DNA of 64,000 bases, taken from the IMG/VR virus record IMGVR_UViG_2974625447_000001, positions 57,808-121,807 of that record. The stretch is one strand, 5' to 3'. Positions 1 through 64,000 of this stretch are shown here, one piece after another. The notes below the pieces were generated by a model. That model saw only the letters and a list, made by a program, of their open reading frames with translations, was not told where the DNA came from and made no database searches. This stretch comes from Streptomyces virus Yaboi (Duplodnaviria; Heunggongvirae; Uroviricota; Caudoviricetes). How positions within the stretch are numbered: the first letter of the stretch is position 1; every line of letters begins with the position of its first letter. The translations under genes and the position numbers were made by a program.

Positions 1-103
1 TTACAACGCACGTAAGAACTACTACATCAACGTTCTCGTTGATCGTGGCGATGGCAATGAGCCAGAGGTTTATGTTCTAAGTCGTGGTCTTAACTCTTCA
101 TTC

Positions 104-466
104 GTGGCTGACCTTATGGAAGAGACCGACGAAGAGGGTTCCATCACTGAGAAGACGTACAAGCTTACTCGTCGTGGTACTGGAACTGACTCCACTTACT
201 CAATTCGAGAGGTGAAGAACGACACTACTTTCGATGCCGTTGATTTCGACAAGCTAGAGATCTTCGACATTGAGGGCCAGGTTCTTCGTAAGATTCCTTA
301 CGAGACCGACTACGAGAATCGCGTATTCAGTCAGGAGCAGTTCTACACTCAGCGTCCTGGTGACTGGAAGCGAATCTTCGCTAACGATGACGATGACACT
401 CAGTCATCCTCAACTTCTACTCAGAAGACCGAGGACGCTGCCACTTCAATTGAAGTCGGCTGGTAA
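104..466 (+). CDS. hypothetical acidic protein
   Basis: 120-aa ORF with ATG start; acidic Ser/Thr-rich C-terminus; followed by GC hairpin terminator at 483-505. Confidence 0.4.
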   Translation: MADLMEETDEEGSITEKTYKLTRRGTGTDSTYSIREVKNDTTFDAVDFDKLEIFDIEGQVLRKIPYETDYENRVFSQEQFYTQRPGDWKRIFANDDDDTQSSSTSTQKTEDAATSIEVGW

Positions 467-506
467 TAAACTTTGTGAGACGGCCCCCGCAAGGGGGCCT
501 TCTTGC

Positions 507-535
507 TTGACAGGCCCGAACAGGGCTGATAGTGT
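507..535 (+). promoter_or_regulatory. sigma-70-like promoter TTGACA-N17-TAGTGT
   Basis: cTTGACAggcccgaacagggctgaTAGTGTagacc upstream of dnaE, after terminator 483-505. Confidence 0.5.
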
Positions 536-561
536 AGACCTACACAACAAGAAAGGTAACC

Positions 562-3500
562 ATGAATATCACTGAGCTTCACCTTCATGATTACTACTCA
601 GCTCTAGATGGACTTAACTCACCAGACGAGTATATGGCTCGGGCGAGAGAGCTGGGGATGACACATCTTTCTCAGACTAATCACGGAACACTGGCAGGAC
701 ATCGAGACTTTCAGCGCGCGGCAAAGGATGCAGGCATTGTGCCTATCCTTGGTGTAGAAGCCTACATCTCCGAGACTGGACGTTTCGACAGGACTGCAAA
801 GAACAAGCGTACTGACGGCACCAGCGTTTACAATCACCTCATCATCCTTTCTCAGAATGAGACTGGCCTCAAGACCCTACAGACCATTAATGAAATTGCG
901 TGGCGCGAAGGATACTACTACAAGCCACGTATCGACATGGAAGTTCTTGAGGAGCACAATGACGGGCTGATTGTTCTCTCTGGCTGCCTCAATGGTCTCA
1001 TCTGCAAGGCCCTCGAAGCCGGTAATGCAGAGAAGGCAATTCAGATTGCTCAGAGATTCAAGAGCATTTTTGGAGAGCGATTCTTCATTGAGGTTCAGGC
1101 TCACAATCCGCTGGAAATGAATCAGGGACTCCTGCATATTGCAGACTCTCTCGATATTCGCCCGGTGGTAACGAGTGACTGTCACTATGCTCGTAAGGAA
1201 GACCTATGGATTGAAGAGGCAATGCTGATTCTCTCCACCAATCCTAAGAGCATCAAAGATGCCGAGTTCAACATGGCTAAGTCTCAGAAGATGGAAATCA
1301 TGGAGAGGTTTAATTACCTCTATCCTGACAGAACGATGACGTTCCAGGAGATTGAAATCTATCTGCGCTCCGCAGAGGAGCAGAGGAATGCATTTCTTGA
1401 GCAGGGTATTGATCGCACCGATATCATTACCAACACTAATCTAGTAGCGGACATGATCGGTGAGTATCCGTACCACTCTGGCCTTGATCTGCTTCCTAAG
1501 CCTAAGAACGAAGATCCACAGGCTTTGCTCGAAAAGAAGGCTCGTGCTGGTCTAAAGAATCTTGGACTCGACAACAAGAAGGAATACATCGAGCGTCTTG
1601 AGGAAGAACTCAGGATCATCAAGGAGAAGGACTTCTCTGTATACTTCTTGATTGTTGGAAACATGATCAAGTGGGCCAAGGATCAGAAGATTCGCGTTGG
1701 TCCCGGTCGTGGTTCTGCCGCTGGAAGCCTTGTGTGTTACGCACTGGGAATTACAGAAGTAGATCCGATCAAGTGGGGCCTGCTGTTTTTCCGCTTTATC
1801 GACATCGGCCGTGATGACTGGCCTGACATCGATGTTGACTTTGCTGACCGTGATCGTGATAAGGTCAAGCAGTACCTTCGTCGTCAGTACAAGCATGTGG
1901 CTGAGATTGCTACGATTAACAAGTTCCAGGGTAAGGCCGCTGTAAAGGCTGCTGCTCGTGTATTCCGAGTCCCGGTGGGAGAGGTCAACTCTGCTACTAA
2001 GGACGTAGATGCACCTGCCGATAAGCCAGACCTGTTCTTCGACCTCTTTGGTAAGTCAGAAAAGGGCAAGAAGTTCACCGAGAAATACCCAGAGGTTCTT
2101 GAGCTTGCTCATCACCTCAGTGGTCGCATTCAGTCAATGGGTAAGCACCCTGCTGGTATTGTGGTAGCTAAGGAAGAAATTTCTCGTTACGCTCCAATCG
2201 AAACGGCAAAGGACCCTAACGATGCGAATGCACCACGACTTCCTATCGTTGCGTATGACATGAATGAGGCTGCGGACATTGGGCTAATCAAGCTGGACGC
2301 CCTTGGTCTAAAGACTCTGACTGTTATCGATGACACCCTTGAGATGATCAAGGATCGCACTGGTAAGGAAATTGATCTGCACAAGATCAATCTGGAAGAC
2401 CGAAGTGTATATCAGATGCTTGCAGACGGCTACACTCTCGGTGTATTCCAGGCAGAGGGAAATACCTTCACCAAGTGGATTCTTGAGGCCGGTGCTAGTG
2501 AGTTCAACGATCTAGTTATTGGTACATCAATCGCCCGTCCTGGTCCACTCAACACTGTTGGTGTTAATTACAAGGCCAGGAAGAAGGGCAAGGAGAAGGT
2601 CGAGTATGACCACTTCATTATGAAGAGGCACACTGAGGAAACTCTTGGTCTCATCATTTATCAGGAGCAGGTCATGCTTGCGATGACTGAGCTTGCCGGA
2701 ATGTCAATGACAGAGGCAAACAAGGTTCGTAAGATCATCGGTAAGAAGCGCGACGCAAAGGAATTCGAGCAGTACAAGGACAAGTTCATTGAGGGAGCCA
2801 GCACAAAGGTTCATCGCGCGGTGGCTGAGAAGCTATGGCACGACTTTGAGCAGCACGCTGGATACTCATTCAACAAGTCTCACGCGGTTGTATACTCTAT
2901 GATCACGTACTGGACTGCTTGGTTGAAGAAGCATTATCCTCTGGAATTCATGTGCGCTCTGCTCAAGAATGAAAAGGATACAAGCAAGAAGACTTCAAAG
3001 CTGACCGACTATCTCATTGAGGCCAAGCGTCTGGGAATCAAGATTCTCCTCCCTCACGTAAACGCTTCTAAGGAGGAGTTCAGCATTGAGGAAAATGCCA
3101 TCAGGTTCGGCATCACCAACGTAAAGTACATTCGTGGAAACACGGGTAAGAGGCTTCTGGAGCATGCTCCGTATGCCAACTACGCCGAACTTGAAGCAAA
3201 GGTTATGGAGAAGGGCAGTGGAATGACTGTCCGAGTGCTTACAGCGCTTAATGCCGTTGGTGGGGCTGCCTTTGAGGACAATCCACGCAAGGGGAATGAG
3301 CGTGACAACTTCTACGAATATCTGATGATTCCTGCTTTCGGAACACAGAAGGTTCCTCCACGGGTTCAGAATCAGTTCCGGACCTTGGATGAATACTCTG
3401 CAAAGGGTGCCTTCCCAGTTCTTGCAATGGTTAAGGACGTTCGTAGGGGTGAAGGATGGGCTCGTGTAGAATTGGTTGACGAGACGGGTACGGCTGGCGT

Positions 3501-3882
3501 GTTCACCGATAAGGAAACTCCTATCGAAGCAGGCCAGATGTATGCTATCCTGGTATCTGACAACCGGGTCCACAGGTATGCTACGATGGATGAGTTGATC
3601 GGTAAGATCGACACCCCGTTTGTCGAGTATCTGTATGCGAAGGACTACAGTGATATTCCTGCGGGAATGTTCAAGGTCTTGAGCTTCATGCCATACAAGA
3701 CAAAGGCAGGAAAGATGATGGCCTATACGATCTTGGCAGACTCCGAAAAGAATCTGCTTCCGGTCATGGCCTTCCCGACTACATTCCACAAGGCTTACGG
3801 AAAGTGTAAGCCCGGTGCAGTGATCGATCCTGTATTGAAGCAGACCCAAGAGGGCTCATACTTCTACGACAACATTCTGTAA
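562..3882 (+). CDS. dnaE: DNA polymerase III alpha subunit (DnaE-type replicative polymerase)
   Basis: 1106-aa ORF; N-terminal PHP motif (LHLHDYYSALDG...HGTLAG); long pol III alpha core; RBS aagaaaggtaacc upstream. Confidence 0.9.
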   Translation: MNITELHLHDYYSALDGLNSPDEYMARARELGMTHLSQTNHGTLAGHRDFQRAAKDAGIVPILGVEAYISETGRFDRTAKNKRTDGTSVYNHLIILSQNETGLKTLQTINEIAWREGYYYKPRIDMEVLEEHNDGLIVLSGCLNGLICKALEAGNAEKAIQIAQRFKSIFGERFFIEVQAHNPLEMNQGLLHIADSLDIRPVVTSDCHYARKEDLWIEEAMLILSTNPKSIKDAEFNMAKSQKMEIMERFNYLYPDRTMTFQEIEIYLRSAEEQRNAFLEQGIDRTDIITNTNLVADMIGEYPYHSGLDLLPKPKNEDPQALLEKKARAGLKNLGLDNKKEYIERLEEELRIIKEKDFSVYFLIVGNMIKWAKDQKIRVGPGRGSAAGSLVCYALGITEVDPIKWGLLFFRFIDIGRDDWPDIDVDFADRDRDKVKQYLRRQYKHVAEIATINKFQGKAAVKAAARVFRVPVGEVNSATKDVDAPADKPDLFFDLFGKSEKGKKFTEKYPEVLELAHHLSGRIQSMGKHPAGIVVAKEEISRYAPIETAKDPNDANAPRLPIVAYDMNEAADIGLIKLDALGLKTLTVIDDTLEMIKDRTGKEIDLHKINLEDRSVYQMLADGYTLGVFQAEGNTFTKWILEAGASEFNDLVIGTSIARPGPLNTVGVNYKARKKGKEKVEYDHFIMKRHTEETLGLIIYQEQVMLAMTELAGMSMTEANKVRKIIGKKRDAKEFEQYKDKFIEGASTKVHRAVAEKLWHDFEQHAGYSFNKSHAVVYSMITYWTAWLKKHYPLEFMCALLKNEKDTSKKTSKLTDYLIEAKRLGIKILLPHVNASKEEFSIEENAIRFGITNVKYIRGNTGKRLLEHAPYANYAELEAKVMEKGSGMTVRVLTALNAVGGAAFEDNPRKGNERDNFYEYLMIPAFGTQKVPPRVQNQFRTLDEYSAKGAFPVLAMVKDVRRGEGWARVELVDETGTAGVFTDKETPIEAGQMYAILVSDNRVHRYATMDELIGKIDTPFVEYLYAKDYSDIPAGMFKVLSFMPYKTKAGKMMAYTILADSEKNLLPVMAFPTTFHKAYGKCKPGAVIDPVLKQTQEGSYFYDNIL

Positions 3883-4056
3883 GGAGCACAATGGAAGAAG
3901 CAGTTAAGGCGGAGGATCTTCTTCGCCTTCTGCTTCTCGCCAAGGGTAACATTGTTATCACGGCTGAGGAGCTAGAGAGGGCGGTCAATGATCGCACTCG
4001 TTATTCAGTGGGTCTAAGTCATGACCCGCTCAAGAAGGAATTTACATTTCACCTGA

Positions 4057-4416
4057 TTGGAAACGATGAACGACCTGTCAATGACTGACTATCAGCAGAT
4101 TGCTGCTGAAACTGCTATTTACAAGGGCGCTGGCGAAGCCACAACCGAGGCAATCAATTACACAATCCTCGGTCTAGCTGGAGAGGCTGGCGAATTGTGC
4201 AATAGCTTCAAGAAGGCTCTGCGGGACGACAATGGCGTTGTAACGGCCGAGCGGGCAGAGAATCTGGCGAAGGAGCTGGGAGACGTATTTTGGTACGTTG
4301 CCAACCTTGCTAATGAGCTTGGTTACCCTCTAGAGCTGATTGCCAAGCAAAACTTGCAGAAGCTAAAGTCTCGCCAAGCTCGTGGGGTTCTTTCAGGTAG
4401 TGGCGACAACCGCTAA
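4057..4416 (+). CDS. MazG-like nucleoside triphosphate pyrophosphohydrolase
   Basis: 119 aa; MazG helices (EAGEL...LGDVFWYVANLANELG). Confidence 0.7.
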   Translation: METMNDLSMTDYQQIAAETAIYKGAGEATTEAINYTILGLAGEAGELCNSFKKALRDDNGVVTAERAENLAKELGDVFWYVANLANELGYPLELIAKQNLQKLKSRQARGVLSGSGDNR

Positions 4417-4580
4417 GAGCTGATATACTGGCTTCATGAGCACAGAAGCATATTTCCTCCGGGGAGTCGAAGACGAACACCTATTGGTATTCCGAGGCGA
4501 CGATCCGGAGGAAATTTTGTTTATCATTAAGCGGTTGGCCGCCTGCCGCGATAAGAAAATAAAGGCAATGGCAGAAAAAC

Positions 4581-5612
4581 TTGAAGAGGAATGGAACCAA
4601 AGAGAATATGGAAATCGAAGAGGAGATCCTAGCAAAGCTAAGTCCCAAGGTGCTGGCACGGGCAAAGATGGGCTCAGAAGTAATTCTTCAAAAGCAGCCG
4701 ACTCCAAGCACCGGACTTAATGCTGCATTGCGTGGAGGTATCGGCTACGGCCGTCAAACCCTTATTTGGGGGAGCAAGTCAGCCGGTAAGTCAACGTTCT
4801 GCCTAGGAACACTAGGTCTTGCACAGGCAGCCGGTAAGAAGGTAGCATTTATCGACTCAGAGCAGTCCTTTGATCCATCTTGGGCTGAAAGACTGGGAGT
4901 CGATACAAGAAAGCTAATCTACACAGACGTTAAGACAATCGAAGATATGGTTGGGGCCGGTGTCGAGTTTATGAAGGCTGGCATCGATGTTGTAACCGTA
5001 GACTCTATTTCAGCACTTCTGTCATCTGCATACTTTGAGAAGGATAAGAAGGGTGATGAGCTAAAGGATCTTAGCGGTACAAAGCAGATCGGCTCAGAGG
5101 CTCGTGAACTTGCAAATGGTGTTAAGATGCTCAATTACGCCAACAGAAACACAGCTCTACTACTGATTTCTCAGGTGCGTAACAAGATCACTACCTATGG
5201 TGCAATGCATCAGGCGACAGGTGGTCATGCGGTAGACTTCTTTAGTTCTACAGTGATTAAGCTATGGTCATCTGCACGTGAAGCCGATCAGATTCAGGGA
5301 GAAGTCTTCAATGGAGACATGATCCTCAAGGAACCTATCGGGCGAGAAGTCACTTGGAGCATTGACAAGAACAAGCTAGGACCGCCTAACAAGACGGGTA
5401 GTTACAATCTATTCTACGATGGTTCCTTCATCGGAATTGACAATCTTGGTGAAGCAATTGACCTGGCTATCGCTCTGGGAATTGTAGAAAAGAAGGGTAA
5501 CTGGCTCTACTACGAAGACATTAAGGAAAACGGTAAGGCCGGATTCACAGCCGTTCTACGTGCTAACGATGAGCTTTCCACTAAGCTGATTGGCCAGGTG
5601 GAAAATGCGTAA
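4581..5612 (+). CDS. RecA-superfamily recombination ATPase (RadA/Sak4-like)
   Basis: Walker A GSKSAGKST; RecA-like core; true start may be 4608 (MEIEEE). Confidence 0.6.
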   Translation: MKRNGTKENMEIEEEILAKLSPKVLARAKMGSEVILQKQPTPSTGLNAALRGGIGYGRQTLIWGSKSAGKSTFCLGTLGLAQAAGKKVAFIDSEQSFDPSWAERLGVDTRKLIYTDVKTIEDMVGAGVEFMKAGIDVVTVDSISALLSSAYFEKDKKGDELKDLSGTKQIGSEARELANGVKMLNYANRNTALLLISQVRNKITTYGAMHQATGGHAVDFFSSTVIKLWSSAREADQIQGEVFNGDMILKEPIGREVTWSIDKNKLGPPNKTGSYNLFYDGSFIGIDNLGEAIDLAIALGIVEKKGNWLYYEDIKENGKAGFTAVLRANDELSTKLIGQVENA

Positions 5613-6829
5613 TCCTTTCGAAGACGCCCCGGCGCAGAAGAAGCCTGTAGAACCAGGGATTCTCATTGATGGAAGCTTCGCATGTATGACGTGTGGAGAA
5701 GTGGTGGACGAAGCAGAGTATTTGCCAGTCGATAAGATTCTCGGCTGGCTTTGCTCAGAAGGGCATAAGTCCTTGATTGAAAACTTTAATCTAGGAGCGT
5801 AGTGACAGAGCTAAACGAAATCAAGAGAGATGGCGGAAAGGCTCAAAAGAATTCCGGCCGAGGAAAGATTCAGAAGGGAGATGCAAAGCTAGGTCCCTTC
5901 TGTTATGACATCAAAGAGTATGCTAATTCCTTTAGTGTTTCTAAGGATGTCTGGGGAAAGGTTTGCACAGACGCCTTTCGGTCTGGTAGGATGGTACCGG
6001 CACTCAAACTAGTTCTGGGAACTGGTGATGCGAAGACCCGCGTATGGGTAATTGGGGACAACATGTTCCATGAGATGCTAGAAGCCTGGGAGGAAAAGTA
6101 TGGCGAAGCTAATCAGGATTGAGTATATCCGTCGTGACAATGGCGGATGGCTGGCGTACAAGAAGTACGACGACGGCAGCGAGTATGGCGGCCCGGTGGA
6201 AAAGCATGAAGTTGAAAGCATGATTGCAGAAATGTTTGAAGACTTTGGCGGACCACTCATGCCAACCGATCTAGTAAAGGAAGAAAATGAAGCTGATAAT
6301 CACAGTTCCTGAACAGGTATTTGAATACGAAATTCCAGAGGCGACAGCTAAGCGTTACAGAGAACTTCTTGCCCGCGAGCACGAAGACTGGGCAGAGGAA
6401 GATTTCTGGGACGCTTGGACTTCTGATACTTGGCCAGAGTCATATCTGGAGGTAATTGATGACGACTCCGAATGAAGAAAATCCTCTCATTCTTATTTCA
6501 AGGATTTCTGAGTTTCAGGAGATTCACGAATTCATGGAGGATGAAGATCTGGACAAGGCTCTGCATTATGTCATTAAGCTAATGATGAAGCCAGATGTTC
6601 AGAATCCGCTAAAGGCTCAGCAGCTCATCATTCAGCTACAAGCCTTTGCAGCTAAGTTCGCCATGCTGGCAACGATCTATTCCACAATCAAGAAGGATCG
6701 CGCCGGAACTCCGAACAACAACAAGAAGAACATCTACTACACAGCCGCAGCCGAACTGGATAAGGTTGTTCAGTCCTTGAAGTATTCATTCAAGACTCAA
6801 GTATGATACAATGATATTCGCTAAGAGAA

Positions 6830-7612
6830 ATGGATACTATGTCTACAGGACTAATCAAAACAGTACGGCTAGGGAAGAAGCTGTCTTTCGACACTAAGAA
6901 GTTTCTTTCTGTAATTGAGCAGGCTTATGTCAACTCAAGGCCGAAGAGTAGAGTTACCAAGAAGGTTTCCTTTTCTCCGTCTTCTGTAGGTTATGGTGCC
7001 GGTACTTGTCCAAGGTACTGGTACCTAGCTTTTACAGGTGGAGAATTCGTTGATACCTTCGACGGACTAAGTGTCGCCAATATGGCAAACGGTACAGCAG
7101 CTCACGACCGAATCGAAAAGCTTTTTGCTGACGCTGGTGTACTGGAAGAAGCAGAACGTGAAATCACCCATCAGAATCCCCCAATCAGGGGATTTGTTGA
7201 TGTTATCGTGAACTTTGAAGGAAAGCGTGTAGTCGGAGAGTTTAAGACAACTCGCCAGGAGTCTTACATTCATCGTGAGGCAAATGGAACGGCTATCGAT
7301 TACCACAAGGTTCAAGTCCTAATCTATATGCGTGTCCTCGGTCTTGATGAGGGATTTGTTCTTTACGAGAACAAGAACACGCAGGAGCTATTCCTTGTGC
7401 CAGTCATCATGGATGAGGCAAATACGGAATATACGGACTACATCTTCAATTGGATGAACGAGGTAAGAAGGCTTTGGGAAGAAGAGAAGCTTCCTACTCG
7501 TCCATTCAGTCAGAAGAATAAGGCATGCAAGTCATGCGCGCTATTCAATCTGTGTTGGAACGAATCTCCAGAAGGCGACATTACTTACCCACCATTGGAG
7601 GTGAAGAAGTAA
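6830..7612 (+). CDS. Cas4/RecB-like PD-(D/E)XK nuclease with Cys cluster
   Basis: GFVDVIV...GEFKTT (D...ExK) nuclease motifs; N-terminal Cys plus C-terminal CKSCALFNLC (Fe-S-like). Confidence 0.65.
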   Translation: MDTMSTGLIKTVRLGKKLSFDTKKFLSVIEQAYVNSRPKSRVTKKVSFSPSSVGYGAGTCPRYWYLAFTGGEFVDTFDGLSVANMANGTAAHDRIEKLFADAGVLEEAEREITHQNPPIRGFVDVIVNFEGKRVVGEFKTTRQESYIHREANGTAIDYHKVQVLIYMRVLGLDEGFVLYENKNTQELFLVPVIMDEANTEYTDYIFNWMNEVRRLWEEEKLPTRPFSQKNKACKSCALFNLCWNESPEGDITYPPLEVKK

Positions 7613-7874
7613 TTGATTTGCGCCTATGGAGAATGCGGCAACATGTTTGAGCCCAAGACTCATAATCAAAAGTTTTGCAGCTCAGCATGTTGCCGTAAGG
7701 CGACCAACGCACGAATTATGGAAAAGTATTATGCCAGACGTGATCGCAAACGAGGAAAATTGCGAACATGTTCTGAGTGCCCGACCGTTCTTTCCAGATA
7801 CAATAGCTCAGACAAGTGCGAGGGTTGTCATGGAAAGGCCCGGCGGGATGAGAGGGCCGAACTTTTGGAGTTGA

Positions 7875-8450
7875 TTGGTAGTGCCTCTTTCTGACCTTCA
7901 TAAAACGAAGGCTCAGAAGGTAATGGGTATCGACTGCTCAACCAAGTCAATTGCATTCACGATTTTTGACGGAGAAGATTTCTACAGATGTGGAGAGGTT
8001 AATTTCACCGGCTCAACAGTGTTCGAAAGAACCTATGACGCTCACGCAAAGACTTTAGCACTGTTTGAAGAATTTACTCCAGACTTCGTAGCAATCGAAG
8101 CGGCGATTATGGTTAGAAGCACATCAGTTGCCATCAAGATGGCATATGTTTTTGGAGCCGTGATTGCCGCGTTGCTTAGAAGGGGAGCGAAGGTTATTGA
8201 AGTTCCTCCTATGAGCTGGCAGTCATTTATCGGAAATAAGATATTGACCAAGGCTGAGAAGGATGCGATTAAGGCTGAGTTTCCTGGCAAGTCTGCAAGC
8301 TGGTATCAGAATAAAGGCAGGCAGATCAGGAAGCAGAGAACCATTACCTTTGCCAAAGACAAGTTTGGCATTGAGCTAGAAAGCGATAACGTGGCTGACT
8401 CACTTGGAATTGCGTGGTGGGCAGTCAAAAACAAGACTAGAAGGGATTAA
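7875..8450 (+). CDS. RuvC-like Holliday junction resolvase
   Basis: N-terminal MGIDCSTKSIAFTIF (RuvC motif I Asp); about 190 aa. Confidence 0.6.
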   Translation: MVVPLSDLHKTKAQKVMGIDCSTKSIAFTIFDGEDFYRCGEVNFTGSTVFERTYDAHAKTLALFEEFTPDFVAIEAAIMVRSTSVAIKMAYVFGAVIAALLRRGAKVIEVPPMSWQSFIGNKILTKAEKDAIKAEFPGKSASWYQNKGRQIRKQRTITFAKDKFGIELESDNVADSLGIAWWAVKNKTRRD

Positions 8451-8916
8451 CATGATAGTAGCGGGAACTGGACATAGAGATCTGAGGGACCGTGACTGGA
8501 TTGCTGCCCAAACTGAGAAGGCCCTCATCGATATGGGGGCCTCTCTTGTTTACGTAGGCATGGCGTCAGGTTTCGATCTGCTATTGGCGAAAACAGCTTG
8601 GGGTCTAGGCATCCCATTCATTGCTGCAAAGCCCTGGAGGGGCCACAAGCCTCGCAGAGTAGATGAGTATGACTACAGCCGAGCACTGCACTACGCAGAT
8701 GAGGTTGTCAATGTAACCAGTTATGATGATTACCCTGGTGCCTGGGTGTACGAGGAGCGCAACCGATTTATGGTTGACAACGCAGACGCTTATCTGGCAG
8801 TATTGGAAGCTGGCAGGACTGGCGGAACATACAACTGCGTCAAGTACGCATCTCGTAAGAATAAGCCAGGGATGATTATTGACCCATTGATGAAGGAGGT
8901 GACTCGCCTTGGCTAA
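8451..8916 (+). CDS. Rossmann-fold SLOG/DprA-LOG-like protein (tentative)
   Basis: MIVAGTGHRD...LEAGRTGGTYNCV; Gly-rich nucleotide-binding-like motifs; weak. Confidence 0.3.
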
Positions 8917-8934
8917 GCTTTATGAAAGCAGGGC

Positions 8935-9843
8935 TTGGTTGATGGAAAGATACAGAACAAGGACGGCGAAGCAAATTGCCGAAGAGTGCAGAGTGTCAGA
9001 AATGACGATCACTCGATGGCTAGCAAAGCACGGCATTCCAATCAGGAGAAGTCGATGAGATATAACTCTCGTGAAGAGGTAGAGCGTGCGGGGGTGCGTG
9101 GTGCAAAAAGTGAAACAGACCAGCGCGGCACTCGCTACTGGATGCTAGATAGCTTCTGGATGTACGCAGAAGACGATGACTACGCAATGACTCCTCATTT
9201 CAAAGAGGGCCGGTGCTATTGGGAGAGCTGGGTTACAGCTTACATATCTCAAAGAGTAGAGCCTGAATCAGTATTTGTGGACGTAGGTGCCAATGTCGGA
9301 TACTATTCTTTGTGGGCCGCCAATCATGGCTGCAATGTTTTTGCATATGAGCCCAATCACGATCTATTCATGAAGCTTTACAATTCCAAGAGACTGAATG
9401 GATTTGAGATTACTCAGGGCCATCAAGCGCTGGGGGACTCATGGGACCTTGAAGAGAGAACTCTTTACATTCCCAAGAATCACTCTGGCGGGGCGAATCT
9501 CTACGGAATTGATGGAGAGTACACAGAGCAGACTGTGTATGTACAGAGTTTCGATTCAGCGAATTTAATCCCGATGAATTATGATGGAACTGTGTACATG
9601 AAGATTGATGCGGAGGGTGCAGAACCAGAAATCTTCGCTGGAATGAAGTGGTGCTGGAGACAACTTCCAATGGTTCTATTCATGGAATGGGATCTGACGA
9701 GATATGATAGATCATTCGGTGAGAAGCTTGTTGACAGTGGAAAGGTTAGCCTGATAGAGTACGATGGTACAGCCAGAGAACTAGATCTTGATGGCCTGCT
9801 AGGATTGAAGGAACTACGAATGATTGTGGTGGAAAATGATTAA
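8935..9843 (+). CDS. FkbM-family methyltransferase
   Basis: VDVGANVGYYSLW SAM-binding motif typical of FkbM family; true start may be downstream (9056). Confidence 0.5.
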   Translation: MVDGKIQNKDGEANCRRVQSVRNDDHSMASKARHSNQEKSMRYNSREEVERAGVRGAKSETDQRGTRYWMLDSFWMYAEDDDYAMTPHFKEGRCYWESWVTAYISQRVEPESVFVDVGANVGYYSLWAANHGCNVFAYEPNHDLFMKLYNSKRLNGFEITQGHQALGDSWDLEERTLYIPKNHSGGANLYGIDGEYTEQTVYVQSFDSANLIPMNYDGTVYMKIDAEGAEPEIFAGMKWCWRQLPMVLFMEWDLTRYDRSFGEKLVDSGKVSLIEYDGTARELDLDGLLGLKELRMIVVEND

Positions 9844-10453
9844 AATCGGAATGACCGGTGCTCATGGCACTGGGAAAACATCAATGGCTCAGGCCATGAT
9901 AAACAGCCCGGCGTTTAAGGATTTCGTCCTTGTTCCTTCTACAGCTAGGCAAATCAATAGCTATGGTCTTCCCATTAATAGAGAGGCTACGGAACTAAGT
10001 CAAATCCTTGTTCCAATTCTCAGAATGGTAGACGAGCACGAAACAACGACAAATCCCCAGAACACTCTTTACAAGCATGGGATCATTTCTGATCGCACGC
10101 CTCTAGATTCTCTGGCATACACATTCTATCAGAATGAATATGTATGGGAAAATGGCGATCTAGTGGAAAACGTCGCCAGGCGTCTGACAGAAATGCACAT
10201 GAAGACTTATCACTTCGTTCTGTACTTCCCCATTTATTGGGAGATGGAAGAGGACGGTGTGAGAGACCCAGATGAGTCTTATCGAGTCAAGATTGATGAC
10301 TACATCATTCAGTGTCTAGAAATGCTCAACGTCCCATATCTGACTGTTCCAGATGTTAATGCTGATGATCGAGTGGAATGGTTCATCGAAGAGGTTCAGG
10401 CTCTTTATGCAGAGGCGGAGCGTCAAGCGCGGCGCTTCAATGGTCTGCTATAA
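9824..10453 (+). CDS. P-loop nucleoside/nucleotide kinase (dNK/NadR-like)
   Basis: IGMTGAHGTGKTS Walker A; ISDRTPLDSLAY resembles dNK ERS motif. Confidence 0.45.
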   Translation: MWWKMIKIGMTGAHGTGKTSMAQAMINSPAFKDFVLVPSTARQINSYGLPINREATELSQILVPILRMVDEHETTTNPQNTLYKHGIISDRTPLDSLAYTFYQNEYVWENGDLVENVARRLTEMHMKTYHFVLYFPIYWEMEEDGVRDPDESYRVKIDDYIIQCLEMLNVPYLTVPDVNADDRVEWFIEEVQALYAEAERQARRFNGLL

Positions 10454-10787
10454 TAATCTTGAAAGCGAGGAGATATGGGAACCCCTACTAAGAGACGTTC
10501 CAAGGTAAAGAACCCTGATTCATGGTGGCAGCAAGCCTACCTTGGAATTGACTATATCGTTCCCGCGTACGAGTTTGAACTTGACGGAGAAACCATTCTT
10601 CCGAAGGCTCTGATCAAGTTCAAGAACACGCGAGGCGTTTACAAGTTTCGATGCGTAGCCACGAACATCAAGACTGGCAAGACCTGGATTGACTGCATTA
10701 ATGTAGACACAGGTGAATGGAAGTCATTCTATGTGGAAAAGCTTAAGGGACTAGTAAAGCCTAAGCACCCACGTAGAAGGAGAAAGG

Positions 10788-11312
10788 TTGCCTAAAGAAC
10801 TAGAGCAGATCGACCGAATAGAAAGAATGAATGAGGTCGTCACTGCATATCTAAAGGGCGACAATCCTACACAGATTGCCAAGATCACTGGGCTTAAGCG
10901 CGCCGAGGTGCTTGAATACATTGAAGAGTGGCGAGTCGTCGCTCAGAATAACAAGACAATTCAGGCGCGAGCTACAGAAGCATTGACTTCCATGGATGAA
11001 CATTACAACATGATCATCCGAGAATTGTGGGAGACAATGGAGCAGGCAGACCTAAACAACGATTTTAAGCTAAAGGCTACCGTTCTAAAGTCTCTTGCAG
11101 ATGTAGAAGGAAAGCGAGTTGACCTTTTGCAAAAGGCCGGGTTGCTGGATAATCAGCAAATCGGAGATGAGGTTATTGAAATGGAGAAGAAACACGAGAT
11201 TCTTATCGGAATTCTCCGCGAGGTAACTTCTGATTGTCCTCACTGCAAGGTGGAGGTCGCCCGAAGGCTTTCCAGCGTAACTGGCAAAACGGAGACTATT
11301 GTCGTTCCCTGA
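10788..11312 (+). CDS. HTH protein, possible terminase small subunit
   Basis: NPTQIAKITGLKRAEVLEYIEEW helix-turn-helix; sits immediately upstream of terminase large subunit. Confidence 0.35.
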   Translation: MPKELEQIDRIERMNEVVTAYLKGDNPTQIAKITGLKRAEVLEYIEEWRVVAQNNKTIQARATEALTSMDEHYNMIIRELWETMEQADLNNDFKLKATVLKSLADVEGKRVDLLQKAGLLDNQQIGDEVIEMEKKHEILIGILREVTSDCPHCKVEVARRLSSVTGKTETIVVP

Positions 11313-11317
11313 TCAAT

Positions 11318-11372
11318 AATCCTATATCCTTTCATGATATACTATTGCATATGAAAGGATATAGGATTTTTT
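11318..11372 (+). terminator. 18-bp perfect inverted repeat plus T-tract abutting the terminase start codon
   Basis: aatcctatatcctttcat-N15-atgaaaggatataggatt-tttttTGATG; right arm contains the only RBS-like AGGAT for terminase. Confidence 0.5.
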
Positions 11373-13194
11373 GATGTCAACCGACTTTACTGAGTTTTTC
11401 AACGCTCTCTCCGATGAAGACTTCGAAGAGATTCCTGTTGATATTGAGACTTTTGTTCAAAGCCCTGATTACTTGGGGATGCCTCATCTGTCAGAGTATC
11501 AATATCAACTTATTCGTGCTTCCAGCCAAATCTACAAGGAGAGCACTCTTTATAACATTTATGAGGCACAAAAGGCCCGGCAGCGATGGGAAGAAACCTG
11601 TAATGAAGTAATTGCTTGTCTAGGCAAGGGTAGTGGCAAGGACTTTACATCTACTATTGCATGCGCCTACATCGTTTACCTCTTGCTATGTCTGCGGAAT
11701 CCAGCAAAGTATTTTGGCAAGCCTGCTGGAGACTCCATTGACATTCTGAATATTGCTATCAATGCCGCACAGGCCAACAACGTCTTCTTCAAGGGTTTCA
11801 AGAGCCGCATCGAAGGCTCACCATGGTTTGTAGGAAAGTTCACAACCAAGTCTGGTCATATCGCTTTCGACAAAAACGTCAACGTCTACTCAGGCCACTC
11901 CGAGCGAGAGGCGTGGGAGGGCTATAACCTGCTGTACTGCGTCCTTGACGAGATCTCTGGTTTTGCACTAGACTCAACATCAGGTAACGAGCAGGCCAAG
12001 ACAGCCGATGCCGTTTATAAGATGTATCGAGCATCCGTAGACTCTCGATTCCCGGCGGAAGGAAAGGTAGTTCTTCTATCATTCCCTCGCTTCAAGAATG
12101 ACTTTATTTCACAGCGCTATGAGGCAGTAGTTGCAGACAAGCAGGTTGTAGAGAGAAGTCATACATTCAAGCTTGATCCAGATCTCCCAGATGATATTGA
12201 AGAGAACAAGTTCACTATCAAGTGGGAAGAAGATCATATTATCTCCTACAACATTCCACGTGTGTACGCTCTAAAGCGTCCAACGTGGGAAGTTAATCCT
12301 ACTCGTAAGATCGAAGACTTCACCACAGCATTCTTTACTGACCCTGTTGATGCCCTTTCCCGTTTTGCGTGTATGCCACCTGACGCGATTGACGCATTCT
12401 TCAAGGATAAGGAGAAGGTTGAGGCCGTATTTGTAAAGCCTAACGGTGTTGACGAGACTGGCGCTTTCAGGAGTGATTTTGTGCCGAAGGAAGGCGTGCG
12501 TTATTACGTTCACGTTGACCTTGCGCAGAAGCATGACCATTGTGCCGTGTCTCTTGCCCATGTTGAGAAATTTGTTCAAAAGAAGATCGGAGGACAGCTC
12601 AACGAGGTTTTGCCATTTGTTGTAGTGGATGCTGTGCGCTGGTGGACACCCAAGCCAGGCAAGGATGTTGACTTCGCTGATGTTCGAGAGTATATTGTTG
12701 GATTGAAGCGAAGAGGTTTCGATCTCCGTCTTGTAACATTTGACCGCTGGAACTCTGAGGACCAGATGAAGTATCTGCGAGGAGTCGGTATCAACTCCGA
12801 GATTCTTTCAGTGGCAAAGAAGCACTATGAAGACCTGAGCTGGGTCATCTATGACCAGAGGCTTTTGGGACCGGACATTCCTCTTCTGAGAAAAGAACTT
12901 CTTTCTCTGAGAATCATGCCAAATGATAAGATTGATCACCCTAGAACTGGATCAAAGGACTTGGCGGACGCAACTTGTGGAGCTGTGTTTAATGCAATTG
13001 CGCATACACCACGAGAGCAAGATGCTGTCATTGAGATCCAGACCTATGAATCTTTGAGGCGTGCAGAGATAGAGGCTCGACGCGAGGAGCTTGACACATC
13101 ACGTGAACGTGATAATGTTATTGTAGCCCCTCGTGAGAGGCGTGAGATGCCTGATGATATTCAGGAATATCTCACAAGGCTAGAAATTATCTAA
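11371..13194 (+). CDS. terminase large subunit
   Basis: 607 aa; Walker A-like LGKGSGKDFTST; C-terminal nuclease-like region; TTG-ATG start (MM). Confidence 0.8.
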   Translation: MMSTDFTEFFNALSDEDFEEIPVDIETFVQSPDYLGMPHLSEYQYQLIRASSQIYKESTLYNIYEAQKARQRWEETCNEVIACLGKGSGKDFTSTIACAYIVYLLLCLRNPAKYFGKPAGDSIDILNIAINAAQANNVFFKGFKSRIEGSPWFVGKFTTKSGHIAFDKNVNVYSGHSEREAWEGYNLLYCVLDEISGFALDSTSGNEQAKTADAVYKMYRASVDSRFPAEGKVVLLSFPRFKNDFISQRYEAVVADKQVVERSHTFKLDPDLPDDIEENKFTIKWEEDHIISYNIPRVYALKRPTWEVNPTRKIEDFTTAFFTDPVDALSRFACMPPDAIDAFFKDKEKVEAVFVKPNGVDETGAFRSDFVPKEGVRYYVHVDLAQKHDHCAVSLAHVEKFVQKKIGGQLNEVLPFVVVDAVRWWTPKPGKDVDFADVREYIVGLKRRGFDLRLVTFDRWNSEDQMKYLRGVGINSEILSVAKKHYEDLSWVIYDQRLLGPDIPLLRKELLSLRIMPNDKIDHPRTGSKDLADATCGAVFNAIAHTPREQDAVIEIQTYESLRRAEIEARREELDTSRERDNVIVAPRERREMPDDIQEYLTRLEII

Positions 13195-13207
13195 GAAAGG
13201 TCATGCC

Positions 13208-13735
13208 ATGCCCGCCTTAAAGCAAAGCAGACGAGAAATCGTCCAAATGCTTCTCAAGCGCGATGGTGGTTTATGTAAGCACCCTGATTGTGGACTTCCA
13301 TTCACCAAGGAGAAGCCAGCAACAATTGATCACTGGTTACCATTGAGTGCCGGTGGAACATGGGACTTAGAAAACCTCAAGCTCATGCACCAAAAGTGTA
13401 ACGCAGCCAAGGGAGACAAGATCCCGCTTGACGACGGCACGTTGCCTGTGGTAGAAAAGAAGAAGAGGGTTGACCGTGCGGTAAAGCGTGCGGCACGCCC
13501 AGTAGTTTGTGAACGCTGTCAGTCTGGTAGACTGCTCGGTCCAGACGAAGAGTGTGATCAATGTGGAAGCGGTCCTATGCCGCCAACATACCCTCAGTGG
13601 TCTAAGATGAAGCCAAACGAGTGTACGCACGAAGGCATCTGGTGGTGCTGGTGCTGCATGTCTGGTATCATCGAAAGAGTTCCAGCAAGTAAGTACGTCT
13701 TTAATGACGGTGAGCCGGGCATCGACCCGGCGTGA
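13208..13735 (+). CDS. HNH endonuclease
   Basis: IDHWLPLSAGGTWDLENLKLMHQKCNAAKGDK HNH motif plus extra Cys zinc ribbons. Confidence 0.8.
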   Translation: MPALKQSRREIVQMLLKRDGGLCKHPDCGLPFTKEKPATIDHWLPLSAGGTWDLENLKLMHQKCNAAKGDKIPLDDGTLPVVEKKKRVDRAVKRAARPVVCERCQSGRLLGPDEECDQCGSGPMPPTYPQWSKMKPNECTHEGIWWCWCCMSGIIERVPASKYVFNDGEPGIDPA

Positions 13736-13744
13736 AAGGATTAA

Positions 13745-14365
13745 ATGTCTACTACTACAGCTATGTTGCTCATCGTTGACCGATCTGGTAGCATGTCTAG
13801 TATCCAGATGGAAGCAGAGCAAGCGCTGAATGACTTCCTTGATCGGCAGAAGGCCGTAGATGGCCGATGCGGAATTAAGGTCGTTCAGTTTGATAACGAA
13901 GTAGAAGATCTATTTGGTCCAGTTGCCCTAGCTAATGCTCCTGAGATCAAGCTCATTCCTCGCGGAATGACGGCACTACTTGACGCAATAGGCAAGAGTG
14001 TGACAGAATTTAGGCAGACGATGGATCATATGCCGGTGGATAACAAGCTAGTCGTTATCCTCACAGATGGTCTTGAGAATGTCTCTCGGGAGTGGAAGCT
14101 AGATGCAGTTAACAAGCTGATTAGTGAGTCAAGGGAGCTGGGCTACGAGTTCATCTTCCTTGCTGCTAATCAGGACGCCATTGCAACTGGTGCCCAGATG
14201 GGTATTCCAAATGCTTCAAGTTTGACCTTTGCGGCCAGTCCGGCTGGTGTACGTGGCATGGGAGCAACCATGGATGCGTATGTCACTAATTATCGTGAAG
14301 GAAAGAGAGCAGAATTCACTGATCAGGATCGCAAGACAGCCAGCGGCTTGACAGACGAAGACTGA
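13745..14365 (+). CDS. von Willebrand factor A (vWA) domain protein
   Basis: MIDAS motif LIVDRSGSMSS; ...ILTDGLEN. Confidence 0.65.
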   Translation: MSTTTAMLLIVDRSGSMSSIQMEAEQALNDFLDRQKAVDGRCGIKVVQFDNEVEDLFGPVALANAPEIKLIPRGMTALLDAIGKSVTEFRQTMDHMPVDNKLVVILTDGLENVSREWKLDAVNKLISESRELGYEFIFLAANQDAIATGAQMGIPNASSLTFAASPAGVRGMGATMDAYVTNYREGKRAEFTDQDRKTASGLTDED

Positions 14366-14471
14366 TCTGTTAGAGTATTAAATGTGGGTCGAAGGGCTCG
14401 GTCGGTTATCTTACTTGGAATCAGATCGCCATTAAATTGGCACCCGACTCCCAACACTTATCCACATTATT

Positions 14472-14542
14472 GCGTCGGTAGTTTAATGGTAGAACGAGAG
14501 CCTTCCAAGCTTTCGGCGCGGGTTCGATTCCCGCTCGGCGCT
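14472..14542 (+). tRNA. tRNA-Gly (anticodon TCC)
   Basis: acceptor gcgtcgg/tcggcgc; anticodon loop cTTCCaa; T-arm gcggGTTCGATTCccgc. Confidence 0.7.
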
Positions 14543-14673
14543 CGAAAACCTGGATCTGCCCCTGCTACTTTCGTAGTAAGCAACCAGCGGAATGTAGTCT
14601 AGAATGCATTTCGGTTTCTGACCCGGAAACGTAAAGGGAGAGGCAGGCTCCAATAACTGCCAGGGTGTTTCAT

Positions 14674-14745
14674 TCCCCATTGGTGTAACTGGCAACACAG
14701 CAGACTCTGAATCTGTCATTCCTAGTTCGAATCTAGGGTGGGGAG
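14674..14745 (+). tRNA. tRNA-Gln (anticodon CTG)
   Basis: acceptor tccccat/gtgggga; anticodon loop ctCTGaa; T-arm cctaGTTCGAATCtagg. Confidence 0.7.
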
Positions 14746-14973
14746 CTGGAACGTACAGAAGTTGGGAAAACAAGGAATCTGGAACACACATAATAACCAT
14801 GGTAAAAGTGTGGAAAGGTGAACGGAAGTTCCTGACAAAGAGTGGGCACGATCCCTCACGTTCCGCCAATTTGTGGCCTAGTTGCAGGCCAGCATAAAAC
14901 AATAGATTTCCCTGGGTGTGGCGCTTACGCCGTCTATTGTTTGAATGCGAAGGGGTCACGCCCGAGCAACTAT

Positions 14974-15045
14974 GCATCCTTAGTGTAATGGTCAGCACAC
15001 GAGCTTCCAAACCTCTTAGAGTGGGTTCGATTCCTACAGGATGTG
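14974..15045 (+). tRNA. tRNA-like, probable tRNA-Trp (anticodon CCA) with imperfect anticodon stem
   Basis: acceptor gcatcct/aggatgt; D-arm gtgtAATGGTCAgcac; loop ttCCAaa flanked by only 3 bp; T-arm gtgggTTCGATTcctac. Confidence 0.45.
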
Positions 15046-15099
15046 CTTAACAATTAAAGCCCGGCGCTAAATGCTCCGGGCTTTAGCATTAGGAGCAAT

Positions 15100-15546
15100 A
15101 TGGGATACTACACACGATATCAATTAGAGATTGTGACAGACAGCGAGCGCGCCAAGGATCTTATCGATGCTGCCGACAGTGTGACAATTCCAGGAAGCTA
15201 CGAACTGAGTCTATCTAGACTGCTCAATGGCAACTATGATACGATGAAGTGGTACGACTGGGAAAGCGACATGGCAGCTCTTTCAAGAGATTGGCCAAAC
15301 GTTCTCTTTGCTATCAGTGGTGAAGGCGAGGAACCTGGCGATCTCTGGAAGGCTTGGGTAAGAAATGGCAAGGTCATCAAGGTGCAGGGCAGAATCACGT
15401 ACGATGTCCCAGACCTTGACAGAGAGCTTCCAGTCAACTACGATGTAGAAGAGAAGTACAAGGCAGAAAAGAAGGCTGAACTTCAAGCTACAATCAAGGA
15501 TCTTGAAAGTCGGCTGGCCGAATTAAAGGGACTATCTAAGGATTAA
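15100..15546 (+). CDS. hypothetical protein with C-terminal coiled coil
   Basis: 148-aa ORF between tRNA genes; plausible start MGYYTRYQ. Confidence 0.35.
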   Translation: MGYYTRYQLEIVTDSERAKDLIDAADSVTIPGSYELSLSRLLNGNYDTMKWYDWESDMAALSRDWPNVLFAISGEGEEPGDLWKAWVRNGKVIKVQGRITYDVPDLDRELPVNYDVEEKYKAEKKAELQATIKDLESRLAELKGLSKD

Positions 15547-15711
15547 GATGGCACTCGTTGGAAGCGGCGATACCTGTTGGTTTCAGCGATGTGGCAACAA
15601 ACCGATCCATCCTATTAGGTACCACAACAAGACTGTAATGGTCTGCAACAAGCACAAAAGTCTCGATGGAAAGGGTTGTGCGCCTAGTCGCAGAAGGCCA
15701 AAGGGATAGGC

Positions 15712-15740
15712 TTGACAGACGGTACGAGGTCTGTTAGTAT
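15712..15740 (+). promoter_or_regulatory. sigma-70-like promoter TTGACA-N17-TAGTAT
   Basis: gcTTGACAgacggtacgaggtctgtTAGTATtaagt upstream of tRNA-Pro genes. Confidence 0.5.
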
Positions 15741-15769
15741 TAAGTACAACGCAGCAAACAAGCTGCTAT

Positions 15770-15841
15770 CTGGCACGGGGAAGATGGTAATCCATTCGCT
15801 TTGGAAGCGTAAGAAACCCGGTTCGATTCCGGGGTGCCAGA
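15770..15841 (+). tRNA. tRNA-Pro (anticodon TGG), atypical A37
   Basis: acceptor ctggcac/gtgccag perfect; anticodon loop ttTGGaa with one U-U stem mismatch; T-arm cccggTTCGATTccggg. Confidence 0.55.
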
Positions 15842-15967
15842 CCGAATGCAGTTCTTTGAGCTGCACGTCCTGCGAGCGTGATGCTGGAATGGTAAGGTGA
15901 TGTCCTGCCATCAAGGTTCGACTCCTTGCGCGTTGCGAACTGGGTGTGATACGATAACTCACAACTA

Positions 15968-16041
15968 CGGGATGTAGCTCAGCTTGGTAGAGCGCGCCGT
16001 TTGGGGCGGTGAAGTCGCAGGTTCGAATCCTGTCATCCCGA
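15968..16041 (+). tRNA. tRNA-Pro (anticodon TGG)
   Basis: acceptor cgggatg/catcccg; D-arm gctcAGCTTGGTAgagc; anticodon loop ttTGGgg (G37); T-arm gcaggTTCGAATcctgt. Confidence 0.8.
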
Positions 16042-16115
16042 CAATTTGGGTCGAATGGGACACGGTTATCATACAATGGATAATAGGTTCGATTCCTATC
16101 GCTGGGTTCGCCCGG
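16042..16115 (+). ncRNA. tRNA-like element X1 abutting tRNA-Pro (paralogue of X2)
   Basis: starts cAATTTGGGTCGAATGGGACACGGTTATC (shared with X2) and contains T-arm-like ataggTTCGATTcctat; no canonical cloverleaf. Confidence 0.3.
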
Positions 16116-16203
16116 TAGATAAAGTCATCTGAGATTGTGTGTGGTAGGATGACATTAAGGACTACACACTCTCCGTTCCCACCTTATACCTAAAGGATTT
16201 ATT

Positions 16204-16725
16204 ATGACGGTACTTCTGCGAACAATTCATGGAAGCCATCTGTATGGCCTCGCTCACGCAGACAGCGATAAGGATATCTACGAAGTAGTTACAACCACTC
16301 GCACTAAGCGTAAGCGAAACATTAAGCAGACCATTTCAAATGGTGTTGACAAGACGACGGTAGATATGTCAACATTTATGAGGATGGTTGATGATTGCGT
16401 ACCTCAAGCACTTGAAGCGCTATGGACGCCGGTAGCTGAGATCGATAAGATCCACGAATTCCGGACACAATATCGAGTGAATCGCGCCAAGATGAAGGAT
16501 GTGTACGTAAGAACTGCTCTGAATTTTGCCAAGAGTGACGGAATTAAGCAGAAGAAGCACGCAGTGCGGCTCTTGCTGAACCTTGGTCACACTTTGGAAT
16601 TTGGAAAGTTCAATCCTCGATTGGATGCAATGGATAAGATCATTATCAATGCATCTGTCGGAGATGCGGGAAAGTATGATGCTGTGTTCGACGCTCTTAT
16701 TGATGAGGTCGGCCGGTGGATATGA
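16204..16725 (+). CDS. Pol-beta-superfamily nucleotidyltransferase
   Basis: HGSHLYGLAHADSDKDIY = GS-x9-DxD NTase signature; 173 aa. Confidence 0.5.
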   Translation: MTVLLRTIHGSHLYGLAHADSDKDIYEVVTTTRTKRKRNIKQTISNGVDKTTVDMSTFMRMVDDCVPQALEALWTPVAEIDKIHEFRTQYRVNRAKMKDVYVRTALNFAKSDGIKQKKHAVRLLLNLGHTLEFGKFNPRLDAMDKIIINASVGDAGKYDAVFDALIDEVGRWI

Positions 16726-16734
16726 TCCCACCAT

Positions 16735-16811
16735 TGGGGCGTATACCCTCTGTCTGATAAACAGTTGAAAGGTTAAGTGGTCACATGTGGGTTCAACTCC
16801 CACCGTCCCAA
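16735..16811 (+). tRNA. non-canonical tRNA-like gene W1 (anticodon-like loop GAT, Ile)
   Basis: acceptor tggggcg/cgtccca (7 bp) and T-arm gtgggTTCAACTcccac are canonical. The only anticodon-like hairpin (tctgt-ctGATaa-acagt, U33/A37) sits at positions 15-31 directly after a 7-nt linker tataccc. A 21-nt region with a D-loop-like AAGTGG follows. Confidence 0.45.
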
Positions 16812-16851
16812 CTGGTCTCCTTGGAGAGACATTAGCAGAAAAACTAAAAAG

Positions 16852-18660
16852 ATGGTGAATTTCAACAAGACTCATTCAAAAGAACTTGTGAAACTCCCTG
16901 ACTCAGACCTAGAGCTTAGCTCTAGGTCTTTTAGGCTTTCCAGTCAGGGTGCACTTAAGCATGTCTCCGGAGGAGCGCGTCTAAGTGTGAAGAATCTGAT
17001 TGACTGGTTGACCGTAGCAGACTATAAAATCGAGATTGCTAAGGCCAAGCACGAGGGGAACTTCGAGAAAGCCCGCAAGCTTCGAATGGAACAACAGAAG
17101 CAGGCACAACCACGCCGAAAGCATTTCTACATTTCCCTAGGGGCGATCCTAGCCGTCACAGCATGGCTAACTAGCGCCTTCGGAGCTGTCACTTTTGGCG
17201 CGGCAGCAGTGAGCCTCTTGATTCTCTTTGCCATCGTAGGTGTAACTAATAAGACTTACATCTTTGGAGAAGAGACAGCCGAAGAGGAAGAACCAATGGC
17301 ACCATTTCCAATTGCTGACGCTCGCAACAGAGAAGAGGCTATTGAATGTCTACGCAGAGCCCTTCTTGCGGAAGGCATCACACCAAGAACGATTCTTGAT
17401 CCGACAAGATATAATTGGGGATGGGAGTTCACGGTTATTCTTCGCAAGGGCAAGCCAGATGATGTAATGGCTAAGACCAAGGATATGGAAACTCTGATGA
17501 GATTGCCTTCTGATGGAATGCTTGTCGCAGCTACCAGATTCCGAGCAGAGGTCATTATCAGACTAATGCAGTCAGACCCATTTGCTGATCTAACGCCTCA
17601 GCCAAGAGCAGAGCCTTTGTCACGGTCAATCAAGAATAAGTACAAGGTTGCCCAGAGAATGGACGGAAAGCATCTTGAGCTTAGTCTGCTGAGAAATCAC
17701 GCAGTCATTATCGCCGCGCCTGGTGGTGGTAAGTCTATGTTTATGCGAACACTGGCAGATATCACTACTAGCTGTAGAGACTGTGTAACTTGGGACATTG
17801 ACCCCGGCGGAAATGGTCTTGAGGTATTTGGAGACGCTATTGCACGTAGAGGTAGAACCGAAGCTGAAATTGAAGAAATGCTAACTGAGGCTCTGGAGTA
17901 CACCAAGATTCGTGCAAAGAAGCTCACAAAGCTTCGTATGGGCGATAACTGGCAGCCAACCAGAGAACACCCTGCCCTTGTTATCTTCATTGATGAGTTT
18001 ATTCAGCTCAACAAGAAGTGCAAGGATCTGGCTATTGACATCATTCGCAATGGACGCAAGTCAGCAATTACTGTAATTCTTGCAGCACAGCAGGCAACCA
18101 AGGATCAGCTTGGAGCGGCTATCGCAGACTCTGTGTCAATTAAGGTAATGTTTGCCTCTCGTCATGCCGACGTTCCTTTGGTATTTGGAGAGGGGGCCAT
18201 CAGCCAAGGATGGAGGCCAGATAAGCTTCACCCTGCTTCTGGAGAAGATATTGAAGATGCAGGAAAGTGTTACATCATGGGTGGGGGATCAAGAGAGCCT
18301 TATCTCTACAAGGCGTTCCCACTTGATCCAGAAGAGGCAATTGAAATCGGTGACGAACGTGCCGGTGAAGGAATTGTTGAGCTAGACAAGGACACTTATC
18401 TTGATGTAACAGTCACAGATGTAACAGACAAGAGGTTGCTGGAAGATGTTCTAGACATTTTTGAGAACTTTGATGAGCATGACTGGCTACCAGCAAGTAT
18501 CTTGACCAAGGAGCTTCGAGGCTACGGACACATCTTGACAGCCCGTCAGCTACATGAGATCCTAGGTGATACCGGCAGAGAGAGCCGCATCTGGGAAGGC
18601 TCTAAGTATAAGGTTGCCGGTTACTTTAGAAAGAACATCGAGAAGCAACTGGAGCGGTAA
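16852..18660 (+). CDS. FtsK/SpoIIIE-like DNA translocase ATPase with N-terminal TM segments
   Basis: TM helices (ILAVTAWLTSAFGAVTFGAAAVSLLILFAIVGV); Walker A IIAAPGGGKSMFMRTL; Walker B VIFIDEF; ORF track starts at 16777 but that overlaps a tRNA-like gene. Confidence 0.6.
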   Translation: MVNFNKTHSKELVKLPDSDLELSSRSFRLSSQGALKHVSGGARLSVKNLIDWLTVADYKIEIAKAKHEGNFEKARKLRMEQQKQAQPRRKHFYISLGAILAVTAWLTSAFGAVTFGAAAVSLLILFAIVGVTNKTYIFGEETAEEEEPMAPFPIADARNREEAIECLRRALLAEGITPRTILDPTRYNWGWEFTVILRKGKPDDVMAKTKDMETLMRLPSDGMLVAATRFRAEVIIRLMQSDPFADLTPQPRAEPLSRSIKNKYKVAQRMDGKHLELSLLRNHAVIIAAPGGGKSMFMRTLADITTSCRDCVTWDIDPGGNGLEVFGDAIARRGRTEAEIEEMLTEALEYTKIRAKKLTKLRMGDNWQPTREHPALVIFIDEFIQLNKKCKDLAIDIIRNGRKSAITVILAAQQATKDQLGAAIADSVSIKVMFASRHADVPLVFGEGAISQGWRPDKLHPASGEDIEDAGKCYIMGGGSREPYLYKAFPLDPEEAIEIGDERAGEGIVELDKDTYLDVTVTDVTDKRLLEDVLDIFENFDEHDWLPASILTKELRGYGHILTARQLHEILGDTGRESRIWEGSKYKVAGYFRKNIEKQLER

Positions 18661-18923
18661 TGGAAATGTTGATGGTTGGCCCGGTGTTCCTGTGGGTTCT
18701 GGTCACTCTCTATCTTGTAAAGAAGAAGGGTAGGCAGTGGCCAGACCTCTTTTGGGGAATTCTCGGCGGCCTGATTGTTGCCAAGCTGTTTCCTCAGACT
18801 CCGGACACGATTTTCAATCTGTTTGCAGGAGCATGGGATGGCCTGGTAGGAATCTTCCAAAGCGTCAGTGGTTGACAGACTGCCTGACAAACTGTAAGCT
18901 GTAGCTAAAGGTCTTCGGACCGA

Positions 18924-18997
18924 GCGCCTGTAGCATATGTGGTTGATGCGCCAGTCTTATAAACTGGAGAAAGCGGGTTCAAATCCTGCCAGGCGTA
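18924..18997 (+). tRNA. tRNA-Ile (anticodon TAT)
   Basis: acceptor gcgcctg/caggcgt (G1-U72); anticodon arm ccagt-ctTATaa-actgg; T-arm gcgggTTCAAATcctgc. Confidence 0.6.
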
Positions 18998-19200
18998 CGT
19001 ATTATTGTCAACGAAGGGACCACAGTGGCTCTTTCAAATCTATTTCCTGTAGGTCAGCGAGTTAAGGTTGTTCGTGGATCATACAAGAATAAGCAAGGAA
19101 AGGTCGAGCGGGTCGGTGGCAGTAAGGTCGTCATCCTTGATGACAATACTGTTCTGTACGGCGCAAGCGACGAAATGGTTAAGCGGGCCTGAGTGCCCTA

Positions 19201-19273
19201 GCTCCTATAGCCCAATGGCAGAGGCAGGTGCCTTAAAAGCACTAAAGTGTCGGTTCAAATCCGACTAGGAGCA
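19201..19273 (+). tRNA. class-I tRNA with anticodon TAA (Leu-type anticodon, short variable arm)
   Basis: acceptor gctccta/taggagc; D-arm gcccAATGGCAGaggc; anticodon arm ggtgc-ctTAAaa-gcact; T-arm gtcggTTCAAATccgac; A73. Confidence 0.55.
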
Positions 19274-19796
19274 CATGATGACACTAAATGAACTGATGAA
19301 GTGCAAGCGTTGCCATCGACACGAGCCTTTGTGGGCTCACGATCTTGGTAATTTCTGCATTGAATGTGCGCATCTGGCGGATCAAATAAAGGCTGATGAA
19401 TGCAAGATTCTTGCATTTCTTGCGTATGAGCCACATGAATTCGCCCAGGGAGATGCTGTCTGGGATCTTATAAGCGGAGATCGTGGATACTTCTTCACCG
19501 AAGGCTTGCATTGCTATCACGTTCTTGTCGATGGCGAAGTTAAGCAATATCCGAAGATAAATATTTATCTGTCCAACGTGGAGGACTAATGGATAGCAAG
19601 AAGGGACTTAGCGTCGGAACCAAGGTTATCGTTGGTCCCGACAAGGCTAAGGGTGAGATCTGGGATCTTGGAACGAATCCCACTCTTGTTAAGGTTCTGA
19701 TGAAGGAAGGTACTTGGGAAGGTCAGGTTATGCTGGTCGTCCTTAAGCAGATCAAGCTTGACAAGTAAGCAAAGGGCCTGATAGAATCAGGCTATT

Positions 19797-19881
19797 GGCG
19801 GGTAAGCGATTGGTTAGCAGTCGTGTTGGAAGCACGATAAGGGTGTTAAAGCCCGGCAGAGTTCGATTCTCTGGCCCGCCG
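19797..19881 (+). tRNA. tRNA-Ser (anticodon GGA), class II
   Basis: acceptor ggcgggt/gcccgcc; anticodon arm tcgtg-ttGGAag-cacga; long variable arm; T-arm cagagTTCGATTctctg. Confidence 0.7.
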
Positions 19882-20126
19882 CTTCCGATTAAGTGAGGTA
19901 TCGCATGATTATATGCGGAACAGAAGTCCGTGTAAAGGACGGACGGCCAAAGGTCTCTCCAGAGTATTATGGAGAGAAGGGAGTCGTATTCAAGAGGACC
20001 CGATTCTTGAAGGCTCTTGGTGCCGGTGAATATGAAATTCGCTTCTACGATGATTCTCTAAACAGAATCAATGGAGTCACTGGCGGATTTATTGAAGAAG
20101 ACCTGGAGATTTTGTAATCTCCACCT

Positions 20127-20214
20127 GGAAGTGTTAACGTTGGCAGCGTGGAAGGCTCTTGAAAAGCCTACGGCATAGTGATATGCCGCGTGAGTTCGAA
20201 TCTCACCACTTCCG
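20127..20214 (+). tRNA. tRNA-Ser (anticodon TGA), class II
   Basis: acceptor ggaagtg/cacttcc; anticodon arm aggct-ctTGAaa-agcct; variable-arm hairpin ggcata-gtga-tatgcc; T-arm gtgagTTCGAATctcac. Confidence 0.7.
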
Positions 20215-20470
20215 CTTACCCGGTACAAAAGTGCCGGGCATTTTTATATCTAAGGAATGGAATGAATCCAGAAGAGGAAATTCGCTTCTACGAAAATCTC
20301 AAGAGGGATCTCCCTGGCAAGGAGAGGGAGCTTTCACAGCTTGAGAGATCTATGAGGGGGAAGTCTGGTGACGAATTGAAGAAGATTCGAAACAAGGCTA
20401 CTATTCTCGCAATGGAAATTGGTGGCATGAAGAATACTATGAAGGCCATCAGACACAAGAGAGGGCTTAA

Positions 20471-20863
20471 GTGAGCGCTGCTCTCGTTGGCGTTCTATTG
20501 CACTTTGTTGGTGACTATCTCATCCAGACGGATTGGATGGCCCAATTAAAAACAAAGAGGTGGACACCGGCCATTCTTCACGGAGTGACCTATGGTGTTC
20601 CATTTCTTTTTGTCACGCAGTCATGGCTAGCTCTACTAGTCATCATTGGAACGCATATCATAATTGATCATTATCGCCTGGCTCGACATGTAGTCTGGGC
20701 AAAGAACCAATTGGCTCCGCGCGAGTTTAGATACTCATGGGCCGAAGGTAGCAAGACAGGGTATCGAGATGATGCGCCAGTTTGGCTAACGACCTGGCTC
20801 ATGATCATTGCTGACAACACCATACATGTCACGATCAACACACTAGCCATCCTCTACCTGTGA
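20471..20863 (+). CDS. integral membrane protein
   Basis: 130 aa with 3-4 hydrophobic helices. Confidence 0.4.
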   Translation: MSAALVGVLLHFVGDYLIQTDWMAQLKTKRWTPAILHGVTYGVPFLFVTQSWLALLVIIGTHIIIDHYRLARHVVWAKNQLAPREFRYSWAEGSKTGYRDDAPVWLTTWLMIIADNTIHVTINTLAILYL

Positions 20864-20872
20864 GGGTGGCTT

Positions 20873-21037
20873 TTGTCATGTCACAATCTTGTCATTTCTG
20901 TCATGACATCCTGGTGACATCCTGGTGACATGTCACGGTGACAGTGACACTTCTGTCACGGCGTCTGTCACGGTGTCACACATTGCGAAATGTCACGGTG
21001 TCACTCTGTCACATCTGTCATTTTCTCATTTGTCACG
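20873..21037. repeat. dense array of about 20 TGTCAC/GTGACA/TGTCAT hexamers (direct and inverted)
   Basis: tgtcatgtcac...tgtcat..tgtcatgacat..ggtgacatcctggtgacatgtcacggtgacagtgacac..tgtcacg..tgtcacggtgtcac..tgtcacggtgtcac..tgtcac..tgtcat..tgtcacg; includes palindromes GTGACATGTCAC and TGTCACgGTGACA. Confidence 0.8.
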
Positions 21038-21768
21038 CGCCCGGCGGCGGGCGGCGGAGGGGTTCTGCCTTTGTCGTTCTCTATATACTAAGAAGAAGCA
21101 AGGGAAGGGGTGACTTGACAGAGCAGGAGAGACCTGTTAAGGTAAATTATACTGGGAAGAGAAAAGAAAAAGAGTAACTTAAATCGATCTTCAAATCGAT
21201 AAGAGATAATAATATAGGGATATTATATATGAGACTGTTCGAGCTGCACAGAGATATTGATTCATCAGGCGTCAGCGGCACAGGCATCGTTGCTCAGGGT
21301 GTAGAGTTTGACAACGGGCAGTGCGCTATGTCATGGTTGTCTCAGTGGACCTCAGTCGCCTTGTATCCAGACATTGAGACGCTGGAAGCGATTCATGGAC
21401 ACAACGGCAACACTCGTGTAGTATGGCTAGAAGACGACGAAGACTACTGGGCAGGCTATCAGTCAGCTCCAGTCCGACCTTGAGGATCTAAATGTTCAAT
21501 GGCTTCGGTGAGTTCCTTGACATGGTTGACAAGGGTATGGCACAGTGGGAAGCAGAACAAGAAAAGATTCGTGAAGCATTCAAGGATGGTGTAACCGTCG
21601 AGTTTGAAGACGGAGAAGTGCGAGAGTACGGACCGTTTGACAAGCCCTCACCTTGATGCTACTGTAGTTAGTAGGTGGTCAGCCATAAGGCGGTAACGTT
21701 GAATTGGCCCGCCACTCGTGAGTAAGTTATCCCTACGCCTTGGCGGAGAATCCCTGCTTGCTCACTAT

Positions 21769-21845
21769 GGCCTCTGGGACTGCTAGGTTGTGGTCACTGC
21801 CCTGTCAAGGCAGACATCAGGCGGGTTCGATTCCCGTAGGGGTCG
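21769..21845 (+). tRNA. tRNA-Asp (anticodon GTC)
   Basis: acceptor ggcctct/aggggtc; anticodon arm ctgcc-ctGTCaa-ggcag; T-arm gcgggTTCGATTcccgt. Confidence 0.6.
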
Positions 21846-22086
21846 CTTCTGTAACCAATATAAGGGAAAATAATGGCCAATAGCGAATGGCATGTTAAGG
21901 GCACCATTAAGGTAAATGGCAAGAATGATGTCGTTGATGACATTGTTACTGCTCCTTCTGCTGAGAAGGCTAAGAGAGTCATGTATGATCGACTTGAGAG
22001 CATGAAGGGCGGCCCAGTTACATACACTGATCTCAAGATTACTAGTGTTCGTCTGTATCGGCGATAATATTGCCCTTCGGGGCTAA

Positions 22087-22157
22087 CCCGGCGTAGTGTA
22101 ATGGAAACACGATTCGTTGTCAGCGAATTATCGAGGGTTCGATTCCCTTCGTCGGGA
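22087..22157 (+). tRNA. tRNA-Asp (anticodon GTC)
   Basis: acceptor cccggcg/cgtcggg; anticodon arm attcg-ttGTCag-cgaat; T-arm gagggTTCGATTccctt. Confidence 0.7.
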
Positions 22158-22232
22158 CTTTTGGGTCGAATGACTATCGGTTATCTGTCTATGAAACAGA
22201 CTGAAACACGGTTCGAATCCGTGGCTTGCTTT
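22158..22232 (+). ncRNA. tRNA-like element X2 abutting tRNA-Asp, candidate Y-RNA-like/tRNA-mimic near rsr
   Basis: starts cTTTTGGGTCGAATG, contains hairpin gtct-atgaaac-agac and T-arm-like acacgGTTCGAATccgtg but no pairable acceptor; homologous to X1. Confidence 0.35.
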
Positions 22233-22713
22233 GGATGCTAGGTTTACGGTCGATGTCAACAACTTACCCATACAATTTTATATCGGGCCGAAGAGTATCG
22301 ATTATCTTACACTGCAAATGAAAGATCGATATTCACCAACTTGCCCGATCTTTTCATTTCTACGAAAGGATCAAAGGTTGGACACCGAAGCGCGCATCGC
22401 ACGTTTCAAGGAGCTTTGGCAATCAGGCGAAAGCTATTGGGCAGAAGACATTGTTGATGAAATCAATGGTGAGCTGTCAGACGATGAGTTCAAGCTGAGG
22501 CATGTAGATCAAATCGAAGAGGACACCTCTCGATGGATGGATCACATGTTGGATATCGTTGAAATTAACGAAGGTGTCTTCGTTGGAGTACGCTGGGAAA
22601 GCGGCAAGACGGAGATGCAAGAGAATATGTATGAAGACGATTCCGTCTATCTGCTTGAGCGAGTAGAGAAGGTCATCACTACTGTTGAGTGGAATGATCT
22701 AAAGACTCTCTAA
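22231..22713 (+). CDS. hypothetical acidic protein upstream of Ro60
   Basis: 160-aa ORF. Confidence 0.4.
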   Translation: MDARFTVDVNNLPIQFYIGPKSIDYLTLQMKDRYSPTCPIFSFLRKDQRLDTEARIARFKELWQSGESYWAEDIVDEINGELSDDEFKLRHVDQIEEDTSRWMDHMLDIVEINEGVFVGVRWESGKTEMQENMYEDDSVYLLERVEKVITTVEWNDLKTL

Positions 22714-22748
22714 TATCAATTGCCCTAAAAGGGCCGGAAAGGAAAGAA

Positions 22749-24374
22749 ATGTCCAACGCACTAACTAACGCCGCAAAGGCAGCAAACAAGACTTCTCAGT
22801 CAATGAAGGCTAAGGCTGGACAGGTTAAGAACAACGCTGGTGGATTCGTCTTCCAGGTTTCTGACCAGGCCCGCCTTGAGCGTTTCCTTATTCTGGGAAC
22901 TGACGGAGGAACGTACTACGTCAATGAGGTTAACCACACTCAGAAGAACGTAGATTTCCTTAACGAGTTTATTGCTCGTGACGAAGCTGCTGTCCTGAAC
23001 ACGATTGTTGATGTCTCTGTCAATGGCCGTGCATACAAGCAGTCTCCAGCCCTTTTCGCCCTTGCTTCTGTTATTGTCAATGGCAAGGACAAGCAGGCGG
23101 TAAAGGCTGTATTCAACAAGGTCGTAAGGACTGCTACTCATCTCTACGAGGTGGTTAACTACCTTAACGAGCTTGGTGGATGGGGTCGCGCAAAGCGCGA
23201 GATCGTGGCTGGCTGGTTCGATAGGGACGCTGATAAGCTTGCTTATCAGGCAGTCAAGTATCGTTCCCGTAAGTTCGGTGGCAACACCTGGACGCTACGA
23301 GACGTGATGCGAAAGGCTCATCCACAGAACGTTGATGCGAATGTAGCTGCCTTTATCACAAAGGGGGATGTTGTAACAGACTCTCCAGTTGCGATTAAGG
23401 GTTTCGCCCGAATGCAGAAGGCAACTTCTGTTGAGGAAGTCCACAGCGTTCTTCGTGAATACGAGATGCTTTCATGGGAGACAATTCCAACACAGTTCCT
23501 CACGGATGCCAGTGTTTGGAAGCGACTCTTTGCTAATGGTCAGCTTCGCGGCCAGGCTGCTGTTCGAAACATCACTCGCCTTGCGCGTATTGGTGCCTTC
23601 AAGGATATGCGTTTCGCTGCGAACTTTGCTAGCCAGCTAACGAATGAGGAAATGATTCGTCAGTCTCGACTGCACCCAATCAACTTCCTTAACGCTGCCG
23701 TTGTTTATGCGGAAGGCCAGGTGGATCGAAAGACCTACTATGGTGGTCGTGTGAAGAACTGGGAGACTGAGGGCGTTATTGTCGATGCTATCGATGAGGC
23801 GTTTCACAAGTCATTCAAGACCATTGAGCCAGCGGGAAAGAGGACGATGCTCGCCATCGACTGTTCCGGTTCAATGAGTGCACTTGCGTCAGGTCTCGAT
23901 CTAACTTGTGCACAGGTCGCTGCTGCAATGGCAATGACTGTTGCACGTACTGAGCCAGCTCACATTATTCGTGGCTTCTCCAGCGCGGGTTACAACTGGC
24001 GTGACAGTGGTCTAGCTGAGCTAAAGATTACCGGCCGTTCCTCTCTTGCCCAGGCAATGAGTGAGATGCGAAAGGTGAACTGGGGCGGAACTGACTGCTC
24101 ACTGCCAATGACGTGGGCTCTTGAGAACAGGGTTGAAGTTGACACCTTTGTTGTTATCACTGATAACGAGACATGGGCTGGAAAGATTCACCCATTCCAG
24201 GCTCTCAAGCAGTATCGCAAGAGCATGGGAATCGATGCGAAGCTTGCTGTTCTAGGAGTTTCTGCAACTGATTTCTCTATCGCTGATCCAAGTGATCGCG
24301 GCATGATGGATTTCGTTGGCTTTGATAGCAACGCTCCACGTGTTCTGGCTGACTTCTCTGCGGGTCGTCTCTGA
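22749..24374 (+). CDS. rsr: Ro60/TROVE-domain RNA-binding protein (Rsr homologue) with C-terminal vWA
   Basis: 541 aa; N-terminal RLERFLILGTDGGTYYV matches Ro60 RLHRFLCFGSEGGTYYI; PALFALASV matches Ro60 PMLFALAIC; C-terminal vWA MIDAS LAIDCSGSMS; RBS ggaaaggaaag; terminator 24376-24405. Confidence 0.85.
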   Translation: MSNALTNAAKAANKTSQSMKAKAGQVKNNAGGFVFQVSDQARLERFLILGTDGGTYYVNEVNHTQKNVDFLNEFIARDEAAVLNTIVDVSVNGRAYKQSPALFALASVIVNGKDKQAVKAVFNKVVRTATHLYEVVNYLNELGGWGRAKREIVAGWFDRDADKLAYQAVKYRSRKFGGNTWTLRDVMRKAHPQNVDANVAAFITKGDVVTDSPVAIKGFARMQKATSVEEVHSVLREYEMLSWETIPTQFLTDASVWKRLFANGQLRGQAAVRNITRLARIGAFKDMRFAANFASQLTNEEMIRQSRLHPINFLNAAVVYAEGQVDRKTYYGGRVKNWETEGVIVDAIDEAFHKSFKTIEPAGKRTMLAIDCSGSMSALASGLDLTCAQVAAAMAMTVARTEPAHIIRGFSSAGYNWRDSGLAELKITGRSSLAQAMSEMRKVNWGGTDCSLPMTWALENRVEVDTFVVITDNETWAGKIHPFQALKQYRKSMGIDAKLAVLGVSATDFSIADPSDRGMMDFVGFDSNAPRVLADFSAGRL

Positions 24375-24375
24375 G

Positions 24376-24405
24376 CAAAACCCCTCTTCGGAGGGGTTTT
24401 TTGCT
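24376..24405 (+). terminator. rho-independent terminator after rsr
   Basis: aaaacccctcttcggaggggttttttgc. Confidence 0.7.
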
Positions 24406-25325
24406 ATACTAGATAGATGATTAGTAAAGAAGAACGAAAACAATTGAAGCTTGCAAGGTCAAAGGCAGAACTTGTAAGAACCGTAACGAGCATCTTCCAG
24501 ATGATTATTGGATCTGCCACCCTCATCATTCTGGTCTATGTCAACTTCGGACGTTGACAAGTCGTCGGGGGTACGCTACCTTAGAGACATGAACAGAGAG
24601 ACACCAGGAGTGACGCTCTCTAGCCTGTTCCGAATGATCTTTCAGAGATCTGCTAAGGAGCGCCCGGCGGCAGTAGAGTCCACTTGTGGTCATTGTAAAA
24701 CCAAGTACAATGTCAACGTAGGGCATATGTGTCCCTACATCAAAGAACTCTATACTAAGCTGAGGGAAGAATGAACTACACAAGCCGAACCTATCGATTC
24801 AGTGGTTCCAACAAGTTGGCAGATGAAATCGCGTACCTTGCGGTAAAGAATCACCTTCGTGTCAGCACTAGGACTTCAACTGGTCTTCTAAGGAAGAACC
24901 ACATGTTCGTCGTCTTTGGCGACACTGACGGCCTTGGTCGATTTGAATCTGAGATGGAAAACGCCAAGCGGAGGATCAAGTGACATTTGAGCAGAAGTTC
25001 AAGAAGGCGTTCCGAGAGGTTCGTAAGCACGACGTAGCGGCCAAGATGCAGGTCTGGGAGTGTTGCAGGGGCTGTATCGGAAAGGAAAAATTGGGCATGG
25101 CCTCCGACGCCGACCCGTATGTTTACACATATGCAGGTCAGGGTTCAAGGCTTCGGTTCAATGGCGATTCAGTAGTGTATGCTGACAGTCGTCGGGCCGT
25201 TCCTCACATCTACGTTTATCACGGAAACGGCGGCGGCGAGAGGTTTGCCGAGGTTGCCAAGTCCCTTGGTCTTGATGTAGAGTGGGATGGAAGCAAGTGG
25301 CAGGCAATCGTAGTAAAGGTGCCCA

Positions 25326-25643
25326 ATGAAGAACTGTCCGATCTGCGATAAAGACAAGAAGCTCGATGAATTTGGAAGGCAGATAACAAATCCTTCCAAG
25401 TTCTACAAGTGGTGTCGTGATTGCAGGCTCTCGATGGCCAGACGGAAGAGAAACGACTTTAACGAGGGTCGAGAGCTTCGATCAAAGACTGTTCAGCTAA
25501 GAAAGCTGACAGACGCACAGGTTGTAGAAGTCAAACTTCTTGCCGAATGGAACACTCCATATTCAGAAATTGCACAACAGTATGGAGTTTCTGCAACTAC
25601 AATTTCAAAGGTCGTAAACAAGGGATATGCAAACGTTTACTGA
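25326..25643 (+). CDS. zinc-ribbon plus HTH putative transcription regulator
   Basis: CPICDK...CRDC zinc ribbon; C-terminal HTH LTDAQVVEVKLLAEWNTPYSEIAQQYGVSATTISKV. Confidence 0.45.
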   Translation: MKNCPICDKDKKLDEFGRQITNPSKFYKWCRDCRLSMARRKRNDFNEGRELRSKTVQLRKLTDAQVVEVKLLAEWNTPYSEIAQQYGVSATTISKVVNKGYANVY

Positions 25644-27354
25644 CATGACTGGTCGTCCGCTTAATGTGGGCGATAAAGTCATTTTCGCGCGGCCACAAGG
25701 TGGCAATTCAAAGGGGGGATTCCTGGATTCAGGAGAGATCACCAAGATGAATCCAGAGACTAACTACATCTCAATCCGTGTTGACAGCGAGCCTGAGACT
25801 CGGTACAGTAAAAGAGTGGTTGGAACTCCTTACCACATGAAGAAGTTCTATAAGCTGGAGGGCTAATGTCTAATAGCTGGTTTCATGCCGTAAGCAGCTC
25901 ACGTAAGTGGGGCGGCAAGCCAGAAGACTATCTCCACATTCATGAGTGGATTGATGGATCAAAGGCTCATTTTGGTGACGCTCGTCACCGGGCGCTTCGC
26001 CATCACACCGAAGGATGCTGGGAAGCCGAACGTGTCTTCGGGCCTACCATTACAGTAGAAAAGAAGAACGGTATGGGCACTCATCAGGTTCCTGTTAGGG
26101 AAATTGCAGAGCAGCACGTTTTTGAGGATCTGGGACGTATCCCTAGCCTCGCTGACTGGCTGGAGTGCATGACCTTGAAGACCTGGATGGGTGGAAAGAT
26201 CAAGAAGTTCCTAGGACGCGAGGACGTTCTAAACAACGTTGTTAAGGATGCTAAGTGAGCGAAGTAGAAGAAGTAACCGGACGCCCAATCACGGGTGATC
26301 GTCAGTACGCCTCAAGCCATATGGTTGAGCAGCGTGATCCACGAGAGTTCATTGAGGCCATGGATGCTGTACTTGCGCATCCCAATGTGGTTGCTGTAAA
26401 GTGGACTCAGTACACACCAGGCTTCAATGATGGTGAGCCATGTACTTTTGATGGTCATTCACCAGAGGTAAAGCTTGTTGGCTTCACCGATGTCGATGAG
26501 GGCGTTGAGCTGGAGTCAGGAGATTATCTCGATGACTCAGAAGATGGCACATGGCTATCAGAGTATGATCTCTATCAGTATCGAAATGAGGCCGGTGAAG
26601 TAGATTACCGTAATGGTAAGCGAGTCTACGAGGTATGTGGACTAGACACTACTGAAATCTCTAAGCTACTTGGAGACTTCGAATCCGCTGTAACAAGTGG
26701 TGCACACGATGTATGGATGAACACTAACTTTGGTGATCCTGCGGAAGTCGTTGCCACACCAGAGGGTTTTGAGGTAGAGTATTACGAGTGCGGCTACTGA
26801 GGAGTTAAATGTCAATTGAGAAGGTGGATGCAGATCGCATCCTAGATGTTCTAGCGAGTCAGGTTGACGGAGACTGGAATGATGGTCTAGAGTGTTATGT
26901 GAGCGCATCTCACGATGGCGAGACCTTGAAGGTAACCATCACAGACGATGATGACAAGAAGAAGGTTTTCTACCTCACGCTCGAATCTGACTGATCTTTA
27001 GAATCTCATCTGTAGTACAATGGACACCGAAGGAGGTGTTATCATTGGCTTACATTGAGATCAACAGTTTCCATTTTGACACGGAGACTGGTAACATTAT
27101 CGTACAGTTCAGTAGACCTGTTAATGTATCTTATGAACATGAGGACATTGCTCAGGCTTATGAGAATCTTGAGGGCGAGCTATACCTTGACGCAAGCACA
27201 TCAGTGATTGGTAACTGGTGGCCAGCTTCTCTTGATGGTACGATTCAGCAGGGCCAGTCAGGAAGACAGGTTGGGCAGACTAGGAACGTAGTCCCTGATG
27301 TTCCTCTCCAGCCAGTTCCCACGTCAGAAGATGTTCCTCAGCCAGAGGAGTGAC

Positions 27355-27383
27355 TTGACAGTCTAGATCGTAACATGTAGACT
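27355..27383 (+). promoter_or_regulatory. sigma-70-like promoter TTGACA-N17-TAGACT
   Basis: acTTGACAgtctagatcgtaacatgTAGACTagt upstream of the tRNA-Glu cluster. Confidence 0.5.
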
Positions 27384-27427
27384 AGTAACACAGCGCAGGA
27401 CGGAGCGCAGCAATTAAATCCGTTCAT

Positions 27428-27503
27428 GCCCCGGTAGGATAGTCCGGTCCAATCCGCCAGACTCTCAATCTGGAAATCACGGGTTCAAATCCCGTTCGGG
27501 GTG
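27428..27503 (+). tRNA. tRNA-Glu (anticodon CTC)
   Basis: acceptor gccccgg/tcggggt; D-arm ggat-11nt-atcc; anticodon arm ccaga-ctCTCaa-tctgg; T-arm acgggTTCAAATcccgt. Confidence 0.65.
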
Positions 27504-27758
27504 CGTGCCAGCAAAGATACCAACCCAAATAGAAGCAAGAATAGTAGTGGCCATCTTAAGTGGAATTATTGGCGCACTACTATCAAGCATCCTCTTAATG
27601 GGTTGCATTGCAGAAGGCAATGAAACGAGCAAGATGAAAGCTTGTGTCTCCAAGAATATGGAGTGGGTAAACGCGCCCGGTGGCCCTGAGTGCAGGAAGC
27701 CACTTGACAGACTACCTGAACCAAGCTACAGTAGTACAAGTAAGCCAGAGTAAAGCAA

Positions 27759-27830
27759 GCCCCCATCGTCTAGTGGCCAGGATCTGAGACTTTCAATCTC
27801 AAGAGGAGGGTTCAATTCCCTCTGGGGGTA
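27759..27830 (+). tRNA. tRNA-Glu (anticodon TTC)
   Basis: acceptor gccccca/tgggggt; D-arm gtctAGTGGCCAggat (Glu-like); anticodon arm tgaga-ctTTCaa-tctca; T-arm gagggTTCAATTccctc. Confidence 0.75.
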
Positions 27831-27898
27831 CGTGGGCCGTGACGCAACAAACTCTTTAAGAGAAAATCCTATGACGTACGCATAGGAACACGGCTTAT

Positions 27899-27971
27899 GC
27901 GGGTGTCGTCTAGCGGCAAAGGCTCCTGCCTTACAAGCAGGTAATCGGAGGTTCGAGTCCTCTCACCCGTA
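27899..27971 (+). tRNA. tRNA-Val (anticodon TAC)
   Basis: acceptor gcgggtg/cacccgt; anticodon arm cctgc-ctTACaa-gcagg; T-arm ggaggTTCGAGTcctct. Confidence 0.7.
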
Positions 27972-28013
27972 CTGCGCCAGGGTCGGTTTAACTGCCGGTT
28001 CTGTACGCGCATT

Positions 28014-28091
28014 GGGTCTGACAGGTGTGACGTTACTGAAAGCCGACAATGGACCGGTAACGGATAGTGGGTTCGACTCCCACCAGATCCA
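28014..28091 (+). tRNA. tRNA-like gene, anticodon undetermined (atypical middle region)
   Basis: acceptor gggtctg/cagatcc and T-arm gtgggTTCGACTcccac are canonical. The interior has a 6-bp stem cgttac/gtaacg around a 20-nt loop that contains AATGG, with no 5-7-5 anticodon arm. Confidence 0.35.
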
Positions 28092-28112
28092 CAAGTGATT
28101 TATTCACTATAT

Positions 28113-28187
28113 GCTCCCATAGCCCAATTGGCAGGAGGCACAAGGCTTAGACCCTTGGTAGTGTCAGTTCGAATCTGACTGGGAGTA
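28113..28187 (+). tRNA. class-I tRNA with anticodon TAG (Leu-type anticodon, short variable arm)
   Basis: acceptor gctccca/tgggagt; D-arm gcccAATTGGCAGGaggc; anticodon arm caagg-ctTAGac-ccttg; T-arm gtcagTTCGAATctgac; A73. Confidence 0.55.
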
Positions 28188-28200
28188 CGTAAGAAATGAT

Positions 28201-28281
28201 GGGCTCGTGGTGGAATGGTATACACGCCAGTCTTAGGAACTGGTGCCGAAAGGATTGTGAGTTCGAGTCTCACCGGGCCTA
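28201..28281 (+). tRNA. tRNA-Leu (anticodon TAG), class II
   Basis: acceptor gggctcg/cgggcct; anticodon arm ccagt-ctTAGga-actgg (G37); 13-nt variable arm; T-arm gtgagTTCGAGTctcac; A73. Confidence 0.65.
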
Positions 28282-28334
28282 CTTTGACTAACATCCGGAG
28301 TTAGTCAAATGCATATTGGGTCGCTCCCAATGTG

Positions 28335-28448
28335 AGGAGTGTAGTTTAATTGGCAAAACCGCGAAATGCACTGCCGAAAGTGATGTGGCGTAGCCCGCAG
28401 TGAGTAGGTAACAGAGTAGCAGTTGCGGGTTCGAGTCCCGTCGCTCCG
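28335..28448 (+). ncRNA. tRNA-like RNA with about 40-nt internal insertion (pseudo-tRNA or insertion-containing tRNA)
   Basis: 5' acceptor-like aggagtg plus canonical D-arm gtttAATTGGCAaaac; 3' T-arm gcgggTTCGAGTcccgt plus cgctccg; 64 nt between them with no anticodon arm. Confidence 0.3.
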
Positions 28449-28585
28449 CTAGCCTGAGACGACGATCCGATGTAGGTCCCCTAGGGCTTGCGCAGGCCCG
28501 AAGGGCATTCGGGAAAGGTTCCTAGCTAGGTCCGTCTATCAATAGGGTGAGAGTTTTGACAGTTTCCTCATAATAAACTGTCCCC

Positions 28586-28657
28586 GGTCCTTTGGCAGAG
28601 AAGGTAATGCACTCGGTTGAAGCCCGAGATATCTCAGTTCGATTCTGAGGGGGACCA
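28586..28657 (+). tRNA. tRNA-Phe (anticodon GAA)
   Basis: acceptor ggtcctt/ggggacc; anticodon arm ctcgg-ttGAAgc-ccgag; T-arm ctcagTTCGATTctgag. Confidence 0.7.
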
Positions 28658-28730
28658 CAATGAGTAGGCAGGGAACGGTTCGATTCCGTGTTTCGCGCGT
28701 TGGTGTATGGTGCATAGGCTTGCTCAGTAA

Positions 28731-28801
28731 TCCGCAGTAGTATAATGGTAGTACGTCACTTTGCCAAAGTGATAGCGCGAGTTCGATTCTCGTCTGCGGG
28801 A
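28731..28801 (+). tRNA. tRNA-Gly (anticodon GCC)
   Basis: acceptor tccgcag/ctgcggg; D-arm gtatAATGGTAgtac; anticodon arm tcact-ttGCCaa-agtga; T-arm gcgagTTCGATTctcgt. Confidence 0.75.
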
Positions 28802-28878
28802 CTTTGCTGGAAGATGATAGACTCTGGGGAAGGCCAGATAAATAACGAAAGCGCGGTGCGAGTCCGCCAACAGCGTAT

Positions 28879-28956
28879 GCCCTAGTATCGCCACTGGCTT
28901 CTAACCAGTCGTTAACAGCGTAATGGAGTATGCAGGTTCGAGTCCTGTCTAGGGTA
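28879..28956 (+). tRNA. non-canonical tRNA-like gene W2 (anticodon-like loop TCT, Arg)
   Basis: acceptor gccctag/ctagggt; 7-nt linker tatcgcc; hairpin actgg-ctTCTaa-ccagt at positions 15-31; 22-nt region with AATGG; T-arm gcaggTTCGAGTcctgt; same layout as W1 and W3. Confidence 0.45.
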
Positions 28957-29474
28957 CTTTCTACAATGGAGGCAACATGCCTGTAACGATGACTGAGCTG
29001 TTCCTTGCTGGTGTGATTGAGCATCACGGAGTAGAGGATAATGGCGAAGCTCTTGTGAAAATCAACTGGGATGTGCTTCGTGAGTACAACTATGATCTCT
29101 ATGTTCATATGAAGGCGGCGGAGATTGACGCCGACCTAGATGATGATACAATGGACTCATGAATACATACGAAGTAGCTGTGAGCCTATTGGTTACAGTG
29201 GAAGCCCCAGATGAGTCAGATGCAAGAGAAGCGGTCCAAGATGCATTTGACGTAGGTGAGTTTTGCGGACTGAACGTCAAAGACGTAGAGGTTGAGATTC
29301 TTGAATCTTGATTTCAACACAGTCTCCAAAATGGTAGATGATGTTCAGTTCATGTTAAAGTGTACTTTCTGTACAGAGCCAGCAACTACAGAGTTGACAG
29401 TAGAGGTTGGGCCTGATATGGTAGTACCAATGCCGAGCTGCGAGGGCTGCAAGGCTAACGGCTGAAAAGCCAAT

Positions 29475-29546
29475 GGGCGATTAGTGTTAATGGTAGCACG
29501 TCTGTTTTGCAAGCAGATAGAGGGGGTTCGAGTCCCCCATTGTCCA
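29475..29546 (+). tRNA. tRNA-Ala (anticodon TGC)
   Basis: acceptor gggcgat/attgtcc with G3-U70; anticodon arm tctgt-ttTGCaa-gcaga; T-arm gggggTTCGAGTccccc. Confidence 0.75.
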
Positions 29547-29711
29547 CAACTTCCTGCGCAGGAGGTGGTAGAATGCGAGAAGGCAGTATCCTATGGACGA
29601 TTGTCGCTATTCTAGCGATCGTCGCTCTAGTAATTTTCATCTTCTAAGATTTATGGCTGGCCGATACGAACCCCCATCGTATCCTTGCCCGAGGGTTAGG
29701 GACCAGCGCTT

Positions 29712-29786
29712 GCCCCGGTAGTTCAGTTGGTTTAGAACAGCGGACTCTTAATCCGTATGTCGTGAGTTCAAGTCTCACTCGGGGTA
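29712..29786 (+). tRNA. tRNA-Lys (anticodon CTT)
   Basis: acceptor gccccgg/tcggggt; D-arm gttcAGTTGGTTTAgaac; anticodon arm gcgga-ctCTTaa-tccgt; T-arm gtgagTTCAAGTctcac. Confidence 0.7.
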
Positions 29787-29841
29787 CGTAAACCACCCAG
29801 TCCCTAGTGGGCTGGGTTTCTTTTATGCTACAATAGTTGTT

Positions 29842-30396
29842 ATGACTACACCAAAGAAGTACACACCAAAGCCCGGCGACATTGGACTTACTCGCATTGG
29901 TGGTCTCACAGGCGTCCTAGTGGGACTAGGACAATTTATCCTAAGAGATGCCAGCCGATACACTCACGTGTTTGTTGTATTGGACAGAGGAGAAGTCGTT
30001 GAAGCCATGCCCGGCGGAGCGATCATCAGTCCGCTGAGCAAGTATGAAGGAACTACCAAATATGGTAGCCCACTAGCTGTCTACCTGGACATCAAGTTGA
30101 CAGCAGAGCAGCGAGCACGTATCGTAGAAGAAGCTAGACAGCTCGAAGGAACGCCCTACAGCTTCCTTGACTATGTTGCACTAGCTCTTGAACGTCTTGG
30201 CATTAATTGGAAGTGGATCGAGAACAGAGTTACATCTTCTAAGCATATGATCTGCTCTCAGCTAGCAGACGAAGCTTACAAGCGTGCTGGCGTTCATCTG
30301 TTCGAAGATGGTAGACTATCTCAGAAGGTCACGCCAGGTGATCTTACCTACGTTGGAATGGACCAGCGATATGAAGAAGAACTGCCTGGGCTGTAA
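29842..30396 (+). CDS. permuted papain-fold (NlpC/P60-like) hydrolase (tentative)
   Basis: His (YTHVFVV) precedes Cys (MICSQLADEAY), a permuted NlpC/P60-like arrangement. Confidence 0.4.
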   Translation: MTTPKKYTPKPGDIGLTRIGGLTGVLVGLGQFILRDASRYTHVFVVLDRGEVVEAMPGGAIISPLSKYEGTTKYGSPLAVYLDIKLTAEQRARIVEEARQLEGTPYSFLDYVALALERLGINWKWIENRVTSSKHMICSQLADEAYKRAGVHLFEDGRLSQKVTPGDLTYVGMDQRYEEELPGL

Positions 30397-30751
30397 GAAA
30401 GACAAGCCTGAGAATCAGTTTGGCTCAGTCGGCATGGACAGGGCCTTGTGCGCAAGTTGTCGATCTGGTAGGATGAAGGTAACAAGCCAGAGGAAGTCTC
30501 GCGGCGGCAAGATTGCTGATGCTATAGGAGACTTTTTCGAAGGGCTTGGTGACCTTCTTGACTAGAAGTAAGCTTCTTGGTATCCTTGAACACAAGGTGA
30601 AGATAGCTAAGCGAAAAATGTCCGAGGCAAATCAGCGCGATGATCGAATAGAGACTCGTGCGTATGCTGTAGAGGTAAAAGAAACAAACGCCTTTATACA
30701 GGCACTCAAGACTTTAAAGAGTCTTGATTGAACAACGCCCGAAAGGGCTAT

Positions 30752-30823
30752 TCCCCGGTAGCCAAGTGGTAAGGCAAGTGACTGTTAATCACTGTATCGC
30801 TGGTTCGAATCCAGCTCGGGGAG
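30752..30823 (+). tRNA. tRNA-Asn (anticodon GTT)
   Basis: acceptor tccccgg/tcgggga; anticodon arm agtga-ctGTTaa-tcact; T-arm gctggTTCGAATccagc. Confidence 0.75.
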
Positions 30824-31064
30824 CTGGCCGCCAAAGCTAGAGGAGATAGCTACCTCTGGCAAGGATAAACCGGATGGTAGGTCATAGTTTTCTAGATACG
30901 CTATGACTGATGATAAGGTGGAAACCCGGAGGCAAACCGGGGCACGGCCAACCAATTGATGTGGTAGCCCAACTACAAGAGGCAGCCAGCAACCTGGAAA
31001 GTCCCCTATGCAGTCTGACTACAAGGTTAGGGGTAGTGCGGGTGGAAGTCCCGTCCACATCATC

Positions 31065-31093
31065 TTGACACACTAGCTATCACACACTAGGAT
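31065..31093 (+). promoter_or_regulatory. sigma-70-like promoter TTGACA-N17-TAGGAT
   Basis: tcTTGACAcactagctatcacacacTAGGATggaagcATG. Confidence 0.45.
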
Positions 31094-31467
31094 GGAAGCA
31101 TGAACGAGATTGAAGCTTGGCTTCTTAATATCGAAGGTGTTCCCACCTGGAAGGGCCTCTATCGTGAAGAGGCTGTAATAGTGAATAATGAGATCTGGGT
31201 TTGGTTCAAAATAGACGGCGGGCAATGGGCTCTCCAAAAGCCACAGTGGATCGTTATTCCTGACTGACTTAGCTCACGGCACGTAGATTCATTAGCTTGA
31301 TGGGGTTTTACGTCTTTTCAAATCCCGGCGGCGGTGATGAAGAACAGTTTAGCGGCTGTACTTGTACAAGAGGAAGACGTTGAGTACAATCGTGCCAGAG
31401 TGAAAGAAGCTGACGGACAGCTTAGAGCAAGAGACCTCGCTCAAAGAGGGAGTGCTGCATCCGACTA

Positions 31468-31539
31468 TGGCCTATAGCTTAACGGCAGAGCGATGGACTG
31501 TTAATCCATTAGGTGCTGGTTCGAATCCAGCTAGGTCAG
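31468..31539 (+). tRNA. tRNA-Asn (anticodon GTT), second copy
   Basis: acceptor tggccta/taggtca; anticodon arm atgga-ctGTTaa-tccat; T-arm gctggTTCGAATccagc. Confidence 0.7.
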
Positions 31540-31567
31540 CTCCAACAACAGCTAACAAAGGATATAA

Positions 31568-32437
31568 ATGGGTTACCTCATTTTTGCGGTAATTTTTACA
31601 CTGCTCACTGTAGGTGGAATCGGTCTCTATCTCTTTACAAAGGATAAGGGATCTCTGCTAGTGGGAGCTGTTGGTGGCATGGTGCTGATTGGTGGATCAT
31701 TTCTTTGGTCTATCACAGTAGTAGACAGCCGTAGCGTTGGTATTCAGACTTCATTCAATCGATACCAGGGAACGCTTGACAGTGGTTTCCAGCTAACGGC
31801 TCCATGGTCAGAGCATGAAGACTTCACTACCCGAATCCAGTACCTCGACCTTGACGGTGAGAAGTGGGAGGATGGTGCGCCTGTCACCTTTAAGGGCGGC
31901 GGTCGCGGTGTGGTTTTTGCTACTCCTCGCTGGAAGATTGATGAGGAGTCCGCTGGTAAGCTTTGGAACAAGTACAAGACTTTCGACAATGTTCGGGACC
32001 AGCTTGTTCGTTCCTCAGTGAAGGATTCATTCCGAGCTGTGCTTACCGATTACACTCCGAATGAGGCTCGTGAGAATGTTCGTGAGATCACTCGTGAGGT
32101 AGAAAAGGATCTGGCTACTACCCTTACTGATGATGGTATTAAGATCGACTCCATCAGCATTAAGGACATCAAGCTTGACGAACGTACTCAGTCTTCACTA
32201 GACAAGATTGTTCAGGCTAACAACGACATTGAGCGTGCTCGTGCTGAGCAGGAGCGTGCCAAGATCGATGCCGAAACTCTCAAGATCAAGGAGAAGGCTG
32301 GTAACTTGACCGAGGGTGGTCTTATGGACAAGTGCCTGACCATGATGGACAAGTGGGATGTCAAGAAGAACGGTAACCTGCCTGCGGGCTTTAGCTGCAA
32401 TGGCTCTGGCGCTCCGTTCACCGTCACCAACAAGTAA
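31568..32437 (+). CDS. SPFH/band-7 (prohibitin-like) membrane protein
   Basis: N-terminal TM; SPFH core; C-terminal coiled coil; strong terminator 32488-32513. Confidence 0.7.
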   Translation: MGYLIFAVIFTLLTVGGIGLYLFTKDKGSLLVGAVGGMVLIGGSFLWSITVVDSRSVGIQTSFNRYQGTLDSGFQLTAPWSEHEDFTTRIQYLDLDGEKWEDGAPVTFKGGGRGVVFATPRWKIDEESAGKLWNKYKTFDNVRDQLVRSSVKDSFRAVLTDYTPNEARENVREITREVEKDLATTLTDDGIKIDSISIKDIKLDERTQSSLDKIVQANNDIERARAEQERAKIDAETLKIKEKAGNLTEGGLMDKCLTMMDKWDVKKNGNLPAGFSCNGSGAPFTVTNK

Positions 32438-32487
32438 TAAATTTCGCGGTGAGATTACTTCAATCCGCTCTCGTCATGCCGGGCCTT

Positions 32488-32515
32488 CGGGTCCGGCTTT
32501 TGGCGGTTAGAGGCC
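32488..32515 (+). terminator. rho-independent terminator after SPFH gene
   Basis: gccgggccttcgggtccggcttttgg. Confidence 0.7.
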
Positions 32516-33196
32516 CGGTGGAGAGTAGGTTGACACAGGCCCTTGCCTCTAGTACAGTAGTAACCAAGCAAGCAAGGACTAATTGTGGTATCCTTTAATA
32601 ACAATTGAAGGAGACTACAATGCTTAAGTTTGCGAAGAATCTACAACCTGGCGATATTACACCGTATGGACGTGTGGTTGCCAATCAGCTACTATGGGCT
32701 AACAAGACAGTCCAACTCACATTGGCTGAGCAAAGTAAGAACGTTTATCTGAAAAAGTACAAGATCGTTCGAACTAACAAGGGATAAGAATGAGCATCGA
32801 AGACGAGATCGCTAAGGAAGTTGCCAAGGAGGCCGAAGAGGAGAAGGCTTCTGGTAAGTCCTGGAAGGTAATCGCTGCTGAGGCGGCCTGGAAGTTCACC
32901 AAGGAAAAGGGTTATCCTGCCTTCAAGGCTGGAGCTAAGTACCTTTACGCAAAGGGCAAGGACGTCAAGAATCGCCCCGAGAAGCCCAGCGAGAAGAAGG
33001 CTTCAAGCCTACGCCCTGGTGACGTTACCGCTCTTGGGCAGGTTGCGGAAGCCAAGCGTGATCCGGTCGAGAAGAATAACTATCAGATCTCTTTCATCGG
33101 TTCCAATGGAATTCGAATTGAGAGGGTTCCTGGAAACAAGAAGTTCGGCGTTGTAGAGCGTCGAAGCGTTAAGTAATAGCGCGGCCTTCGGGCCTA

Positions 33197-33273
33197 GTCT
33201 CCATATCTCCTCTGCCTCCTAAGCAGTTGAAAGAGTAACCGGATACATGTGGGTTCGACTCCCACTGGGGACA
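33197..33273 (+). tRNA. non-canonical tRNA-like gene W3 (anticodon-like loop CCT, Arg)
   Basis: acceptor gtctcca/tggggac; linker tatctcc; hairpin tctgc-ctCCTaa-gcagt at 15-31; 21-nt region tgaaagagtaaccggatacat (near-identical to W1); T-arm gtgggTTCGACTcccac. Confidence 0.45.
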
Positions 33274-33275
33274 CG

Positions 33276-33304
33276 TTGACAGATCGGCCCGGTGAGGGTA
33301 GAGT
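33276..33304 (+). promoter_or_regulatory. sigma-70-like promoter TTGACA-N17-TAGAGT
   Basis: cgTTGACAgatcggcccggtgagggTAGAGTagtt. Confidence 0.5.
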
Positions 33305-33516
33305 AGTTAACAGATCGACAGTGAGCGTCTGGAGTACACTACACTGGAGGTCAAATGAAGGTCTGGATCGTAACGACTGACATCTGTTGCTGCGGCGAAG
33401 AAGTCATTGAGGTTTTCTCAACAGAAGAGAAGGCTCAGGAGTTCGTTGACAGCGGAGAAAAGTTCAAGTACGCTGAGATCACAGAGTGGGAAGTGCAGTA
33501 AACCCGAAAGGGTTTT

Positions 33517-33591
33517 GGGGGCGTAGCTCAGTCTGGTCGGAGCAATGCACTGATAATGCATCGGTCGCTGGTTCAAATCCAGCCGTTCCTA
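33517..33591 (+). tRNA. tRNA-Ile (anticodon GAT)
   Basis: acceptor gggggcg/cgttcct; D-arm gctcAGTCTGGTCGgagc; anticodon arm atgca-ctGATaa-tgcat; T-arm gctggTTCAAATccagc. Confidence 0.75.
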
Positions 33592-33664
33592 CGTAGCAAG
33601 GAGTCTATCGCTGTAACCGATGGAATTAAATGCCCGCAATTCAGGAAGGGGCGTCCTAGCTTAT

Positions 33665-33737
33665 GGGGTCGTAGCATAACTGGTAATGCACTTGTATGGC
33701 ATACAAGCGATTGTGGGTTCAAATCCCATCGACTCCA
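33665..33737 (+). tRNA. tRNA-Ala (anticodon GGC)
   Basis: acceptor ggggtcg/cgactcc with G3-U70; anticodon arm cttgt-atGGCat-acaag; T-arm gtgggTTCAAATcccat. Confidence 0.65.
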
Positions 33738-33972
33738 CTCTTTTAATGGTTCTTCACAGAGGTGATAGTAACCATGCGGGTCAGCTCTAGCAGGCTGATA
33801 TTGGGTGCAAGGTAATAGCCCGTACATACCCCTTGCAGCAGACATACCACATGTGCTAGCATGGTCTGTAGATGGTGGAGAGCTGGTAACTCAAAGCCAT
33901 TGATTATTTCCCGAGGAACTGACGCGCTATGCGCTAAGCCTCTATTCGTCCTAGGGTACCCTAGGGCAACCA

Positions 33973-34045
33973 GCTCCGGTAGCTCAGTTGGTAGAGCAGT
34001 TGACTCTTAATCATCAGGTCCACGGTTCGAGTCCGTGTCGGAGTA
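33973..34045 (+). tRNA. tRNA-Lys (anticodon CTT), 28-42 U-U mismatch
   Basis: acceptor gctccgg/tcggagt; D-arm gctcAGTTGGTAGagc (E. coli Lys-like); anticodon arm gttga-ctCTTaa-tcatc; T-arm cacggTTCGAGTccgtg. Confidence 0.6.
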
Positions 34046-34171
34046 CAAAACGAGGTTGCAAACTCGTTCAATCATAATGTGGGTTCGATTCCCTGCTGGT
34101 GCAGCATTATGGTGTAATTGAGCGGAAAAGGCGGCACCATTATGCGGTGCGCTGTCTGGCCTCTCTCTTAT

Positions 34172-34245
34172 GATCCAGTCGCACAATTGGCCGTGCAATG
34201 GGCTCTTAACCCTTGCGGATGTGAGTTCGAGTCTCACCTGGATCA
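34172..34245 (+). tRNA. tRNA-Lys-like (anticodon CTT), third copy with 28-42 mismatch
   Basis: acceptor gatccag/ctggatc perfect; D-arm gcacAATTGGCCgtgc; anticodon arm atggg-ctCTTaa-ccctt; T-arm gtgagTTCGAGTctcac. Confidence 0.55.
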
Positions 34246-34607
34246 CGTTTGGAAGCAGGCAAGCACACGCCCCACGACTAGCCCAGAAGCCTGTGTAAGC
34301 TAGTCCGGCATAGAAGCGGCGCAGACAAGGGAAGGGCCGCCAGGTGGGAGTACCGCTACAATGTGGCGATTGTAGTAGGCACAAGGGATGAGACCACCAG
34401 CCATCATTTATCCAATCCTCTGAGGAGCTATGGCTAATAACAAGGTCTGGAAAGTCGGAGACAAGGTAAAGTCTAATGACAACAGATATGTTGGAGTTGT
34501 CAGCAAGATCGTTGATTCAAATCATGTGAATGTGAATGTCAACGGTCACGGAGAAATGCAGTTTCGCAACAGGGAACTTAAGCGCCAGTTTGGTGGCTGA
34601 GGCCCAT

Positions 34608-34682
34608 GATTCCTTAGCTCAGTTGGTAGAGCACCAGACTTTTAATCTGTTGTGGTCCTCGGTTCGAGTCCGAGAGGAATCA
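34608..34682 (+). tRNA. tRNA-Lys (anticodon TTT)
   Basis: acceptor gattcct/aggaatc perfect; D-arm gctcAGTTGGTAGagc; anticodon loop ctTTTaa; T-arm ctcggTTCGAGTccgag. Confidence 0.7.
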
Positions 34683-34837
34683 CGTGAAAAATGGCGATAT
34701 AGTAAAGATAATCGAAGGTCCGAACAAGGGTAGGGTAGGGTCAATCGAAGGAAAATCTGGAAAGACTTACATCGTCAGAACAAATTCGGGAACATATTAC
34801 GTTCACGAAAAGCACGTAAAGAAGGCGTAAGCCTTAT

Positions 34838-34911
34838 GCCTCCGTGGCGCAAATGGATAGCGCAGCGGTCTTCGAAGTCGTTGGTTGGGGGTTCGAATCC
34901 CTCCGGAGGTG
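34838..34911 (+). tRNA. tRNA-Arg (anticodon TCG)
   Basis: acceptor gcctccg/cggaggt; D-arm gcgcAAATGGATAgcgc; anticodon loop ctTCGaa (stem has 3 G-U pairs); T-arm gggggTTCGAATccctc. Confidence 0.6.
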
Positions 34912-35044
34912 CTTGACATAGCCAGACTGGTGATGTCATACTACAGAGAGAGCACACGGACAAGGCTTAGGCGGGTGAAACAAACCGGTGGGATGCGAGT
35001 GGTGATGCTCTCTCTTTTAATGTCCAATCTCAACAAGGAGCAAC

Positions 35045-35836
35045 ATGGGATTTCTTTCCCGCAAGATGAAGTCTTTCGTTCCGGCTCAGAACCTTTCAGC
35101 CAAGAAGACTGTTACGCTTACTCCTATTCAGGCCGGTAAGCCTGCGGCAAACGTAAGTCTGATTAAGCAGAACGGCGTAAGCTTCGAAAAGAAGGTTGAT
35201 AGCGCTGTTAAGCTACAGAAGGATCTGGGTGTAGCCAATCGATTTGACGTCATTGCTCTGATCGATGAGTCATACTCTATGGATACGCTATTCGCAAACG
35301 GCACTGTTCAGGCTATTACTGAGCGAGCGCTAGCCTGGACTGCTGGCGTTGATGCTGACGGAATGGCCCCGGTGGGAGGATTTGCCAATGGCTTCCAGTG
35401 GCACGGTGAAATTGATCTGCGTAACGTTATGGGATGCGCTTCTAGCTGGCGTCCTTGGGGTGGTACGGATCTAGCGGCTGGTCTTCGAGAAGCTTTCGAG
35501 GTTGCTAAGGCTGCTGACAATCCTGTGTACCTGTTCGTAGTTACTGATGGATCTCCTAACGACCGTAATGCGGTTGTTCGTCTGGTGAAGCAGATGTCAG
35601 AGTATCCCATCTTCATCAAGTTCCTGCTCGTTGGCAACGACCAAAGAGGCAAGCAGTTCCTTGAGTACCTTGACGATCTAGAGCAGCACGAGGGTCCGTC
35701 TCGTCTCTTTGACAACGTAGACACTCAGCACATCAAGGACGTGTCTCGTGTGAGCGATGACGAATTCAACAAGGCAATGACTGAGGAAGTCCCATCAGCC
35801 ATTGATGCAATGCGTCAGGTTGGCCTAGTTCGCTGA
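35045..35836 (+). CDS. vWA domain protein (TerY-like)
   Basis: MIDAS ALIDESYSMD; ...FVVTDGSPND. Confidence 0.6.
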   Translation: MGFLSRKMKSFVPAQNLSAKKTVTLTPIQAGKPAANVSLIKQNGVSFEKKVDSAVKLQKDLGVANRFDVIALIDESYSMDTLFANGTVQAITERALAWTAGVDADGMAPVGGFANGFQWHGEIDLRNVMGCASSWRPWGGTDLAAGLREAFEVAKAADNPVYLFVVTDGSPNDRNAVVRLVKQMSEYPIFIKFLLVGNDQRGKQFLEYLDDLEQHEGPSRLFDNVDTQHIKDVSRVSDDEFNKAMTEEVPSAIDAMRQVGLVR

Positions 35837-35837
35837 T

Positions 35838-35866
35838 TTGACAGGCTCTACGTGATGATGTAGAGT
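35838..35866 (+). promoter_or_regulatory. sigma-70-like promoter TTGACA-N17-TAGAGT
   Basis: atTTGACAggctctacgtgatgatgTAGAGTagtt (nearly identical -10 context to 33299 and 46600). Confidence 0.5.
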
Positions 35867-36038
35867 AGTTAACAACAACCCGCTCAAACTTGGCCTAAGA
35901 AGCCCGGTGGCGTTCAGGGAAGCGGGGGCGTGTGGTAGAGTGAACGTACCCACACCGCAGAGCCTAGGCTTCGTAAGTTCCTAGGAAGGACCGGCTAGCT
36001 CGTGCTACACTAAAGTGTATCTAGGCGAAGGTCCGAAT

Positions 36039-36111
36039 GGCTCGATGGTGAAAGCGGTTATCACGCATCTCTCATAAAGATGTATTCCGGGTTCGAATCC
36101 CGGTTGAGCTA
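36039..36111 (+). tRNA. tRNA-Met (anticodon CAT), elongator-type
   Basis: acceptor ggctcga/ttgagct; anticodon arm catct-ctCATaa-agatg; T-arm ccgggTTCGAATcccgg. Confidence 0.65.
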
Positions 36112-36113
36112 CT

Positions 36114-36182
36114 TGCAGAGTAGTGAAACGGTATCACGCGGGGCTCATAATCCCGAATAGCGGTTCGACTCCGCCTCTGCCC
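36114..36182 (+). tRNA. tRNA-Met (anticodon CAT), initiator-like
   Basis: unpaired 1-72 (U.C); anticodon stem cgggg/tcccg has three consecutive G-C pairs next to loop ctCATaa; D-arm gtgaAACGGTAtcac; T-arm gcggTTCGACTccgc. Confidence 0.5.
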
Positions 36183-36601
36183 CCACTTAAAGTGAAAGTG
36201 AAAGGAAGCATCGCGTTGATGCGATACGACTAAACTCCCTCTACTAACAGTAGAGGGAGGTGGAAAATGCCAGGACCAATGAGTCGCCCTGATGGAGTTC
36301 GTGAAACTCCGGAACAGCGCAAAGAGCGCGGGCGGAAGATTGTAGCGGGAAAGCCTGTTAAGACAGGGAAGACTGCGAAGAAGTGAGGTGTTGATGGCTG
36401 AACGCTTCGTCAAAGATCTTGGCGAGGCCAATAATGAAGAACACGCTTGGGATATCTGCGTAAGGCTTCGGCAGAATATGTCAAAGGGAGCAGAAAAGGA
36501 ATTCAAGCGTAAGAATTATGTCTTCAAGGCTCACAGGATTAAGGGCAAGTGGCACGCCTGCTTGTTCGAAAAGATTTAAGCTTAACGGCCTTCGGGCCTA
36601 T

Positions 36602-36683
36602 GCGTAAGCGACGAAGTTGGAGAGTCGTGGCGGTCTGTAAAACCGTTCCTTCGGGTGAGTCAGTTCGAATCTGACCTTACGCA
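36602..36683 (+). tRNA. tRNA-Tyr (anticodon GTA), class II
   Basis: acceptor gcgtaag/cttacgc perfect; anticodon arm gcggt-ctGTAaa-accgt; variable-arm hairpin cc-ttcg-gg; T-arm gtcagTTCGAATctgac. Confidence 0.7.
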
Positions 36684-36758
36684 CGCGAGGTTTGTAGTTC
36701 GCCCTCTGTACAGCAAGAGCGCAGCATCCATTAAGTTGGGGTACAGAAAAACTACATT

Positions 36759-36830
36759 GGTTGCGAGCCAGGGATAAGCTAGGCGGGTCTGTAAAACCCT
36801 ACCTTGGGAGTTCGAATCTCCCCGCAACCA
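36759..36830 (+). tRNA. class-I tRNA with anticodon GTA (Tyr-type anticodon, short variable arm)
   Basis: acceptor ggttgcg/cgcaacc perfect; anticodon loop ctGTAaa on 4-bp stem gggt/accc; T-arm gggagTTCGAATctccc. Confidence 0.45.
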
Positions 36831-36832
36831 CT

Positions 36833-36905
36833 GTGACGTAAGCCGAGCGGTTAAGGCACTTGGTTGTGACCCAAGGTTTGGCGGGTTCGACTCCCGTACG
36901 TCACC
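36833..36905 (+). tRNA. tRNA-His (anticodon GTG) with encoded G-1 and C73
   Basis: 8-bp acceptor gtgacgta/tacgtcac including G-1:C73; anticodon arm cttgg-ttGTGac-ccaag; T-arm gcgggTTCGACTcccgt. Confidence 0.75.
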
Positions 36906-36907
36906 CT

Positions 36908-37234
36908 ATGAAAAGAATGAGAATAGCAGCCAGTGCTGTTATGCTTCTCGTTCTTGTTGGTTGCAGTTCAGATGAAGATAATCTAACTCCACGAGACAAG
37001 GCATATGTTAAAACACTGAGAGAAGAGATCACTGGCGTAAAGGATATGTCTGATGGCAAACTAGTTGCTATAGGACATGAGGCATGTGCCTCTGCTGATA
37101 AGGCTAGCAATATCGAACAGGTGGTTGAGAATATCAGCCGCTACGATCTAACTCCTAGTGATTCTGCATATGTGGCTGGAGCGGCTTTGGCAGCCTACTG
37201 CCCAGAAAATCTAGAACTTCTTCCTGGAGGGTGA
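36908..37234 (+). CDS. lipoprotein
   Basis: MKRMRIAASAVMLLVLVGCSSDED: signal peptide plus lipobox LVGC; ORF track start 36860 would overlap tRNA-His. Confidence 0.45.
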   Translation: MKRMRIAASAVMLLVLVGCSSDEDNLTPRDKAYVKTLREEITGVKDMSDGKLVAIGHEACASADKASNIEQVVENISRYDLTPSDSAYVAGAALAAYCPENLELLPGG

Positions 37235-37519
37235 AATGCAAATCGGTTTCGAATACATTGAGGGCGATGGACCGTTCACAGTAGTAGGCTATATTGGTGA
37301 CAGCTTCAATCCGATGAAGCAGCCCTTTGAGCTTCACTATCACGACGGTTTCGCAGAACTGATTATTATCACTGATGACTATGTTGTTCGCGCCACTGGT
37401 GAATACAACAGAGGCATAGGAATTCTCAATGCAGGAGAGACCGGTCAGCTCATCTTCAATCTTGTTCATCAACTTGACAAGGAAGACTGACTGCTGTAAT
37501 GTAGTTATTGGCGGCGTTG

Positions 37520-37595
37520 CAGAGAGTTTCTGCCGGTAGTCTGCAAAACTACTCGATTTAGAGGGTGCGACTCCCTCCGTTGCCTCTGCCGAAAG
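37520..37595 (+). tRNA. tRNA-Cys (anticodon GCA), unusual T-loop TGCGACT
   Basis: acceptor ggcggcg/cgttgcc; D-arm gcagAGAGTTTctgc; anticodon arm gtagt-ctGCAaa-actac; T-arm gagggTGCGACTccctc (G at position 55). Confidence 0.6.
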
Positions 37596-37637
37596 GCTAG
37601 GAGCCCTTTACCGAGGCCAATGACAGTATCGGTTCTT

Positions 37638-37712
37638 GCCGGATTAGCTCATTTGGTGTAGAGCGTCTGTCTTGTAAACAGAAGGTGGTCGGTTCGAAAC
37701 CGACATCCGGCT
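37638..37712 (+). tRNA. tRNA-Thr (anticodon TGT)
   Basis: acceptor gccggat/atccggc perfect; anticodon arm tctgt-ctTGTaa-acaga; T-arm gtcggTTCGAAAccgac. Confidence 0.75.
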
Positions 37713-37804
37713 CAATGAAGGACCAACCTGGGGAGAATGCAACCGAACCAGGCAATGGGAATTCAGGACGGTCTAGTACCTAGTTGCAGGGGAACGGCCT
37801 TTAT

Positions 37805-37876
37805 GCCCCCATAGTGCTAGTGGTAACACATATCCTTGGTACGGATATATCGTCAGTTCGATTCTGACTGGGGGAT
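37805..37876 (+). tRNA. tRNA-Thr (anticodon GGT), 1-72 G.A mismatch
   Basis: acceptor gccccca/tggggga; anticodon arm tatcc-ttGGTac-ggata; T-arm gtcagTTCGATTctgac. Confidence 0.6.
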
Positions 37877-37995
37877 CTGGGAAGGAGTGATTGAAATCAA
37901 TCGCGTAAAGCTACTTGTAGCAAAGCTAAAGCCCTATCTACCAATGGCTCTCATTTGGTGGAAGAACCGTAAGAACAAGGCTCGCTAAGAGCTAT

Positions 37996-38069
37996 CTCTC
38001 TGTAGCTCAATCGGACAGAGCGTCTGACTACGAATCAGGAGGCTGGAGGTTCGAATCCTCTCAGAGAGA
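37996..38069 (+). tRNA. tRNA-Arg (anticodon ACG)
   Basis: acceptor ctctctg/cagagag perfect; D-arm gctcAATCGGACAgagc; anticodon arm tctga-ctACGaa-tcagg; T-arm ggaggTTCGAATcctct; terminator 38072-38096 follows. Confidence 0.75.
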
Positions 38070-38071
38070 CT

Positions 38072-38102
38072 GGCCGGTGCTAAATGCACCGGCCTTAATT
38101 CA
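38072..38102 (+). terminator. rho-independent terminator after tRNA-Arg
   Basis: ggccggtgctaaatgcaccggcc + ttaatt. Confidence 0.6.
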
Positions 38103-38265
38103 TGTTTAAGGTGATTTAACATGTGTGAAATCGAACGGTGGGAGAGTGAAGGAGGTAGACCCATCAAGTTGCCTTGCATCTTCCATGGAAAAGAATACAA
38201 ACAACACGACTTCTACTATGGAGATGAATGCCGTAGGTGCGGAGTCAAGAAAGATGAGGTAGAAC

Positions 38266-38820
38266 TTGAAGATCTTCTATGATACCGAATTTTATGAAAC
38301 TGGCCCAGAGGAGCCTATTAGGTTCATTAGTCTAGGCGCGGTGCGTGAGGATGGCGAGAAGCTGTACTTAATCACCAACAATCTGTATGCGCTCAACAGA
38401 GCAAATGAGAATCCGTGGCTGGCAGAGAACGTCATCAGCCATTTGCCAGTAAAGCAGAACGGCGATGGAAGCCTCTCCTGGGACACTCAGCACCCTGACT
38501 ATGCAAGGGTGTTGCCCAACGAAGCAATTGCTGGTCTGTGGAGAGATTTCGTTCTGGACTACGATGAACGTGACTACCTTGACAAGCCTGAGCTGTGGGC
38601 ATACTATGGTGCTTATGACCACGTGGTTGTCAGCCAGCTCTTTGGCCGTATGATCGACTTGCCAGATGACATGCCGATGTATACGATGGATCTAAAGCAG
38701 CGCTGGCACACAGAAGGTATGCCTGCCCTTCCTCCGCTGGAAGGATCAGAGCACAACGCCCTTGACGATGCCATGTGGAACAAGGTAGTATCAGAGTATC
38801 TGGACTCCCTTAAGGGATAA
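38266..38820 (+). CDS. DEDD-family 3'-5' exonuclease (DnaQ/RNase T-like)
   Basis: Exo I FYDTEFYE; Exo III HNALDDA; TTG start. Confidence 0.7.
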   Translation: MKIFYDTEFYETGPEEPIRFISLGAVREDGEKLYLITNNLYALNRANENPWLAENVISHLPVKQNGDGSLSWDTQHPDYARVLPNEAIAGLWRDFVLDYDERDYLDKPELWAYYGAYDHVVVSQLFGRMIDLPDDMPMYTMDLKQRWHTEGMPALPPLEGSEHNALDDAMWNKVVSEYLDSLKG

Positions 38821-39259
38821 CGAAACTTAGGCGAAGGGCAAAAAATGGGTGATCGCACCAATGTTGGGGTAGTAATGCGCGCTTCTAATGGGCGCGACAA
38901 GGAAGGCATCCTTTGGGTTTATTCTCACTGGGGCCTGCCAGGTATTACTGCATCAATTGCAAAGGCTCTTGACAATGCCAAGGGTCGATGGGATGATGAT
39001 ATGTATGGACAGCGAATCTTCGTTCAGTCCATCATGGAGGCCGGTGGCATGGAGTCTAGCTCCGAGCTAGGCGGTGGTCTCAGCTTTAACTTCATTGCTG
39101 ACAATGAACACAAGCTTTGGGTGGCAGACTTCTACGACCAAACGATGTATCTCTTCCCAGAGTATGAGGGCAACCTTGACACACCAGAGCCTCTTGCGGT
39201 AATATCATTCCAAGAGTTCGTCACTACTTACCTAAAGTGACACAGCCCTTCGGGGCCTA

Positions 39260-39537
39260 GGGGATGCCTTGGTTTCGACTGGCGCGGATAACCTTAGTTT
39301 GCAGCCTGACATTGAGGAGATGTCATTAAAAAGCCTCAAACCTATAAATGCCAACTCTAACGTTGCATCTGCCTACGCCCTAGCGGCGTGATGGCCGGGC
39401 GGCAACTGCCTAGGAACAGAAAGTTGCGAATGTTTGGCCCGGTGGGGATAAACACATGCAGTACCTGCTTGACACATGGCTGTGTATAGACTACTGTTAG
39501 ATTCGTCAGGACGCGGGTTCGACTCCCGCCATCTCCA
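39260..39537 (+). ncRNA. ssrA: tmRNA (ssrA), tag reading frame ANSNVASAYALAA
   Basis: 5' GGGGATGCCTTGGTTTCGACTGG resembles E. coli tmRNA 5' end; 3' GGACGCGGGTTCGACTCCCGCCATCTCCA nearly identical to E. coli tmRNA T-arm/acceptor; acceptor ggggatg/catctcc with G3-U70; internal frame 39350-39391 GCC AAC ... TAC GCC CTA GCG GCG TGA. Confidence 0.8.
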
Positions 39538-40150
39538 CTTAAGGATCATCATGCAGATGACTGCAAGGTCTACTATGATAGACTTTGATCTCACCGAGCG
39601 CGATGCTCGAACAATTCAGAAAAGCATGAAGACTGGACCAGTCACTCTCAAGGTTACTAGGGTTCAGATCAGCTACACATATGGTGCCGTTCTTGTTGGC
39701 ACTGAGCGTAATCCTGGTCCTCACTACAAGGTGAGGGTGTCAGGATATCGAATGAAGGCTGGCATGAAGCAACGGGATACTGTTGTCCAGCACAGCTATC
39801 TCAACCCTAATCTGCCGGATTGGCTGGAGCAGATGGTTGTTGACAACGCCCCAAACTGGTACTAGGATGTAGACATGCCGAACTGGATGCGACTACCTAA
39901 CACACGCAAGGATGTCTCACTCGGATACCGAATGGGATCTGCGTTCGAAAATGGCTATGGCGATGAGGGACCTCTCGCCAGGGGCCTTGTTGTTGGAGGA
40001 TGTGTTTTCCTCCCCCTTCTAATTGTCATCGCTCTCTTTGGCGGTGCAGCCTACGGACTCTGGGAGCTTGCCACATGGCTCTGGACTATGATAGCCTGAT
40101 GAAGAAGTGGATGGACACCATCCGCAAGATCGAGCAGCGTAAGGACTGAA

Positions 40151-40555
40151 ATGCGTACCAAAACAGTTACCAAACTGGTGCGTAATCTCACGCAAAAAGA
40201 GTACAGCCAGTGTAAGTCTCTGAACTTCCGCTACGATGGCTGTATGATGTATGATCTGCCGTGGTCTAAGAAGGCTTATCCGAAAGACGCACGAGTAGTC
40301 ATGATCAAGGATGCTGAGACTGATATGCTCATTGCATGGTGTCTCGCTTATCCAAATAACAGCGGAGACAACTTCATCACTCAGTATTACACTAGGGTGA
40401 AGTTCCGTGGAATGGGCTATGGGAGTCGCTTGCTGTATCATGTCAGGAAGTTTGCTCCGAGTCCTGTAGTAATGCCGCATGACGAACCAAGTCGTGCATT
40501 CTTCCGAAAGCACGAAGACAAGATCACTGTTCGTGCATCTCACTCACTTTACTGA
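40151..40555 (+). CDS. GNAT family N-acetyltransferase
   Basis: motif A VKFRGMGYGSRLL (R-x-x-G-x-G/A). Confidence 0.5.
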   Translation: MRTKTVTKLVRNLTQKEYSQCKSLNFRYDGCMMYDLPWSKKAYPKDARVVMIKDAETDMLIAWCLAYPNNSGDNFITQYYTRVKFRGMGYGSRLLYHVRKFAPSPVVMPHDEPSRAFFRKHEDKITVRASHSLY

Positions 40556-41046
40556 AAGGCCCAAAATGGCTAAGCGTGTTAAGGCTTTCGAGCTTCGTTC
40601 CACCGACCGTGACAACTTTTTCAACCTCTATGTCGGTGGTAATTGGAAGGGTCTCGTAGAGACCAGCAAGGTTGGCCGCAAGACCAACTTCCGTGTTCAC
40701 GGTGCAAAGCGTAACTTCGAGGACTTCACTGGAACCAAGAAGGACTTTGAGGCTTTCGCCAAGGACCGCTTCTCTAGCTGAGAGGCACCAATGTTTGACA
40801 GGGTAGTTAAGAGCTGGGATTATTCCTGCTACGCCTGTCCGGTGATTGTGGATGGCTTCCTTAAGACGGGGGAGCCATTCTATTTCCGCCTCCGTCATGG
40901 TGTTGCTAGGCTTGTTCTAGAGAACACAAAACGCGCGGCGGTGATGGATGCAATTGACGGTCTAGACGGTACATGTAGTGACGAGCAATTCAAGCGAATG
41001 TTCAATCGACTCTATCTTGAAATCGTAATGGGCTGAAAGGCCCTAA

Positions 41047-41116
41047 TGCTACGTAGCTTAATATGGCAAAGCAACTCTTGGCCAGGGTGTCACGTGGTTC
41101 GAACCCCGTCGTAGCA
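41047..41116 (+). tRNA. degenerate tRNA-like (pseudo-tRNA?)
   Basis: perfect acceptor tgctacg/cgtagca and D-arm gcttAATATGGCAaagc, but T-arm (cgtggTTCGAAcccc) and anticodon arm (loop ttGGCca) are imperfect. Confidence 0.3.
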
Positions 41117-41667
41117 GCAATATCAATTAGACTTCATAATCACCTTCCTGTTATACTAATGGTGCCCTAATCCATCAGAGGCAGGAGGATTGAATATGGA
41201 CTTTGTGGAACACCTAGGTTACCAGTACCTCTCTGATCTTCTGACGGAAATCCGACAGGGCCAGCAGAGATTGGAGGATAGAATGGCAGACCTAACAACT
41301 GAGGTTGCAAACCTCCGCGAAGCGGTATCTGGCGTAAGTTCAAGAGTTGATGCCCTTGTTGGCCCTCTTGCGGACGCCGTTAGAGAGGCACAGGAAGCTC
41401 TACAGGCAGAGCGTGACGCCGCTGAGGCATTGCGTGTATCTGAGGACGCCGAAGATGTTGAGCAGAATGCTGCATTGCAGGACGCTCAGGATCGTCTTGA
41501 TGCTGCACTAGCTCAGGCTTCCGATGCAGCCGATCAGATCAGTGTTGAGACAGCTCGTCTAAATGAGGTCGCAAAGCCAGCAGAGGAGCCTACTCCGGAG
41601 CAGCCAAGCGAGCCAACACCTGATGAGCCATCCGGCCCTGGTACCGAGCTTTGATAGAAAAATAGTT

Positions 41668-41706
41668 GACAGCCAGCTTAATATAATGTTAGGCTGGCTG
41701 TCGCAT
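41668..41706 (+). terminator. stem-loop (10-bp inverted repeat gacagccagc/gctggctgtc), terminator-like
   Basis: perfect inverted repeat around a 15-nt AT-rich loop ttaatataatgttag, directly after CDS ending 41654; overlaps an apparent TTGACA hexamer. Confidence 0.45.
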
Positions 41707-41734
41707 GCTGGGGAAGTTCTTTGGTAAGAGCAGC

Positions 41735-41763
41735 CGCTCTATAGCGTCACTTCATTGTGCACG
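41735..41763 (+). promoter_or_regulatory. sigma-70-like promoter TTGACG-N17-TAGAAT
   Basis: tTTGACGccttctagtagcgctgcTAGAATgacag; transcript leader carries a T-arm-like hairpin before gene at 41853. Confidence 0.45.
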
Positions 41764-43424
41764 GTGTTTTGACGCCTTCTAGTAGCGCTGCTAGAATGAC
41801 AGAGATGGAAGGTTGCGGGTTCGATTCCCGCCCCCGGATTTTAAGGAGTATCATGAAAGATGATCTGATTGAGATCTCAGATGAAGAGTTTCGAGCGGCG
41901 TACCAAAGAAGGTTGAAGGCTCTAGGAATTACTGAGCAAGATCTTCTACGTCAAGCTGCGGCAGGAAACTTTGACACACATCAAATTAGAATGCTATGGT
42001 TTACAGTAGGCGGCTGGAAGAACGGCAAGCCTGTAGTCATGGCGTGAGGAGTGAAATGAACTACAACCCTGGTTAAGTAGCTTGACAAAGCTACACAACA
42101 ACAACTAGGATGTGATGTATGGCTACTGGCAAGGAGCGAGGCTTCAAGGACTGGAAGGGCTCCAAGGAGTTCCGCCGAAGCGCTCGTAATTACACTGAGT
42201 CCGAGACCGTTGGTAAGGGCAAGAAGAAGAACACTCGCAAGTGGTGCAAGGGAAAGGTCGGACGTAAGCACGTCCTTGGGCTTTTCAACAAGTACACCTG
42301 GCGACACGGGTACAAGTGCATCAATTGTGGGCGCGAGTTTCTTTGGCATTTTAGCGACCCGAACCGTGACAAGTTCGACTATGTTCCCGTAAGCTGGGAT
42401 GACCCTAGGGCGAACTGATGCAACTTAAGATGTACGCAATTGCCTGTGACCAAGCAGAAGCTATAAAGAACTGTTACACAGGCAAATATACAAACCAACC
42501 ATTCTGGCCTGATCATAAAACTCTGCTCCCATATCTGGAGCGAGCTAAGGCCGACAATCCTGATCTCCCATTGAAGATCTTTGTCATTAAGGTGAGTGGA
42601 TAAAATTGGCCGGTAACAAGAACAGCCGTAAGAAGTGGCTTTGCCTTGATTGTGGTGTAGACACTGGCAGGGTTGGCGAACACTTCTTTCTGATCAACGA
42701 GGTCTGGTCCTTGACAGGACTTGGGCACAAGGGTATGCTCTGTATTGAGCACGTTGAGAAGCGCATCGGTAGGCGTCTTGTTCCGGCCGATTTTGCTTCT
42801 GTGTGGATCAATGGACCGCGCGGCGGAATGAAGAGTCAGCGCCTTGCCAATCGATTGGGATACAAATGAATTGGAATTGGGTAGACGCGGCTCCAGAGGC
42901 CGTAGCTTATTACAAAAAGAAGAAGGCTGTCAAAGTCAACACAGTTGGCGACATAGAGGTCTGGCGAGATGTTTACGGCTATTCACGATTGATTCGTGAA
43001 AAGGACGGTAAGATTCAGGTCAGCGGTCGAGACTTCTTCACGATCAAGGACGCCACCGATGCAGCCTCTGCGTGTTAAGGTTGGCGATACTGTCTGTGAT
43101 TGCAGATACCTCCACCAAAAGGTGTTGAAGATCTGGCCAGACGGTGATACAGTAACTCTAGAAGATGGGGCAAGCTGCTCCATACGGCACTGCCTTGATG
43201 AAGCAAATCACGAATGGCAGCACCCAGAAGAAAACTAATCAGGAGGCCCGATGAGCTGGTTCAAATCAAAGAAGGGAAAGACTCAGCAAATCACTGAGCC
43301 TTCAAGACTGAGCCTAGATATTCTGGACATTCCAGGAATCGATGATGAAATCGACCAATGTGTTTGTGCGGAAGATTTTCTTGATCTCCTCGAAAAGTAT
43401 CGGAAAAATTAACCAGGAGGACCG

Positions 43425-44501
43425 ATGAAGTTCACCAAGATTTTCTCTCAGGAGCTTCTTGACGAGATGATCGCTGAGGGCTACGTCCGGGTGCAAACTC
43501 ATCCGGTCCTGCCTCTCAAGATTCTTAACTACTCTGAGAAGACTCAGTTCGCCGGAAAGTGGAACGAGTGCACGCTTAACTGCCGAGGCACAATTGTTGA
43601 CTTTGACGGCAACCTGATCGCTCGTCCTTTCATGAAGTTCTTTAACCTGGGTGACTCTCAGTCTGCACAGCTTGACTGGGATGCTCCGGTTGAGGTTACC
43701 GACAAGAAGGACGGGTCTATGGGAGTCTTGTACTCCTATAATGGAGAGCTGGCAATTGCAACTCGCGGCTCATTCATGTCAGATCAGGCAATTCACGCGA
43801 CTCGCGTTCTGAACGAGCGATACAGCCACATTCAGTTCGTCTCAGACTACACATTCATCTTCGAGATCGTTTACCCTGAGAACAGGATCGTTCTGGACTA
43901 CGGTTCACTTGACGACCTGATTCTGTTGGGTGCGGTTCACAAGGAGCATGGGTACGTCTGTGGCCCTCTGGAGGCTCAGGCAATTGTAAATTGGGACGGG
44001 CCGGTGACGGAGGTCTTCAATTACTCATCATTGCGTGAGGCGGCAGGGGCGCAGTACAGGAAGAACGCAGAGGGTTTCGTCGTCCGATCAGGCTCTAAGA
44101 TGGTCAAGATCAAGCAGGCAGATTACGTTGAGCTGCACCGCATGATCTCCATGCTTTCAGAGCGCTCTGTATGGAGTCAGCTCACCGAGGGAAAGACAAT
44201 TCTTGAGATTTGTGAGGCACTGCCTGACGAGTTTCACGGATTCGTCAAGGATGTCGGTGGCAAGCTGCTGGAGGAGTACAAGCGCATTGAGGTTGAGGTT
44301 TACGGTATCTACCAGAACCTTCTGACTTCTTTGGGCGAGGGCTTCTCACGCCGAGACTTCGCTATGGCTGCAAACCGAATTGATCTGTACCGATCTCACA
44401 TGTTCAACCTGCTTGACGGGAAGAGCATCGATGAGCTAATCTGGAAGCAGATCAAGCCGGAGGCCAAGCGAGAGGACGTACACCCTACTAATGCAGGCTA
44501 A
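43425..44501 (+). CDS. ATP-dependent RNA ligase (covalent nucleotidyltransferase, KxDG motif)
   Basis: motif I VTDKKDGSMGVLY (KxDG lysine nucleotidylation site); 358 aa; adjacent to polynucleotide kinase-phosphatase. Confidence 0.7.
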   Translation: MKFTKIFSQELLDEMIAEGYVRVQTHPVLPLKILNYSEKTQFAGKWNECTLNCRGTIVDFDGNLIARPFMKFFNLGDSQSAQLDWDAPVEVTDKKDGSMGVLYSYNGELAIATRGSFMSDQAIHATRVLNERYSHIQFVSDYTFIFEIVYPENRIVLDYGSLDDLILLGAVHKEHGYVCGPLEAQAIVNWDGPVTEVFNYSSLREAAGAQYRKNAEGFVVRSGSKMVKIKQADYVELHRMISMLSERSVWSQLTEGKTILEICEALPDEFHGFVKDVGGKLLEEYKRIEVEVYGIYQNLLTSLGEGFSRRDFAMAANRIDLYRSHMFNLLDGKSIDELIWKQIKPEAKREDVHPTNAG

Positions 44502-45230
44502 TGAAGAGTGGCGCAACGATCCTCGACGTAGGTATTTGGCCGAGCACCTTTGTAAGAAGCGTGCTCGGCTGTACCGTATGATGATTGAGGATCTTGAGAA
44601 AGCAGACCGTTGTCTCCAGATGATTCAGGAGACAGGTGAAGAAGTGCCGAATGCATTTAATGGATACCGAACAATGAGTTTTGCGAGGGATCTAGAAACT
44701 GCCCGGCGGAAATACAAGCATTATAACAATCCAACTAGTGTCCTCATCGGCAACATGGCTGCCTTTGGGGAAGGGGCATAATGAACGAGTTTATTGCTAA
44801 GCATCCTGTGGCTTTCGCCATCACATTCTTTGTGATTGGATGGGTTATCGGATGAACGGGGCTCGCAGGAAGGCGCAAAGCGCCATTTCAAAGGGCAAGT
44901 GTGTAAGTCTTGCCGGTCTTCCAATTGGTTGTGGAAAGACAGTTGATCCCAACAAGGAGTTCAAGAATGAGCTGTCTCGTAGAGAGTACGGAATCTCAGG
45001 TCTCTGTCAGTCTTGTCAAGACAAGTTTGACGACATGTTCTCCGACTAACGGATTCAAGTGTACTGAGTGTGGGTACGAATTCCCATATCATGCTGACAG
45101 TTGTCCTTACCACCCGGACAATCTGTGATGATTGCAGCATTGATCGCAGGCTCCAACGGAGCCTGCGTCTTTGTTTTCGGACTCATAGATGGGTTGACAG
45201 GATCAGCATGGTTCGATAGTCTTAAGACAG

Positions 45231-46139
45231 ATGAACGAAGGAGGCAGCGTGCAGCTTCTAATTCTCCGGGGCGTTCCCGGTTGTGGTAAGAGCACCTGGG
45301 CACACGATGTGTGGCTCAAGGGAAACCCGAATGGTGTTCGTGTAAACCGTGACGACATTCGTATGCAGCTCTTTGGCCGGGAGACCGGAGTAGATGAGGA
45401 GCTTGTAACTCGAATTGAGCACGGAATGGTGGAAGGCGCTCTGTCAAAGGGCTACTCTGTCATTGTCGATGACACCAACATTCGACACAAGTACATCAAG
45501 GAATTTGTCAAGATTGGTCAGCGTCATGGCGCTAGCGTTGCTGTAAAGCAATTCGATGTCTCTCTTGAGACGGCAATTGCTCGAAACAAGGCGCGTGCTG
45601 AGGCCGGTGGCCGAGACGTTCCTGAGTCCGTTATCCGTAGAATGCATCAGTCTCTCAAGTCTAGTGGAATTTTCACTGACTTCCACACTGATGTTACGGC
45701 CGTTCGTCCTTATGAGCGTCCCGAAGGTGCAGAGAAGGTCTACCTCTTTGACATTGACGGCACGCTTGCTGAGATGAATGATCGTGATCCCTTCAATTGG
45801 AGGGAAGTTGGAACGGATGATCCGCGACGACAGGTGATCCTTACTGCTCAGGCTCACGCCAAGGCAGGATACAAGATCATCGTCATGAGTGGACGAGATG
45901 GCTCATGTCGCAATGAAACAATCGCTTGGCTGAACCTGTACGACATTCCTTTCTCAGAATTGCACATGCGTGCTGAGGGGGATATGCGCAAGGACTCCAT
46001 CGTCAAGCAAGAGCTGTTCGATGAGCACATTCGGGACATCTATGATGTTGTGGCTGTGTACGATGATCGTCAGCAGGTTGTTGACATGTGGCGTGCGATG
46101 GGCATAGACTGTTTCCAGGTAGCACCCGGAAACTTCTGA
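45231..46139 (+). CDS. polynucleotide 5'-kinase/3'-phosphatase (Pnkp, T4 PseT-like)
   Basis: N-terminal P-loop LRGVPGCGKSTWA kinase; C-terminal HAD phosphatase LFDIDGTLAEM; terminator 46141-46170. Confidence 0.85.
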   Translation: MNEGGSVQLLILRGVPGCGKSTWAHDVWLKGNPNGVRVNRDDIRMQLFGRETGVDEELVTRIEHGMVEGALSKGYSVIVDDTNIRHKYIKEFVKIGQRHGASVAVKQFDVSLETAIARNKARAEAGGRDVPESVIRRMHQSLKSSGIFTDFHTDVTAVRPYERPEGAEKVYLFDIDGTLAEMNDRDPFNWREVGTDDPRRQVILTAQAHAKAGYKIIVMSGRDGSCRNETIAWLNLYDIPFSELHMRAEGDMRKDSIVKQELFDEHIRDIYDVVAVYDDRQQVVDMWRAMGIDCFQVAPGNF

Positions 46140-46140
46140 C

Positions 46141-46172
46141 AAAAGGGAGCTTCGGCTCCCTTTTGTTGTTTG
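46141..46172 (+). terminator. rho-independent terminator after pnkp
   Basis: aaaagggagcttcggctcccttttgttgtttgg. Confidence 0.7.
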
Positions 46173-46576
46173 GAGATATATGGAAATCATAGGAATGATT
46201 GCAGTCACGCTGCTCTTTGGCTGGCTAGCACTCATGGGAATTGCAATTAATATGATTCCGGCAGAGATGACCCCGGTGCAAAGAATTCTTGTATTGGCAT
46301 GGTCTGTAGGATGGATCTGGCTCTGGTGGATCGTAGTAGGATCTGATATTCAAGTGACGGTGAAGTGATGTTGCCAAACCCTGAGAAGTACGTTAGCATC
46401 TATCCTTACGAGGTTAGTCACGGATCTTGGTCTGTGCTTGGCACTGATGGATATCGATCCCAGACTATTCAGTCTGGCTTCAAAAGCAAAGACCTTGCGC
46501 AAGCATGGATCAGGGTGTATCTTGAGAACTACGTCAAGCAAAGCATGCTTCGAGGTGACGAAGAGTACGAGCTTCC

Positions 46577-46605
46577 TTGACATGCAGTGCCTAGCACGAT
46601 AGAGT
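46577..46605 (+). promoter_or_regulatory. sigma-70-like promoter TTGACA-N17-TAGAGT
   Basis: ccTTGACAtgcagtgcctagcacgaTAGAGTagtacc upstream of lipoprotein gene. Confidence 0.5.
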
Positions 46606-46634
46606 AGTACCAACAACAACGACGAAGGGTCGAA

Positions 46635-47015
46635 ATGAACAAGCTGACTAAGATCGCTGTCTCATCCGTTGTCGTCGGTGGACTTGCCTTTGGGCTGGTT
46701 GGCTGTAACGATGCTCCGGAGGACTTTAAGAAGCGGTGTGACAAGGCCAATGGCAAGGTCATGAAGGAGAATGATTTCGAGGGCGAGACCTTGGGAATGG
46801 CTCCGGTTGCCTTTGTTGCTGGTAAGGGCGGCGGCGGAAGTCGTGGTGGATCTAGCTCAAAGAGCAGTGGTTCAAAGTCTAATGGATCTAAGTCCAAGGG
46901 CTGGGACATGGGCAGTGGTGAGGGCACTAAGCCCAAGCCTAAGAAGAAGTCTAAGAAGAGTGACAACGACTGGATCTGCGTTAAGAACAACGAGATCCTT
47001 TTCGAAGAGGACTGA
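46635..47015 (+). CDS. Gly/Ser/Lys-rich lipoprotein
   Basis: signal peptide plus lipobox LVGC; low-complexity GGGGSRGGSSSKSSGSKS. Confidence 0.4.
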   Translation: MNKLTKIAVSSVVVGGLAFGLVGCNDAPEDFKKRCDKANGKVMKENDFEGETLGMAPVAFVAGKGGGGSRGGSSSKSSGSKSNGSKSKGWDMGSGEGTKPKPKKKSKKSDNDWICVKNNEILFEED

Positions 47016-47580
47016 TAAATGGGATTTATGGACTTTCTTACTGGCGTGGGTAATCCACTAAGTGCGACCTCTCGCGCCGGTCGAAAGCTCGAAGTAGAGG
47101 CTTTGCGCTGGGCGTGCAATCGGGTTAAGCTTCACACGCCATATTATGTTCGTTCTGAGATTCATCCTCGGCACAAGGCAACTTATGCTGACACGAATCC
47201 TGACGGATATGTGTACTTTGAGTACATCTTCGTAAAGAAGACTCGAATTCACAAGATTCCTGTCACTGCGCATGGCACTCGTGCTAATCAGATCTATTAC
47301 TACTACAATGGTGAGATTAGCGAAAAGCGTCCAAAGAATTATCTGACCAATAAGCAGCTCAAGGCGCTAGAGTCACGCATCATGCGTGAGTGCTCTGAGG
47401 GGTTCACCTTTGACTAAGTACAAGAAGGGTGATAGGGTCGAATTCATCCGAGGAAAGCTGGATGGAAAGAAGGGCAAGGTTTCATTTGTTACCGCACACG
47501 GCAAGTTGCTCGTTGACTTGAACGATGGTAGCGATGTATACTGTAACCCAGAAGATGTTAAGCCTGCGTAAGCAGGCCCC

Positions 47581-47662
47581 GCGCTCATGGTGGAATGGCA
47601 GACACACTAGACTGAGACTCTAGGCTCGAAAGGGCGTCCGGGTTCGAGTCCCGGTGGGCGTA
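47581..47662 (+). tRNA. tRNA-Leu (anticodon GAG), class II
   Basis: acceptor gcgctca/tgggcgt; anticodon arm ctaga-ctGAGac-tctag; variable-arm hairpin; T-arm ccgggTTCGAGTcccgg; A73. Confidence 0.7.
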
Positions 47663-48237
47663 CATGGTTTATCTACGAGTTGGCGGCTGGGCAATGGTTG
47701 TAGAAGATCATTGGATTGGTCGTGAAAACTACAAGAATAGATATGGTCGAGTAGTCATGATGACTCGTAGGAAGATTGTCATTGACTTCCCTGGCCTAAA
47801 GCAATTTGAAGATGTTCCAACAAAGAAGGTGGTTGCTTACCAGCCGCCGGATAAGGAAATCAATTGAGCTGGTGGGTAATCGTTCTAATTACAATTGGAA
47901 GTCTGGCAGCGGCTGGCTTTGGATTGTTCGTCTGGGCAATGATTCGTGTAGCTAAGTCCCCTGGTGGCTGGGGACTGTGAGAGGATAAGATGAATTCTGA
48001 TCTCAAGAGGGTCGTAGAGGCAGGCAAGTTTTTGGGCACAGTTGCTCTTGACACTGCTGAACTTGCGTTGCTTCTTCGTAATGCCGATACTGCCCAAAAG
48101 AAGGCGGCACAGGCTTATCTGTCTGCCTTTGAGGAGCAGCGGGGAAAGTGCAAGACTCGGGAAGACTGGAAGATGCTCTACAACGGTGTGAAGAAGCGTC
48201 TGACAGTTTGAAAAATAGGAGTGGCAACACTCCACCC

Positions 48238-48308
48238 GCCCGCTTAGTTCAATGGAAGAACACCTGCTCGACACGCAGGATACGGGAGTTCAATTCTCTC
48301 AGCGGGTA
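48238..48308 (+). tRNA. tRNA-Val (anticodon GAC), unusual C33
   Basis: acceptor gcccgct/agcgggt; D-arm gttcAATGGAAGaac; anticodon arm cctgc-tcGACac-gcagg; T-arm gggagTTCAATTctctc. Confidence 0.55.
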
Positions 48309-48331
48309 CTCCATCGACCGAAAGGGTTTCA

Positions 48332-48769
48332 ATGAATCTCGTTCGAGCCGAGCGCCTTGCGCGCGATCTTATGTGGGAATTCGACCTCTTCACACGAGGA
48401 TGGGAATTCGGTTGGAATCGTATGGTGAAGACATACGGGACCACATACCACGTTCAGAAGATGATTAAGCTGTCAAAGACCTGCACTCCCAATCTGACCG
48501 AGGATCAGGTAGACAACGTAATCCGACACGAAATTGCACACGCCTTGGTTGGGCCGGGGCATGGCCACAATGCGGTATGGCGGGCAAAGGCAATTGAGAT
48601 TGGTTGCACGGGAAATACCTGTGAAAACTATACTCCTGCTACGCCTAAGTGGAAAGCTGTTTGTCCTGACGGACATACGGCAGGAACACGTTACCGCCGC
48701 CCGGCGCGAGGCAGGGTCCTTGTTTGCGCCGTTCATCGTAAGCGAGTAGATTGGGTAAGCAATGTCTAG
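48332..48769 (+). CDS. SprT-like zinc metalloprotease
   Basis: HEIAHALVGPGHGH (HExxH) followed by a Cys zinc ribbon. Confidence 0.6.
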   Translation: MNLVRAERLARDLMWEFDLFTRGWEFGWNRMVKTYGTTYHVQKMIKLSKTCTPNLTEDQVDNVIRHEIAHALVGPGHGHNAVWRAKAIEIGCTGNTCENYTPATPKWKAVCPDGHTAGTRYRRPARGRVLVCAVHRKRVDWVSNV

Positions 48770-48980
48770 TTCAGAAGTAAAGGTCGGCATGATCATCGCA
48801 TCAGTGTTCATTTCACTGTTTGTTGCGATTGGTGTAAGCGTTAACTATTCTGACTATCTAAAGAATCAGACAGCTCAGAAGTGTATTTCTTCTGGCAAGG
48901 TCTGGGGTGAAGGCGCTTGTGTTGACAACGTAAGCGATCTCAAGTATATTGATAATGACTGATCGAGGCCGAAAGGCCAT

Positions 48981-49055
48981 GCCCACGTAGCCCAATCGGC
49001 AGGAGGCGGCTCTCTCAAAAAGAGTACAGTGGCGGTTCGAATCCGCTCGTGGGTA
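48981..49055 (+). tRNA. class-I tRNA with anticodon CAA (Leu-type anticodon, short variable arm)
   Basis: acceptor gcccacg/cgtgggt; D-arm gcccAATCGGCAGGaggc (same family as 19201 and 28113); anticodon arm gctct-ctCAAaa-agagt; T-arm ggcggTTCGAATccgct; A73. Confidence 0.55.
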
Positions 49056-49289
49056 CATGGAATATGAACTAGGAGAAGCGCCAGAAGGTTACGAATGGAC
49101 TCTTGAATCTTCCGAGGGTGATCCATTGTTTATGGGTCGTGCTGGAATGACATGGAGTATTGTCGTAACAAAGAATGGCGAATTTATTCAGCGCCAGGGA
49201 GTTTTTGTCCCGGCAGATCAAGAAAGTGAAACGCAGGAGTTCATCTCAGGAATGGAAGAAAGCCTGCGCCAGTCCCTCTAAGGGACCCT

Positions 49290-49378
49290 GGAAGGGCAAG
49301 CCAATTGGAGATGGCAGCGGATTGCTAATCCGTCGAACTGCGAAAGCGGTCTTGCGAGTTCGACTCTCGTTCCTTCCG
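49290..49378 (+). tRNA. tRNA-Ser (anticodon GCT), class II
   Basis: acceptor ggaaggg/tccttcc; anticodon arm gcgga-ttGCTaa-tccgt; long variable arm; T-arm gcgagTTCGACTctcgt. Confidence 0.7.
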
Positions 49379-51282
49379 CAATGATATAATATCTTCATGG
49401 AAATTAATCATCGAAGAAAAGAGGGGAGCTTTGTAAGGCGTCACAGTCTTTCAATTGCTCTCCTCTTTGTTTTTACATTGCAGTCCACCATCGTATGGTT
49501 CTCAGGTTATGAAGACTGGGCCGGTGATCAGATGGTTCATGGGCAACCTGTTGACATCTGGCCTGGTTACCTGATACATTGGATCTATGAGATGGCAGTG
49601 AGCCTAGTGGCCGATACATACGGGGCACTACTCCTGGTCCTCTTTGCAAAATGGTTTTATGAACAGGGTAGTCCAGAGAGCGAGGATTAATGTTCTATTT
49701 GAATTGTAGTCGATGTGGGGCTCACTACAGCGACGACGATTACATGGAGGATGGCGTCTGTGCTCCCTGCCTCCTTGTAGAAATAACTGAGGAGTTGGGA
49801 CTTTATGAGTCAAAGAACGAAGTGGATTAAGCCTGGTTCCAGAATCATGGACCGAGCTTACATGTATGATAAGAGTGGAAATGTCCACACTGGTGAAGCC
49901 CTATTGCTAGCGCTGCTCCTGCATGCCAAGGGAAAGACAAAGCGCGGCGAAAAGGAACTTCTTGAAGTAAGCAAGATTATGCGCGATCCAAATCTACCAA
50001 AGGATAAGAAGTGATCCAGAGCGTCAAGCCTGAGCTTGTTAGTCGTTACGAATGGCACTACATTGACATGGAAGAGTATGTCAAGAGTCTTTTCGGTCAG
50101 GAGTATGAGGCTGCCGCTGCACTGGGATTCCCTAGTCAGGACACATATCATGACTTTGATGTGACCGGCGGCATTGTCGAAGAGGGAATTAATGCCGAAG
50201 GGGAAAAGAAGTTCGGCCGGTGGATGGATGAGCAGAATACACTTGAAGATGCTGTCAAGCTGATCGAGGCTTTCAAGGTTGACGGCATGCCCCGCGAGGA
50301 GTATGCTGATCCTAGTGTTGAGCTGATGCTCAACTGGCTTGCGTATGAAGGTCACATTCCTACGGGCAATTACCGTATTATCGTCTGGTGGTGACAATGT
50401 ATACTCCAAAGCGCGAAGTGTACTACACGATGGATGCATTTGATCTGAATGAGCTGGTGGAGAAGGAATTCAACACCAATTGGGATTTCGTCTCAGCAGA
50501 GGAATGCAGCAATGACAGTGCCCATGTAGTTCATCCAGATCTTGACGGTTTTGGTGAAGATGGGACGGAAGATGATGAGGGAATGAGCTACGCTTCTGCT
50601 CGCCAGGTGATTGGTGAACTTATTAAGCGCAACACTCTTCCTTCTGGCAAGTATCTGATTGAGGTGTGCTGGTAATGGGTTGGGGATCAGGAACAAGCTA
50701 CTTTGACGTACCTCTAAATCTCATGCTAGAGTATGTCCCAGAAGACAAGCGCAAGGAAGTTGTTGAACGTCTGTACAGACATGTGCGTGACGGCGACTGG
50801 GATACTGTTGATGAGTCAGCATATTTTGACTTGCTTGTCGAATATGACATTGATGGTTACGGAAGGTATGCGGATGAACTTGAGGACGAAGCAGAGGAAC
50901 CTTGGTAAGTGCAAGTGTGGTCGCCCAATCTTGACTGGCTATCTTCGCACTTACAATGGCTCCAACACCAATCTCTGTCCGCAATGCAATGCAGAAAGAA
51001 TCATCAATGAAGTCACCGGTCGTGATCGTGTTGACAACTCTGATTCTGATGGGCACACTAGGGAATCTGGCACTGATGATCGCTCTGAATGAAGCAGAGC
51101 AAAGATTTGTAAAGGAAGTCAATGAGGTACAGCGAACTGCGCGTTGACATGCCAATTAAGCATATCAAGACTAAGCGCACTGCTATTGTTGCTGAGATCA
51201 AGAGCGGTAAGTTCAAGATCGTAGACAACAAGGGCAAGACTGAAACGCTTGACAGGTATTACGCTGGTGAGTGGGAGCGCAA

Positions 51283-51650
51283 TGGCTAACGGAGAATCGA
51301 CCGGTCTTTCTAAGAAGGACCGGTCATTCCTGTCTCTTGCTATGGAGCTGTCTGCCAACTCTAACATGAAGCAGAAGCATGGAGCTGTGATTGTTAGGTC
51401 TGGCAGGGTTCTGGCACGTGGCTGGAACATCTTGAAGAACAATCCTGAAAATGTTAGTGATGAGCACATTGAGCGGTTCTGCTCTGTGCATGCTGAACAG
51501 ATGGCCATCGCCCGGTGCAAGAAGGCCGCTGGAGCAATTATTTATATTGCTCGCAACAAGGACGGGCAGGGAGTTTTCTCAAAGCCCTGTAGTGCCTGTG
51601 AGAAGGCGATCAGACTTGCTGGTATAAAGCGTGTCATCTACACATGTTGA
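51283..51650 (+). CDS. dCMP/cytidine deaminase-fold zinc enzyme
   Basis: HAEQMAI ... PCSACEKAI (H-A-E ... PC-x2-C) zinc-binding CDA signature. Confidence 0.75.
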
Positions 51651-51703
51651 CGGCTTGATCAGCATGTGTTAATGTTGTACTAACAACGAACGAAGGGAAC
51701 AAC

Positions 51704-52474
51704 ATGGCTAAGATCATGATCGCCGGTGACTGGCATGGCGACACTGTTCATGCCCGTAAGACTGTCCGACGTGCGGATGCCATGGGCGTCCGTAAGATCA
51801 TGCAGGTTGGTGACTTCGGTTACTGGGAGCATGATGAGGATGGTGTCACTTATCTCGACGCTCTGAATGAGGAGTGCCGTAAGTATGGCGTCAAGGTTTA
51901 TTTCGTTGCCGGTAACCATGAGAATTGGGACCGACTCGACTGGCTTGAGGCCAATAACCCGAAGACCTACAATGGTCTGACAATCATCCGAAGCCATATC
52001 CGTTACACTGGGCGAGTTAATCGCTGGCGTTTCGATGACAGGTGGTTCCAGGCCGTTGGTGGCGCTGTTTCAATTGACAAGAACCGGCGCAAGCTTGGAA
52101 AGACTTGGTGGGCTCAGGAGGCTGTTCCTGAGAAGGTTGTCAAGCAGCTTGAGATAGTTGGAAATCAGTCCGACATCCTCTTGACGCATGACTCTCCTAC
52201 TCATGCTCCGTTCGGATTCCGCTTGAAGGATGATCCTGACTCAACGGCTCATCGTCAGCTAATGGACAGGGTTGGCCGTGTGGTCCGTCCGACATTGTGG
52301 TTTCACGGCCACTATCACACGTGGATGGAGAATTACCCATTCGCCCACCAGCTTGGTGAGGCCAGTGTTTATGGCCTTGAGATGAATGGCATGTTCTACA
52401 ACTACTGTGTTCTTGACACGGACAACATGTCAGTCCAGACTGCTACTGGAAAGATCAACCACCTTCTTACTTGA
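51704..52474 (+). CDS. calcineurin-like metallophosphoesterase
   Basis: GDWHGD, GDFGYW, GNHE motifs. Confidence 0.75.
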   Translation: MAKIMIAGDWHGDTVHARKTVRRADAMGVRKIMQVGDFGYWEHDEDGVTYLDALNEECRKYGVKVYFVAGNHENWDRLDWLEANNPKTYNGLTIIRSHIRYTGRVNRWRFDDRWFQAVGGAVSIDKNRRKLGKTWWAQEAVPEKVVKQLEIVGNQSDILLTHDSPTHAPFGFRLKDDPDSTAHRQLMDRVGRVVRPTLWFHGHYHTWMENYPFAHQLGEASVYGLEMNGMFYNYCVLDTDNMSVQTATGKINHLLT

Positions 52475-53240
52475 TCCGCCTCATAAACAAGTCTGTGTTA
52501 TTCTTTTAGAGAATTCTTCAAGAATGCGCAGACTTGGAGAGAAGGAGGTGAAAGTAAAAGATGGCAGATAACAAGGATTACCGTTACAAGTCTTCACAGG
52601 ACGTTGTTGCACCACACCTTGACCCACTAGCGGATGAGGACGTAAAGCGTGCTGAGGAAGCCGGTGTAAAGGATTCTGCATACGTTGACTACGAGGTAGC
52701 TCTAGACAACTACCAGTCTCGTCCAGACGTTGAGACCCTAGCGGCTCGTCGTGCTCGTGAGGCAGGTTGGCAGTTTGAAGATGCTGCATTCCGTCGTTCT
52801 GTAGAGGATGATGAGCTAACCGGTGGTGGAGTTGTTACCACTGATGAGGCAAGCGGAAAGACGGCTAAGAAGGAAGATGCGAAGGTCGATGCAAATTCCT
52901 CACCAGCCCGTAAGTCAAGCAAGTAATCAGACTTTGTAGTACAATTGAACAGGAGGGAATATTTCCTTCCTGTTCTTTTGTATCTCACAAACAAATAAGC
53001 ACTACTTAAGGAAAAACATGTCTGTTGTTCTGGATTTTGATTCAGTCGAAAAGTTCGTCAGTGAGCAGCGCAAGCTAAAGAATGACGTTCGATGGGACGG
53101 CTGGACGCTAGTATTCTTCCGCAAGAGCCGGAAGAATCTCGGTTGGAACAAGCGTGAAGGCGCTTACCGTAATGGCAACTGGGGTTTTGAGACTCGTATC
53201 GCGGTGGGCAATGATGGGAAGTGGAGGGTTCCTTCTCGCA

Positions 53241-53552
53241 ATGTCCGGAATTCTTGAGCAGAGGGGCATAAGTCCGGAAGAAGTACAGTGGGAAGACTTG
53301 GCTCTGTGTCGTGGTCTTCCCACTTCCTTCTTCTTCGAGACTTACGAAGAGGATAAAATCTCTGCCCGATACGTAGATGAAATGTGCCTTCGCTGCCCGG
53401 TTATGAAGCAATGTGCAATGGCAGCCAAGGAGAACTCAGGCTTCGGAGTCTGGGGCGGTGTTTATTGGAACGCTGCTAGGGTAGACAAGTATCGTAATGC
53501 CCATAAGACTCCGGAAACATGGGAAAGGATCAAGGAGAGGTTGAGTGAATGA
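53241..53552 (+). CDS. whiB: WhiB-family Fe-S transcription regulator
   Basis: four Cys (C-x-C-x2-C-x5-C) plus hallmark GVWGG followed by basic tail; start chosen downstream of overlapping ORF 53018-53257. Confidence 0.7.
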   Translation: MSGILEQRGISPEEVQWEDLALCRGLPTSFFFETYEEDKISARYVDEMCLRCPVMKQCAMAAKENSGFGVWGGVYWNAARVDKYRNAHKTPETWERIKERLSE

Positions 53553-54592
53553 GCGCTGAGAATGTAGCGGCACTCATGGCCGTAGAGAACGTCAGGAAGC
53601 TGTTCAGGGAATTTCGTTTTGAGCCGGGCACCGGATTCATGTGTGACCTTGTTCAATACCCTGCAACGCAACACGACGTTCCCAACTTCGCTCTAAGAGC
53701 CTACAGCAACACCTTTGACAACCTTTCTCAGAAGAACAGGCTGCTAATCACCGAACAGATTGGCAGTCTGATTCAGAAAATCCGTTCTCTTGGTGTTAAC
53801 TGTATTTTGGAGGTATATGATGCACCGGGAAAGCCAAGTGGTTCTGGTAGTTAGTGAAGGTGTCTACGGGATTATCACCGAAGTTCATAGCTATATGTGC
53901 AAGGTGCAGTATTCCGTGGGTGGAATAGAGTACAATGAATATTTCGAAAACGATGACCTTGAGGTCATTGGAGAGATTGGATATGAGGAGGAGTGAGCGA
54001 ACTGGTTTGTCAGATCTGTGACAAGCAGAGGAATTCACTGGTGAATTACAAGTCAAAGCTTAATCCAGATATGGATTTCATGGCTTGCTCTCCGTGCGCC
54101 AATGGCGAGCTAGAGCCTAGATGGCTTGTAATTCTGATGGCCCGATCAGGAGCCAACGTGAGCAGATGGCTTGAGAATAAGCTTTACGTTGGTGAGGACA
54201 TCACTGAGAAGCATTTGAATTAAGCCATCAGGCCGGGTATACTAGCCAAGACTAGGGAACTACGGGGTTCGAATCCCTACCGGCCGCAATTGATCCCCTT
54301 GATGGGAGGACGATGTATTTTGAAGATGAGCCTTCAACAGCGCAGTGTATAAAAGATTTGACCAAAGAGATCTGGGTGACCATCAAGATGGTTTTGAGAT
54401 CAGAAGCAACTCCGGAGGAAATTTCCGGTGCTGCTGAAAGGGCCAAGTTTCTGCGTTTGTATATCGACAGATATCACTCAAAGGACATGGATGCTCTAAC
54501 CGAGACAGAAATTTGGCTCGCTCAAGAAGTAGCCGATGCCGTTGAAGACTTGATTGATTGACTTTTAACTCATCAATGACTACAATTCGTAT

Positions 54593-54994
54593 ATGTCCAA
54601 GATATCAGCAGGTCTAGTTAAAGCTTATGCTCATCCCCTCGTGATTATCGAGGTGATAATAGCTGTTGGTCTTTTGGTCTCCGGATTGTATACGATGAGT
54701 TGGTTGTATGAGCCTAGTTCCAATACGCCAATTGGACAGGCAATTGATTCAACCTATGTGAGAATGACTATTGGAGTTTTCTATTCCTTCTCTGGATTGG
54801 CGATTATGGCCGGTGCAAAGAGGGGAAGCTCACGGTGGGAATCCACTGGTCTATTCATGGCTTCACTGAGTTATGGTTTCATGACCTTGCTTAGATGGCT
54901 AACAATTGGCTTTACACCTTTGACTTGGGTATTCAGCCTGACTCTCATGTTCATCGTAGCATTCCTATACTTTAGGATAAGGTTGCTGAGATGA
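54593..54994 (+). CDS. integral membrane protein (4 TM)
   Basis: 133 aa with four hydrophobic helices; followed by a TM plus coiled-coil ORF at 54991-55293 (holin/spanin-like arrangement is speculative). Confidence 0.35.
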   Translation: MSKISAGLVKAYAHPLVIIEVIIAVGLLVSGLYTMSWLYEPSSNTPIGQAIDSTYVRMTIGVFYSFSGLAIMAGAKRGSSRWESTGLFMASLSYGFMTLLRWLTIGFTPLTWVFSLTLMFIVAFLYFRIRLLR

Positions 54995-56208
54995 TGCCCG
55001 AGATGACTACGGCTTGGATTGCCCTATTGGGAACAGTGCTGGGTGGGGTTGGACTAAAGTTTGTCGAACACTGGCTCAGCCGTAGCAAGGTTCGGGATGA
55101 TACGGCGGCTCAGCTCAGAACAGAGCTTAGGACCGAAATTCAGGGTCTAAAGCAGGAGCTGAACAATGTAGAGGCCGACCTAGATAAATGGCGTGGAAAG
55201 TATTACGAATTGATGGATAACTTCATCAAGGTAAAGAGTGAGCTTGAAGCGGCTATGAGACAGCTACAAAACAATCAACCCCCTAGCCCATAAGCTAGGG
55301 GTGTTGTGCTAAGTAAGGAGCAATATGCAAACAGTTGCGGAACGTCCGCTGAATAAGACAGAAGATCGTTGCGACAAGTGCAACGCACAGGCTTTCGTTA
55401 TTGCAGAAAAGGAAGACTTTGTTCTTCTGTTCTGTGGGCATCATGGCAAGCAGTACAAGCAATCACTTGAAGTAAAGGGATGGAGTCTACTAGACTTCAC
55501 AGACGAGATCGGATGATCAATGGGTTACATCGAAGTATGGGTAGATGAAGATGAATTCGAAGACGAGTTCCTTGACGCCCTACGAGACGGCGAGTATGAT
55601 GAACATGTAAGGCGAAGGGCAGAGGCACTTGGCCTAGACTTCTCTCTGGCTCAGAAGTATCATGAGCTACTGCATCCACAGGGTACGTTGACAGTGGAGC
55701 GGTGCAGAGAGTATCCTTGTAATGAGGTCGAGCTGGAGGCAATGTGAATCTAGAAGTCGGAACCATCGTAATTCTTAAGAGAGACCCTGACGCTGGAACA
55801 GGCTGGGAAGGTCTTCGATGCGAAGTTGTTGAGCCCGATGAATTCAGAAATGGATACGTGTGGGTTCGACCTTTCACCGATCGGCCGGACGGTTTCAAGC
55901 TGTCTCCTTTTTTCTGGAAGCGCACTCAAATGAGGATTGATGGCACCACTGAACCTCAAGAGGCAGGGGAATCAATGCCTGTTGGAACGCGAGTGATGAT
56001 CGTTAACTCTTACGAGGAGCTTCACCAAAAGCCCTATCTGGAGAAGTGGCAGGGTCTTGTCGGTCGAACGACTGGAAAGCCTTTTAAGGGCAAGGTTCGT
56101 ATGAAGCTTGAAGGCCCTCGCCCTGATGGAATCGATATTGATTCCAATGATTTCTTCTGGAATCTCACCGGTCTTATGACTGACTGATTTCATGCCCTTC
56201 GGGGCTAT

Positions 56209-56283
56209 TCCCCCGTGGTCTGCTGGCATGGCCCACCTGACTTTGAATCAGGTTGTTCGTAGGTTCGATTCCTGCCGGGGGAG
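56209..56283 (+). tRNA. tRNA-Gln (anticodon TTG)
   Basis: acceptor tcccccg/cggggga; anticodon arm cctga-ctTTGaa-tcagg; T-arm gtaggTTCGATTcctgc. Confidence 0.7.
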
Positions 56284-57701
56284 CTTTCTATGAGGGGAGA
56301 AATATGGCTGCACAGTTCAGCTTTAATGATCCAAAGGGCAGGCCAGTCAACAAGGTTGATTACGTAAAGATTAAGAGTGCCCCGAAGAATCTGAGGGAAT
56401 GGAATAATGTGGTCTGCATGGTCATGAGCGTTCCACTTCCTGATGGGACTGTTCTTCTTTCTATTGAGAAGAATCGGCCAAAGCGCTACACGGATCGTCT
56501 GGTATACATTCCTACTCAGTACCTCTACCTTGAGAAGAAGAGGACTTGATTTGGAAGACATGGCAGGCAACAAGCTATATGGAAACAGTGTGGTTGAGTT
56601 GTACCACGAAGGACCCTGGCATGGCTTTAGAGCAAAGGTTTTAAACCGCCGGGGGAAAGAGTTGGTCTGGCTTTCTCCAATGTCTCCTAGGCCCGATGAC
56701 AACGGCATGAACAAGTTTGTATGGCCACTAAACAGTTTGACGGTGGTCAACTAATCAACTACTATAGAGGTAGTTGAAAGGAAGACATGGAAAACTACAG
56801 GCTAACTATCGAAGGAGCAGTTCTAGACTCTGACAAGGCAGCAATTCGCAGTCTTAATATGGGTATGGCACTGCTTCTTTCTATTTTGATGGAGCAGGTT
56901 GAAGATCCTGACCATTACACTAAAGAAGCATTCGTTGTAACTGCACAACTACATGACGCCGTGGCAATGTACCTTGAGAGGCACGGCGAGTGGAACTAGA
57001 GGAAGAACTAAAGAGACTTTTTGACGAGAAAGAATATCGTTGGAGAGTCAACGGAAGGCTAAAGAAGCCTACCCTCCGCGACCTGAGCGACACTCTTGAA
57101 AAAATCAAAGAGAAGCTTAAGGACGAGCCTGTTGGAACCTGGCTTTACGTTGGTCGCCTGATCATCGTAAAAGATGCGGAGGGCAAGCTAGATGTCTATG
57201 CGCATCACGGAACAATTGAAGAGGAAAATGCGGATTCTGATTAACAGAGTTCGTAAACTCATCTACGAAGGAATCAAATGAACTACCTGTATGAATTCCC
57301 TTACACCGACCACTTCACCGCAAACAGCAGCGTAATTGCTGCGGTGTATTACAACAAGAATGAGCAGTTGCTTGCCATTCTTTTCAAGCGTGGGGATGTA
57401 ACTGTCTACTCTGGAGTTGATTCAGAGGAGTTTAGCCGTCTTCACTCTGCTCTGAGTGTTGGTGTTTATTACAACCAGCGAATCAAGGGTCAGTACGGTT
57501 CACAGAGCTGGGGAGATCGTGTCAAGTTCTACAAGCTTGCTGAGAAGAAGACTCTAGATCAGCATCCTGAGTTCAACACGGCAGAAGAGAAGTCCGGCGA
57601 TGTAAATGTCACCATTAACATTTATGTCAATGGAAATCCGGAAGATGTTGCAAGGGCGGTTGAGCGTCTGGCTCCATCATTCCGAGCTATGAAGAGGTGA
57701 A

Positions 57702-57998
57702 ATGATAAAGGTAAATAACCTGCATGATCTGGGTCGCCACGCGGAAAAGGCCGTTGTGGTTTTCTCAGCTCCCGCATGGTGTGCGCCTTGTCGTGCTCTA
57801 CAGCCTCACGTCGAGAAGCTAGCTGAGAAGCTTGACTATCCTGTCGTATATGTAGACATTGACCAGGCAGAGGAAATCAGAGAAGAGTACGGTATCATGT
57901 CAGTGCCGCGCATTTACGAATTCGCCAACGGCGATCCTGTGCGCGAATTGAAGGGTCGTACAGTTCTTGCCCTCACCACGGAACTGGCCGCTGAGTAA
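57702..57998 (+). CDS. thioredoxin
   Basis: active site APAWCAPCRAL (WCxxC); 98 aa. Confidence 0.8.
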   Translation: MIKVNNLHDLGRHAEKAVVVFSAPAWCAPCRALQPHVEKLAEKLDYPVVYVDIDQAEEIREEYGIMSVPRIYEFANGDPVRELKGRTVLALTTELAAE

Positions 57999-58018
57999 TC
58001 AGCGGCCTTTGCCGTACC

Positions 58019-58047
58019 TTGACAGATAGTGACAACAGATGTATCTT
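58019..58047 (+). promoter_or_regulatory. sigma-70-like promoter TTGACA-N17-TATCTT
   Basis: ccTTGACAgatagtgacaacagatgTATCTTttaacc. Confidence 0.35.
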
Positions 58048-58390
58048 TTAACCATGAACGTCTACATAGCACAACTAATTGGTTTAGTTCTGGGTGTTGT
58101 CGGAGTGATCATAGGTCATTACTCATATGAGTTGACAAGCCGCATAATTCATCGAAGGGGATGATCAAATGACTTGTGCTGCATGTGGTGGGGAATGTGA
58201 CGAAACAGTTTGTTTCGAAACATTTGGCGAGAAGATAAGAAGACTTTTCTTCTGTAGTATCGCTCATCGGGCCGCATGGTTCTTCGGGATGGTAGTATGA
58301 GAATTATTTTAATTGGGGCCATAGTAATATGGCTCCTTTTAATTCTACTTATTTGCAGGTGGTTTTACGTCGTCAGCGAGAGGCGAAAAA

Positions 58391-58873
58391 ATGAGGGTAA
58401 GCCCGATAGTCAAGTTCGTTGGTGAGCATTATTTTCTCTCCAACTTCTATTCAGCTCCAGTAAAGCTGGGAAATCTCACATTCAAGAGCAACGAGGCTGC
58501 ATTTCAGGCTGCCAAGTACAAGGTGATGACCGGGACGCAACAAGAGCAGTATGCATACATTGCTGCAATTCTTGAGTGTGACAAGCCTGGTGATACTAAG
58601 AAGCTTGGCAAACGTGTCTCAATAGACCTTGACAAGTGGGAGCAAATCAAGGTACGTTGTATGAGAGACATCGTAAGAGCTAAGTTCGATCAGAACGAAG
58701 ATCTAAAGATCAAGCTCATGGCCACCGGAGCCGCTTTGCTAGTCGAAGGCAACGACTGGGGAGATACGTTCTGGGGCCGGTGCGATGGAAAGGGTGGTAA
58801 TGTCCTTGGCTCCATCCTAATGGAACTAAGAGGCTTTTACTACTGGTCAGAAACGGATTCAATAAACTTCTGA
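58391..58873 (+). CDS. NADAR (YbiA/DUF1768) domain protein
   Basis: N-terminal FxxExYFLSNFY...AFQAAK motif characteristic of NADAR N-glycosidase/ADP-ribosyl processing family. Confidence 0.7.
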   Translation: MRVSPIVKFVGEHYFLSNFYSAPVKLGNLTFKSNEAAFQAAKYKVMTGTQQEQYAYIAAILECDKPGDTKKLGKRVSIDLDKWEQIKVRCMRDIVRAKFDQNEDLKIKLMATGAALLVEGNDWGDTFWGRCDGKGGNVLGSILMELRGFYYWSETDSINF

Positions 58874-60599
58874 GAGGATCAGAATGCTCACTCTTGACAG
58901 GATTGAGTTCAATGGCGTAAGCCACACGGGATTCGCAAATTCCGTAGAAACATTCCTCATGGCCGTTACGCCGTCAGGCAAGAGGGCTCTTGATGTTGTG
59001 ATTCCCGACAAGCTTCCGAAGATGAATAATCGCAGGTGGCTTACCAAGGGTAAGGATGTCAAGCCTAGCGCTCTTTTCGATGAGGCTCGTAACCTCATGA
59101 TTAAGCACGGCAAGGCGAGAGGGATTGCAGTAGATGCAAAGGGTCAGATCTGTGTAGGTTTCGCTCTTTGGATGGCGGCAACAGGCAAGAAGGCGAACAA
59201 CGCTTCTGTTGTCCGAATGCTCCAGTACGCAGCAGTTGAGTCTGCTCGTCTTGGTTATGAAGGTCGGGCGGCATATGTTCAGCTCAATGACAACAGCCGT
59301 ACAACCTTTGCAGATGTTCTTCGTTATCTTGAGGCGGCAAGGGATCGTGCCCGAGTTCGAGGAGAATGACTGGGAGCTAGCTGGATATGCTACCGAAGCA
59401 GATTTCCAGCTAGACCAGGCAGATTGGGAAAGGGTGGCTGAGAGCTTCGCCAGGATGACTGAATCCTTTGCAAGAATTCAGGCGGCGGTGCAGGACGCCC
59501 AGCTTTCTATCAATTCATTTAGAGGGGACGATATGGCTGTGGACATAAGGCGCAGTGAATACCCAATGACAGACGGCTATGGAACCTATTGGTACGACCC
59601 AAGCGGTATGCATTCCAATGAGCCGGGCGAATGTTTTATGTGCAAGAAGCTGACAAACAGGATTGACATTGACTTTCATGGTTACTTCTGTGACTCAGAT
59701 GAATGCAACGAACAGATCCGAATAGATCTTGAAAGGGCAAACAGTGAAGATCGGAATCGAACTGAGGACGATCAATAAGACCTCTCACTTCTCAGACTTG
59801 CTAGACTTGTCTGACAAGACAGAGGATGAGATCGCAGATATCAAGGACGACATTGAGTCAATTCTCGGCGGCGTTTCTACGGGTGACGGATTGACCATGC
59901 TTATTGAAGGCAGAACGTATGCCTTCCCGCCAAGCGCAATTGAATATGTAACAACATACGAGGCCGATTGACAAATCCATATGTTCTGATCTAGCATGAG
60001 AACATTATGAGATATACAATCGTAAAGGAGCCTCTTAAAAGAGGTCGGGTGGTGGAGGGCTACAATTACTGCATCCTTGATACAAAGGTTGGCAAGGTAG
60101 TCTTCCGTCATTCATCAGAATTCAAGGCTGAGTTCATCAAGGACTCCTTCAATGACGCAAATGTAAGCAGCCGGTTTGAATACGAATTGCCAGGCGACGA
60201 AAGCATTGAAGATCTAGATGAGTCAGCATTCCGAGGAGAATGAATGCTGGAAAAGCTAGCCTGGCGATATTTGGCCCGGCGCATGGAAGTCCATCGTAAG
60301 TCAGGTAGACACCATGAGGCAGACCATATAAGAGCAGCCCTTGCAACTAGACAACAAAAGCAATGCGCACTCTGCTGCATACTGGAGAATACCGATTGGC
60401 TCTCTTGGGCAACAAGATTCGACCCAACGTCCGACATGGACAAGGACAGTGAGCTATATGCAAGTGTTATTAAGGATGAATCCCGGTTTGGAGATGTGGT
60501 TCGGAGAAGTGGTCTGGACTGACGAAGACTGGGATTGGGATGAAGAGGACCGGCTTATTGCTGGTCCTTTCCCATTTTCCAGAGGCAACTCAAATTCCA

Positions 60600-61720
60600 C
60601 AGATTTTTAGTCAAAGTCCGATTTTTTAGTCAGAAGTGGCTCCAACGAATTTTTAGTCACAAATCGCCCGGCGGCGTGGCATCCCCCATACATATAAGAC
60701 TCATAAGACATAGTGCATATAAGACAATACCGAAGCTCTGTGAGCCTTTGTAATAAAGAAGGGGCAGTAGGAGACATGGTTCATTTAAAATAACGGGAGA
60801 GAGCAACGCAGGCATGCTGTCAGCCTTGATAGAAGACGTATAGAGCAGTGGCAGAAACAGCAGACATATCTTGATGTCGAGATAGTTATAGCAGCAGAAC
60901 TGCTGTCGGCAGGCGAAGTTATCCACAACCAAACGCACAACCTGTGGATAACTTTCTGAGATCATTCGTTATCTTGACATAGAGATACTTTCTAAAAGTT
61001 AGTGTGTAATGACGCAGGTAAATCAGCGGCGAAACACACGCATTTCCTTCATTTCTAAGGCCAGAAGGGGGTTCCAGCCTTCAATATGCAGCCAAGATAC
61101 GCAGCCAGCCTTTTAAATCCATCAATCAGGCCCTAAAACAGCCCTTCAAAACAAGGAGAAATCGGCCTGTTTCCTTCCAAAATCAATCAAAAATGCCCCA
61201 AAACCTGCGAAAACTAGCCAAATCTGCAAAATTTTGGACACTTTCGTAAAGGGCATGCCAGATAGACCTTAGAATCATAGGATGTTGGGCAGATTTTGCC
61301 TTCATTCGTAAAGCAGCCTGGCTAGACAGCCTGATTATGCAGCCATGATAGTCAGCCAGAGTATTCAGACATGACAGACTGATTGTTCTCTGTGTCTTAT
61401 ATGTAGAATTGACCCGGTGGGTAGTAGTTAGTTGTTATATGTCTTATATAGAGCAAGGGCACCTAGACCACCGGCCCAACATCTCTCCTTGTACTATGTC
61501 TTATATCGTAAAACAGAAGAAGCCTGCCAAAAAGAACTGGCAGGCTTTGTTGCATGTCTTATATAAGACAGACCGAACTAACGATCTTCAATTTGAATTC
61601 GTAAAATCGTCCGGGTTTTCAGGCCCATTCGTAAAGGCCCGGAAATTCGAGCCCGGAAATTTTGACGCCTATCGTAAAGGGCGAAAAATCGGACATCAGG
61701 GTCAAATCAAAAAATAGATG
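60600..61720. repeat. iteron-rich non-coding junction (candidate replication origin / partition or packaging site)
   Basis: ATTTTTAGTCA x3 (60603-60659); CATATAAGAC x3 (60691-60725) and inverted copies ATGTCTTATAT x4 (61391-61570, including 14-bp palindrome GTCTTATATAAGAC); TCGTAAAG x5 (61244-61680); GCCCGGAAATT x2 (61636-61661); GCAGCC(A) repeats 61088-61350. Confidence 0.75.
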
Positions 61721-61920
61721 TACAGTGATGCTGTTAGTTAGAGTAAGCAATGAACCGCCCCGGCTAGCGCTACGCGCCACAGGATAAAATTGAAAGGTCC
61801 CTGGGCTGCTGCCGACCATCAGCTATTTAACCCCTTGCCAGAACTGACTGATAGGGGACCCAGGAACACAACCTCATGACCTCACTACAATAGTGTAACA
61901 AGGTCATCGCTCTGTGTCAA

Positions 61921-62124
61921 TCACCACTCCAGCTCATCGACCACACAGTAGTGAGAGACGAACGGAACGACCCACCGAGTGTTGAGCAGCTTGCCCCTTT
62001 CCTCCCACAGAGTGAGAGTCTTGGTTTCGTTGTTCATCTCGATACCGTTGGTCATGATCCCTGTGAATTCCAGCTCCCTTCGGACGCCTTCTTCGAGAAC
62101 GATCACAGTTACGGTGTGAGTCAT
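61921..62124 (-). CDS. hypothetical protein (minus strand)
   Basis: 67 aa; RBS gaagggaatcgcATG on minus strand; TAGACA-N17-TAGACT promoter upstream. Confidence 0.4.
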   Translation of the reverse strand: MTHTVTVIVLEEGVRRELEFTGIMTNGIEMNNETKTLTLWEERGKLLNTRWVVPFVSHYCVVDELEW

Positions 62125-62219
62125 GCGATTCCCTTCGTTGGTACTAGTCTAACAGAGTACAAGGGACATGTCTACCACCGGCCAAAATAGCCGGGGCGGC
62201 CCGAAGGCCGCCCGTGGGC

Positions 62220-62537
62220 TTAGTTCCAATAGGACTCGGACTCGTAGTCCTCCATCATTTCCTCGAAAGCCTCAGCGAGCCACACAGCCCGCTCCTTACG
62301 ACGGATCTCACGGCGGAGGAGAGGACCCTTCTCACCCTCATCCGCGTAGCGGTGGGGCAGGATGCGGCTGCTGGCACTGACACCGCCGTTGGCGCTGGAG
62401 TTCTGAGAGCAGAATCCGCAGCGGCAGCTACGACGACCGGTGCCGGGAATCGGAATGCCCTTGGCACTGTTGGCAAAGGCGACGGAGCGACGGTGGCCCA
62501 CGATGCGGTCCTGAGTGAGCGCGTAGTAACCCATACA
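62220..62537 (-). CDS. small Cys-containing protein (minus strand)
   Basis: MGYYALTQDRIVGHRRS...CRCGFC; RBS gggaaggaattgtATG; start refined from track ORF 62220-62633; terminator 62183-62206. Confidence 0.4.
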   Translation of the reverse strand, partial: CMGYYALTQDRIVGHRRSVAFANSAKGIPIPGTGRRSCRCGFCSQNSSANGGVSASSRILPHRYADEGEKGPLLRREIRRKERAVWLAEAFEEMMEDYESESYWN

Positions 62538-62550
62538 ATTCCTTCCCTCG

Positions 62551-62581
62551 AACTGATACGAGTCTAGCAGAGTAGTCGGCC
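62551..62581 (-). promoter_or_regulatory. minus-strand promoter TAGACA-N17-TAGACT
   Basis: minus strand reads gGTAGACAatggccgactactctgcTAGACTcg upstream of gene 62220-62537; same motif upstream of 61921-62124 (plus coordinates 62140-62172) and of 62638-63705 (63742-63775). Confidence 0.45.
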
Positions 62582-62637
62582 ATTGTCTACCCGAACCGGG
62601 GCGGCCAAAAGCCCCCGCCGAAGCGGGGGCCATTGAC

Positions 62638-63705
62638 TCAGGAAGCCAGAGCGAAGCCCAGGACAGCCCTACGGATCTTGTTCTTCTCGGAGTTGATCAC
62701 CGGGTCGAAACCGGAAGCAGCGGCGAAGAGGTTGTCCACCTCGCCCTTACGCGGCATGCGGTACCAGTCCAGACGCTCCGTCAGGGCGTTCAGCGCACCC
62801 GCCATGGTGCCCTGGAGAGACTGAGTGGTCTTGGGGCCGTCGCCCGTGTCGGTGAAGATCCCCATCAGCAGGTCACGCTTGTTGTCCCACTTGACCTGAG
62901 AACCCTTGACGTTCTCCTTGGGACGGTCGCCGTAGACCTCACGGATGATCTCATCGAACTGGTTCTTCGTGCACTCCGTGCGGAACAGCTCGTTCATCTC
63001 ACGCTCGAACTCATCGGCGTAGGCGAACGTGATGCTCAGAGCCTCACGCGCAGCGGCCATGCGGCCCTCGATAGTCTGCGTGTGGCGCATCTTGAACGTC
63101 TGCTTCACACCGTTACGGAGTGCGAAGTTCAGCGTGTTCTGACACACGACACGGACCGGGGTGACGCTCGCCTGCACCGCAAGAGAGCCGTCGTGGGAGG
63201 TGTTGACCAGAAGATACATGTTGGTCACGTCGTCGTCACCGACCAGCACCTCACGGCCGATACGCAGAGATCCGAAGACCTGCGTACCATCCTTGATAGA
63301 ACCGGCAGTTTCCCACGTGCCACCGCCCGCGAGGATGCCGTCACCGAAGGCGAACAGCTCCTCATTCTGGACGACCTTGTATCGCTCCGCGACGATACCG
63401 AGAGAGTCCGCCTCGCCGTCGAACGGGTTGGTACGGATCACCTCGAAAGCGTTCTTCTTTGTGCGCCCCTTGCGCTCCAGCAGTTCCAGCCGGACGTTCC
63501 AGTTGGAAAGGTGTGCCAGGTCCAGCATCTCTCGCGTGGACAGCTCACCCTCGAAAACAGTGCCAAGGTTGTGCCAGGCAGGCTCAGCGCGGGTGGCGAA
63601 GGCGACCTGACCCCTGGAACCAATCTCAAGACCGTGCATCTTTGCTCCTAGTGTAGTCGTTTCTTCTAGCTTACTGCCATCATGACTGTCTGTCAAAGTA
63701 GTCAC
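62638..63705 (-). CDS. 355-aa protein, DUF932-like (phage/plasmid family) or structural protein
   Basis: contains NTSHDGSLAVQ motif that I recall from DUF932/TIGR03299; RBS ggagcaaagATG; terminator 62594-62622. Confidence 0.4.
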   Translation of the reverse strand: MTTLTDSHDGSKLEETTTLGAKMHGLEIGSRGQVAFATRAEPAWHNLGTVFEGELSTREMLDLAHLSNWNVRLELLERKGRTKKNAFEVIRTNPFDGEADSLGIVAERYKVVQNEELFAFGDGILAGGGTWETAGSIKDGTQVFGSLRIGREVLVGDDDVTNMYLLVNTSHDGSLAVQASVTPVRVVCQNTLNFALRNGVKQTFKMRHTQTIEGRMAAAREALSITFAYADEFEREMNELFRTECTKNQFDEIIREVYGDRPKENVKGSQVKWDNKRDLLMGIFTDTGDGPKTTQSLQGTMAGALNALTERLDWYRMPRKGEVDNLFAAASGFDPVINSEKNKIRRAVLGFALAS

Positions 63706-63838
63706 GCTGGCCTGCCGAACGGGGTTTCCCCCTGTTCATGTTCTTAGTCTAACAGGGTCGGCCTGATCTGTCGAAGAGATTTGGGACATGATCATTTCGC
63801 CGGGGCGGCTTTGCGGCCCCGGAGGGCCGCTAGCCAAT

Positions 63839-64000
63839 TAGGGAATCATGCCGAGCGGTTCCCACGTTTCGATAATCTCGTCATCCGTGACAGCCGCTAC
63901 AGCCTGGTACTCACCCTCTCGCACGTTCGAAGAGGTGTCATAGACAACGACACGGTAACCCGCATCGTCCAAGTCGTAGCCGAAGTTTTCGAACCAGCGT
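63839..64000 (-). CDS. hypothetical protein, C-terminal fragment (gene continues beyond window)
   Basis: minus-strand frame ...ETWEPLGMIP* ending at TAA 63839-63841; terminator hairpin 63797-63822. Confidence 0.35.

What the first reader, a model, noticed from the sequence alone, without database searches (positions are those of the whole stretch)
28658..28700. Scattered T-arm-only / minihelix tRNA fragments
Besides full tRNAs there are at least six isolated GTTCGA-type T-arm hairpins lacking D and anticodon arms. They are 28670-28700 (gaacgGTTCGATTccgtg), 28848-28862 (gcggTGCGAGTccgc), 34046-34105 (anticodon-like hairpin aacgag-gttgcaaa-ctcgtt plus T-arm gtgggTTCGATTccc), 41790-41825 (in the 5' leader of the gene at 41853, downstream of a promoter) and 54225-54285 (acceptor-like ggccgg/ccggcc plus hairpin plus T-arm). 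X1 and X2 are also of this kind. They may be RNase P/RNase Z processing punctuation, decoy substrates for T-loop-recognising enzymes, or relics of tRNA gene turnover. Their number and placement in UTRs suggest function.
Basis: seen in the sequence. Interest (0 to 1): 0.55.

Follow-up and report, generated by a model that had tools for sequence, protein, structure and literature searches.

The report
tRNA-like non-coding RNAs in phage
The "orphan" tRNA T-arm hairpins scattered through this Streptomyces phage genome are real. Almost all of them are the T-arms of larger, conserved, unannotated tRNA-like and Y-type non-coding RNAs, and are neither loose fragments nor decayed tRNA genes.

Summary
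The window is Streptomyces phage Yaboi (cluster BE).

**Observation.** GGTTCRANTCC occurs 40 times, all on the + strand, against 0.29 expected.

**Interpretation.** "T-arm-only" is mostly wrong. Comparison with 12-90 related phages shows each hairpin sits inside a larger RNA kept by compensatory changes.
- **E, the flagged site (28661-28727):** a ~66-nt module with a closing stem, T-loop hairpin, palindromic hexamer and UUGGUGUAUGG. It recurs behind a different tRNA, with different closing stems, in Mandalore and a 115-kb metagenomic phage.
- **G (34045-34171):** a 125-nt RNA with 13 covarying pairs.
- **H:** the T-arm of a 134-nt cloverleaf-like RNA (41707-41840). Its acceptor strand and D-arm lie 100 nt upstream, and the "promoter" hexamers are helix strands.
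- **I (54231-54287):** a 57-nt acceptor/T-arm mini-tRNA, 97-98% conserved.
- **F (28803-28878):** probably a tRNA relic.

Other T-arms belong to Y RNAs next to the phage Ro60 gene and to an 81-nt RNA built like the tRNA-like domain of tmRNA (G3:U70, no coding part).

**Inferred mechanism.** These RNAs are co-transcribed with the tRNAs, matured by the tRNA-processing machinery, and act as non-decoding tRNA mimics. Function is untested.

The parts
28661..28727 (+). Element E, the flagged site. A ~66-nt module made of: closing stem TGAGTAGGC/GCTTGCTCA; T-loop hairpin ACGG-TTCGATT-CCGT (28675-28689); palindromic hexamer CGCGCG (within 28691-28703); and a D-loop-like TTGGTGTATGG.
   Evidence: Three compensatory pairs in the closing stem among 5 phages. 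The same core has different closing stems (GGTGAG/CTCACC; GCAGATAAGG/CCTTACTGC) and a T stem of GCGG/CCGC behind tRNA-Val(tac) in Mandalore and in contigs L059 and L055. The hexamer stays palindromic: CGCGCG, CCTAGG, CCCGGG. It is present in only 13 phage records.
28803..28878 (+). Element F. A 76-nt tRNA-sized spacer with the hairpin GCGG-TGCGAGT-CCGC (28848-28862). Probably a degenerate tRNA-like relic.
   Evidence: Found only in the Yaboi group and StarPlatinum; other relatives have tRNA-Arg(tct) 5 nt after tRNA-Gly. ARAGORN calls it only at its laxest setting. Folding z-score is -0.03. There is no C74.
34045..34171 (+). Element G. A 125-nt structured RNA between two tRNA-Lys genes. P1 is a hairpin at 34049-34068. 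P2 (34071-34113) encloses GGG-TTCGATT-CCC (34081-34093) followed by CUGGUG. A 3' domain carries a nested hairpin.
   Evidence: 99.7% of cells are paired, and 13 pairs show changes on both sides, in 11 sequences. Present in 87 phage records, all unannotated. No Rfam match. No paralog found with its own covariance model.
41707..41840 (+). H-RNA. A 134-nt cloverleaf-like RNA made of: acceptor GCTGGGG/CCCCGGA; D-arm GTTC-TTTGGTAA-GAGC; a long stem in place of the anticodon arm, opening into two hairpins (S1 41744-41775, S2 41777-41796); and T-arm 41815-41831.
   Evidence: Independent minimum-energy folds of 4 of the 6 relatives give the same architecture. RNAalifold finds 40 pairs, 17 of them with compensatory changes. 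The module is present in 47 records. The promoter-like TTGACG (41769-41774) and TAGAAT (41792-41797) are the 3' strands of S1 and S2.
54231..54287 (+). Element I. A 57-nt mini tRNA-like RNA between genes 240 and 241, made of: a 6-bp acceptor GGCCGG/CCGGCC; hairpin CTAG-N6-CTAG; T-arm 54263-54279; then G73-C74.
   Evidence: Present in 86 phage records, all unannotated. Pairwise identity is 0.97-0.98 inside the element against 0.57-0.63 in the upstream ORF. The best Rfam match is the tRNA-like mascRNA at 17.6 bits, below threshold. In Yaboi a T-to-C change breaks the 49-65 pair.
28014..28092 (+). Element D. A 79-nt RNA built like the tRNA-like domain of tmRNA, made of: acceptor GGGTCTG/CAGATCC with G3:U70, A73 and C74; a D-loop analogue; an 8-bp stem capped by the invariant loop GAAAGCCGACAAUGGAC; and T-arm 28067-28083.
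   Evidence: The Rfam tmRNA model aligns it end to end, with 306 model positions replaced by 14 nt (34-43 bits). 99.1% of cells are paired, 6 pairs covary, and the G-U pair is invariant. Present in 83 records, all unannotated. A homologue in L055 scores 59.5 bits.
22161..22271 (+). Element C. A Y RNA with a T-arm module (22207-22223), lying 3 nt after tRNA-Asp and 480 nt upstream of the Ro60 gene (22749-24374).
   Evidence: Carries the GNCGAANG motif, GGTTATC, and a bulged terminal helix. 97% of cells are paired and 5 pairs covary. The Ro60 gene has TROVE and vWA_Ro60 domains.
22283..22349 (+). Element C2. A minimal Y RNA without a T-arm.
   Evidence: Scores 36.7 bits with the model built from C. 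Scores 38.2 bits on Rfam RF01656, whose gathering score is 38. I recall the members of RF01656, the nematode stem-bulge RNAs, as the Y RNA homologues of nematodes; that identification is from memory.
16045..16194 (+). Element B. A Y RNA with a T-arm module (16083-16099), lying 3 nt after tRNA-Pro and ending in the ribosome-binding site of the RlaP-like gene 110.
   Evidence: Has the same 5' motif and bulged helix as C. Scores 22.1 bits with the model built from C. RlaP is identified by Pfam.
14384..14466 (+). Y RNA-like element without a T-arm, just upstream of tRNA-Gly.
   Evidence: Scores 33.8 bits with the model built from C. Terminal helix is GTGGGT/ATCCAC.
15876..15940 (+). Element A. A tRNA-like RNA with an acceptor-like stem, one long hairpin and T-arm 15912-15928. 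It lies inside a 124-nt insert between two tRNA-Pro genes.
   Evidence: Found only in Yaboi and Wofford. ARAGORN calls 15870-15936 at a relaxed setting. The loop triplet differs between the two phages (GAT against GAC).
28335..28449 (+). Element X. A tRNA-like RNA with acceptor, D-arm and T-arm, in which 58 nt replace the anticodon arm. It shares the ACAGAGTAG motif with H-RNA.
   Evidence: Rfam tRNA model scores 31.2 bits with a 58-nt insert. Conserved in all 12 relatives, with acceptor covariation.

Best explanation
The scattered T-arm hairpins are the T-arms, or T-loop modules, of a repertoire of at least ten non-decoding, tRNA-like non-coding RNAs. These RNAs are encoded on the transcribed strand of the phage's tRNA-rich arm.

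**The types**
- **Y RNAs (B, C, plus two without a T-arm).** These are partners of the phage Ro60 protein. A Ro-binding bulged helix formed by the two ends carries a tRNA-like T-arm in its loop.
- **Acceptor/T-arm RNAs without an anticodon loop.**
  - D copies the tRNA-like domain of tmRNA, including the alanine identity pair G3:U70.
  - I is a 57-nt mini version.
  - H-RNA and X are full cloverleaf cores whose anticodon arm is replaced by a large branched domain.
- **Other folds with a T-loop hairpin.** In E and G, a T-loop hairpin followed by a GG-containing strand sits inside a closing helix.

**What is shown:** existence, strand bias, conservation and compensatory base changes.

**What is inferred**
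- The RNAs are transcribed together with the neighbouring tRNAs.
- Their ends are made by the same RNase P and 3'-end/CCA pathway. Most abut tRNAs, and those with an acceptor stem share the N73-C74 end of every tRNA gene in this phage.
- The T-arm serves as the handle by which tRNA-recognising proteins or Ro60 partners bind them, so they act as tRNA mimics.

Element F, and possibly A, are more likely decaying tRNA-like copies.
For: **Non-randomness and strand bias:**

**Conservation in relatives, unannotated wherever the searches listed feature names**
- D in 83 records.
- I in 86.
- G in 87.
- H in 47.

**Compensatory changes**
- D: 6 pairs, 99.1% of cells paired.
- G: 13 pairs, 99.7%.
- C: 5 pairs, 97%.
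- H-RNA: 17 of 40 pairs, with concordant independent folds.
- E: a different closing stem in each of five lineages around an invariant core.

**Y RNA identity**
- The GNCGAAN0-1G motif, as defined in PMC4201824.
- An adjacent Ro60 gene with TROVE and vWA_Ro60 domains.
- The model built from C recovers C2, the 14384 element and B.
- C2 reaches the gathering score of RF01656.

**Likeness of D to the tRNA-like domain of tmRNA**
- The Rfam tmRNA model aligns D end to end.
- The next-best hits of D's own model include both tRNA-Ala genes.

**Shared 3' end**
- All 41 tRNA genes and the tmRNA have N73-C74.
- So do D, I, X, Z, V and Y33197, and 6 of 7 H-RNAs.

**Position next to tRNAs:**
Against: - There are no expression or end-mapping data, so transcription, processing and stability are all inferred.
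- Folding energies are unremarkable, with z-scores from -0.6 to -1.6.
- The stems of I never vary, so its structure rests on sequence conservation alone.
- E occurs in only 13 phage records and at two different genomic positions.
- The Yaboi copy of H-RNA has a G1-A72 mismatch and lacks C74, so in this genome it may be impaired.
- Symmetric changes in palindromes (S2 of H-RNA; the hexamer of E) fit a DNA-level protein site as well as an RNA helix.
- B and C are not recognised by Rfam's YrlA model and lack its D stem-loop.
- The relatives are closely related, so some covariation counts reflect few independent events.
Confidence: 0.75

Rival explanations
1. All of them are relics of tRNA gene turnover. 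They would be decaying pseudogene fragments left by duplication, deletion and replacement in a fast-evolving tRNA array, with no function of their own.
For: - The array does turn over. The slot between tRNA-Phe and tRNA-Gly holds E in some phages, a different tRNA-like gene in L005, and nothing in L012.
- F and A occur in only two lineages each.
- The centre of G reads like a tRNA 3' part: T-arm, then a 7-nt strand, then A-C.
- The 5' part of E resembles the GAGTAG-plus-T-arm 3' part of X and H-RNA.
Against: - D, G, I and H-RNA are kept in 47-87 genomes across two subclusters that are otherwise only ~75% identical.
- Their boundaries are sharp, and 6-17 pairs show compensatory changes.
- E keeps its core while its closing stem is completely replaced.
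- Pseudogenes would not keep pairing.
Confidence: 0.1
2. They are only processing punctuation. On this view they are minimal RNase P / RNase Z cleavage signals that cut the long polycistronic transcripts, and the excised RNA itself has no role.
For: - I lies between two ORFs and has an 11-bp acceptor/T-arm minihelix with G73-C74.
- M. smegmatis YrlA is cleaved by RNase P in vitro and receives CCA in vivo (PMC4201824).
- The tRNA-like RNAs share the 3'-end rule of the tRNA genes.
Against: - A cleavage signal needs only the minihelix, yet several other features are invariant:
  - the 16-nt loop and G3:U70 of D
  - the branched domain of H-RNA
  - the GNCGAA motif of the Y RNAs
- The three helices of G outside the T-loop hairpin are kept by compensatory changes.
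- E, G, B and C have no acceptor stem next to the T-arm, so they are not RNase P-type substrates themselves.
- Most elements already sit between tRNAs, which would provide the cuts.
Confidence: 0.12
3. Some of the conserved features act at the DNA level rather than as RNA. They would be promoters, operators or recombination sites. Candidates are the TTGACG-17-TAGAAT match and the palindrome TTCTAGTAGCGCTGCTAGAA inside H-RNA, and the palindromic hexamer in E.
For: - The promoter-like site matches 10 of 12 positions with an extended -10.
- The core of the palindrome is invariant.
- Palindromes kept by symmetric changes are what a dimeric DNA-binding protein would select.
Against: - The -35 hexamer is the 3' strand of helix S1. 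Its 5' partner, 20 nt upstream, changes in step with it (GCGTCA/TGACGC to GTGTCA/TGACAC). That pair is not a palindrome, so it points to RNA pairing.
- The whole unit folds as a cloverleaf whose acceptor stem also covaries.
- A DNA role cannot explain the acceptor, D-arm and T-arm.
Confidence: 0.1

Closest known systems
Bacterial and phage Y RNAs: YrlA, YrlB and Yrn1 (Chen et al. 2014, PMC4201824)
   Same: - B and C have the GNCGAAN0-1G motif.
- A helix formed by the 5' and 3' ends carries a bulged C.
- A T stem-loop with the tRNA T-loop sequence sits in the loop.
- C and C2 lie on the same strand as a Ro60 gene and within 0.5 kb of it.
- There are several Y RNAs per genome, placed next to each other and to tRNAs.
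   Different: - There is no conserved D stem-loop, and Rfam's YrlA model does not recognise them.
- By the paper's description, they look more like Yrn1 or YrlB (a T-arm but no full D-arm) than like YrlA.
- B and the 14384 element lie 6.6 and 8.3 kb from Ro60.
- The paper's text, as read here, names mycobacteriophages and mentions no Streptomyces phage.
tRNA-like domain of tmRNA (Rfam RF00023)
   Same: - D has a 7-bp acceptor with G3:U70 and A73.
- It has the GG-containing D-loop analogue, the start of helix P2, and the T-arm.
- All are in tmRNA order and spacing.
   Different: - D has no mRNA-like domain, tag reading frame or pseudoknots; a 16-nt loop closes P2.
- It scores below the family's gathering score.
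- It coexists with a complete phage tmRNA at 39260-39538.
- From memory, the only natural tmRNAs reduced this far are those of jakobid mitochondria; I did not check this here.
mascRNA and other tRNA-like processing elements (Rfam RF01684)
   Same: - I, and partly A and D, are ~57-80-nt RNAs with an acceptor/T-arm minihelix and a reduced middle part.
- I lies inside a longer transcript, where RNase P / RNase Z cleavage would release it.
   Different: - The mascRNA matches are weak and below threshold: I scores 17.6 bits against a threshold of 42.5, D 15.1 and A 13.8.
- mascRNA is eukaryotic, so there is no homology; the likeness is architectural only.
Stable RNAs of unknown function in the phage T4 tRNA cluster (species 1 and 2, rnaC/rnaD). 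Recalled from memory and not checked here.
   Same: They are small non-tRNA RNAs encoded among phage tRNA genes, co-transcribed with them and released by tRNA processing.
   Different: No sequence or structure comparison was made. The hosts and phage families are unrelated.

Membership tests
Y RNA (YrlA type, PMC4201824) | GNCGAAN0-1G motif near the 5' end | tested here: met
   Met for B (GTCGAATG, 16050), C (GTCGAATG, 22165), C2 (GCCGAAG) and the 14384 element. Absent from D, E, G, H and I.
Y RNA (YrlA type, PMC4201824) | Helix formed by the 5' and 3' ends | tested here: met
   The terminal helix and second helix of C covary. B, C2 and the 14384 element show the same helices.
Y RNA (YrlA type, PMC4201824) | Conserved T stem-loop together with a conserved D stem-loop (the tRNA-like domain) | tested here: not met
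   The T stem-loop is present in B and C. No D stem-loop is present. Rfam YrlA gives no hit on B or C, and its one 20.1-bit hit is a chimera of A's T-arm and the D-arm of tRNA-Pro.
Y RNA (YrlA type, PMC4201824) | Encoded within about 4 kb of a Ro60 (TROVE) gene, on the same strand | tested here: met
   C and C2 lie 0.4-0.5 kb upstream of gene 130, which has TROVE and vWA_Ro60 domains. B and the 14384 element lie 6.6 and 8.3 kb away on the same strand.
Y RNA (YrlA type, PMC4201824) | Bound by Ro60 | not testable with these tools
   Needs immunoprecipitation.
tmRNA (RF00023) | tRNA-like domain: acceptor with G3:U70, T-arm, D-loop analogue, helix P2 | tested here: met
   Met for D.
tmRNA (RF00023) | mRNA-like domain with a resume codon, tag reading frame and stop; pseudoknots | tested here: not met
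   306 model positions are replaced by 14 nt. D scores 34-43 bits against a gathering score of 47.
tRNA (RF00005) | Cloverleaf with a 7-nt anticodon loop on a 5-bp stem | tested here: not met
   E, G and I get no tRNA hit even with lax filters. D and H-RNA get no tRNA-model hit in the scan of the region, and clan filtering may hide a weaker one under D's tmRNA hit. X hits only with 58 nt replacing the anticodon arm. H-RNA has a branched domain there. ARAGORN calls none of them at default settings.
tRNA pseudogene or relic | No selection: sequence decays at the rate of the flanks and pairing is not maintained | tested here: not met
   D, G, H-RNA, C and E keep pairing through double changes. 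I is 97-98% identical against ~60% in its flank. The result is inconclusive for F and A, which have two lineages each.
RNase P / RNase Z minihelix substrate | Coaxial acceptor stem plus T-arm of about 12 bp, with a free 3' end after N73 | tested here: met
   D has 7+5 bp, I has 6+5 bp, X has 6-7+5 bp, and H-RNA relatives have 7+5 bp. All are followed by N73-C74. This is not met for E, G, B and C, which have no acceptor strand next to the T-arm.
RNase P / RNase Z minihelix substrate | Actual cleavage at the predicted sites | not testable with these tools
   Needs end mapping or in vitro assays.

The most novel reading that the evidence does not exclude
The phage carries a toolkit of non-decoding tRNA mimics that act on host translation and RNA surveillance.

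- **D** would be a natural tmRNA reduced to its tRNA-like domain. It would be charged with alanine and bind SmpB and EF-Tu, so it would tune or block ribosome rescue alongside the phage's own full tmRNA.
- **H-RNA, X, I, E and G** would be new families of tRNA-elbow mimics. They would act either as decoys for tRNA-targeting host defences or as cofactors of the phage's Ro60 / RlaP / RNA ligase / polynucleotide kinase repair set.
- **E** might pair with itself through its always-palindromic hexamer.
Probability: 0.2. Interest if true: 0.85.

Novelty: new variant of a known kind. Interest (0 to 1): 0.62.

Why it matters
**Annotation gap.** In the BE-cluster records whose annotation was seen here, these regions carry no feature, and the abstracts of the genome announcements found list only tRNAs and one tmRNA as RNA genes. 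At least ten further conserved structured RNAs lie unannotated in the same region, in nearly 90 sequenced genomes.

**What it adds**
- It extends phage Y RNAs to Streptomyces phages. Here they have a T-arm but no D-arm.
- It brings up an RNA that keeps only the tRNA-like domain of tmRNA, with the alanine identity pair. Such an RNA would be a ready-made natural probe of how that domain works without the coding part.
- Several folds with no Rfam family emerge: G, E, and the H-RNA/X type.

**Why these phages are a good system**
- Together with Ro60, RlaP, RNA ligase 1 and PNKP, these phages offer a compact system for asking why viruses invest in tRNA mimicry.
- The phages are easy to grow and engineer, so each RNA can be deleted and tested.

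**Practical point.** Standard tRNA finders miss these RNAs, and they also miss three D-arm-less tRNA-like genes. tRNA counts for such phages are therefore incomplete.

Tried and rejected
- **H as a leader hairpin.** I first read H as a hairpin in a 5' leader behind a promoter. I dropped this when the acceptor 5' strand and D-arm turned up 100 nt upstream with covariation.
- **E as a young relic.** I first took E for a relic, given its 13 records. I revised this when Mandalore and two metagenomic contigs showed the same core with other closing stems.
- **E as a paralog of G's T-loop domain.** I tested this with a covariance model of G. It gave no hit on E.
- **E, G, H, I and D as Y RNAs.** I tested them with the model built from C. 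Only the bare T-arm scored, at 8-11 bits.
- **Rfam YrlA hit at 15911-15993.** It is a chimera of A's T-arm and the D-arm of the next tRNA-Pro.
- **RAGATH-36 hits on E and C.** They score 14.7 and 11 bits against a threshold of 70, and one runs into tRNA-Gly, so I rejected them.
- **Pattern scans for E.**
  - The strict metagenome pattern found nothing.
  - The looser pattern gave 37 loci, of which 35 are ordinary tRNAs followed by a chance GGTGTATGG.
  - The IMG/VR scan for E returned only the four known phages.
- **D in a BK-cluster phage.** The 43 kb of Comrade searched has no D homologue. It does have T-arm-bearing Y-like elements and a D-arm-less Arg(tct)-type gene.
- **A short reading frame in the loop of D** (AUG GAC CGG UAA, with the stop kept as UAA, UAG or UGA). 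This can be explained by the stem's purine transitions alone, so I did not pursue it.
- **attP-type tRNA 3' fragments.** I considered and dropped this. The cluster is described as lytic (abstract of PMC12509530), and the elements have conserved 5' parts.
- **The match at 7309-7319.** It has only a 3-bp stem and was not examined further, so I treated it as chance.
Full report
**Source.** The window is Streptomyces phage Yaboi (MH727564.1 / NC_048730.1, cluster BE, genus Karimacvirus). Window position equals record position minus 57807. ARAGORN finds 41 tRNAs and one tmRNA, all on the + strand. At gathering thresholds Rfam adds a few weak tRNA hits. The region also encodes four RNA-handling proteins:
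- a Ro60 homologue with TROVE and vWA_Ro60 domains
- an RlaP-type nucleotidyltransferase
- a T4-type RNA ligase 1
- a PNKP kinase-phosphatase

**The observation.**
- A scan for a 5-bp stem around TTCRANY found 61 sites on the + strand and 6 poor ones on the - strand.
- The stricter GGTTCRANTCC occurs 40 times, all on the + strand, against 0.29 expected from shuffles.
- Thirteen of these lie outside ARAGORN's calls.
- The others are A 15915, B 16086, Z 16790, C 22210, D 28070, X 28428, V 28935, Y33197 33252, and a likely chance match at 7309.
- So orphan T-arm hairpins are real and far beyond chance.

**Method for working out what they are.** I fetched the matching regions of 12-13 BE1 and BE2 relatives from IMG/VR. 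I added single loci from GenBank phages and two metagenomic contigs. I then aligned each element.

**E, the flagged site (28661-28727).**
- The 72-nt spacer between tRNA-Phe and tRNA-Gly is found in only 13 phage records: the Yaboi group, Wofford, LukeCage, StarPlatinum and, in part, Mandalore.
- Relative to phages such as L012 it is an insertion. In L005 the same slot holds a different tRNA-like gene.
- It is nevertheless structured.
  - A 9-10-bp closing stem (TGAGTAGGC/GCTTGCTCA) shows three compensatory pairs among five phages.
  - Mandalore, a different genus, and the contigs L059 and L055 carry the same 45-nt core behind tRNA-Val(tac).
  - Their closing stems are unrelated: GGTGAG/CTCACC and GCAGATAAGG/CCTTACTGC.
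  - In L055 the T stem is GCGG/CCGC instead of ACGG/CCGT.
- The invariant parts are the T-loop GGTTCGATTCC and GTTGGTGTATGG(C/T)GCA. The latter contains a D-loop-like YYGGU.
- Between them lies a hexamer that is always palindromic (CGCGCG, CCTAGG or CCCGGG). It has therefore been kept by two double substitutions.
- E is not hit by the Y RNA model or by the model of G, and has no credible Rfam match.
- Its folding energy is ordinary, with a z-score of -0.99.
- Conclusion: E is a small conserved module of unknown function, patchy in distribution. It is not a bare T-arm.

**F (28803-28878).**
- This tRNA-sized spacer exists only in the Yaboi group and StarPlatinum. In other relatives tRNA-Arg(tct) follows tRNA-Gly after 5 nt.
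- It has a 4-bp acceptor-like stem, a 5-bp stem with a 6-nt loop, and the variant T-like hairpin.
- ARAGORN reports it only at its laxest threshold, and its z-score is -0.03.
- It is most simply a decaying tRNA-like copy. One compensatory change between the two lineages leaves some doubt.

**G (34045-34171).**
- The spacer between two tRNA-Lys genes is conserved in 87 records and never annotated.
- The structure is a 6-bp hairpin P1, then a 9-bp helix P2 enclosing GGG-TTCGATT-CCC and CUGGUGAAA, then a 3' domain with a nested hairpin.
- 99.7% of cells are paired. Thirteen pairs changed on both sides. No shuffle or slid control comes near this.
- It has no Rfam family and no paralog.
- The T-like hairpin plus the following TGGTGAA-A-C reads like the 3' part of a tRNA. 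G may therefore have been built from one, but it is now a different fold.

**H (T-arm 41815-41831).**
- The T stem covaries: GCGGG, GGAGG, GCAGG and AGAGG, each with its matching 3' strand.
- However, the 7 nt after the T-arm pair with a 7-mer about 100 nt upstream, and this pairing covaries:

| Phage | 5' strand / 3' strand |
|---|---|
| Wofford | GCCAGGG / CCCTGGC |
| Anedea | GCCGGGG / CCCCGGC |
| Jay2Jay | GCCTGCG / CGCGGGC |

- That 7-mer is followed by AA and a D-arm, GTTC-TTTGGTAA-GAAC (CGTC...GACG in Jay2Jay).
- Separate minimum-energy folds of four of the six relatives give the same cloverleaf-like shape. A long stem stands in place of the anticodon arm and opens into two hairpins.
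- RNAalifold predicts 40 pairs, 17 of them with compensatory changes.
- The promoter-like hexamers are the 3' strands of those two hairpins.
- Six of seven sequences have C at position 74. The Yaboi copy has a G1-A72 mismatch and TT instead, so it may be slightly degraded.
- X (28335-28449) is the same type. It has an acceptor, D-arm and T-arm, with 58 nt in place of the anticodon arm and the shared motif ACAGAGTAG before the T-arm.

**I (54231-54287).**
- It lies in the 89-nt gap between genes 240 and 241.
- It consists of a 6-bp acceptor, GTATA, a CTAG-N6-CTAG hairpin, GGAACTA, the T-arm, the acceptor 3' strand, and then G73-C74.
- It is present in 86 records. Identity is 0.97-0.98 inside it and 0.57-0.63 in the ORF upstream.
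- Only the hairpin loop and one T-stem base vary, so there is no covariation evidence.
- The best Rfam match is the tRNA-like mascRNA, below threshold.

**Related elements that carry the other orphan T-arms.**
- **The four Y RNA-like elements.**
  - C (22161-22271) starts 3 nt after tRNA-Asp and lies 480 nt upstream of Ro60. It has the GNCGAAN0-1G motif, GGTTATC, a terminal helix with a bulged C, and a second helix with a bulged U. These are the Y RNA hallmarks of Chen et al. 2014.
  - In C, 97% of cells are paired and five pairs covary.
  - A model built from C alone finds C2 (36.7 bits), the 14384 element (33.8 bits) and B (22.1 bits).
  - C2 reaches the gathering score of RF01656, the nematode stem-bulge RNAs. 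I recall these as the Y RNA homologues of nematodes.
  - B and C carry the T-arm in their loop but have no D stem-loop, and Rfam's YrlA model misses them. I therefore file them as Y RNAs, not as YrlA.
  - The BK-cluster phage Comrade has similar T-arm-bearing elements upstream of its Ro60 gene.
- **D (28014-28092), the tmRNA-domain-like RNA.**
  - It has sharp boundaries in all relatives.
  - The Rfam tmRNA model aligns it from position 1 to 374, with 306 positions replaced by 14 nt.
  - It has G3:U70 (invariant), A73, a GG-containing D-loop analogue, an 8-bp stem with four covarying pairs, and an invariant loop.
  - The next-best hits of its own model include both tRNA-Ala genes.
  - A homologue follows the E-like module in L055.

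**A shared feature.** All 41 tRNA genes and the tmRNA encode N73 followed by C, but not CCA. D, I, X, Z, V, Y33197 and most H-RNAs do the same. This is the main reason, together with their position between tRNAs, to infer that they pass through the same maturation pathway.

**Mechanism and confidence.**
- Shown: strand-specific excess, conservation, defined boundaries and compensatory changes.
- Inferred:
  - co-transcription with the tRNAs
  - end formation by RNase P and the 3'-end/CCA pathway
  - binding of B and C by Ro60
  - alanine charging of D
  - a role of the T-arm as the handle for tRNA-recognising proteins
- I put 0.75 on the statement that these are functional tRNA-like non-coding RNAs and not fragments. 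I put much less on any specific function.

**Novelty.**
- Y RNAs with tRNA-like parts are known (PMC4201824), so those here are new members.
- The following are not in Rfam 15, and I found no paper describing them:
  - an RNA reduced to the tRNA-like domain of tmRNA
  - cloverleaf cores with a branched domain in place of the anticodon arm
  - the E and G folds
- As a whole the finding is a new variant of a known kind, tRNA mimicry by viral non-coding RNAs.

Noticed in passing
window 16735-16811 (Z), 28879-28956 (V), 33197-33273 (Y33197): Three paralogous tRNA-like genes lack a D-arm. Each has a normal acceptor, T-arm and 7-nt anticodon loop (GAT, TCT, CCT) and a ~20-nt variable region that contains a D-loop-like AAnnGG. 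V and Y33197 sit exactly where relatives have canonical tRNA-Arg(tct) and tRNA-Arg(cct), and keep the same acceptor stems. Yaboi has no canonical copy of either. Comrade (BK cluster) has the same D-arm-less Arg(tct) type. GenBank annotates V as tRNA-Val(aac), but the loop reads CUUCUAA.
   Followed up: partly
all 41 tRNA genes and the tmRNA in the window: Every one encodes the discriminator base followed by C (C74), but none encodes the full CCA.
   Followed up: partly
window 28691-28703 and homologues: The hexamer inside element E is CGCGCG, CCTAGG or CCCGGG in different phages. It is always palindromic, which suggests either self-pairing of two RNA molecules or a DNA-level site.
   Followed up: partly
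L033 (NootNoot) about 400-560; start also seen in L021 (Wofford) after 332: An extra ~150-nt tRNA-like element lies just downstream of H-RNA. It has acceptor GGCCCCA/TGGGGTC and T-arm GTAGG-TTCGAAT-CCTAC. It is absent from Yaboi.
   Followed up: no
window 16204-16725 (gene 110), with 43425-44501 and 45249-46139: Gene 110, annotated as a nucleotidyltransferase, matches Pfam RlaP (RNA repair pathway). It starts right where Y RNA B ends. With Ro60, RNA ligase 1 and PNKP, the phage carries an RNA repair set.
   Followed up: partly
window 41666-41702: A conserved inverted repeat, GACAGCCAGC...GCTGGCTGTC, begins inside a TTGACA and ends 4 nt before H-RNA. In relatives it changes in step (GACAACCAGC/GCTGGTTGTC).
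   Followed up: no
window 36759-36831: The record annotates a second tRNA-Tyr(gta) here. Neither ARAGORN nor the Rfam scans run here reported it. It was the second-best hit of the model built from D, at 28.8 bits.
   Followed up: no
L055 (contig LLBZ010002397.1, 114,939 nt): This metagenomic contig has at least 27 tRNA genes in the 12.5 kb fetched. It carries tRNA-Val(tac), an E-like module and a D-like RNA in a row. It represents a more distant lineage that would be useful for covariation work.
   Followed up: partly
window 14348-14384: TTGACA-17 nt-TAGAGT lies immediately upstream of the first Y RNA-like element and the tRNA-Gly/Gln/Trp group. It may be the promoter of that RNA cluster. This is a pattern match by eye only.
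   Followed up: no

What the first reader, a model, noticed from the sequence alone, without database searches (positions are those of the whole stretch)
28879..28956. W2 copy of the non-canonical tRNA-like family (UCU anticodon loop)
Same architecture as W1: gccctag-tatcgcc-[actgg cttctaa ccagt]-cgttaacagcgtaatggagtat-[gcagg ttcgagt cctgt]-ctagggt-a. It lies inside the densest tRNA cluster, right after a T-arm-only hairpin (gcggTGCGAGTccgc at 28848-28862).
Basis: seen in the sequence. Interest (0 to 1): 0.7.

Follow-up and report, generated by a model that had tools for sequence, protein, structure and literature searches.

The report
Phage arginine tRNA with rearranged cloverleaf
This 78-base gene is very probably a working phage arginine tRNA (anticodon UCU) in which half of the D-arm has moved to the other side of the anticodon arm, and I found no paper describing this fold although hundreds of phages, including Felix O1 and phi92, carry it.

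Summary
In detail: window 28879-28956 (Streptomyces phage Yaboi) has a 7-bp acceptor stem, no D hairpin, a UCU anticodon arm, a 22-nt "variable" stretch and a canonical T arm. It is not a decayed tRNA.

I collected 91 distinct relatives. In these, the bases after U8-A9 (T-x-y-C) pair with G-y'-x'-T downstream of the anticodon arm (61/61 and 30/30 complementary). An intact D-loop (A14 R15 YY G18 G19 N20 .. A21) and Y48 follow.

So every conserved core nucleotide is present but the chain runs differently: segment 10-21 has moved into the variable loop. R15-Y48 and G19-C56 covary. The base after GG is A in 61/61 Arg members and U in 27/27 Ile/CAU members.

Related BE phages carry a canonical tRNA-Arg(UCU) in the same slot. 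Yaboi has no other UCU or CCU tRNA. Across 139 loci, canonical and rearranged tRNAs with the same anticodon are nearly mutually exclusive.

The family is essentially virus-restricted. ARAGORN misses it, and GenBank leaves it blank or calls it tRNA-Val(aac), tRNA-Leu(taa) or tRNA-OTHER. I found no publication describing the fold. Charging, decoding and the 3D shape are inferred, not shown.

The parts
28879..28885 (+). acceptor stem, 5' strand (GCCCTAG)
   Evidence: Pairs with 28949-28955. All 7 pairs covary across 91 sequences, with 98% of cells paired.
28886..28887 (+). U8 A9 equivalents (TA)
   Evidence: Invariant in 91/91 aligned members.
28888..28891 (+). D-stem 3'-strand equivalent, positions 22-25 (TCGC)
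   Evidence: 28889-28891 pair with 28918-28920. Alignment columns 11-42 and 12-41 each show four pair types and none unpaired. Without any filter on pairing, 61/61 type A and 30/30 type B sequences are complementary. RNAalifold predicts the same stem on its own.
28892..28892 (+). position-26 equivalent (C)
   Evidence: A single nucleotide between the long-range stem and the anticodon stem in all parsed members.
28893..28909 (+). anticodon arm: ACTGG / CTTCTAA / CCAGT, anticodon TCT at 28900-28902
   Evidence: Stem pairs covary. The loop has C32 U33 and A37 A38. All 32 type B sequences carry UCU.
28910..28917 (+). linker CGTTAACA (N44 G45 equivalents plus 6 extra nt), the type B signature
   Evidence: CGTTAA is conserved in all 32 type B sequences. 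The second base, G, is nearly invariant across both types. ARAGORN-based annotation reads this stretch as an anticodon loop, giving Val(aac) in Yaboi and Leu(taa) in 121Q.
28918..28921 (+). D-stem 5'-strand equivalent, positions 10-13 (GCGT)
   Evidence: G at the position-10 equivalent is invariant in the 91 aligned members and pairs with the invariant C at the position-25 equivalent. One divergent member found by the model has this pair switched to G-C.
28922..28931 (+). relocated D-loop AATGGAGTA (A14 A15 U16 G18 G19 A20 .. A21) plus U48
   Evidence: A14 is invariant. The R15/Y48 pair covaries (AU 73, GC 9, GU 2). GG goes with C56 in 88 sequences and GA with U56 in 3. The base after GG is A in 61/61 Arg members.
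28932..28948 (+). T arm: GCAGG / TTCGAGT / CCTGT
   Evidence: A 5-bp covarying stem with 99% of cells paired, and a canonical T-loop.
28949..28956 (+). acceptor stem 3' strand (CTAGGGT) and discriminator A; no encoded CCA
   Evidence: CCA is encoded in 20 of 32 type B relatives but not in Yaboi.
16735..16811 (+). W1: type A member, anticodon GAU (Ile)
   Evidence: Family model 86.9 bits. Identical or near-identical homologues occur in StarPlatinum and Persimmon, the latter with a compensatory change in the anticodon stem.
33197..33273 (+). W3: type A member, anticodon CCU (Arg)
   Evidence: Family model 87.2 bits. StarPlatinum and Persimmon hold a canonical tRNA-Arg(cct) in the same slot; StarPlatinum's acceptor stem and flanks are identical to W3's.

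Best explanation
W2 is a functional phage tRNA-Arg(UCU) with a rearranged core. Compared with a canonical tRNA, the 5' strand of the D stem plus the D-loop (positions 10-21) sits downstream of the anticodon arm, inside what would be the variable loop. The chain order is: acceptor 5' strand, U8 A9, D-stem 3' strand (22-25), N26, anticodon arm, N44 G45 plus linker, D-stem 5' strand (G10-13), D-loop (A14..A21), Y48, T arm, acceptor 3' strand.

The D stem therefore forms as a long-range helix that extends the anticodon stem. This reproduces the D-stem/anticodon-stem stack of a normal tRNA. The relocated D-loop can still make the U8-A14, R15-Y48 and G18G19-T-loop contacts that build the L shape.

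Proposed working, all inferred: the RNA is transcribed with the tRNA cluster and trimmed by the host end-processing enzymes (RNase P at the 5' end). It receives CCA from the host enzyme and is charged by host ArgRS through A20, C35, U36 and A73. It then reads AGA, and possibly AGG, codons, which the 49% GC phage uses often and which should be rare in its GC-rich Streptomyces host. In Yaboi it takes the place of the canonical tRNA-Arg(UCU) that related phages carry at the same locus.

Shown here: the secondary structure by covariation, the tertiary-pair covariation, the identity-element pattern, the allelic replacement and the mutual exclusivity. Inferred: the 3D fold, processing, charging and decoding.
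For: Structure: 91 distinct members. Acceptor, long-range D-like stem, anticodon stem and T stem all covary: 91% of cells paired against 62% in shuffles, covariation score 0.78 against 0.20, and at most 48% paired when partners are slid by 1-3 columns. In sets chosen without regard to pairing, the long-range stem is complementary in 61/61 type A and 30/30 type B sequences, across 7 dinucleotide combinations. RNAalifold finds the same structure.

Tertiary pairs: R15-Y48 is AU 73, GC 9, GU 2. G19-C56 becomes A19-U56 in 3 sequences and is never mixed.

Identity: the base after GG is A in 61/61 Arg-anticodon members and U in 27/27 Ile/CAU members. The discriminator is A in 24/24 Ile members. The anticodon loops CUUCUAA, CUACGAA and CUGAUAA carry U33 and a purine at 37, the canonical loop features.

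Replacement: StarPlatinum and Persimmon have a canonical tRNA-Arg(tct) at the W2 slot and a canonical Arg(cct) at the W3 slot. Persimmon instead has rearranged UCG and ACG tRNAs where Yaboi has canonical ones. Flanks are conserved between the alternative alleles at the slots compared.

Repertoires: the whole Yaboi genome has no other UCU or CCU tRNA. Felix O1's only annotated Arg tRNA is ACG, and its rearranged gene supplies UCU.

Exclusivity over 139 loci: a canonical tRNA with the same anticodon is present in 1/42 loci that have a rearranged UCU and in 33/72 that lack one. For ACG the figures are 0/32 and 21/82, for GAU 3/35 and 44/79, for UAU 0/12 and 32/102. Fisher p ranges from 0.017 to 7e-7 after removing duplicate loci.

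Codon use and conservation: in Yaboi, AGA is 12.5% and AGG 10.3% of Arg codons. W2 is 85% identical over 65 nt to copies in coliphages and Salmonella phages. CCA is encoded in 45 of 91 members.
Against: There is no expression, processing, aminoacylation or structural data for any member. The L-shape model rests on sequence patterns and covariation plus textbook tRNA geometry. Whether the new joins 9-to-22, 21-to-48 and 45-to-10 can close sterically was not modelled. The single-sequence minimum-energy fold of W2 does not recover the anticodon hairpin or the long-range stem (z = -1.0). The position 13/22 equivalent is a U-U mismatch in all 91 members, so the D-like stem has only 3 Watson-Crick pairs. 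W1 (GAU) coexists with a canonical tRNA-Ile(gat) in Yaboi, so replacement is not universal. Loci in the exclusivity test are partly related to one another and cover only up to 15 kb of each contig. The reason for the rearrangement is unknown.
Confidence: 0.8

Rival explanations
1. It is a tRNA-like RNA that does not take part in translation. It could be a decoy for host tRNA-targeting nucleases or modification enzymes, or a substrate or cofactor of the phage's Ro60/RlaP/RNA ligase/PNK RNA-repair set. On this view it keeps a tRNA shape only to be recognised by those proteins.
For: Yaboi encodes a Ro60/TROVE protein and an RlaP nucleotidyltransferase; the latter lies directly upstream of W1. The window holds several other tRNA-like elements with an acceptor stem and T arm but an odd interior, including a candidate Y RNA at 28335-28449. 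No charging data exist.
Against: A decoy would not need to be mutually exclusive with the canonical tRNA of the same anticodon. Nor would it need to sit in that tRNA's slot while the rest of the isoacceptor set stays complete. The synthetase identity pattern tracks the anticodon exactly: A20 in Arg members, U20 and A73 in Ile members. The acceptor/T domain is a standard 7/5 helix, as EF-Tu binding requires.
Confidence: 0.1
2. The rearranged allele exists mainly for a DNA-level reason. It would be the cleavage-resistant version of a tRNA gene that travels with free-standing HNH homing endonucleases through phage tRNA clusters and spreads by gene conversion. The RNA stays functional, but the odd topology would be a by-product of destroying a nuclease target site. 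This concerns origin and spread, and is compatible with the best explanation.
For: In Persimmon, HNH endonuclease genes flank the rearranged UCG tRNA on both sides and precede the rearranged ACG tRNA. In Felix O1 an HNH gene starts within the 3' end of the type B tRNA, and several Felix-like records list an HNH gene under the match. The replacements are confined to the tRNA gene, with conserved flanks and, at the CCU slot, an identical acceptor stem. That is the pattern expected from short-tract gene conversion. phi92's type B copy shares its acceptor stem and T arm with the canonical T5-type tRNA-Arg(UCU). From memory: T4 SegB is a homing endonuclease that acts in the tRNA gene region.
Against: W1, W2 and W3 in Yaboi have no adjacent HNH gene. 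No cleavage site is known. HNH genes are common throughout these tRNA clusters anyway, so the adjacency may be chance; I did not test it statistically.
Confidence: 0.2
3. It is a decayed or pseudogenised canonical tRNA-Arg, as in the reader's own refutation scenario.
For: Related BE phages have a canonical tRNA-Arg(tct) at the same position. The Rfam score is marginal (32.8 against 29) and ARAGORN rejects the sequence.
Against: The same architecture recurs in 32 distinct type B and 58 distinct type A sequences, from phages of enterobacteria and actinobacteria, with compensatory changes in every helix. W2 is 85% identical to coliphage copies. Decay would not preserve a long-range stem, tertiary-pair covariation or the anticodon.
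Confidence: 0.02
4. It is an ordinary tRNA of another identity, as annotated: tRNA-Val(aac) in the Yaboi GenBank record and tRNA-Leu(taa) for the 121Q homologue. This reading treats GTTAAC or GTTAAT as the anticodon loop and the UCU hairpin as a D arm.
For: Annotations in NC_048730 and KM507819.
Against: In that reading the supposed anticodon stem would have only about 2 pairs. The supposed anticodon would change with linker variants (AAC, AAT, AAA) while the UCU hairpin loop stays invariant in all 32 type B sequences. The covariation supports the UCU hairpin as a 5-bp stem with a 7-nt loop. Rfam's alignment also puts UCU at positions 34-36.
Confidence: 0.01

Closest known systems
Canonical bacterial or phage tRNA-Arg(UCU) (class I cloverleaf, Rfam RF00005), for example the StarPlatinum allele at the same locus or the T5-type tRNA-Arg(UCU)
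   Same: 7-bp acceptor stem and discriminator. 5-bp T stem with a TTCGAGT-type loop. 5-bp anticodon stem with loop CUUCUAA. The conserved core nucleotides are present in the family consensus: U8, G10, A14, R15, G18 G19, A20, A21, Y48, G45 (nearly invariant) and C25 (W2 has C at position 26). Same genomic slot. Compared with the StarPlatinum allele, W2 even has the same D-stem bases: GCGT with CGC.
   Different: There is no D hairpin between positions 9 and 26. Segment 10-21 lies between the anticodon arm and the T arm, so the D stem is a long-range helix enclosing the anticodon arm. A 5-8 nt linker replaces the middle of the variable loop. ARAGORN rejects the sequence, and the Rfam tRNA model passes it only marginally.
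Metazoan mitochondrial tRNAs without a D arm, for example tRNA-Ser(AGY/UCU) (reviewed in PMC7609411 and PMC4013460)
   Same: No hairpin between the acceptor and anticodon stems. A covariance-model alignment shows the D arm as deleted. By coincidence, the UCU anticodon is shared.
   Different: The mitochondrial tRNAs have lost the D-loop and its contacts with the T-loop and are flexible. Here the D-loop (GG), the D stem, a canonical T-loop and G19-C56 covariation are all kept. These RNAs occur in phages of bacteria and are not shortened (77-79 nt).
Circularly permuted tRNA genes of Cyanidioschyzon merolae (from memory: Soma et al. 2007)
   Same: tRNA segments are encoded in a non-canonical order.
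   Different: In C. merolae the whole gene is circularly permuted and processing restores a normal tRNA. Here the acceptor ends are in their normal outer positions and only an internal segment has moved, so no circularisation can restore the canonical order. The mature RNA must keep the rearranged connectivity.
Other non-canonical cloverleafs in bacteria and phages: tRNA-Sec, allo-tRNAs and 8/4 tRNA-His/Ser (PMC5389517)
   Same: These are natural tRNAs, some of them in phage tRNA clusters, that depart from the standard cloverleaf yet keep an L shape.
   Different: Those vary helix lengths (8/4 or 9/3 acceptor/T, long D stem, long variable arm) but keep the standard order of arms. Here the helix lengths are standard (7/5) and the order of the strands is changed.
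Class II tRNAs with a long variable arm (Leu, Ser, bacterial Tyr)
   Same: About 20 nt lie between the anticodon stem and the T stem.
   Different: A class II variable arm is a hairpin of its own. Here that stretch does not form a conserved local hairpin. It pairs with the bases next to U8-A9 and carries the D-loop motif.

Membership tests
tRNA (canonical cloverleaf, Rfam RF00005) | 7-bp acceptor stem with an unpaired discriminator at the 3' end | tested here: met
   28879-28885 pairs with 28949-28955, discriminator A. All 7 pairs covary in 91 sequences.
tRNA (canonical cloverleaf, Rfam RF00005) | T arm: 5-bp stem, 7-nt loop TTCRANY, G53-C61 | tested here: met
   GCAGG/TTCGAGT/CCTGT. The stem covaries, and the G53-C61 equivalent is GC in 91/91.
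tRNA (canonical cloverleaf, Rfam RF00005) | Anticodon arm: 5-bp stem, 7-nt loop with U33 and a purine at 37 | tested here: met
   ACTGG/CTTCTAA/CCAGT.
tRNA (canonical cloverleaf, Rfam RF00005) | D arm as a local hairpin between positions 9 and 26 | tested here: not met
   Only 5 nt lie between A9 and the anticodon stem. The Rfam alignment deletes the D arm (4 nt against 15 model positions). ARAGORN makes no call.
tRNA (canonical cloverleaf, Rfam RF00005) | Conserved core nucleotides and tertiary pairs (U8-A14, R15-Y48, G18G19 with the T-loop, G10-C25) | tested here: met
   All are present in a different chain order. R15-Y48 and G19-C56 covary. T8, the A14 equivalent and the G10/C25 equivalents are invariant. 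The 3D contacts themselves are inferred.
tRNA (canonical cloverleaf, Rfam RF00005) | Score at or above the curated gathering threshold | tested here: met
   32.8 bits against 29, which is marginal. W1 scores 30.3 and W3 29.9.
tRNA (canonical cloverleaf, Rfam RF00005) | Aminoacylated and used by the ribosome | not testable with these tools
   Indirect support only: slot replacement, mutual exclusivity and identity elements.
Bacterial tRNA-Arg identity set (ArgRS: A20, C35, U/G36, A/G73; from established knowledge of E. coli ArgRS) | A at position 20 of the D-loop, C35, U36 or G36, purine discriminator | tested here: met
   In W2 the base after GG is A, the anticodon is UCU and the discriminator is A. 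Across the family, A follows GG in 61/61 Arg members and U in 27/27 Ile/CAU members. Whether ArgRS can reach A20 in the new chain context is not known.
Metazoan mitochondrial D-armless tRNA | D arm replaced by a short unpaired connector, with loss of D-loop/T-loop contacts and a reduced or variable T-loop | tested here: not met
   The D stem and D-loop are kept (relocated), the T-loop is canonical, and G19-C56 covaries.
Class II (long variable arm) tRNA | The variable region forms its own covarying hairpin, alongside a normal D arm | tested here: not met
   The two variable bases of GNNT (alignment columns 41-42) covary with columns 11-12 upstream, not with the nearly constant bases before the T stem. 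There is no normal D arm.
Circularly permuted tRNA gene (C. merolae type) | The 3' half is encoded upstream of the 5' half, with the acceptor termini internal to the precursor | tested here: not met
   The acceptor strands are at the outer ends of the gene and only segment 10-21 is displaced.

The most novel reading that the evidence does not exclude
The rearranged cloverleaf is an adaptive, virus-specific tRNA scaffold. By re-routing the backbone through the D domain while keeping every core contact, it would stay acceptable to ArgRS or IleRS, EF-Tu and the ribosome. At the same time it would escape proteins that read the canonical D-arm connectivity. Those could be host tRNA-targeting defence nucleases or toxins, or the phage's own means of depleting host tRNAs. 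That would explain why it has repeatedly displaced canonical Arg and Ile isoacceptors in phages of Proteobacteria and Actinobacteria, and why I found it in no isolate genome. It would also be a natural bacterial tRNA whose secondary structure is not the standard cloverleaf, and so a ready-made shape-orthogonal scaffold for genetic-code engineering.
Probability: 0.25. Interest if true: 0.95.

Novelty: new variant of a known kind. Interest (0 to 1): 0.85.

Why it matters
[quoted passage not shown] The reviews of non-canonical tRNAs I checked (PMC7609411, PMC5389517) list only changes in helix length or arm loss in mitochondria.

Here a family of at least 91 distinct sequences keeps the tRNA core but changes the order of its strands. 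It is present in at least 250 GenBank phage records, including the model phages Felix O1, phi92 and 121Q and several BASEL-collection phages. It appears to replace ordinary Arg and Ile tRNAs.

If it is charged and decodes, three things follow:
- The bacterial translation apparatus accepts a different tRNA chain topology.
- Standard tRNA finders undercount and mislabel phage tRNA sets. Yaboi is annotated with a tRNA-Val(aac) that probably does not exist, and it appears to lack AGA and AGG readers that it probably has.
- There is a tractable system for asking what selects for the fold, for example a defence system, a toxin or a homing endonuclease, because the phages grow on E. coli K-12.

Tried and rejected
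- ARAGORN on the window and on the Felix O1, phi92 and 121Q loci makes no call for any member. It is therefore useless for this family, and it is probably the source of the Val(aac) and Leu(taa) labels.
- Single-sequence minimum-energy folds of W1, W2, W3 and the Felix O1 copy are not informative. Z-scores run from -1.1 to 0, and the W2 fold misses the anticodon hairpin.
- A local hairpin in the 22-nt stretch (GCGT AATGGAGT ATGC in W2) was considered and rejected. The two variable bases covary with the 5' connector, not with the constant ATG before the T stem.
- My first reading, a simple extended anticodon hairpin with an arbitrary extra stem, was replaced by the position 22-25 / 10-13 mapping. 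The reasons were the invariant G10/C25 equivalents, the D-loop motif that follows, and comparison with the canonical alleles at the same slot.
- The first IMG/VR pattern (16 specified bases) also caught canonical tRNA-Arg genes and chance matches. These were filtered out by parsing.
- The type A pattern scanned over 185,579 species genomes gave 10 hits, all on metagenome-assembled contigs. One of them has the same length (362,763 bp) as an IMG/VR viral contig. Type B has no match in 5,426 complete E. coli genomes.
- Nine literature searches, including one for the sequence motifs themselves, found nothing describing this fold. The rV5 genome paper lists a tRNAscan call "ArgAGA" without comment. 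I did not check whether that gene is type B.
- No test was run of whether HNH genes are statistically enriched next to rearranged tRNAs.
- No 3D modelling was possible.
Full report
**1. What is there**

The window is Streptomyces phage Yaboi (NC_048730.1, cluster BE, genus Karimacvirus). Window position equals record position minus 57,807.

- a 7-bp acceptor stem (GCCCTAG/CTAGGGT);
- TA;
- five more bases;
- a 5-bp hairpin with loop CTTCTAA;
- 22 bases;
- a T arm (GCAGG/TTCGAGT/CCTGT);
- discriminator A.

ARAGORN finds 41 tRNAs and a tmRNA in the window but not this element. Rfam's tRNA model matches these coordinates at 32.8 bits (gathering score 29). To do so it deletes the D arm and inserts 19 nt before the T arm, and it places UCU at positions 34-36.

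Their shared 5' motif occurs 3 times in the window against 0.06 expected. The GenBank record of Yaboi annotates W2 as tRNA-Val(aac). The nearly identical phage Genie2 leaves it unannotated, and W1 and W3 are unannotated in Yaboi.

**2. It is a large family, not a local oddity**

Most of them carry the same architecture.

W2 used as a BLAST query hits 275 GenBank phage records. These include Salmonella phage Felix O1, coliphages phi92 and 121Q, and phages of Klebsiella, Proteus and Rhodococcus, at about 81-85% identity over 65 nt. The hits are mostly unannotated, or labelled tRNA-OTHER, tRNA, or (in 121Q) tRNA-Leu(taa). A second IMG/VR scan, with a W2-type motif that left the anticodon free, gave 47 loci. 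Every sequence parsed from them has UCU.

Parsing all loci gave 91 distinct sequences, which fall into two types:
- Type A has the linker NGAAA. Anticodon counts are ACG 24, UCG 3, UCU 3, CCU 1, GAU 16, UAU 8 and CAU 3. W1 and W3 belong here.
- Type B has the linker CGTTAAYN, is 78-79 nt long and always carries UCU. There are 32 sequences, and W2 belongs here.
- One UCU sequence has a short linker (TTTA) and fits neither type.

A covariance model built from these sequences scores W3, W1 and W2 at 87, 87 and 74 bits. The best canonical tRNA in the window reaches 30 bits, so the window has exactly three members. The model also found more divergent members with linkers of 3 to 11 nt. In one of them the otherwise invariant C-G pair of the long-range stem is switched to G-C.

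**3. The structure**

The bases after U8-A9 are T-x-y-C. Downstream of the anticodon arm and the linker comes G-y'-x'-T. The bases x and y are complementary to x' and y'.

The two sequence sets were selected without any reference to this pairing. In them, 61/61 type A and 30/30 type B sequences are complementary, and type A uses seven dinucleotide combinations.

On a MAFFT alignment of the 91 sequences:
- 91% of cells form a standard pair, against 62% in shuffles.
- When the 3' partners are slid by 1-3 columns, at most 48% pair.
- 19 of 22 pairs show changes on both sides.
- The covariation score is 0.78, against 0.20 in shuffles.

RNAalifold independently predicts the acceptor stem, the 3-bp long-range stem, the anticodon stem and the T stem.

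What follows the 3' strand of this stem is a D-loop in all but position: A, R, Y, Y, G, G, N, .., A. A pyrimidine comes next, directly before the T stem.

Two canonical tertiary pairs covary. R15/Y48 is A-U 73, G-C 9, G-U 2 and other 7. GG goes with C at T-loop position 56 in 88 sequences, while GA goes with U56 in 3 sequences from two lineages, and there are no mixed cases.

Comparison with canonical alleles fixes the mapping. The StarPlatinum allele at the same locus reads TA GCGT AGTGGATA ACGC G ACTGT..ACAGT TATAG GCAGG. W2 reads TA TCGC C ACTGG..CCAGT CGTTAACA GCGT AATGGAG TAT GCAGG.

The chain order is therefore: acceptor 5' strand, U8 A9, positions 22-25, 26, anticodon arm, 44-45 plus linker, positions 10-13, positions 14-21, position 48, T arm, acceptor 3' strand. 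In other words, segment 10-21 has moved into the variable loop.

The strand 22-31 is continuous, as in any tRNA. The opposite strand (39-43, then 10-13) is now also continuous, apart from the bulged linker. So the D-stem/anticodon-stem coaxial stack of a normal tRNA is reproduced as one long hairpin.

Textbook tRNA geometry (my inference, not computed) suggests the three new joins (9 to 22, 21 to 48, and 45 to 10 through the linker) all connect residues that are already neighbours in the L-shaped core. In the canonical fold:
- A9 contacts the 12-23 pair.
- A21 lies in the plane of the U8-A14 pair.
- The 15-48 pair stacks next to the U8-A14 pair.
- Position 45 contacts the 10-25 pair.

**4. Evidence that it works as a tRNA**

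(a) Identity elements track the anticodon. The base after GG (position 20) is A in 61/61 Arg-anticodon members and U in 27/27 Ile/CAU members. The discriminator is A in all 24 Ile members. From established knowledge, A20 with C35 is the main ArgRS identity set and A73 belongs to the IleRS set. The anticodon loops carry U33 and a purine at position 37. CCA is encoded in 45 of the 91 members.

(b) Allelic replacement within cluster BE. The table shows which kind of tRNA each phage carries for each anticodon.

| Phage | UCU | CCU | UCG | ACG | GAU |
|---|---|---|---|---|---|
| Yaboi | rearranged (W2, type B) | rearranged (W3, type A) | canonical | canonical | canonical plus rearranged (W1) |
| StarPlatinum | canonical | canonical | canonical | canonical | rearranged only, in the 28 kb examined |
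| Persimmon | canonical | canonical | rearranged (type A) | rearranged (type A) | canonical plus rearranged |

Flanking sequence is conserved between alternative alleles at the slots compared. At the CCU slot, StarPlatinum's acceptor stem is identical to W3's. Each phage thus keeps one tRNA per Arg anticodon, of either kind.

(c) Repertoires. The whole Yaboi genome contains no other UCU or CCU tRNA. Felix O1's 22 annotated tRNAs include only Arg(ACG); its rearranged gene at 25951-26029 supplies UCU.

(d) Mutual exclusivity. I ran ARAGORN on 139 loci that contain family members and asked whether a canonical tRNA with the same anticodon is also present.

| Anticodon | Canonical present, loci with the rearranged form | Canonical present, loci without it |
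|---|---|---|
| ACG | 0/32 | 21/82 |
| UCU | 1/42 | 33/72 |
| GAU | 3/35 | 44/79 |
| UAU | 0/12 | 32/102 |

Fisher p ranges from 0.017 to 7e-7 after crude removal of duplicate loci. The exceptions for Arg and Ile anticodons are tandem pairs, with the canonical and rearranged copies directly adjacent.

(e) Demand. In 30 Yaboi genes, AGA is 12.5% and AGG 10.3% of Arg codons, and the window is 49% GC. Streptomyces hosts are GC-rich and use AGA rarely (my knowledge, not measured here).

**5. Distribution**

The type A motif scanned over one genome for each of 185,579 bacterial and archaeal species gave 10 hits. All are on metagenome-assembled contigs, and one has the same length (362,763 bp) as an IMG/VR viral contig. 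Type B has no match in 5,426 complete E. coli genomes. On this evidence the family is essentially restricted to viruses and is not carried in the E. coli chromosomes, prophages or plasmids searched.

phi92's type B copy shares its acceptor stem and T arm almost exactly with the canonical tRNA-Arg(UCU) of T5-like phages. W2, in turn, resembles its own cluster's canonical allele in the D-stem bases and in D-loop length. This points to recombination between canonical and rearranged genes.

**6. What remains inferred**

I have no expression, processing, charging or structural data. The 3D argument rests on sequence logic. The reason for the rearrangement is open. I consider three possibilities:
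- Escape from proteins that read the canonical D arm, such as tRNA-targeting defence nucleases or toxins. I have no direct evidence for this.
- Spread as a cleavage-resistant allele linked to HNH homing endonucleases. HNH genes flank the rearranged tRNAs in Persimmon and Felix O1 but not in Yaboi.
- A neutral accident that hitch-hiked on mobile tRNA clusters.

A non-translational role as a decoy or RNA-repair partner is possible. Yaboi encodes Ro60/TROVE, RlaP, RNA ligase and PNK. But such a role fits the slot replacement and the exclusivity data poorly.

**7. Comparison with what is known, and novelty**

The element passes every defining test of a tRNA except the local D hairpin. It is not any of the following:
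- a mitochondrial-type D-armless tRNA, because the D-loop and its T-loop contact are kept;
- a class II tRNA, because the long stretch is not a hairpin of its own;
- a circularly permuted gene, because the acceptor ends are in their normal outer positions;
- an allo-tRNA-type variant, because the helix lengths are the standard 7/5.

Nine full-text searches, including one for the sequence motifs, found no description of this fold. A 2024 paper states that all known bacterial tRNAs are canonical cloverleaves. The reviews of non-canonical tRNAs I checked do not mention phages or such a rearrangement. The rV5 genome paper lists a tRNAscan call "ArgAGA" without comment, and I did not verify which kind of gene that is. 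The held library lacks most subscription journals, so prior description elsewhere cannot be excluded.

**8. Verdict**

W2 is the type B member of a virus-restricted family of Arg and Ile tRNAs with a transposed D-arm half. It is very probably functional (0.8). It is a new structural variant of a known kind of molecule, and the interest is high.

Noticed in passing
window 28335-28449 (+): A 115-nt element that Rfam's tRNA model matches at 31.2 bits. It has a normal acceptor stem, D arm and T arm, but 58 nt in place of the anticodon arm. That layout resembles bacterial Y RNAs (YrlA type), and the phage encodes a Ro60/TROVE protein at window 22749-24374. It is not annotated in GenBank.
   Followed up: partly
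window 28853-28867 and 28675-28689; L186 13109-13248: Hairpins that consist of a T arm only sit in the spacers between tRNA genes: GCGG TGCGAGT CCGC and ACGG TTCGATT CCGT. The 76-nt spacer before W2 is nearly identical in StarPlatinum. The corresponding Persimmon spacer holds three such hairpins. They may be processing signals or relics of lost tRNAs.
   Followed up: partly
window 28014-28091, 41760-41838, 54231-54286, 22179-22231: Weak hits of the family model (12-18 bits). Each has an acceptor-like stem and a good T arm but an unrecognisable interior. They may be further tRNA-like elements or relics.
   Followed up: no
window 36759-36831 and 41047-41118: The Yaboi GenBank record annotates a second tRNA-Tyr(gta) and a third tRNA-Pro(tgg) here.
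   Followed up: no
window 16204-16725, 22749-24374; record 101232-102308 and 103056-103946: An RNA-repair gene set lies within the tRNA region: an RlaP-family nucleotidyltransferase directly upstream of W1, Ro60/TROVE, RNA ligase and polynucleotide kinase. Felix O1 likewise has an 'RNA-binding protein' just before its tRNA array, and a PNK.
   Followed up: partly
L186 18366-19260 and 22750-23181; L121 2547-2939: HNH endonuclease genes lie immediately next to the rearranged tRNAs in Persimmon (both sides of the UCG copy, upstream of the ACG copy). [quoted passage not shown]
   Followed up: no
L045 1839-2005, L046 10069-10230, L091 4514-4677, L146 1522-1692, L177 2629-2795: In the few loci where a canonical and a rearranged tRNA share an Arg or Ile anticodon, the two genes are directly adjacent tandem pairs. 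These may be intermediates of replacement.
   Followed up: no
L181 257-331 compared with L122 2495-2576: The canonical T5-type tRNA-Arg(UCU) and phi92's rearranged type B copy have almost the same acceptor stem and T arm but different interiors. This suggests recombination within the gene.
   Followed up: partly
alignment A2, columns 15 and 31 (window 16749/16765 in W1, 33211/33227 in W3): In type A members the first pair of the anticodon stem (27-43) is a conserved U-U mismatch, which leaves a 4-bp stem. In type B it is a normal pair. A 2026 paper (PMC13092985) links 4-bp anticodon stems to relaxed decoding; I did not read it.
   Followed up: no

What the first reader, a model, noticed from the sequence alone, without database searches (positions are those of the whole stretch)
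33197..33273. W3 copy of the non-canonical tRNA-like family (CCU anticodon loop)
gtctcca-tatctcc-[tctgc ctcctaa gcagt]-tgaaagagtaaccggatacat-[gtggg ttcgact cccac]-tggggac-a. The post-hairpin segment is near-identical to W1 (tgaaaggttaagtggtcacat). The hairpin stem has the same U-U mismatch at the closing pair as W1. It is preceded by a GC hairpin (ggccttcgggcc) and followed by a TTGACA-N17-TAGAGT promoter.
Basis: seen in the sequence. Interest (0 to 1): 0.7.

Follow-up and report, generated by a model that had tools for sequence, protein, structure and literature searches.

The report
Phage tRNA-Arg with relocated D-arm
This 77-base stretch is very probably a working arginine tRNA gene whose D-arm has been split and moved to the other side of the anticodon arm, one member of a widespread, phage-only family of non-cloverleaf tRNAs that standard gene finders miss or mislabel.

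Summary
Window 33197-33273 (+) of Streptomyces phage Yaboi has a 7-bp acceptor stem, no D hairpin, an anticodon arm with loop CUCCUAA (CCU, Arg), a 21-nt linker and a canonical T-arm.

It is the positional ortholog of the canonical tRNA-Arg(CCU) of sister phages, with the same acceptor stem, anticodon loop and flanks.

The linker is not junk. Three of its bases pair with three bases just after U8-A9-U. The next part reads U-A-A-Y-Y-G-G-N…A-U, which looks like a D-loop. So canonical segment 10-21 appears to have moved from before the anticodon arm to after it.

I found 212 such genes in phage contigs and phage genomes of Streptomyces, enterobacteria and crAss-like phages. The new helix is 100% paired, with compensatory changes at all three pairs.

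All members carry Ile or Arg anticodons. The base after GG is A in 79/79 Arg members and U in 84/85 Ile members, matching the known synthetase determinants. Rearranged genes replace same-anticodon canonical genes (6/84 versus 118/293, p = 1e-9).

ARAGORN finds 6 of 212. I found no published description. Expression and charging are untested.

The parts
33197..33203 (+). Acceptor stem, 5' strand (GTCTCCA, positions 1-7)
   Evidence: Pairs with 33266-33272 (7 pairs, one G.U). It is identical to the acceptor stem of the canonical tRNA-Arg(CCU) of Karimac and Genie2. Family-wide, this helix is 99.4% paired and all 7 pairs show compensatory changes.
33204..33206 (+). U8-A9-U connector (TAT)
   Evidence: T8 and A9 are invariant and T10 is nearly invariant in 98 type-A members. 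All three are invariant in 43 type-B members. None of these bases was part of the search patterns.
33207..33209 (+). Helix H, 5' strand (CTC). Proposed equivalent of D-stem positions 23-25.
   Evidence: Pairs with GAG at 33233-33235. Across the family, 163 of 164 are complementary in 14 triplet combinations. H is 100% paired in both alignments, and compensatory changes are seen at all three pairs across the two sets.
33210..33210 (+). Single junction base C (proposed position 26)
   Evidence: Invariant C in type A. It is not paired with the linker: only 23% pairing in type B.
33211..33227 (+). Anticodon arm: stem TCTGC/GCAGT (U.U plus 4 bp) and loop CTCCTAA, giving U33, anticodon CCU and A37
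   Evidence: The loop is identical to that of the canonical tRNA-Arg(CCU) orthologs. Four stem pairs covary, and the U.U is conserved in 95 of 98 members.
33228..33232 (+). Linker L1 (TGAAA), which takes the place of the variable loop
   Evidence: It is NGAAA in type A, where GAAA was fixed by my pattern. In type B it is 8 nt, C-R-T-T-A-A-N-N, and is conserved although it was not in the pattern. Its role is unknown.
33233..33235 (+). Helix H, 3' strand (GAG). Proposed equivalent of D-stem positions 10-12.
   Evidence: See the 5' strand entry. A rival local hairpin that uses this strand (columns 39-41 with 48-50) is only 73.8% paired and has no compensatory change.
33236..33248 (+). D-loop-like segment TAACCGGATACAT. 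Proposed numbering: U13, A14, A15, Y16, Y17, G18, G19, A20 … A21, U48.
   Evidence: TAA, GG and AT are shared by all subtypes. The base after GG is A in 79/79 Arg members and T in 84/85 Ile members. This matches A20 as the ArgRS determinant and U20 as the IleRS determinant (PMC9976931).
33249..33265 (+). T-arm: GTGGG / TTCGACT / CCCAC
   Evidence: A canonical GGTTCRANYCC T-arm, 98% paired with compensatory changes. In Yaboi it equals the W1 T-arm. In Enygma and Quaran19 the same gene carries a T-arm nearly identical to that of the canonical Arg ortholog.
33266..33273 (+). Acceptor stem, 3' strand (TGGGGAC) plus discriminator A73. No CCA is encoded.
   Evidence: The discriminator is A or G in 75 of 79 Arg members. 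CCA follows the discriminator in 59 of 164 members elsewhere, against 1 in 64 expected by chance.
33184..33195 (+). GC hairpin GGCCTTCGGGCC just upstream (context, not part of the tRNA)
   Evidence: Present in Yaboi, Karimac and Genie2, ahead of both the canonical and the rearranged alleles. It is replaced where an endonuclease gene is inserted (Enygma, Quaran19). It has no T-run and is not scored as a terminator.
33276..33304 (+). Promoter-like site TTGACA-17-TAGAGT downstream (context; it would drive gene 164 and the following tRNAs)
   Evidence: 10 of 12 consensus matches. All but two of its aligned columns are identical in five phages.
16735..16811 (+). Paralog W1, rearranged tRNA-Ile(GAU)
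   Evidence: 91.1 bits with model R1. H = ACC/GGT, GG followed by T, and A73.
28879..28956 (+). Paralog W2, rearranged tRNA-Arg(UCU), type B linker
   Evidence: 53.5 bits with model R1. H = CGC/GCG and GG followed by A. It is annotated in the record as tRNA-Val(aac). The canonical tRNA-Arg(UCU) sits at the same site in StarPlatinum.

Best explanation
Window 33197-33273 is a functional gene for a tRNA-Arg(CCU) that reads AGG codons, but it has a non-cloverleaf secondary structure.

Compared with a normal tRNA, the segment that forms the 5' strand of the D-stem plus the D-loop (canonical positions 10-21) lies after the anticodon arm instead of before it. The order is:

1. Acceptor 5' strand
2. 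U8-A9-U
3. A 3-nt strand, CTC (equivalent to positions 23-25)
4. One base (position 26)
5. The anticodon arm
6. A 5-nt linker
7. The complementary strand GAG (positions 10-12)
8. U-A14-A15-Y-Y-G18-G19-A20…A21-U48
9. The T-arm
10. Acceptor 3' strand and A73

**Shown:**
- the 3-bp long-range helix that encloses the anticodon arm;
- the conserved D-loop-like motif;
- orthology to a canonical tRNA-Arg(CCU);
- restriction of the family to Ile and Arg;
- the match of the post-GG base and the discriminator to ArgRS and IleRS determinants;
- replacement of canonical isoacceptors.

**Inferred:**
- The helix stacks on the anticodon stem as the D-stem does, and G18G19 dock on the T-loop, so the L-shape and elbow are kept with altered chain connectivity.
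- The three new junctions (9 to 22/23, 47 to 10, 21 to 48) join residues that are neighbours in the classical tRNA core: the 9-23-12 triple, the 45-10-25 triple, and A21 next to 8-14 with 48 pairing 15.
- The RNA is transcribed within the phage tRNA cluster, trimmed by RNase P and 3' processing, and given CCA by a CCA-adding enzyme.
- It is charged by host ArgRS through C35, U36, A20 and A73. It then supplies AGG decoding for a 49% GC phage.

The high GC content of Streptomyces and its rare use of AGG are from my own knowledge and were not tested here.
For: **Orthology.** Karimac and Genie2 carry an annotated canonical tRNA-Arg(cct) at the same site, with an identical acceptor stem, anticodon loop and flanks. 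Yaboi, Stanimal, Enygma, Quaran19, TomSawyer and JimJam carry the rearranged allele. The same canonical/rearranged alternation occurs at the W2 site and the W1 site.

**Structure.** In 98 unique type-A sequences, 94.2% of cells are paired, against 62.3% in shuffles and 37-49% with slid partners. Helix H is 100% paired, with CG/AU/GC/UA at two of its pairs. In 43 type-B sequences from a different seed pattern, H is again 100% paired, and the third pair shows CG/GC/UA. H has 14 triplet combinations, and 163 of 164 are complementary. The rival linker hairpin fails.

**Identity.** Anticodons in 212 members found without any anticodon constraint are UCU 84, UAU 83, GAU 22, ACG 12, CCU 6, UCG 4 and GCG 1. 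The base after GG is A in 79/79 Arg and U in 84/85 Ile members. N73 is A in 85/85 Ile and A or G in 75/79 Arg members. Both match PMC9976931 Table 1. U12-A23 is present in 14/16 Ile(GAU) members.

**Function.** In loci with at least 8 canonical tRNAs, a canonical gene with the same anticodon is present in 6/84 cases, against 118/293 controls (odds ratio 0.11, p = 1e-9). CCA is encoded after N73 in 59/164 members.

**Need.** Yaboi has no canonical tRNA-Arg(CCU) or tRNA-Arg(UCU) anywhere in its checked or annotated sequence. Yet AGG is 7.9 and AGA 9.3 per 1000 codons, together 28% of Arg codons.

**Specificity.** Model R1 scores W3 at 86.9 bits, against 25.8 bits or less for canonical tRNAs.
Against: - No expression, processing, aminoacylation or ribosome data exist for any member. 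Everything here is comparative.
- Thermodynamic folding gives only weak support (z = -1.1), and the MFE for W3 draws a shifted 2-bp version of helix H.
- The three-dimensional argument is inference from textbook tRNA geometry, not a model.
- The Levitt-type 15-48 pair could not be tested by covariation, because both positions were fixed by my patterns. The two divergent sequences seen (L092, L124) do not show a compensatory change.
- Part of the conservation in type A (GAAAG, TAA, GG, CAT, GGTTC) was imposed by the search pattern.
- W1 coexists with a canonical tRNA-Ile(GAU) in Yaboi, so replacement is not absolute.
- My literature search covers open-access papers and bioRxiv only.
Confidence: 0.8

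Rival explanations
1. A tRNA-like RNA that is made and folded but not used for decoding. It could be a decoy or sponge for host tRNA-targeting nucleases or modification enzymes, an RNase P punctuation signal for processing the polycistronic tRNA/mRNA transcripts, or a primer or regulatory RNA.
For: The fold is conserved, which any structured RNA would show. The elements sit between genes in tRNA/ORF arrays where processing signals are needed. Phage tRNAs are known counter-defence tools (PMC10264068 and PMC11464382, listed).
Against: A decoy or punctuation element has no need to keep U33, a specific anticodon, A37, the synthetase determinant at position 20 in step with the anticodon, the correct discriminator, or an encoded CCA. 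It would also not be mutually exclusive with the canonical gene of the same anticodon. Yaboi would be left with no phage tRNA for 28% of its Arg codons.
Confidence: 0.1
2. A decayed tRNA gene, that is, a pseudogene left after recombination or endonuclease-associated damage to the D-arm region of tRNA-Arg(CCU).
For: ARAGORN does not call it, and the Rfam score is marginal. In Enygma, Quaran19, TomSawyer and JimJam an endonuclease gene abuts it, and the annotated CDS runs into it.
Against: The same architecture is present in about 170 unique sequences from phages of unrelated hosts, with compensatory changes in all four helices. It is exactly 77 nt in all 98 type-A members. Identity nucleotides track the anticodon. 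Homing-endonuclease domains are no more frequent beside rearranged tRNAs than beside canonical ones.
Confidence: 0.04
3. An ordinary cloverleaf tRNA with a degenerate D-arm and a long (class II-like) variable arm. This is how the Rfam alignment reads it. Alternatively, a cloverleaf of another identity, as GenBank annotators read relatives: tRNA-Val(aac), tRNA-Leu(UUA), tRNA-TERM.
For: The Rfam alignment places 18 nt in the variable region.
Against: Only 4 nt remain where the 15-nt D-arm should be. The 'variable region' forms no hairpin of its own: the candidate stem is 73.8% paired with no covariation. Instead it pairs back across the anticodon arm. The hairpin with the 7-nt loop has an invariant U33 and A37, and its loop is identical to the anticodon loop of the canonical ortholog. 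The AAC, TAA and TTA 'anticodons' lie in the unpaired linker.
Confidence: 0.03

Closest known systems
Canonical bacterial/phage tRNA-Arg(CCU), e.g. Streptomyces phage Karimac gene 164 and Genie2 gene 163 (Rfam RF00005)
   Same: Same genomic site. Identical 7-bp acceptor stem, anticodon loop CUCCUAA and discriminator A. It has a T-arm of the usual kind. A20-type determinant, G18G19, U8 and A14 are all present.
   Different: There is no D hairpin between the acceptor and anticodon arms. The strand that pairs with the '23-25' strand, and the D-loop, lie 3' of the anticodon arm. There is no separate 44-48 variable loop leading into the T-stem. The length is 77 nt rather than 73.
D-arm-lacking mitochondrial tRNAs of animals: mammalian mt-tRNA-Ser(AGY) and nematode mt tRNAs (PMC7609411, PMC9427863)
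   Same: No D hairpin after the acceptor stem. The anticodon helix is extended by extra pairs, and the RNA is still an adaptor.
   Different: By my own knowledge of the mt-tRNA literature, the mitochondrial forms are shortened and lack the G18G19/T-loop elbow. Per PMC9427863, their dedicated mitochondrial synthetase recognises them by shape. This family keeps full length and a D-loop-like GG segment at a new place, keeps cytosolic-type identity elements, and is found in phages of bacteria.
Synthetic D-arm-less 'mini HisT' accepted by the E. coli translation machinery (PMC11551756)
   Same: It shows that bacterial aaRS, EF-Tu and ribosomes can use a tRNA without a conventional D-arm.
   Different: It is man-made, with the D-arm simply deleted (62 nt). 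It has a predicted Y-shape and needs a pnp mutation to escape degradation. The phage family is natural and relocates the D-segment instead of deleting it.
Circularly permuted tRNA genes of the red alga Cyanidioschyzon merolae (recalled from memory; not checked here)
   Same: The order of tRNA segments in the gene differs from the canonical order.
   Different: In the alga the whole gene is circularly permuted, and processing restores a normal cloverleaf. Here the 5' and 3' ends are in their normal places and an internal segment is transposed, so the mature RNA itself must be non-cloverleaf.
tRNA-like domain of tmRNA (one lies at window 39260-39538) and viral tRNA-like structures
   Same: An acceptor/T-arm module with a reduced D region.
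   Different: Those lack an anticodon arm used for decoding. This element has a complete anticodon arm identical to that of a real tRNA-Arg.

Membership tests
tRNA (Rfam RF00005; cloverleaf adaptor) | 7-bp acceptor stem with an unpaired discriminator at the 3' end | tested here: met
   GTCTCCA/TGGGGAC plus A. The helix is 99.4% paired with compensatory changes at all 7 pairs in the family.
tRNA (Rfam RF00005; cloverleaf adaptor) | Anticodon arm: 5-bp stem and 7-nt loop with U33 and a purine at position 37 | tested here: met
   Loop CTCCTAA. The columns for U33 and A37 are invariant. The stem is 4 bp plus a conserved U.U at 27-43.
tRNA (Rfam RF00005; cloverleaf adaptor) | T-arm: 5-bp stem and a GTTCRANY loop | tested here: met
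   GTGGG TTCGACT CCCAC. It is 98% paired in the family.
tRNA (Rfam RF00005; cloverleaf adaptor) | D-arm hairpin (stem 10-13/22-25 with loop 14-21) between position 9 and the anticodon arm | tested here: not met
   Only 4 nt lie where the model expects 15. The pairing partner and the D-loop-like motif lie 3' of the anticodon arm.
tRNA (Rfam RF00005; cloverleaf adaptor) | Score at or above the curated Rfam gathering threshold, and detection by a standard tRNA finder | tested here: inconclusive
   Rfam gives 29.9 bits against a gathering score of 29, so it only just passes. ARAGORN does not call it and finds only 6 of 212 family members.
tRNA (Rfam RF00005; cloverleaf adaptor) | Is aminoacylated and decodes on the ribosome | not testable with these tools
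   Only indirect evidence is available: identity nucleotides, encoded CCA in relatives and replacement of canonical isoacceptors.
Bacterial tRNA-Arg identity set (PMC9976931) | C35, U/G36, A20 and A/G73 | tested here: met
   The anticodon CCU supplies C35 and U36. A follows G18G19 (CCGGA), and the discriminator is A. Family-wide, A20 is present in 79/79 Arg members and A/G73 in 75/79. That the A after GG occupies structural position 20 is inferred.
D-arm-lacking mitochondrial-type tRNA | Loss of the D-arm with loss of the D-loop/T-loop elbow contacts, shortened length, and organellar context | tested here: not met
   It is full length (77 nt). A conserved UAAYYGG motif and a canonical T-loop are retained. 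The context is a phage genome.
Class II tRNA (long variable arm) | A self-paired hairpin in the variable region, in addition to a normal D-arm | tested here: not met
   There is no D-arm. The candidate hairpin in the linker is 73.8% paired with no compensatory change.

The most novel reading that the evidence does not exclude
Phages carry a natural, monophyletic class of tRNAs with a different chain topology: the D-stem strand and D-loop are transposed to the 3' side of the anticodon arm. These tRNAs are fully functional with ordinary bacterial synthetases, EF-Tu and ribosomes.

On this reading, the altered topology is itself adaptive. It could let the phage's Ile(AUA/AUY) and Arg(AGR/CGN) adaptors escape host tRNA-directed nucleases or phage-induced host-tRNA degradation that recognise the conventional D-arm/variable-loop face. 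The topology would have spread horizontally among phages of Actinobacteria, Proteobacteria, Bacteroidetes and many uncultured hosts.

The restriction to Ile and Arg would follow from the small mutational distance between the two identities on this scaffold: position 35 A/C and position 20 U/A.
Probability: 0.25. Interest if true: 0.93.

Novelty: new variant of a known kind. Interest (0 to 1): 0.86.

Why it matters
**Structural biology.** Recent literature still states that all known bacterial tRNAs are cloverleaves and that arm length is the only structural variation in cytosolic tRNAs (PMC11551756). A review of non-canonical natural tRNAs never mentions phages or viruses (PMC7609411). A large, conserved family of phage tRNAs with a rearranged topology would be a natural counter-example. 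It also makes a long-standing question directly testable: how much of the cloverleaf connectivity, as opposed to the L-shape, do RNase P, the CCA-adding enzyme, synthetases, EF-Tu and the ribosome actually need?

**Annotation.** ARAGORN misses 97% of members. Those that do get annotated are mislabelled as tRNA-Val(aac), tRNA-Leu(UUA), tRNA-OTHER or tRNA-TERM. As a result:

- phage tRNA repertoires for the classic rare codons AUA, AGA and AGG are systematically undercounted;
- spurious 'suppressor' tRNAs may feed into claims of stop-codon recoding.

**Engineering.** A naturally validated alternative scaffold charged by ArgRS or IleRS is a candidate starting point for orthogonal tRNAs.

Tried and rejected
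1. **Homing-endonuclease linkage.** The W3 allele abuts an endonuclease VII or HNH gene in Enygma, Quaran19, TomSawyer and JimJam, and Roth49 has an HNH gene next door. I therefore tested whether the rearranged genes travel with homing endonucleases, or are endonuclease-immune alleles. Pfam scans of 150 ORFs flanking rearranged tRNAs and 150 ORFs flanking canonical tRNAs in the same loci gave similar low rates of HNH-type domains. I rejected this as a general feature, though local co-conversion in the Streptomyces phages remains possible.

2. **A local hairpin in the linker,** as drawn by RNAfold. Rejected by pair counts.

3. **A fourth pair extending helix H** (junction base with the last linker base). 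Rejected at 23% pairing.

4. **Presence in cellular genomes.** One scan of 185,579 genomes gave 26 pattern hits. Eight are chance matches with no stems, including the only isolate genome. The other 18 are all on MAG contigs, and the three I examined sit in dense, phage-like tRNA arrays. There is no evidence for chromosomal bacterial copies.

5. **Thermodynamic significance.** The z-scores are near -1, which is uninformative.

6. **Literature.** Seven full-text searches with different wording found no description of this architecture.

7. **Levitt-pair (15-48) covariation.** Not testable, because both positions were fixed by my seed patterns. Two divergent sequences were uninformative.
Full report
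**What is there.** The window is Streptomyces phage Yaboi (NC_048730.1; window position = record position minus 57807). It lies in the unannotated gap between genes 163 and 164.

The Rfam tRNA model matches these exact coordinates at 29.9 bits, just above its gathering score of 29. It does so only by deleting the D-arm (4 nt where the model has 15) and inserting 18 nt in the variable region. ARAGORN reports 41 tRNAs and a tmRNA in the window but not this element.

Two more elements of the same build are in the window. W1 is at 16735-16811 with loop CTGATAA. W2 is at 28879-28956 with loop CTTCTAA.

**It is the ortholog of a real tRNA-Arg(CCU).** At the same site, behind the same upstream hairpin and ahead of the same promoter-like sequence, Karimac and Genie2 carry an annotated canonical tRNA-Arg(cct). 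StarPlatinum and many other relatives also have an annotated tRNA-Arg there.

In Karimac and Genie2 the acceptor stem (GTCTCCA/TGGGGAC), anticodon loop (CTCCTAA) and discriminator are identical to those of the Yaboi element. Yaboi, Stanimal, Enygma, Quaran19, TomSawyer and JimJam carry the rearranged allele instead.

The alignment shows what differs. The 16-nt D-arm is absent, and about 17 nt (GAAAGAGTAACYGGATRC) are present between the anticodon arm and the T-arm.

The same alternation occurs at the other two sites:

- **W2 site:** StarPlatinum has a canonical tRNA-Arg(tct) where Yaboi has W2.
- **W1 site:** TomSawyer has a canonical tRNA-Ile where most relatives have W1.

**The family is large and not confined to Streptomyces phages.** BLAST of the W2 core found 81-85% identical 65-nt matches in about 250 phages of Escherichia, Salmonella, Klebsiella, Proteus and others. 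These include Felix O1-like, roughly 145-kb and jumbo genomes. W1 and W3 matched crAss-like phages and a 462-kb uncultured phage.

That gave 175 unique sequences, of which 164 satisfy at least 18 of the 20 base pairs of the model below.

A covariance model built from 98 of them scores W1, W3 and W2 at 91.1, 86.9 and 53.5 bits. Every canonical tRNA in the window scores 25.8 bits or less. The model also picked up further members with other linker subtypes that the patterns could not have seeded.

**Secondary structure.** Three bases following the conserved U8-A9-U (CTC in W3) are complementary to three bases in the linker (GAG), so this helix H encloses the anticodon arm.

- Across 164 sequences, H occurs in 14 different triplet combinations, and 163 are fully complementary.
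- On 98 unique 77-nt type-A sequences, 94.2% of all pair cells are standard pairs. That compares with 62.3% in column shuffles and 37-49% when partners are slid by 1-3 columns. H is 100% paired, with CG/AU/GC/UA and CG/UA/AU/GC/UG at two of its pairs. The third pair was fixed by my pattern.
- On 43 type-B sequences from a different seed, H is again 100% paired. The pair that was fixed before now shows CG/GC/UA.

All three pairs therefore covary.

A rival local hairpin in the linker, which RNAfold draws for W3, is only 73.8% paired and has no compensatory change. A possible fourth pair is not supported, at 23%. Thermodynamic z-scores are weak (about -1), so the case rests on comparison, not on folding energy.

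**Reading the linker as a transposed D-segment.** After the 3' strand of H, all subtypes read U-A-A-Y-Y-G-G-N…A-U and then enter the T-stem. This is the pattern of a D-loop: A14, R15, Y16, Y17, G18, G19, N20 … A21.

In a normal L-shaped tRNA the D-stem stacks on the anticodon stem. The strand that continues upward from 39-43 is 10-13, which leads into the D-loop. In the rearranged RNA the 3' strand of H and the GG segment occupy exactly that place, and the 5' strand of H occupies the place of 23-25, followed by position 26 and the anticodon stem.

The gene is thus best described as a tRNA in which segment 10-21 has been moved from between 9 and 22 to between 47 and 48. The three new junctions join residues that are neighbours in the classical tRNA core: the 9-23-12 triple, the 45-10-25 triple, and A21 beside 8-14 with 48 pairing 15. 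This last step is inference from textbook tRNA structure, not a result obtained here.

Two observations fit the numbering. G10-C25 dominates, including 37 of 43 in type B, where it was not imposed by the pattern. Also, 14 of 16 Ile(GAU) members carry U12-A23, a known E. coli tRNA-Ile determinant.

**Evidence that it is a working tRNA.**

1. An anticodon-agnostic scan found 212 members. Their anticodons are UCU 84, UAU 83, GAU 22, ACG 12, CCU 6, UCG 4 and GCG 1, so every one is Ile or Arg.
2. The base after G18G19 is A in 79 of 79 Arg members and U in 84 of 85 Ile members. The discriminator is A in 85 of 85 Ile members and A or G in 75 of 79 Arg members. These are the bacterial ArgRS (A20, C35, U/G36, A/G73) and IleRS (U20, A73 …) determinants listed in PMC9976931.
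3. CCA follows the discriminator in 59 of 164 members, against 1 in 64 expected by chance.
4. In loci that also hold at least 8 canonical tRNAs, a canonical gene with the same anticodon is present in only 6 of 84 cases. For the same anticodons in loci without a rearranged copy, the figure is 118 of 293 (odds ratio 0.11, Fisher p = 1e-9; for UCU alone, 2/39 versus 22/36). Rearranged genes therefore take the place of canonical ones.
5. Yaboi has no canonical tRNA-Arg(CCU) or tRNA-Arg(UCU). None is in the window. ARAGORN finds none in record 1-50000 or 121000-131250. The record's consecutive tRNA tags leave none annotated between. Yet its genes (48.9% GC) use AGG at 7.9 and AGA at 9.3 per thousand codons, together 28% of Arg codons. 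That the Streptomyces host is GC-rich and uses AGR rarely is general knowledge, not tested here.

**Distribution.** The type-A pattern occurs only 26 times in one genome each of 185,579 bacterial and archaeal species. Eight of these are chance matches without stems, including the only isolate genome. The other 18 are all on MAG contigs. The three I examined lie in arrays of 15-20 tRNA genes within 8 kb, as in large phages. On present evidence the family is phage-specific.

**Annotation state.** ARAGORN detects 6 of 212 members. Where annotators did record them, the identity is usually wrong:

- W2 is 'tRNA-Val(aac)' in the Yaboi record.
- The W1 ortholog is 'tRNA-Leu, codon UUA' in EGole.
- Enteric-phage members are 'tRNA-OTHER' or 'tRNA-TERM'.

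**Why rearranged?** This is unresolved. I tested one idea, that the rearranged alleles are linked to homing endonucleases, which abut the W3 allele in four sister phages. HNH-type domains turned out to be no more frequent next to rearranged tRNAs than next to canonical ones in the same loci.

The restriction to Ile and Arg, together with the near-identity of Ile and Arg members outside position 35 and position 20, suggests a single origin. Identity switching between two class I synthetases that read the anticodon, position 20 and N73 would then have followed.

Evasion of host tRNA-directed nucleases or RNA decay is an attractive possibility, given current work on phage tRNAs as counter-defence and the PNPase sensitivity of a synthetic D-arm-less tRNA. 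I have no evidence for it.

**Comparison with what is known.** It works like, and is orthologous to, a bacterial-type tRNA-Arg(CCU). It fails one defining structural feature of the cloverleaf, the D hairpin at 10-25.

- It differs from mitochondrial D-arm-less tRNAs in keeping full length, a GG-containing D-loop-like segment and cytosolic identity elements.
- It differs from permuted algal tRNA genes in that its termini are normal, so the mature RNA must itself be non-cloverleaf.
- It differs from class II tRNAs in having no hairpin in the variable region.

Seven full-text searches found no description of such tRNAs. Two relevant papers treat the cloverleaf as universal in bacteria or do not mention phages. 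The library is open-access only, so a prior report elsewhere cannot be excluded.

**Verdict.** The element is most likely a functional tRNA-Arg(CCU) of a widespread, phage-restricted, previously unrecognised architectural class (confidence about 0.8). What is missing is any direct evidence of expression, charging and three-dimensional fold.

Noticed in passing
window 28335-28449 (+): Another odd tRNA-model hit: 115 nt, 31.2 bits, not called by ARAGORN. It has a normal-looking D-arm (GTTT…AAAC) and T-arm but about 40 extra bases in the middle. It does not belong to the rearranged family (15 bits with model R1).
   Followed up: no
window 28879-28956 (Yaboi record 86686-86764); L203:305-381; L008:595-676; L006:595-676: Family members that were annotated carry wrong identities: tRNA-Val(aac) in Yaboi, tRNA-Leu(UUA) in EGole, tRNA-TERM in Salmonella phage 7t3, and tRNA-OTHER in Klebsiella phage Roth49. 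The 'anticodons' were read from the unpaired linker. tRNA-TERM calls of this kind could be mistaken for suppressor tRNAs.
   Followed up: partly
window 16204-16725 (+), immediately upstream of W1: The 'nucleotidyltransferase' next to W1 matches Pfam RlaP (RNA-repair-pathway DNA polymerase beta family; E = 5.9e-6, 26.6 bits against a cutoff of 23). The adjacency of this gene, W1 and the FtsK-like gene holds in many of the roughly 80 related Streptomyces phages. Yaboi also encodes a Ro-like/TROVE RNA-binding protein (record 80556-82181) and a tmRNA (window 39260-39538). Together these suggest an RNA repair or quality-control module within the tRNA region.
   Followed up: partly
L004:1-445 (Enygma), L005 (Quaran19), L202:380-769 (TomSawyer): Endonuclease VII or HNH genes are inserted directly beside tRNA genes at the W3 and W1 sites. 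They coincide with a switch of allele, in either direction between canonical and rearranged. In Enygma the annotated endonuclease CDS runs 42 nt into the tRNA and stops at the TAA of the D-loop-like motif. This is consistent with local co-conversion during homing, although family-wide there is no enrichment.
   Followed up: partly
alignment A6 columns 32-39 (type-B linker; W2 = window 28910-28917): The 8-nt linker of type-B members, C-R-T-T-A-A-N-N, is strongly conserved even though it was not part of the search pattern. It is unpaired in the model, and its role is unknown. It might make tertiary contacts in the groove of helix H or serve in protein recognition.
   Followed up: no
L168:10185-10274 (-) and L186:11835-11924 (-): A 90-nt Arg(ACG) member carries an extra hairpin (GGTATC-GTA-GATACT) between the D-loop-like segment and the T-stem. 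So the scaffold tolerates an additional arm at that junction.
   Followed up: no
window 33355-33501 (+): Gene 164, just downstream of the promoter-like site that follows W3, is a 48-aa protein matching Pfam DUF7336 (E = 1.6e-13). Small ORFs like this are interleaved with tRNAs throughout the cluster.
   Followed up: no
window 33249-33265 versus 16787-16803: In Yaboi the W3 T-arm (GTGGGTTCGACTCCCAC) is almost the W1 T-arm. In Enygma and Quaran19 the same gene has a T-arm nearly identical to that of the canonical Arg ortholog (CCCGGTTCGAATCCGGG). This points to recombination or gene conversion between rearranged paralogs within a genome.
   Followed up: no
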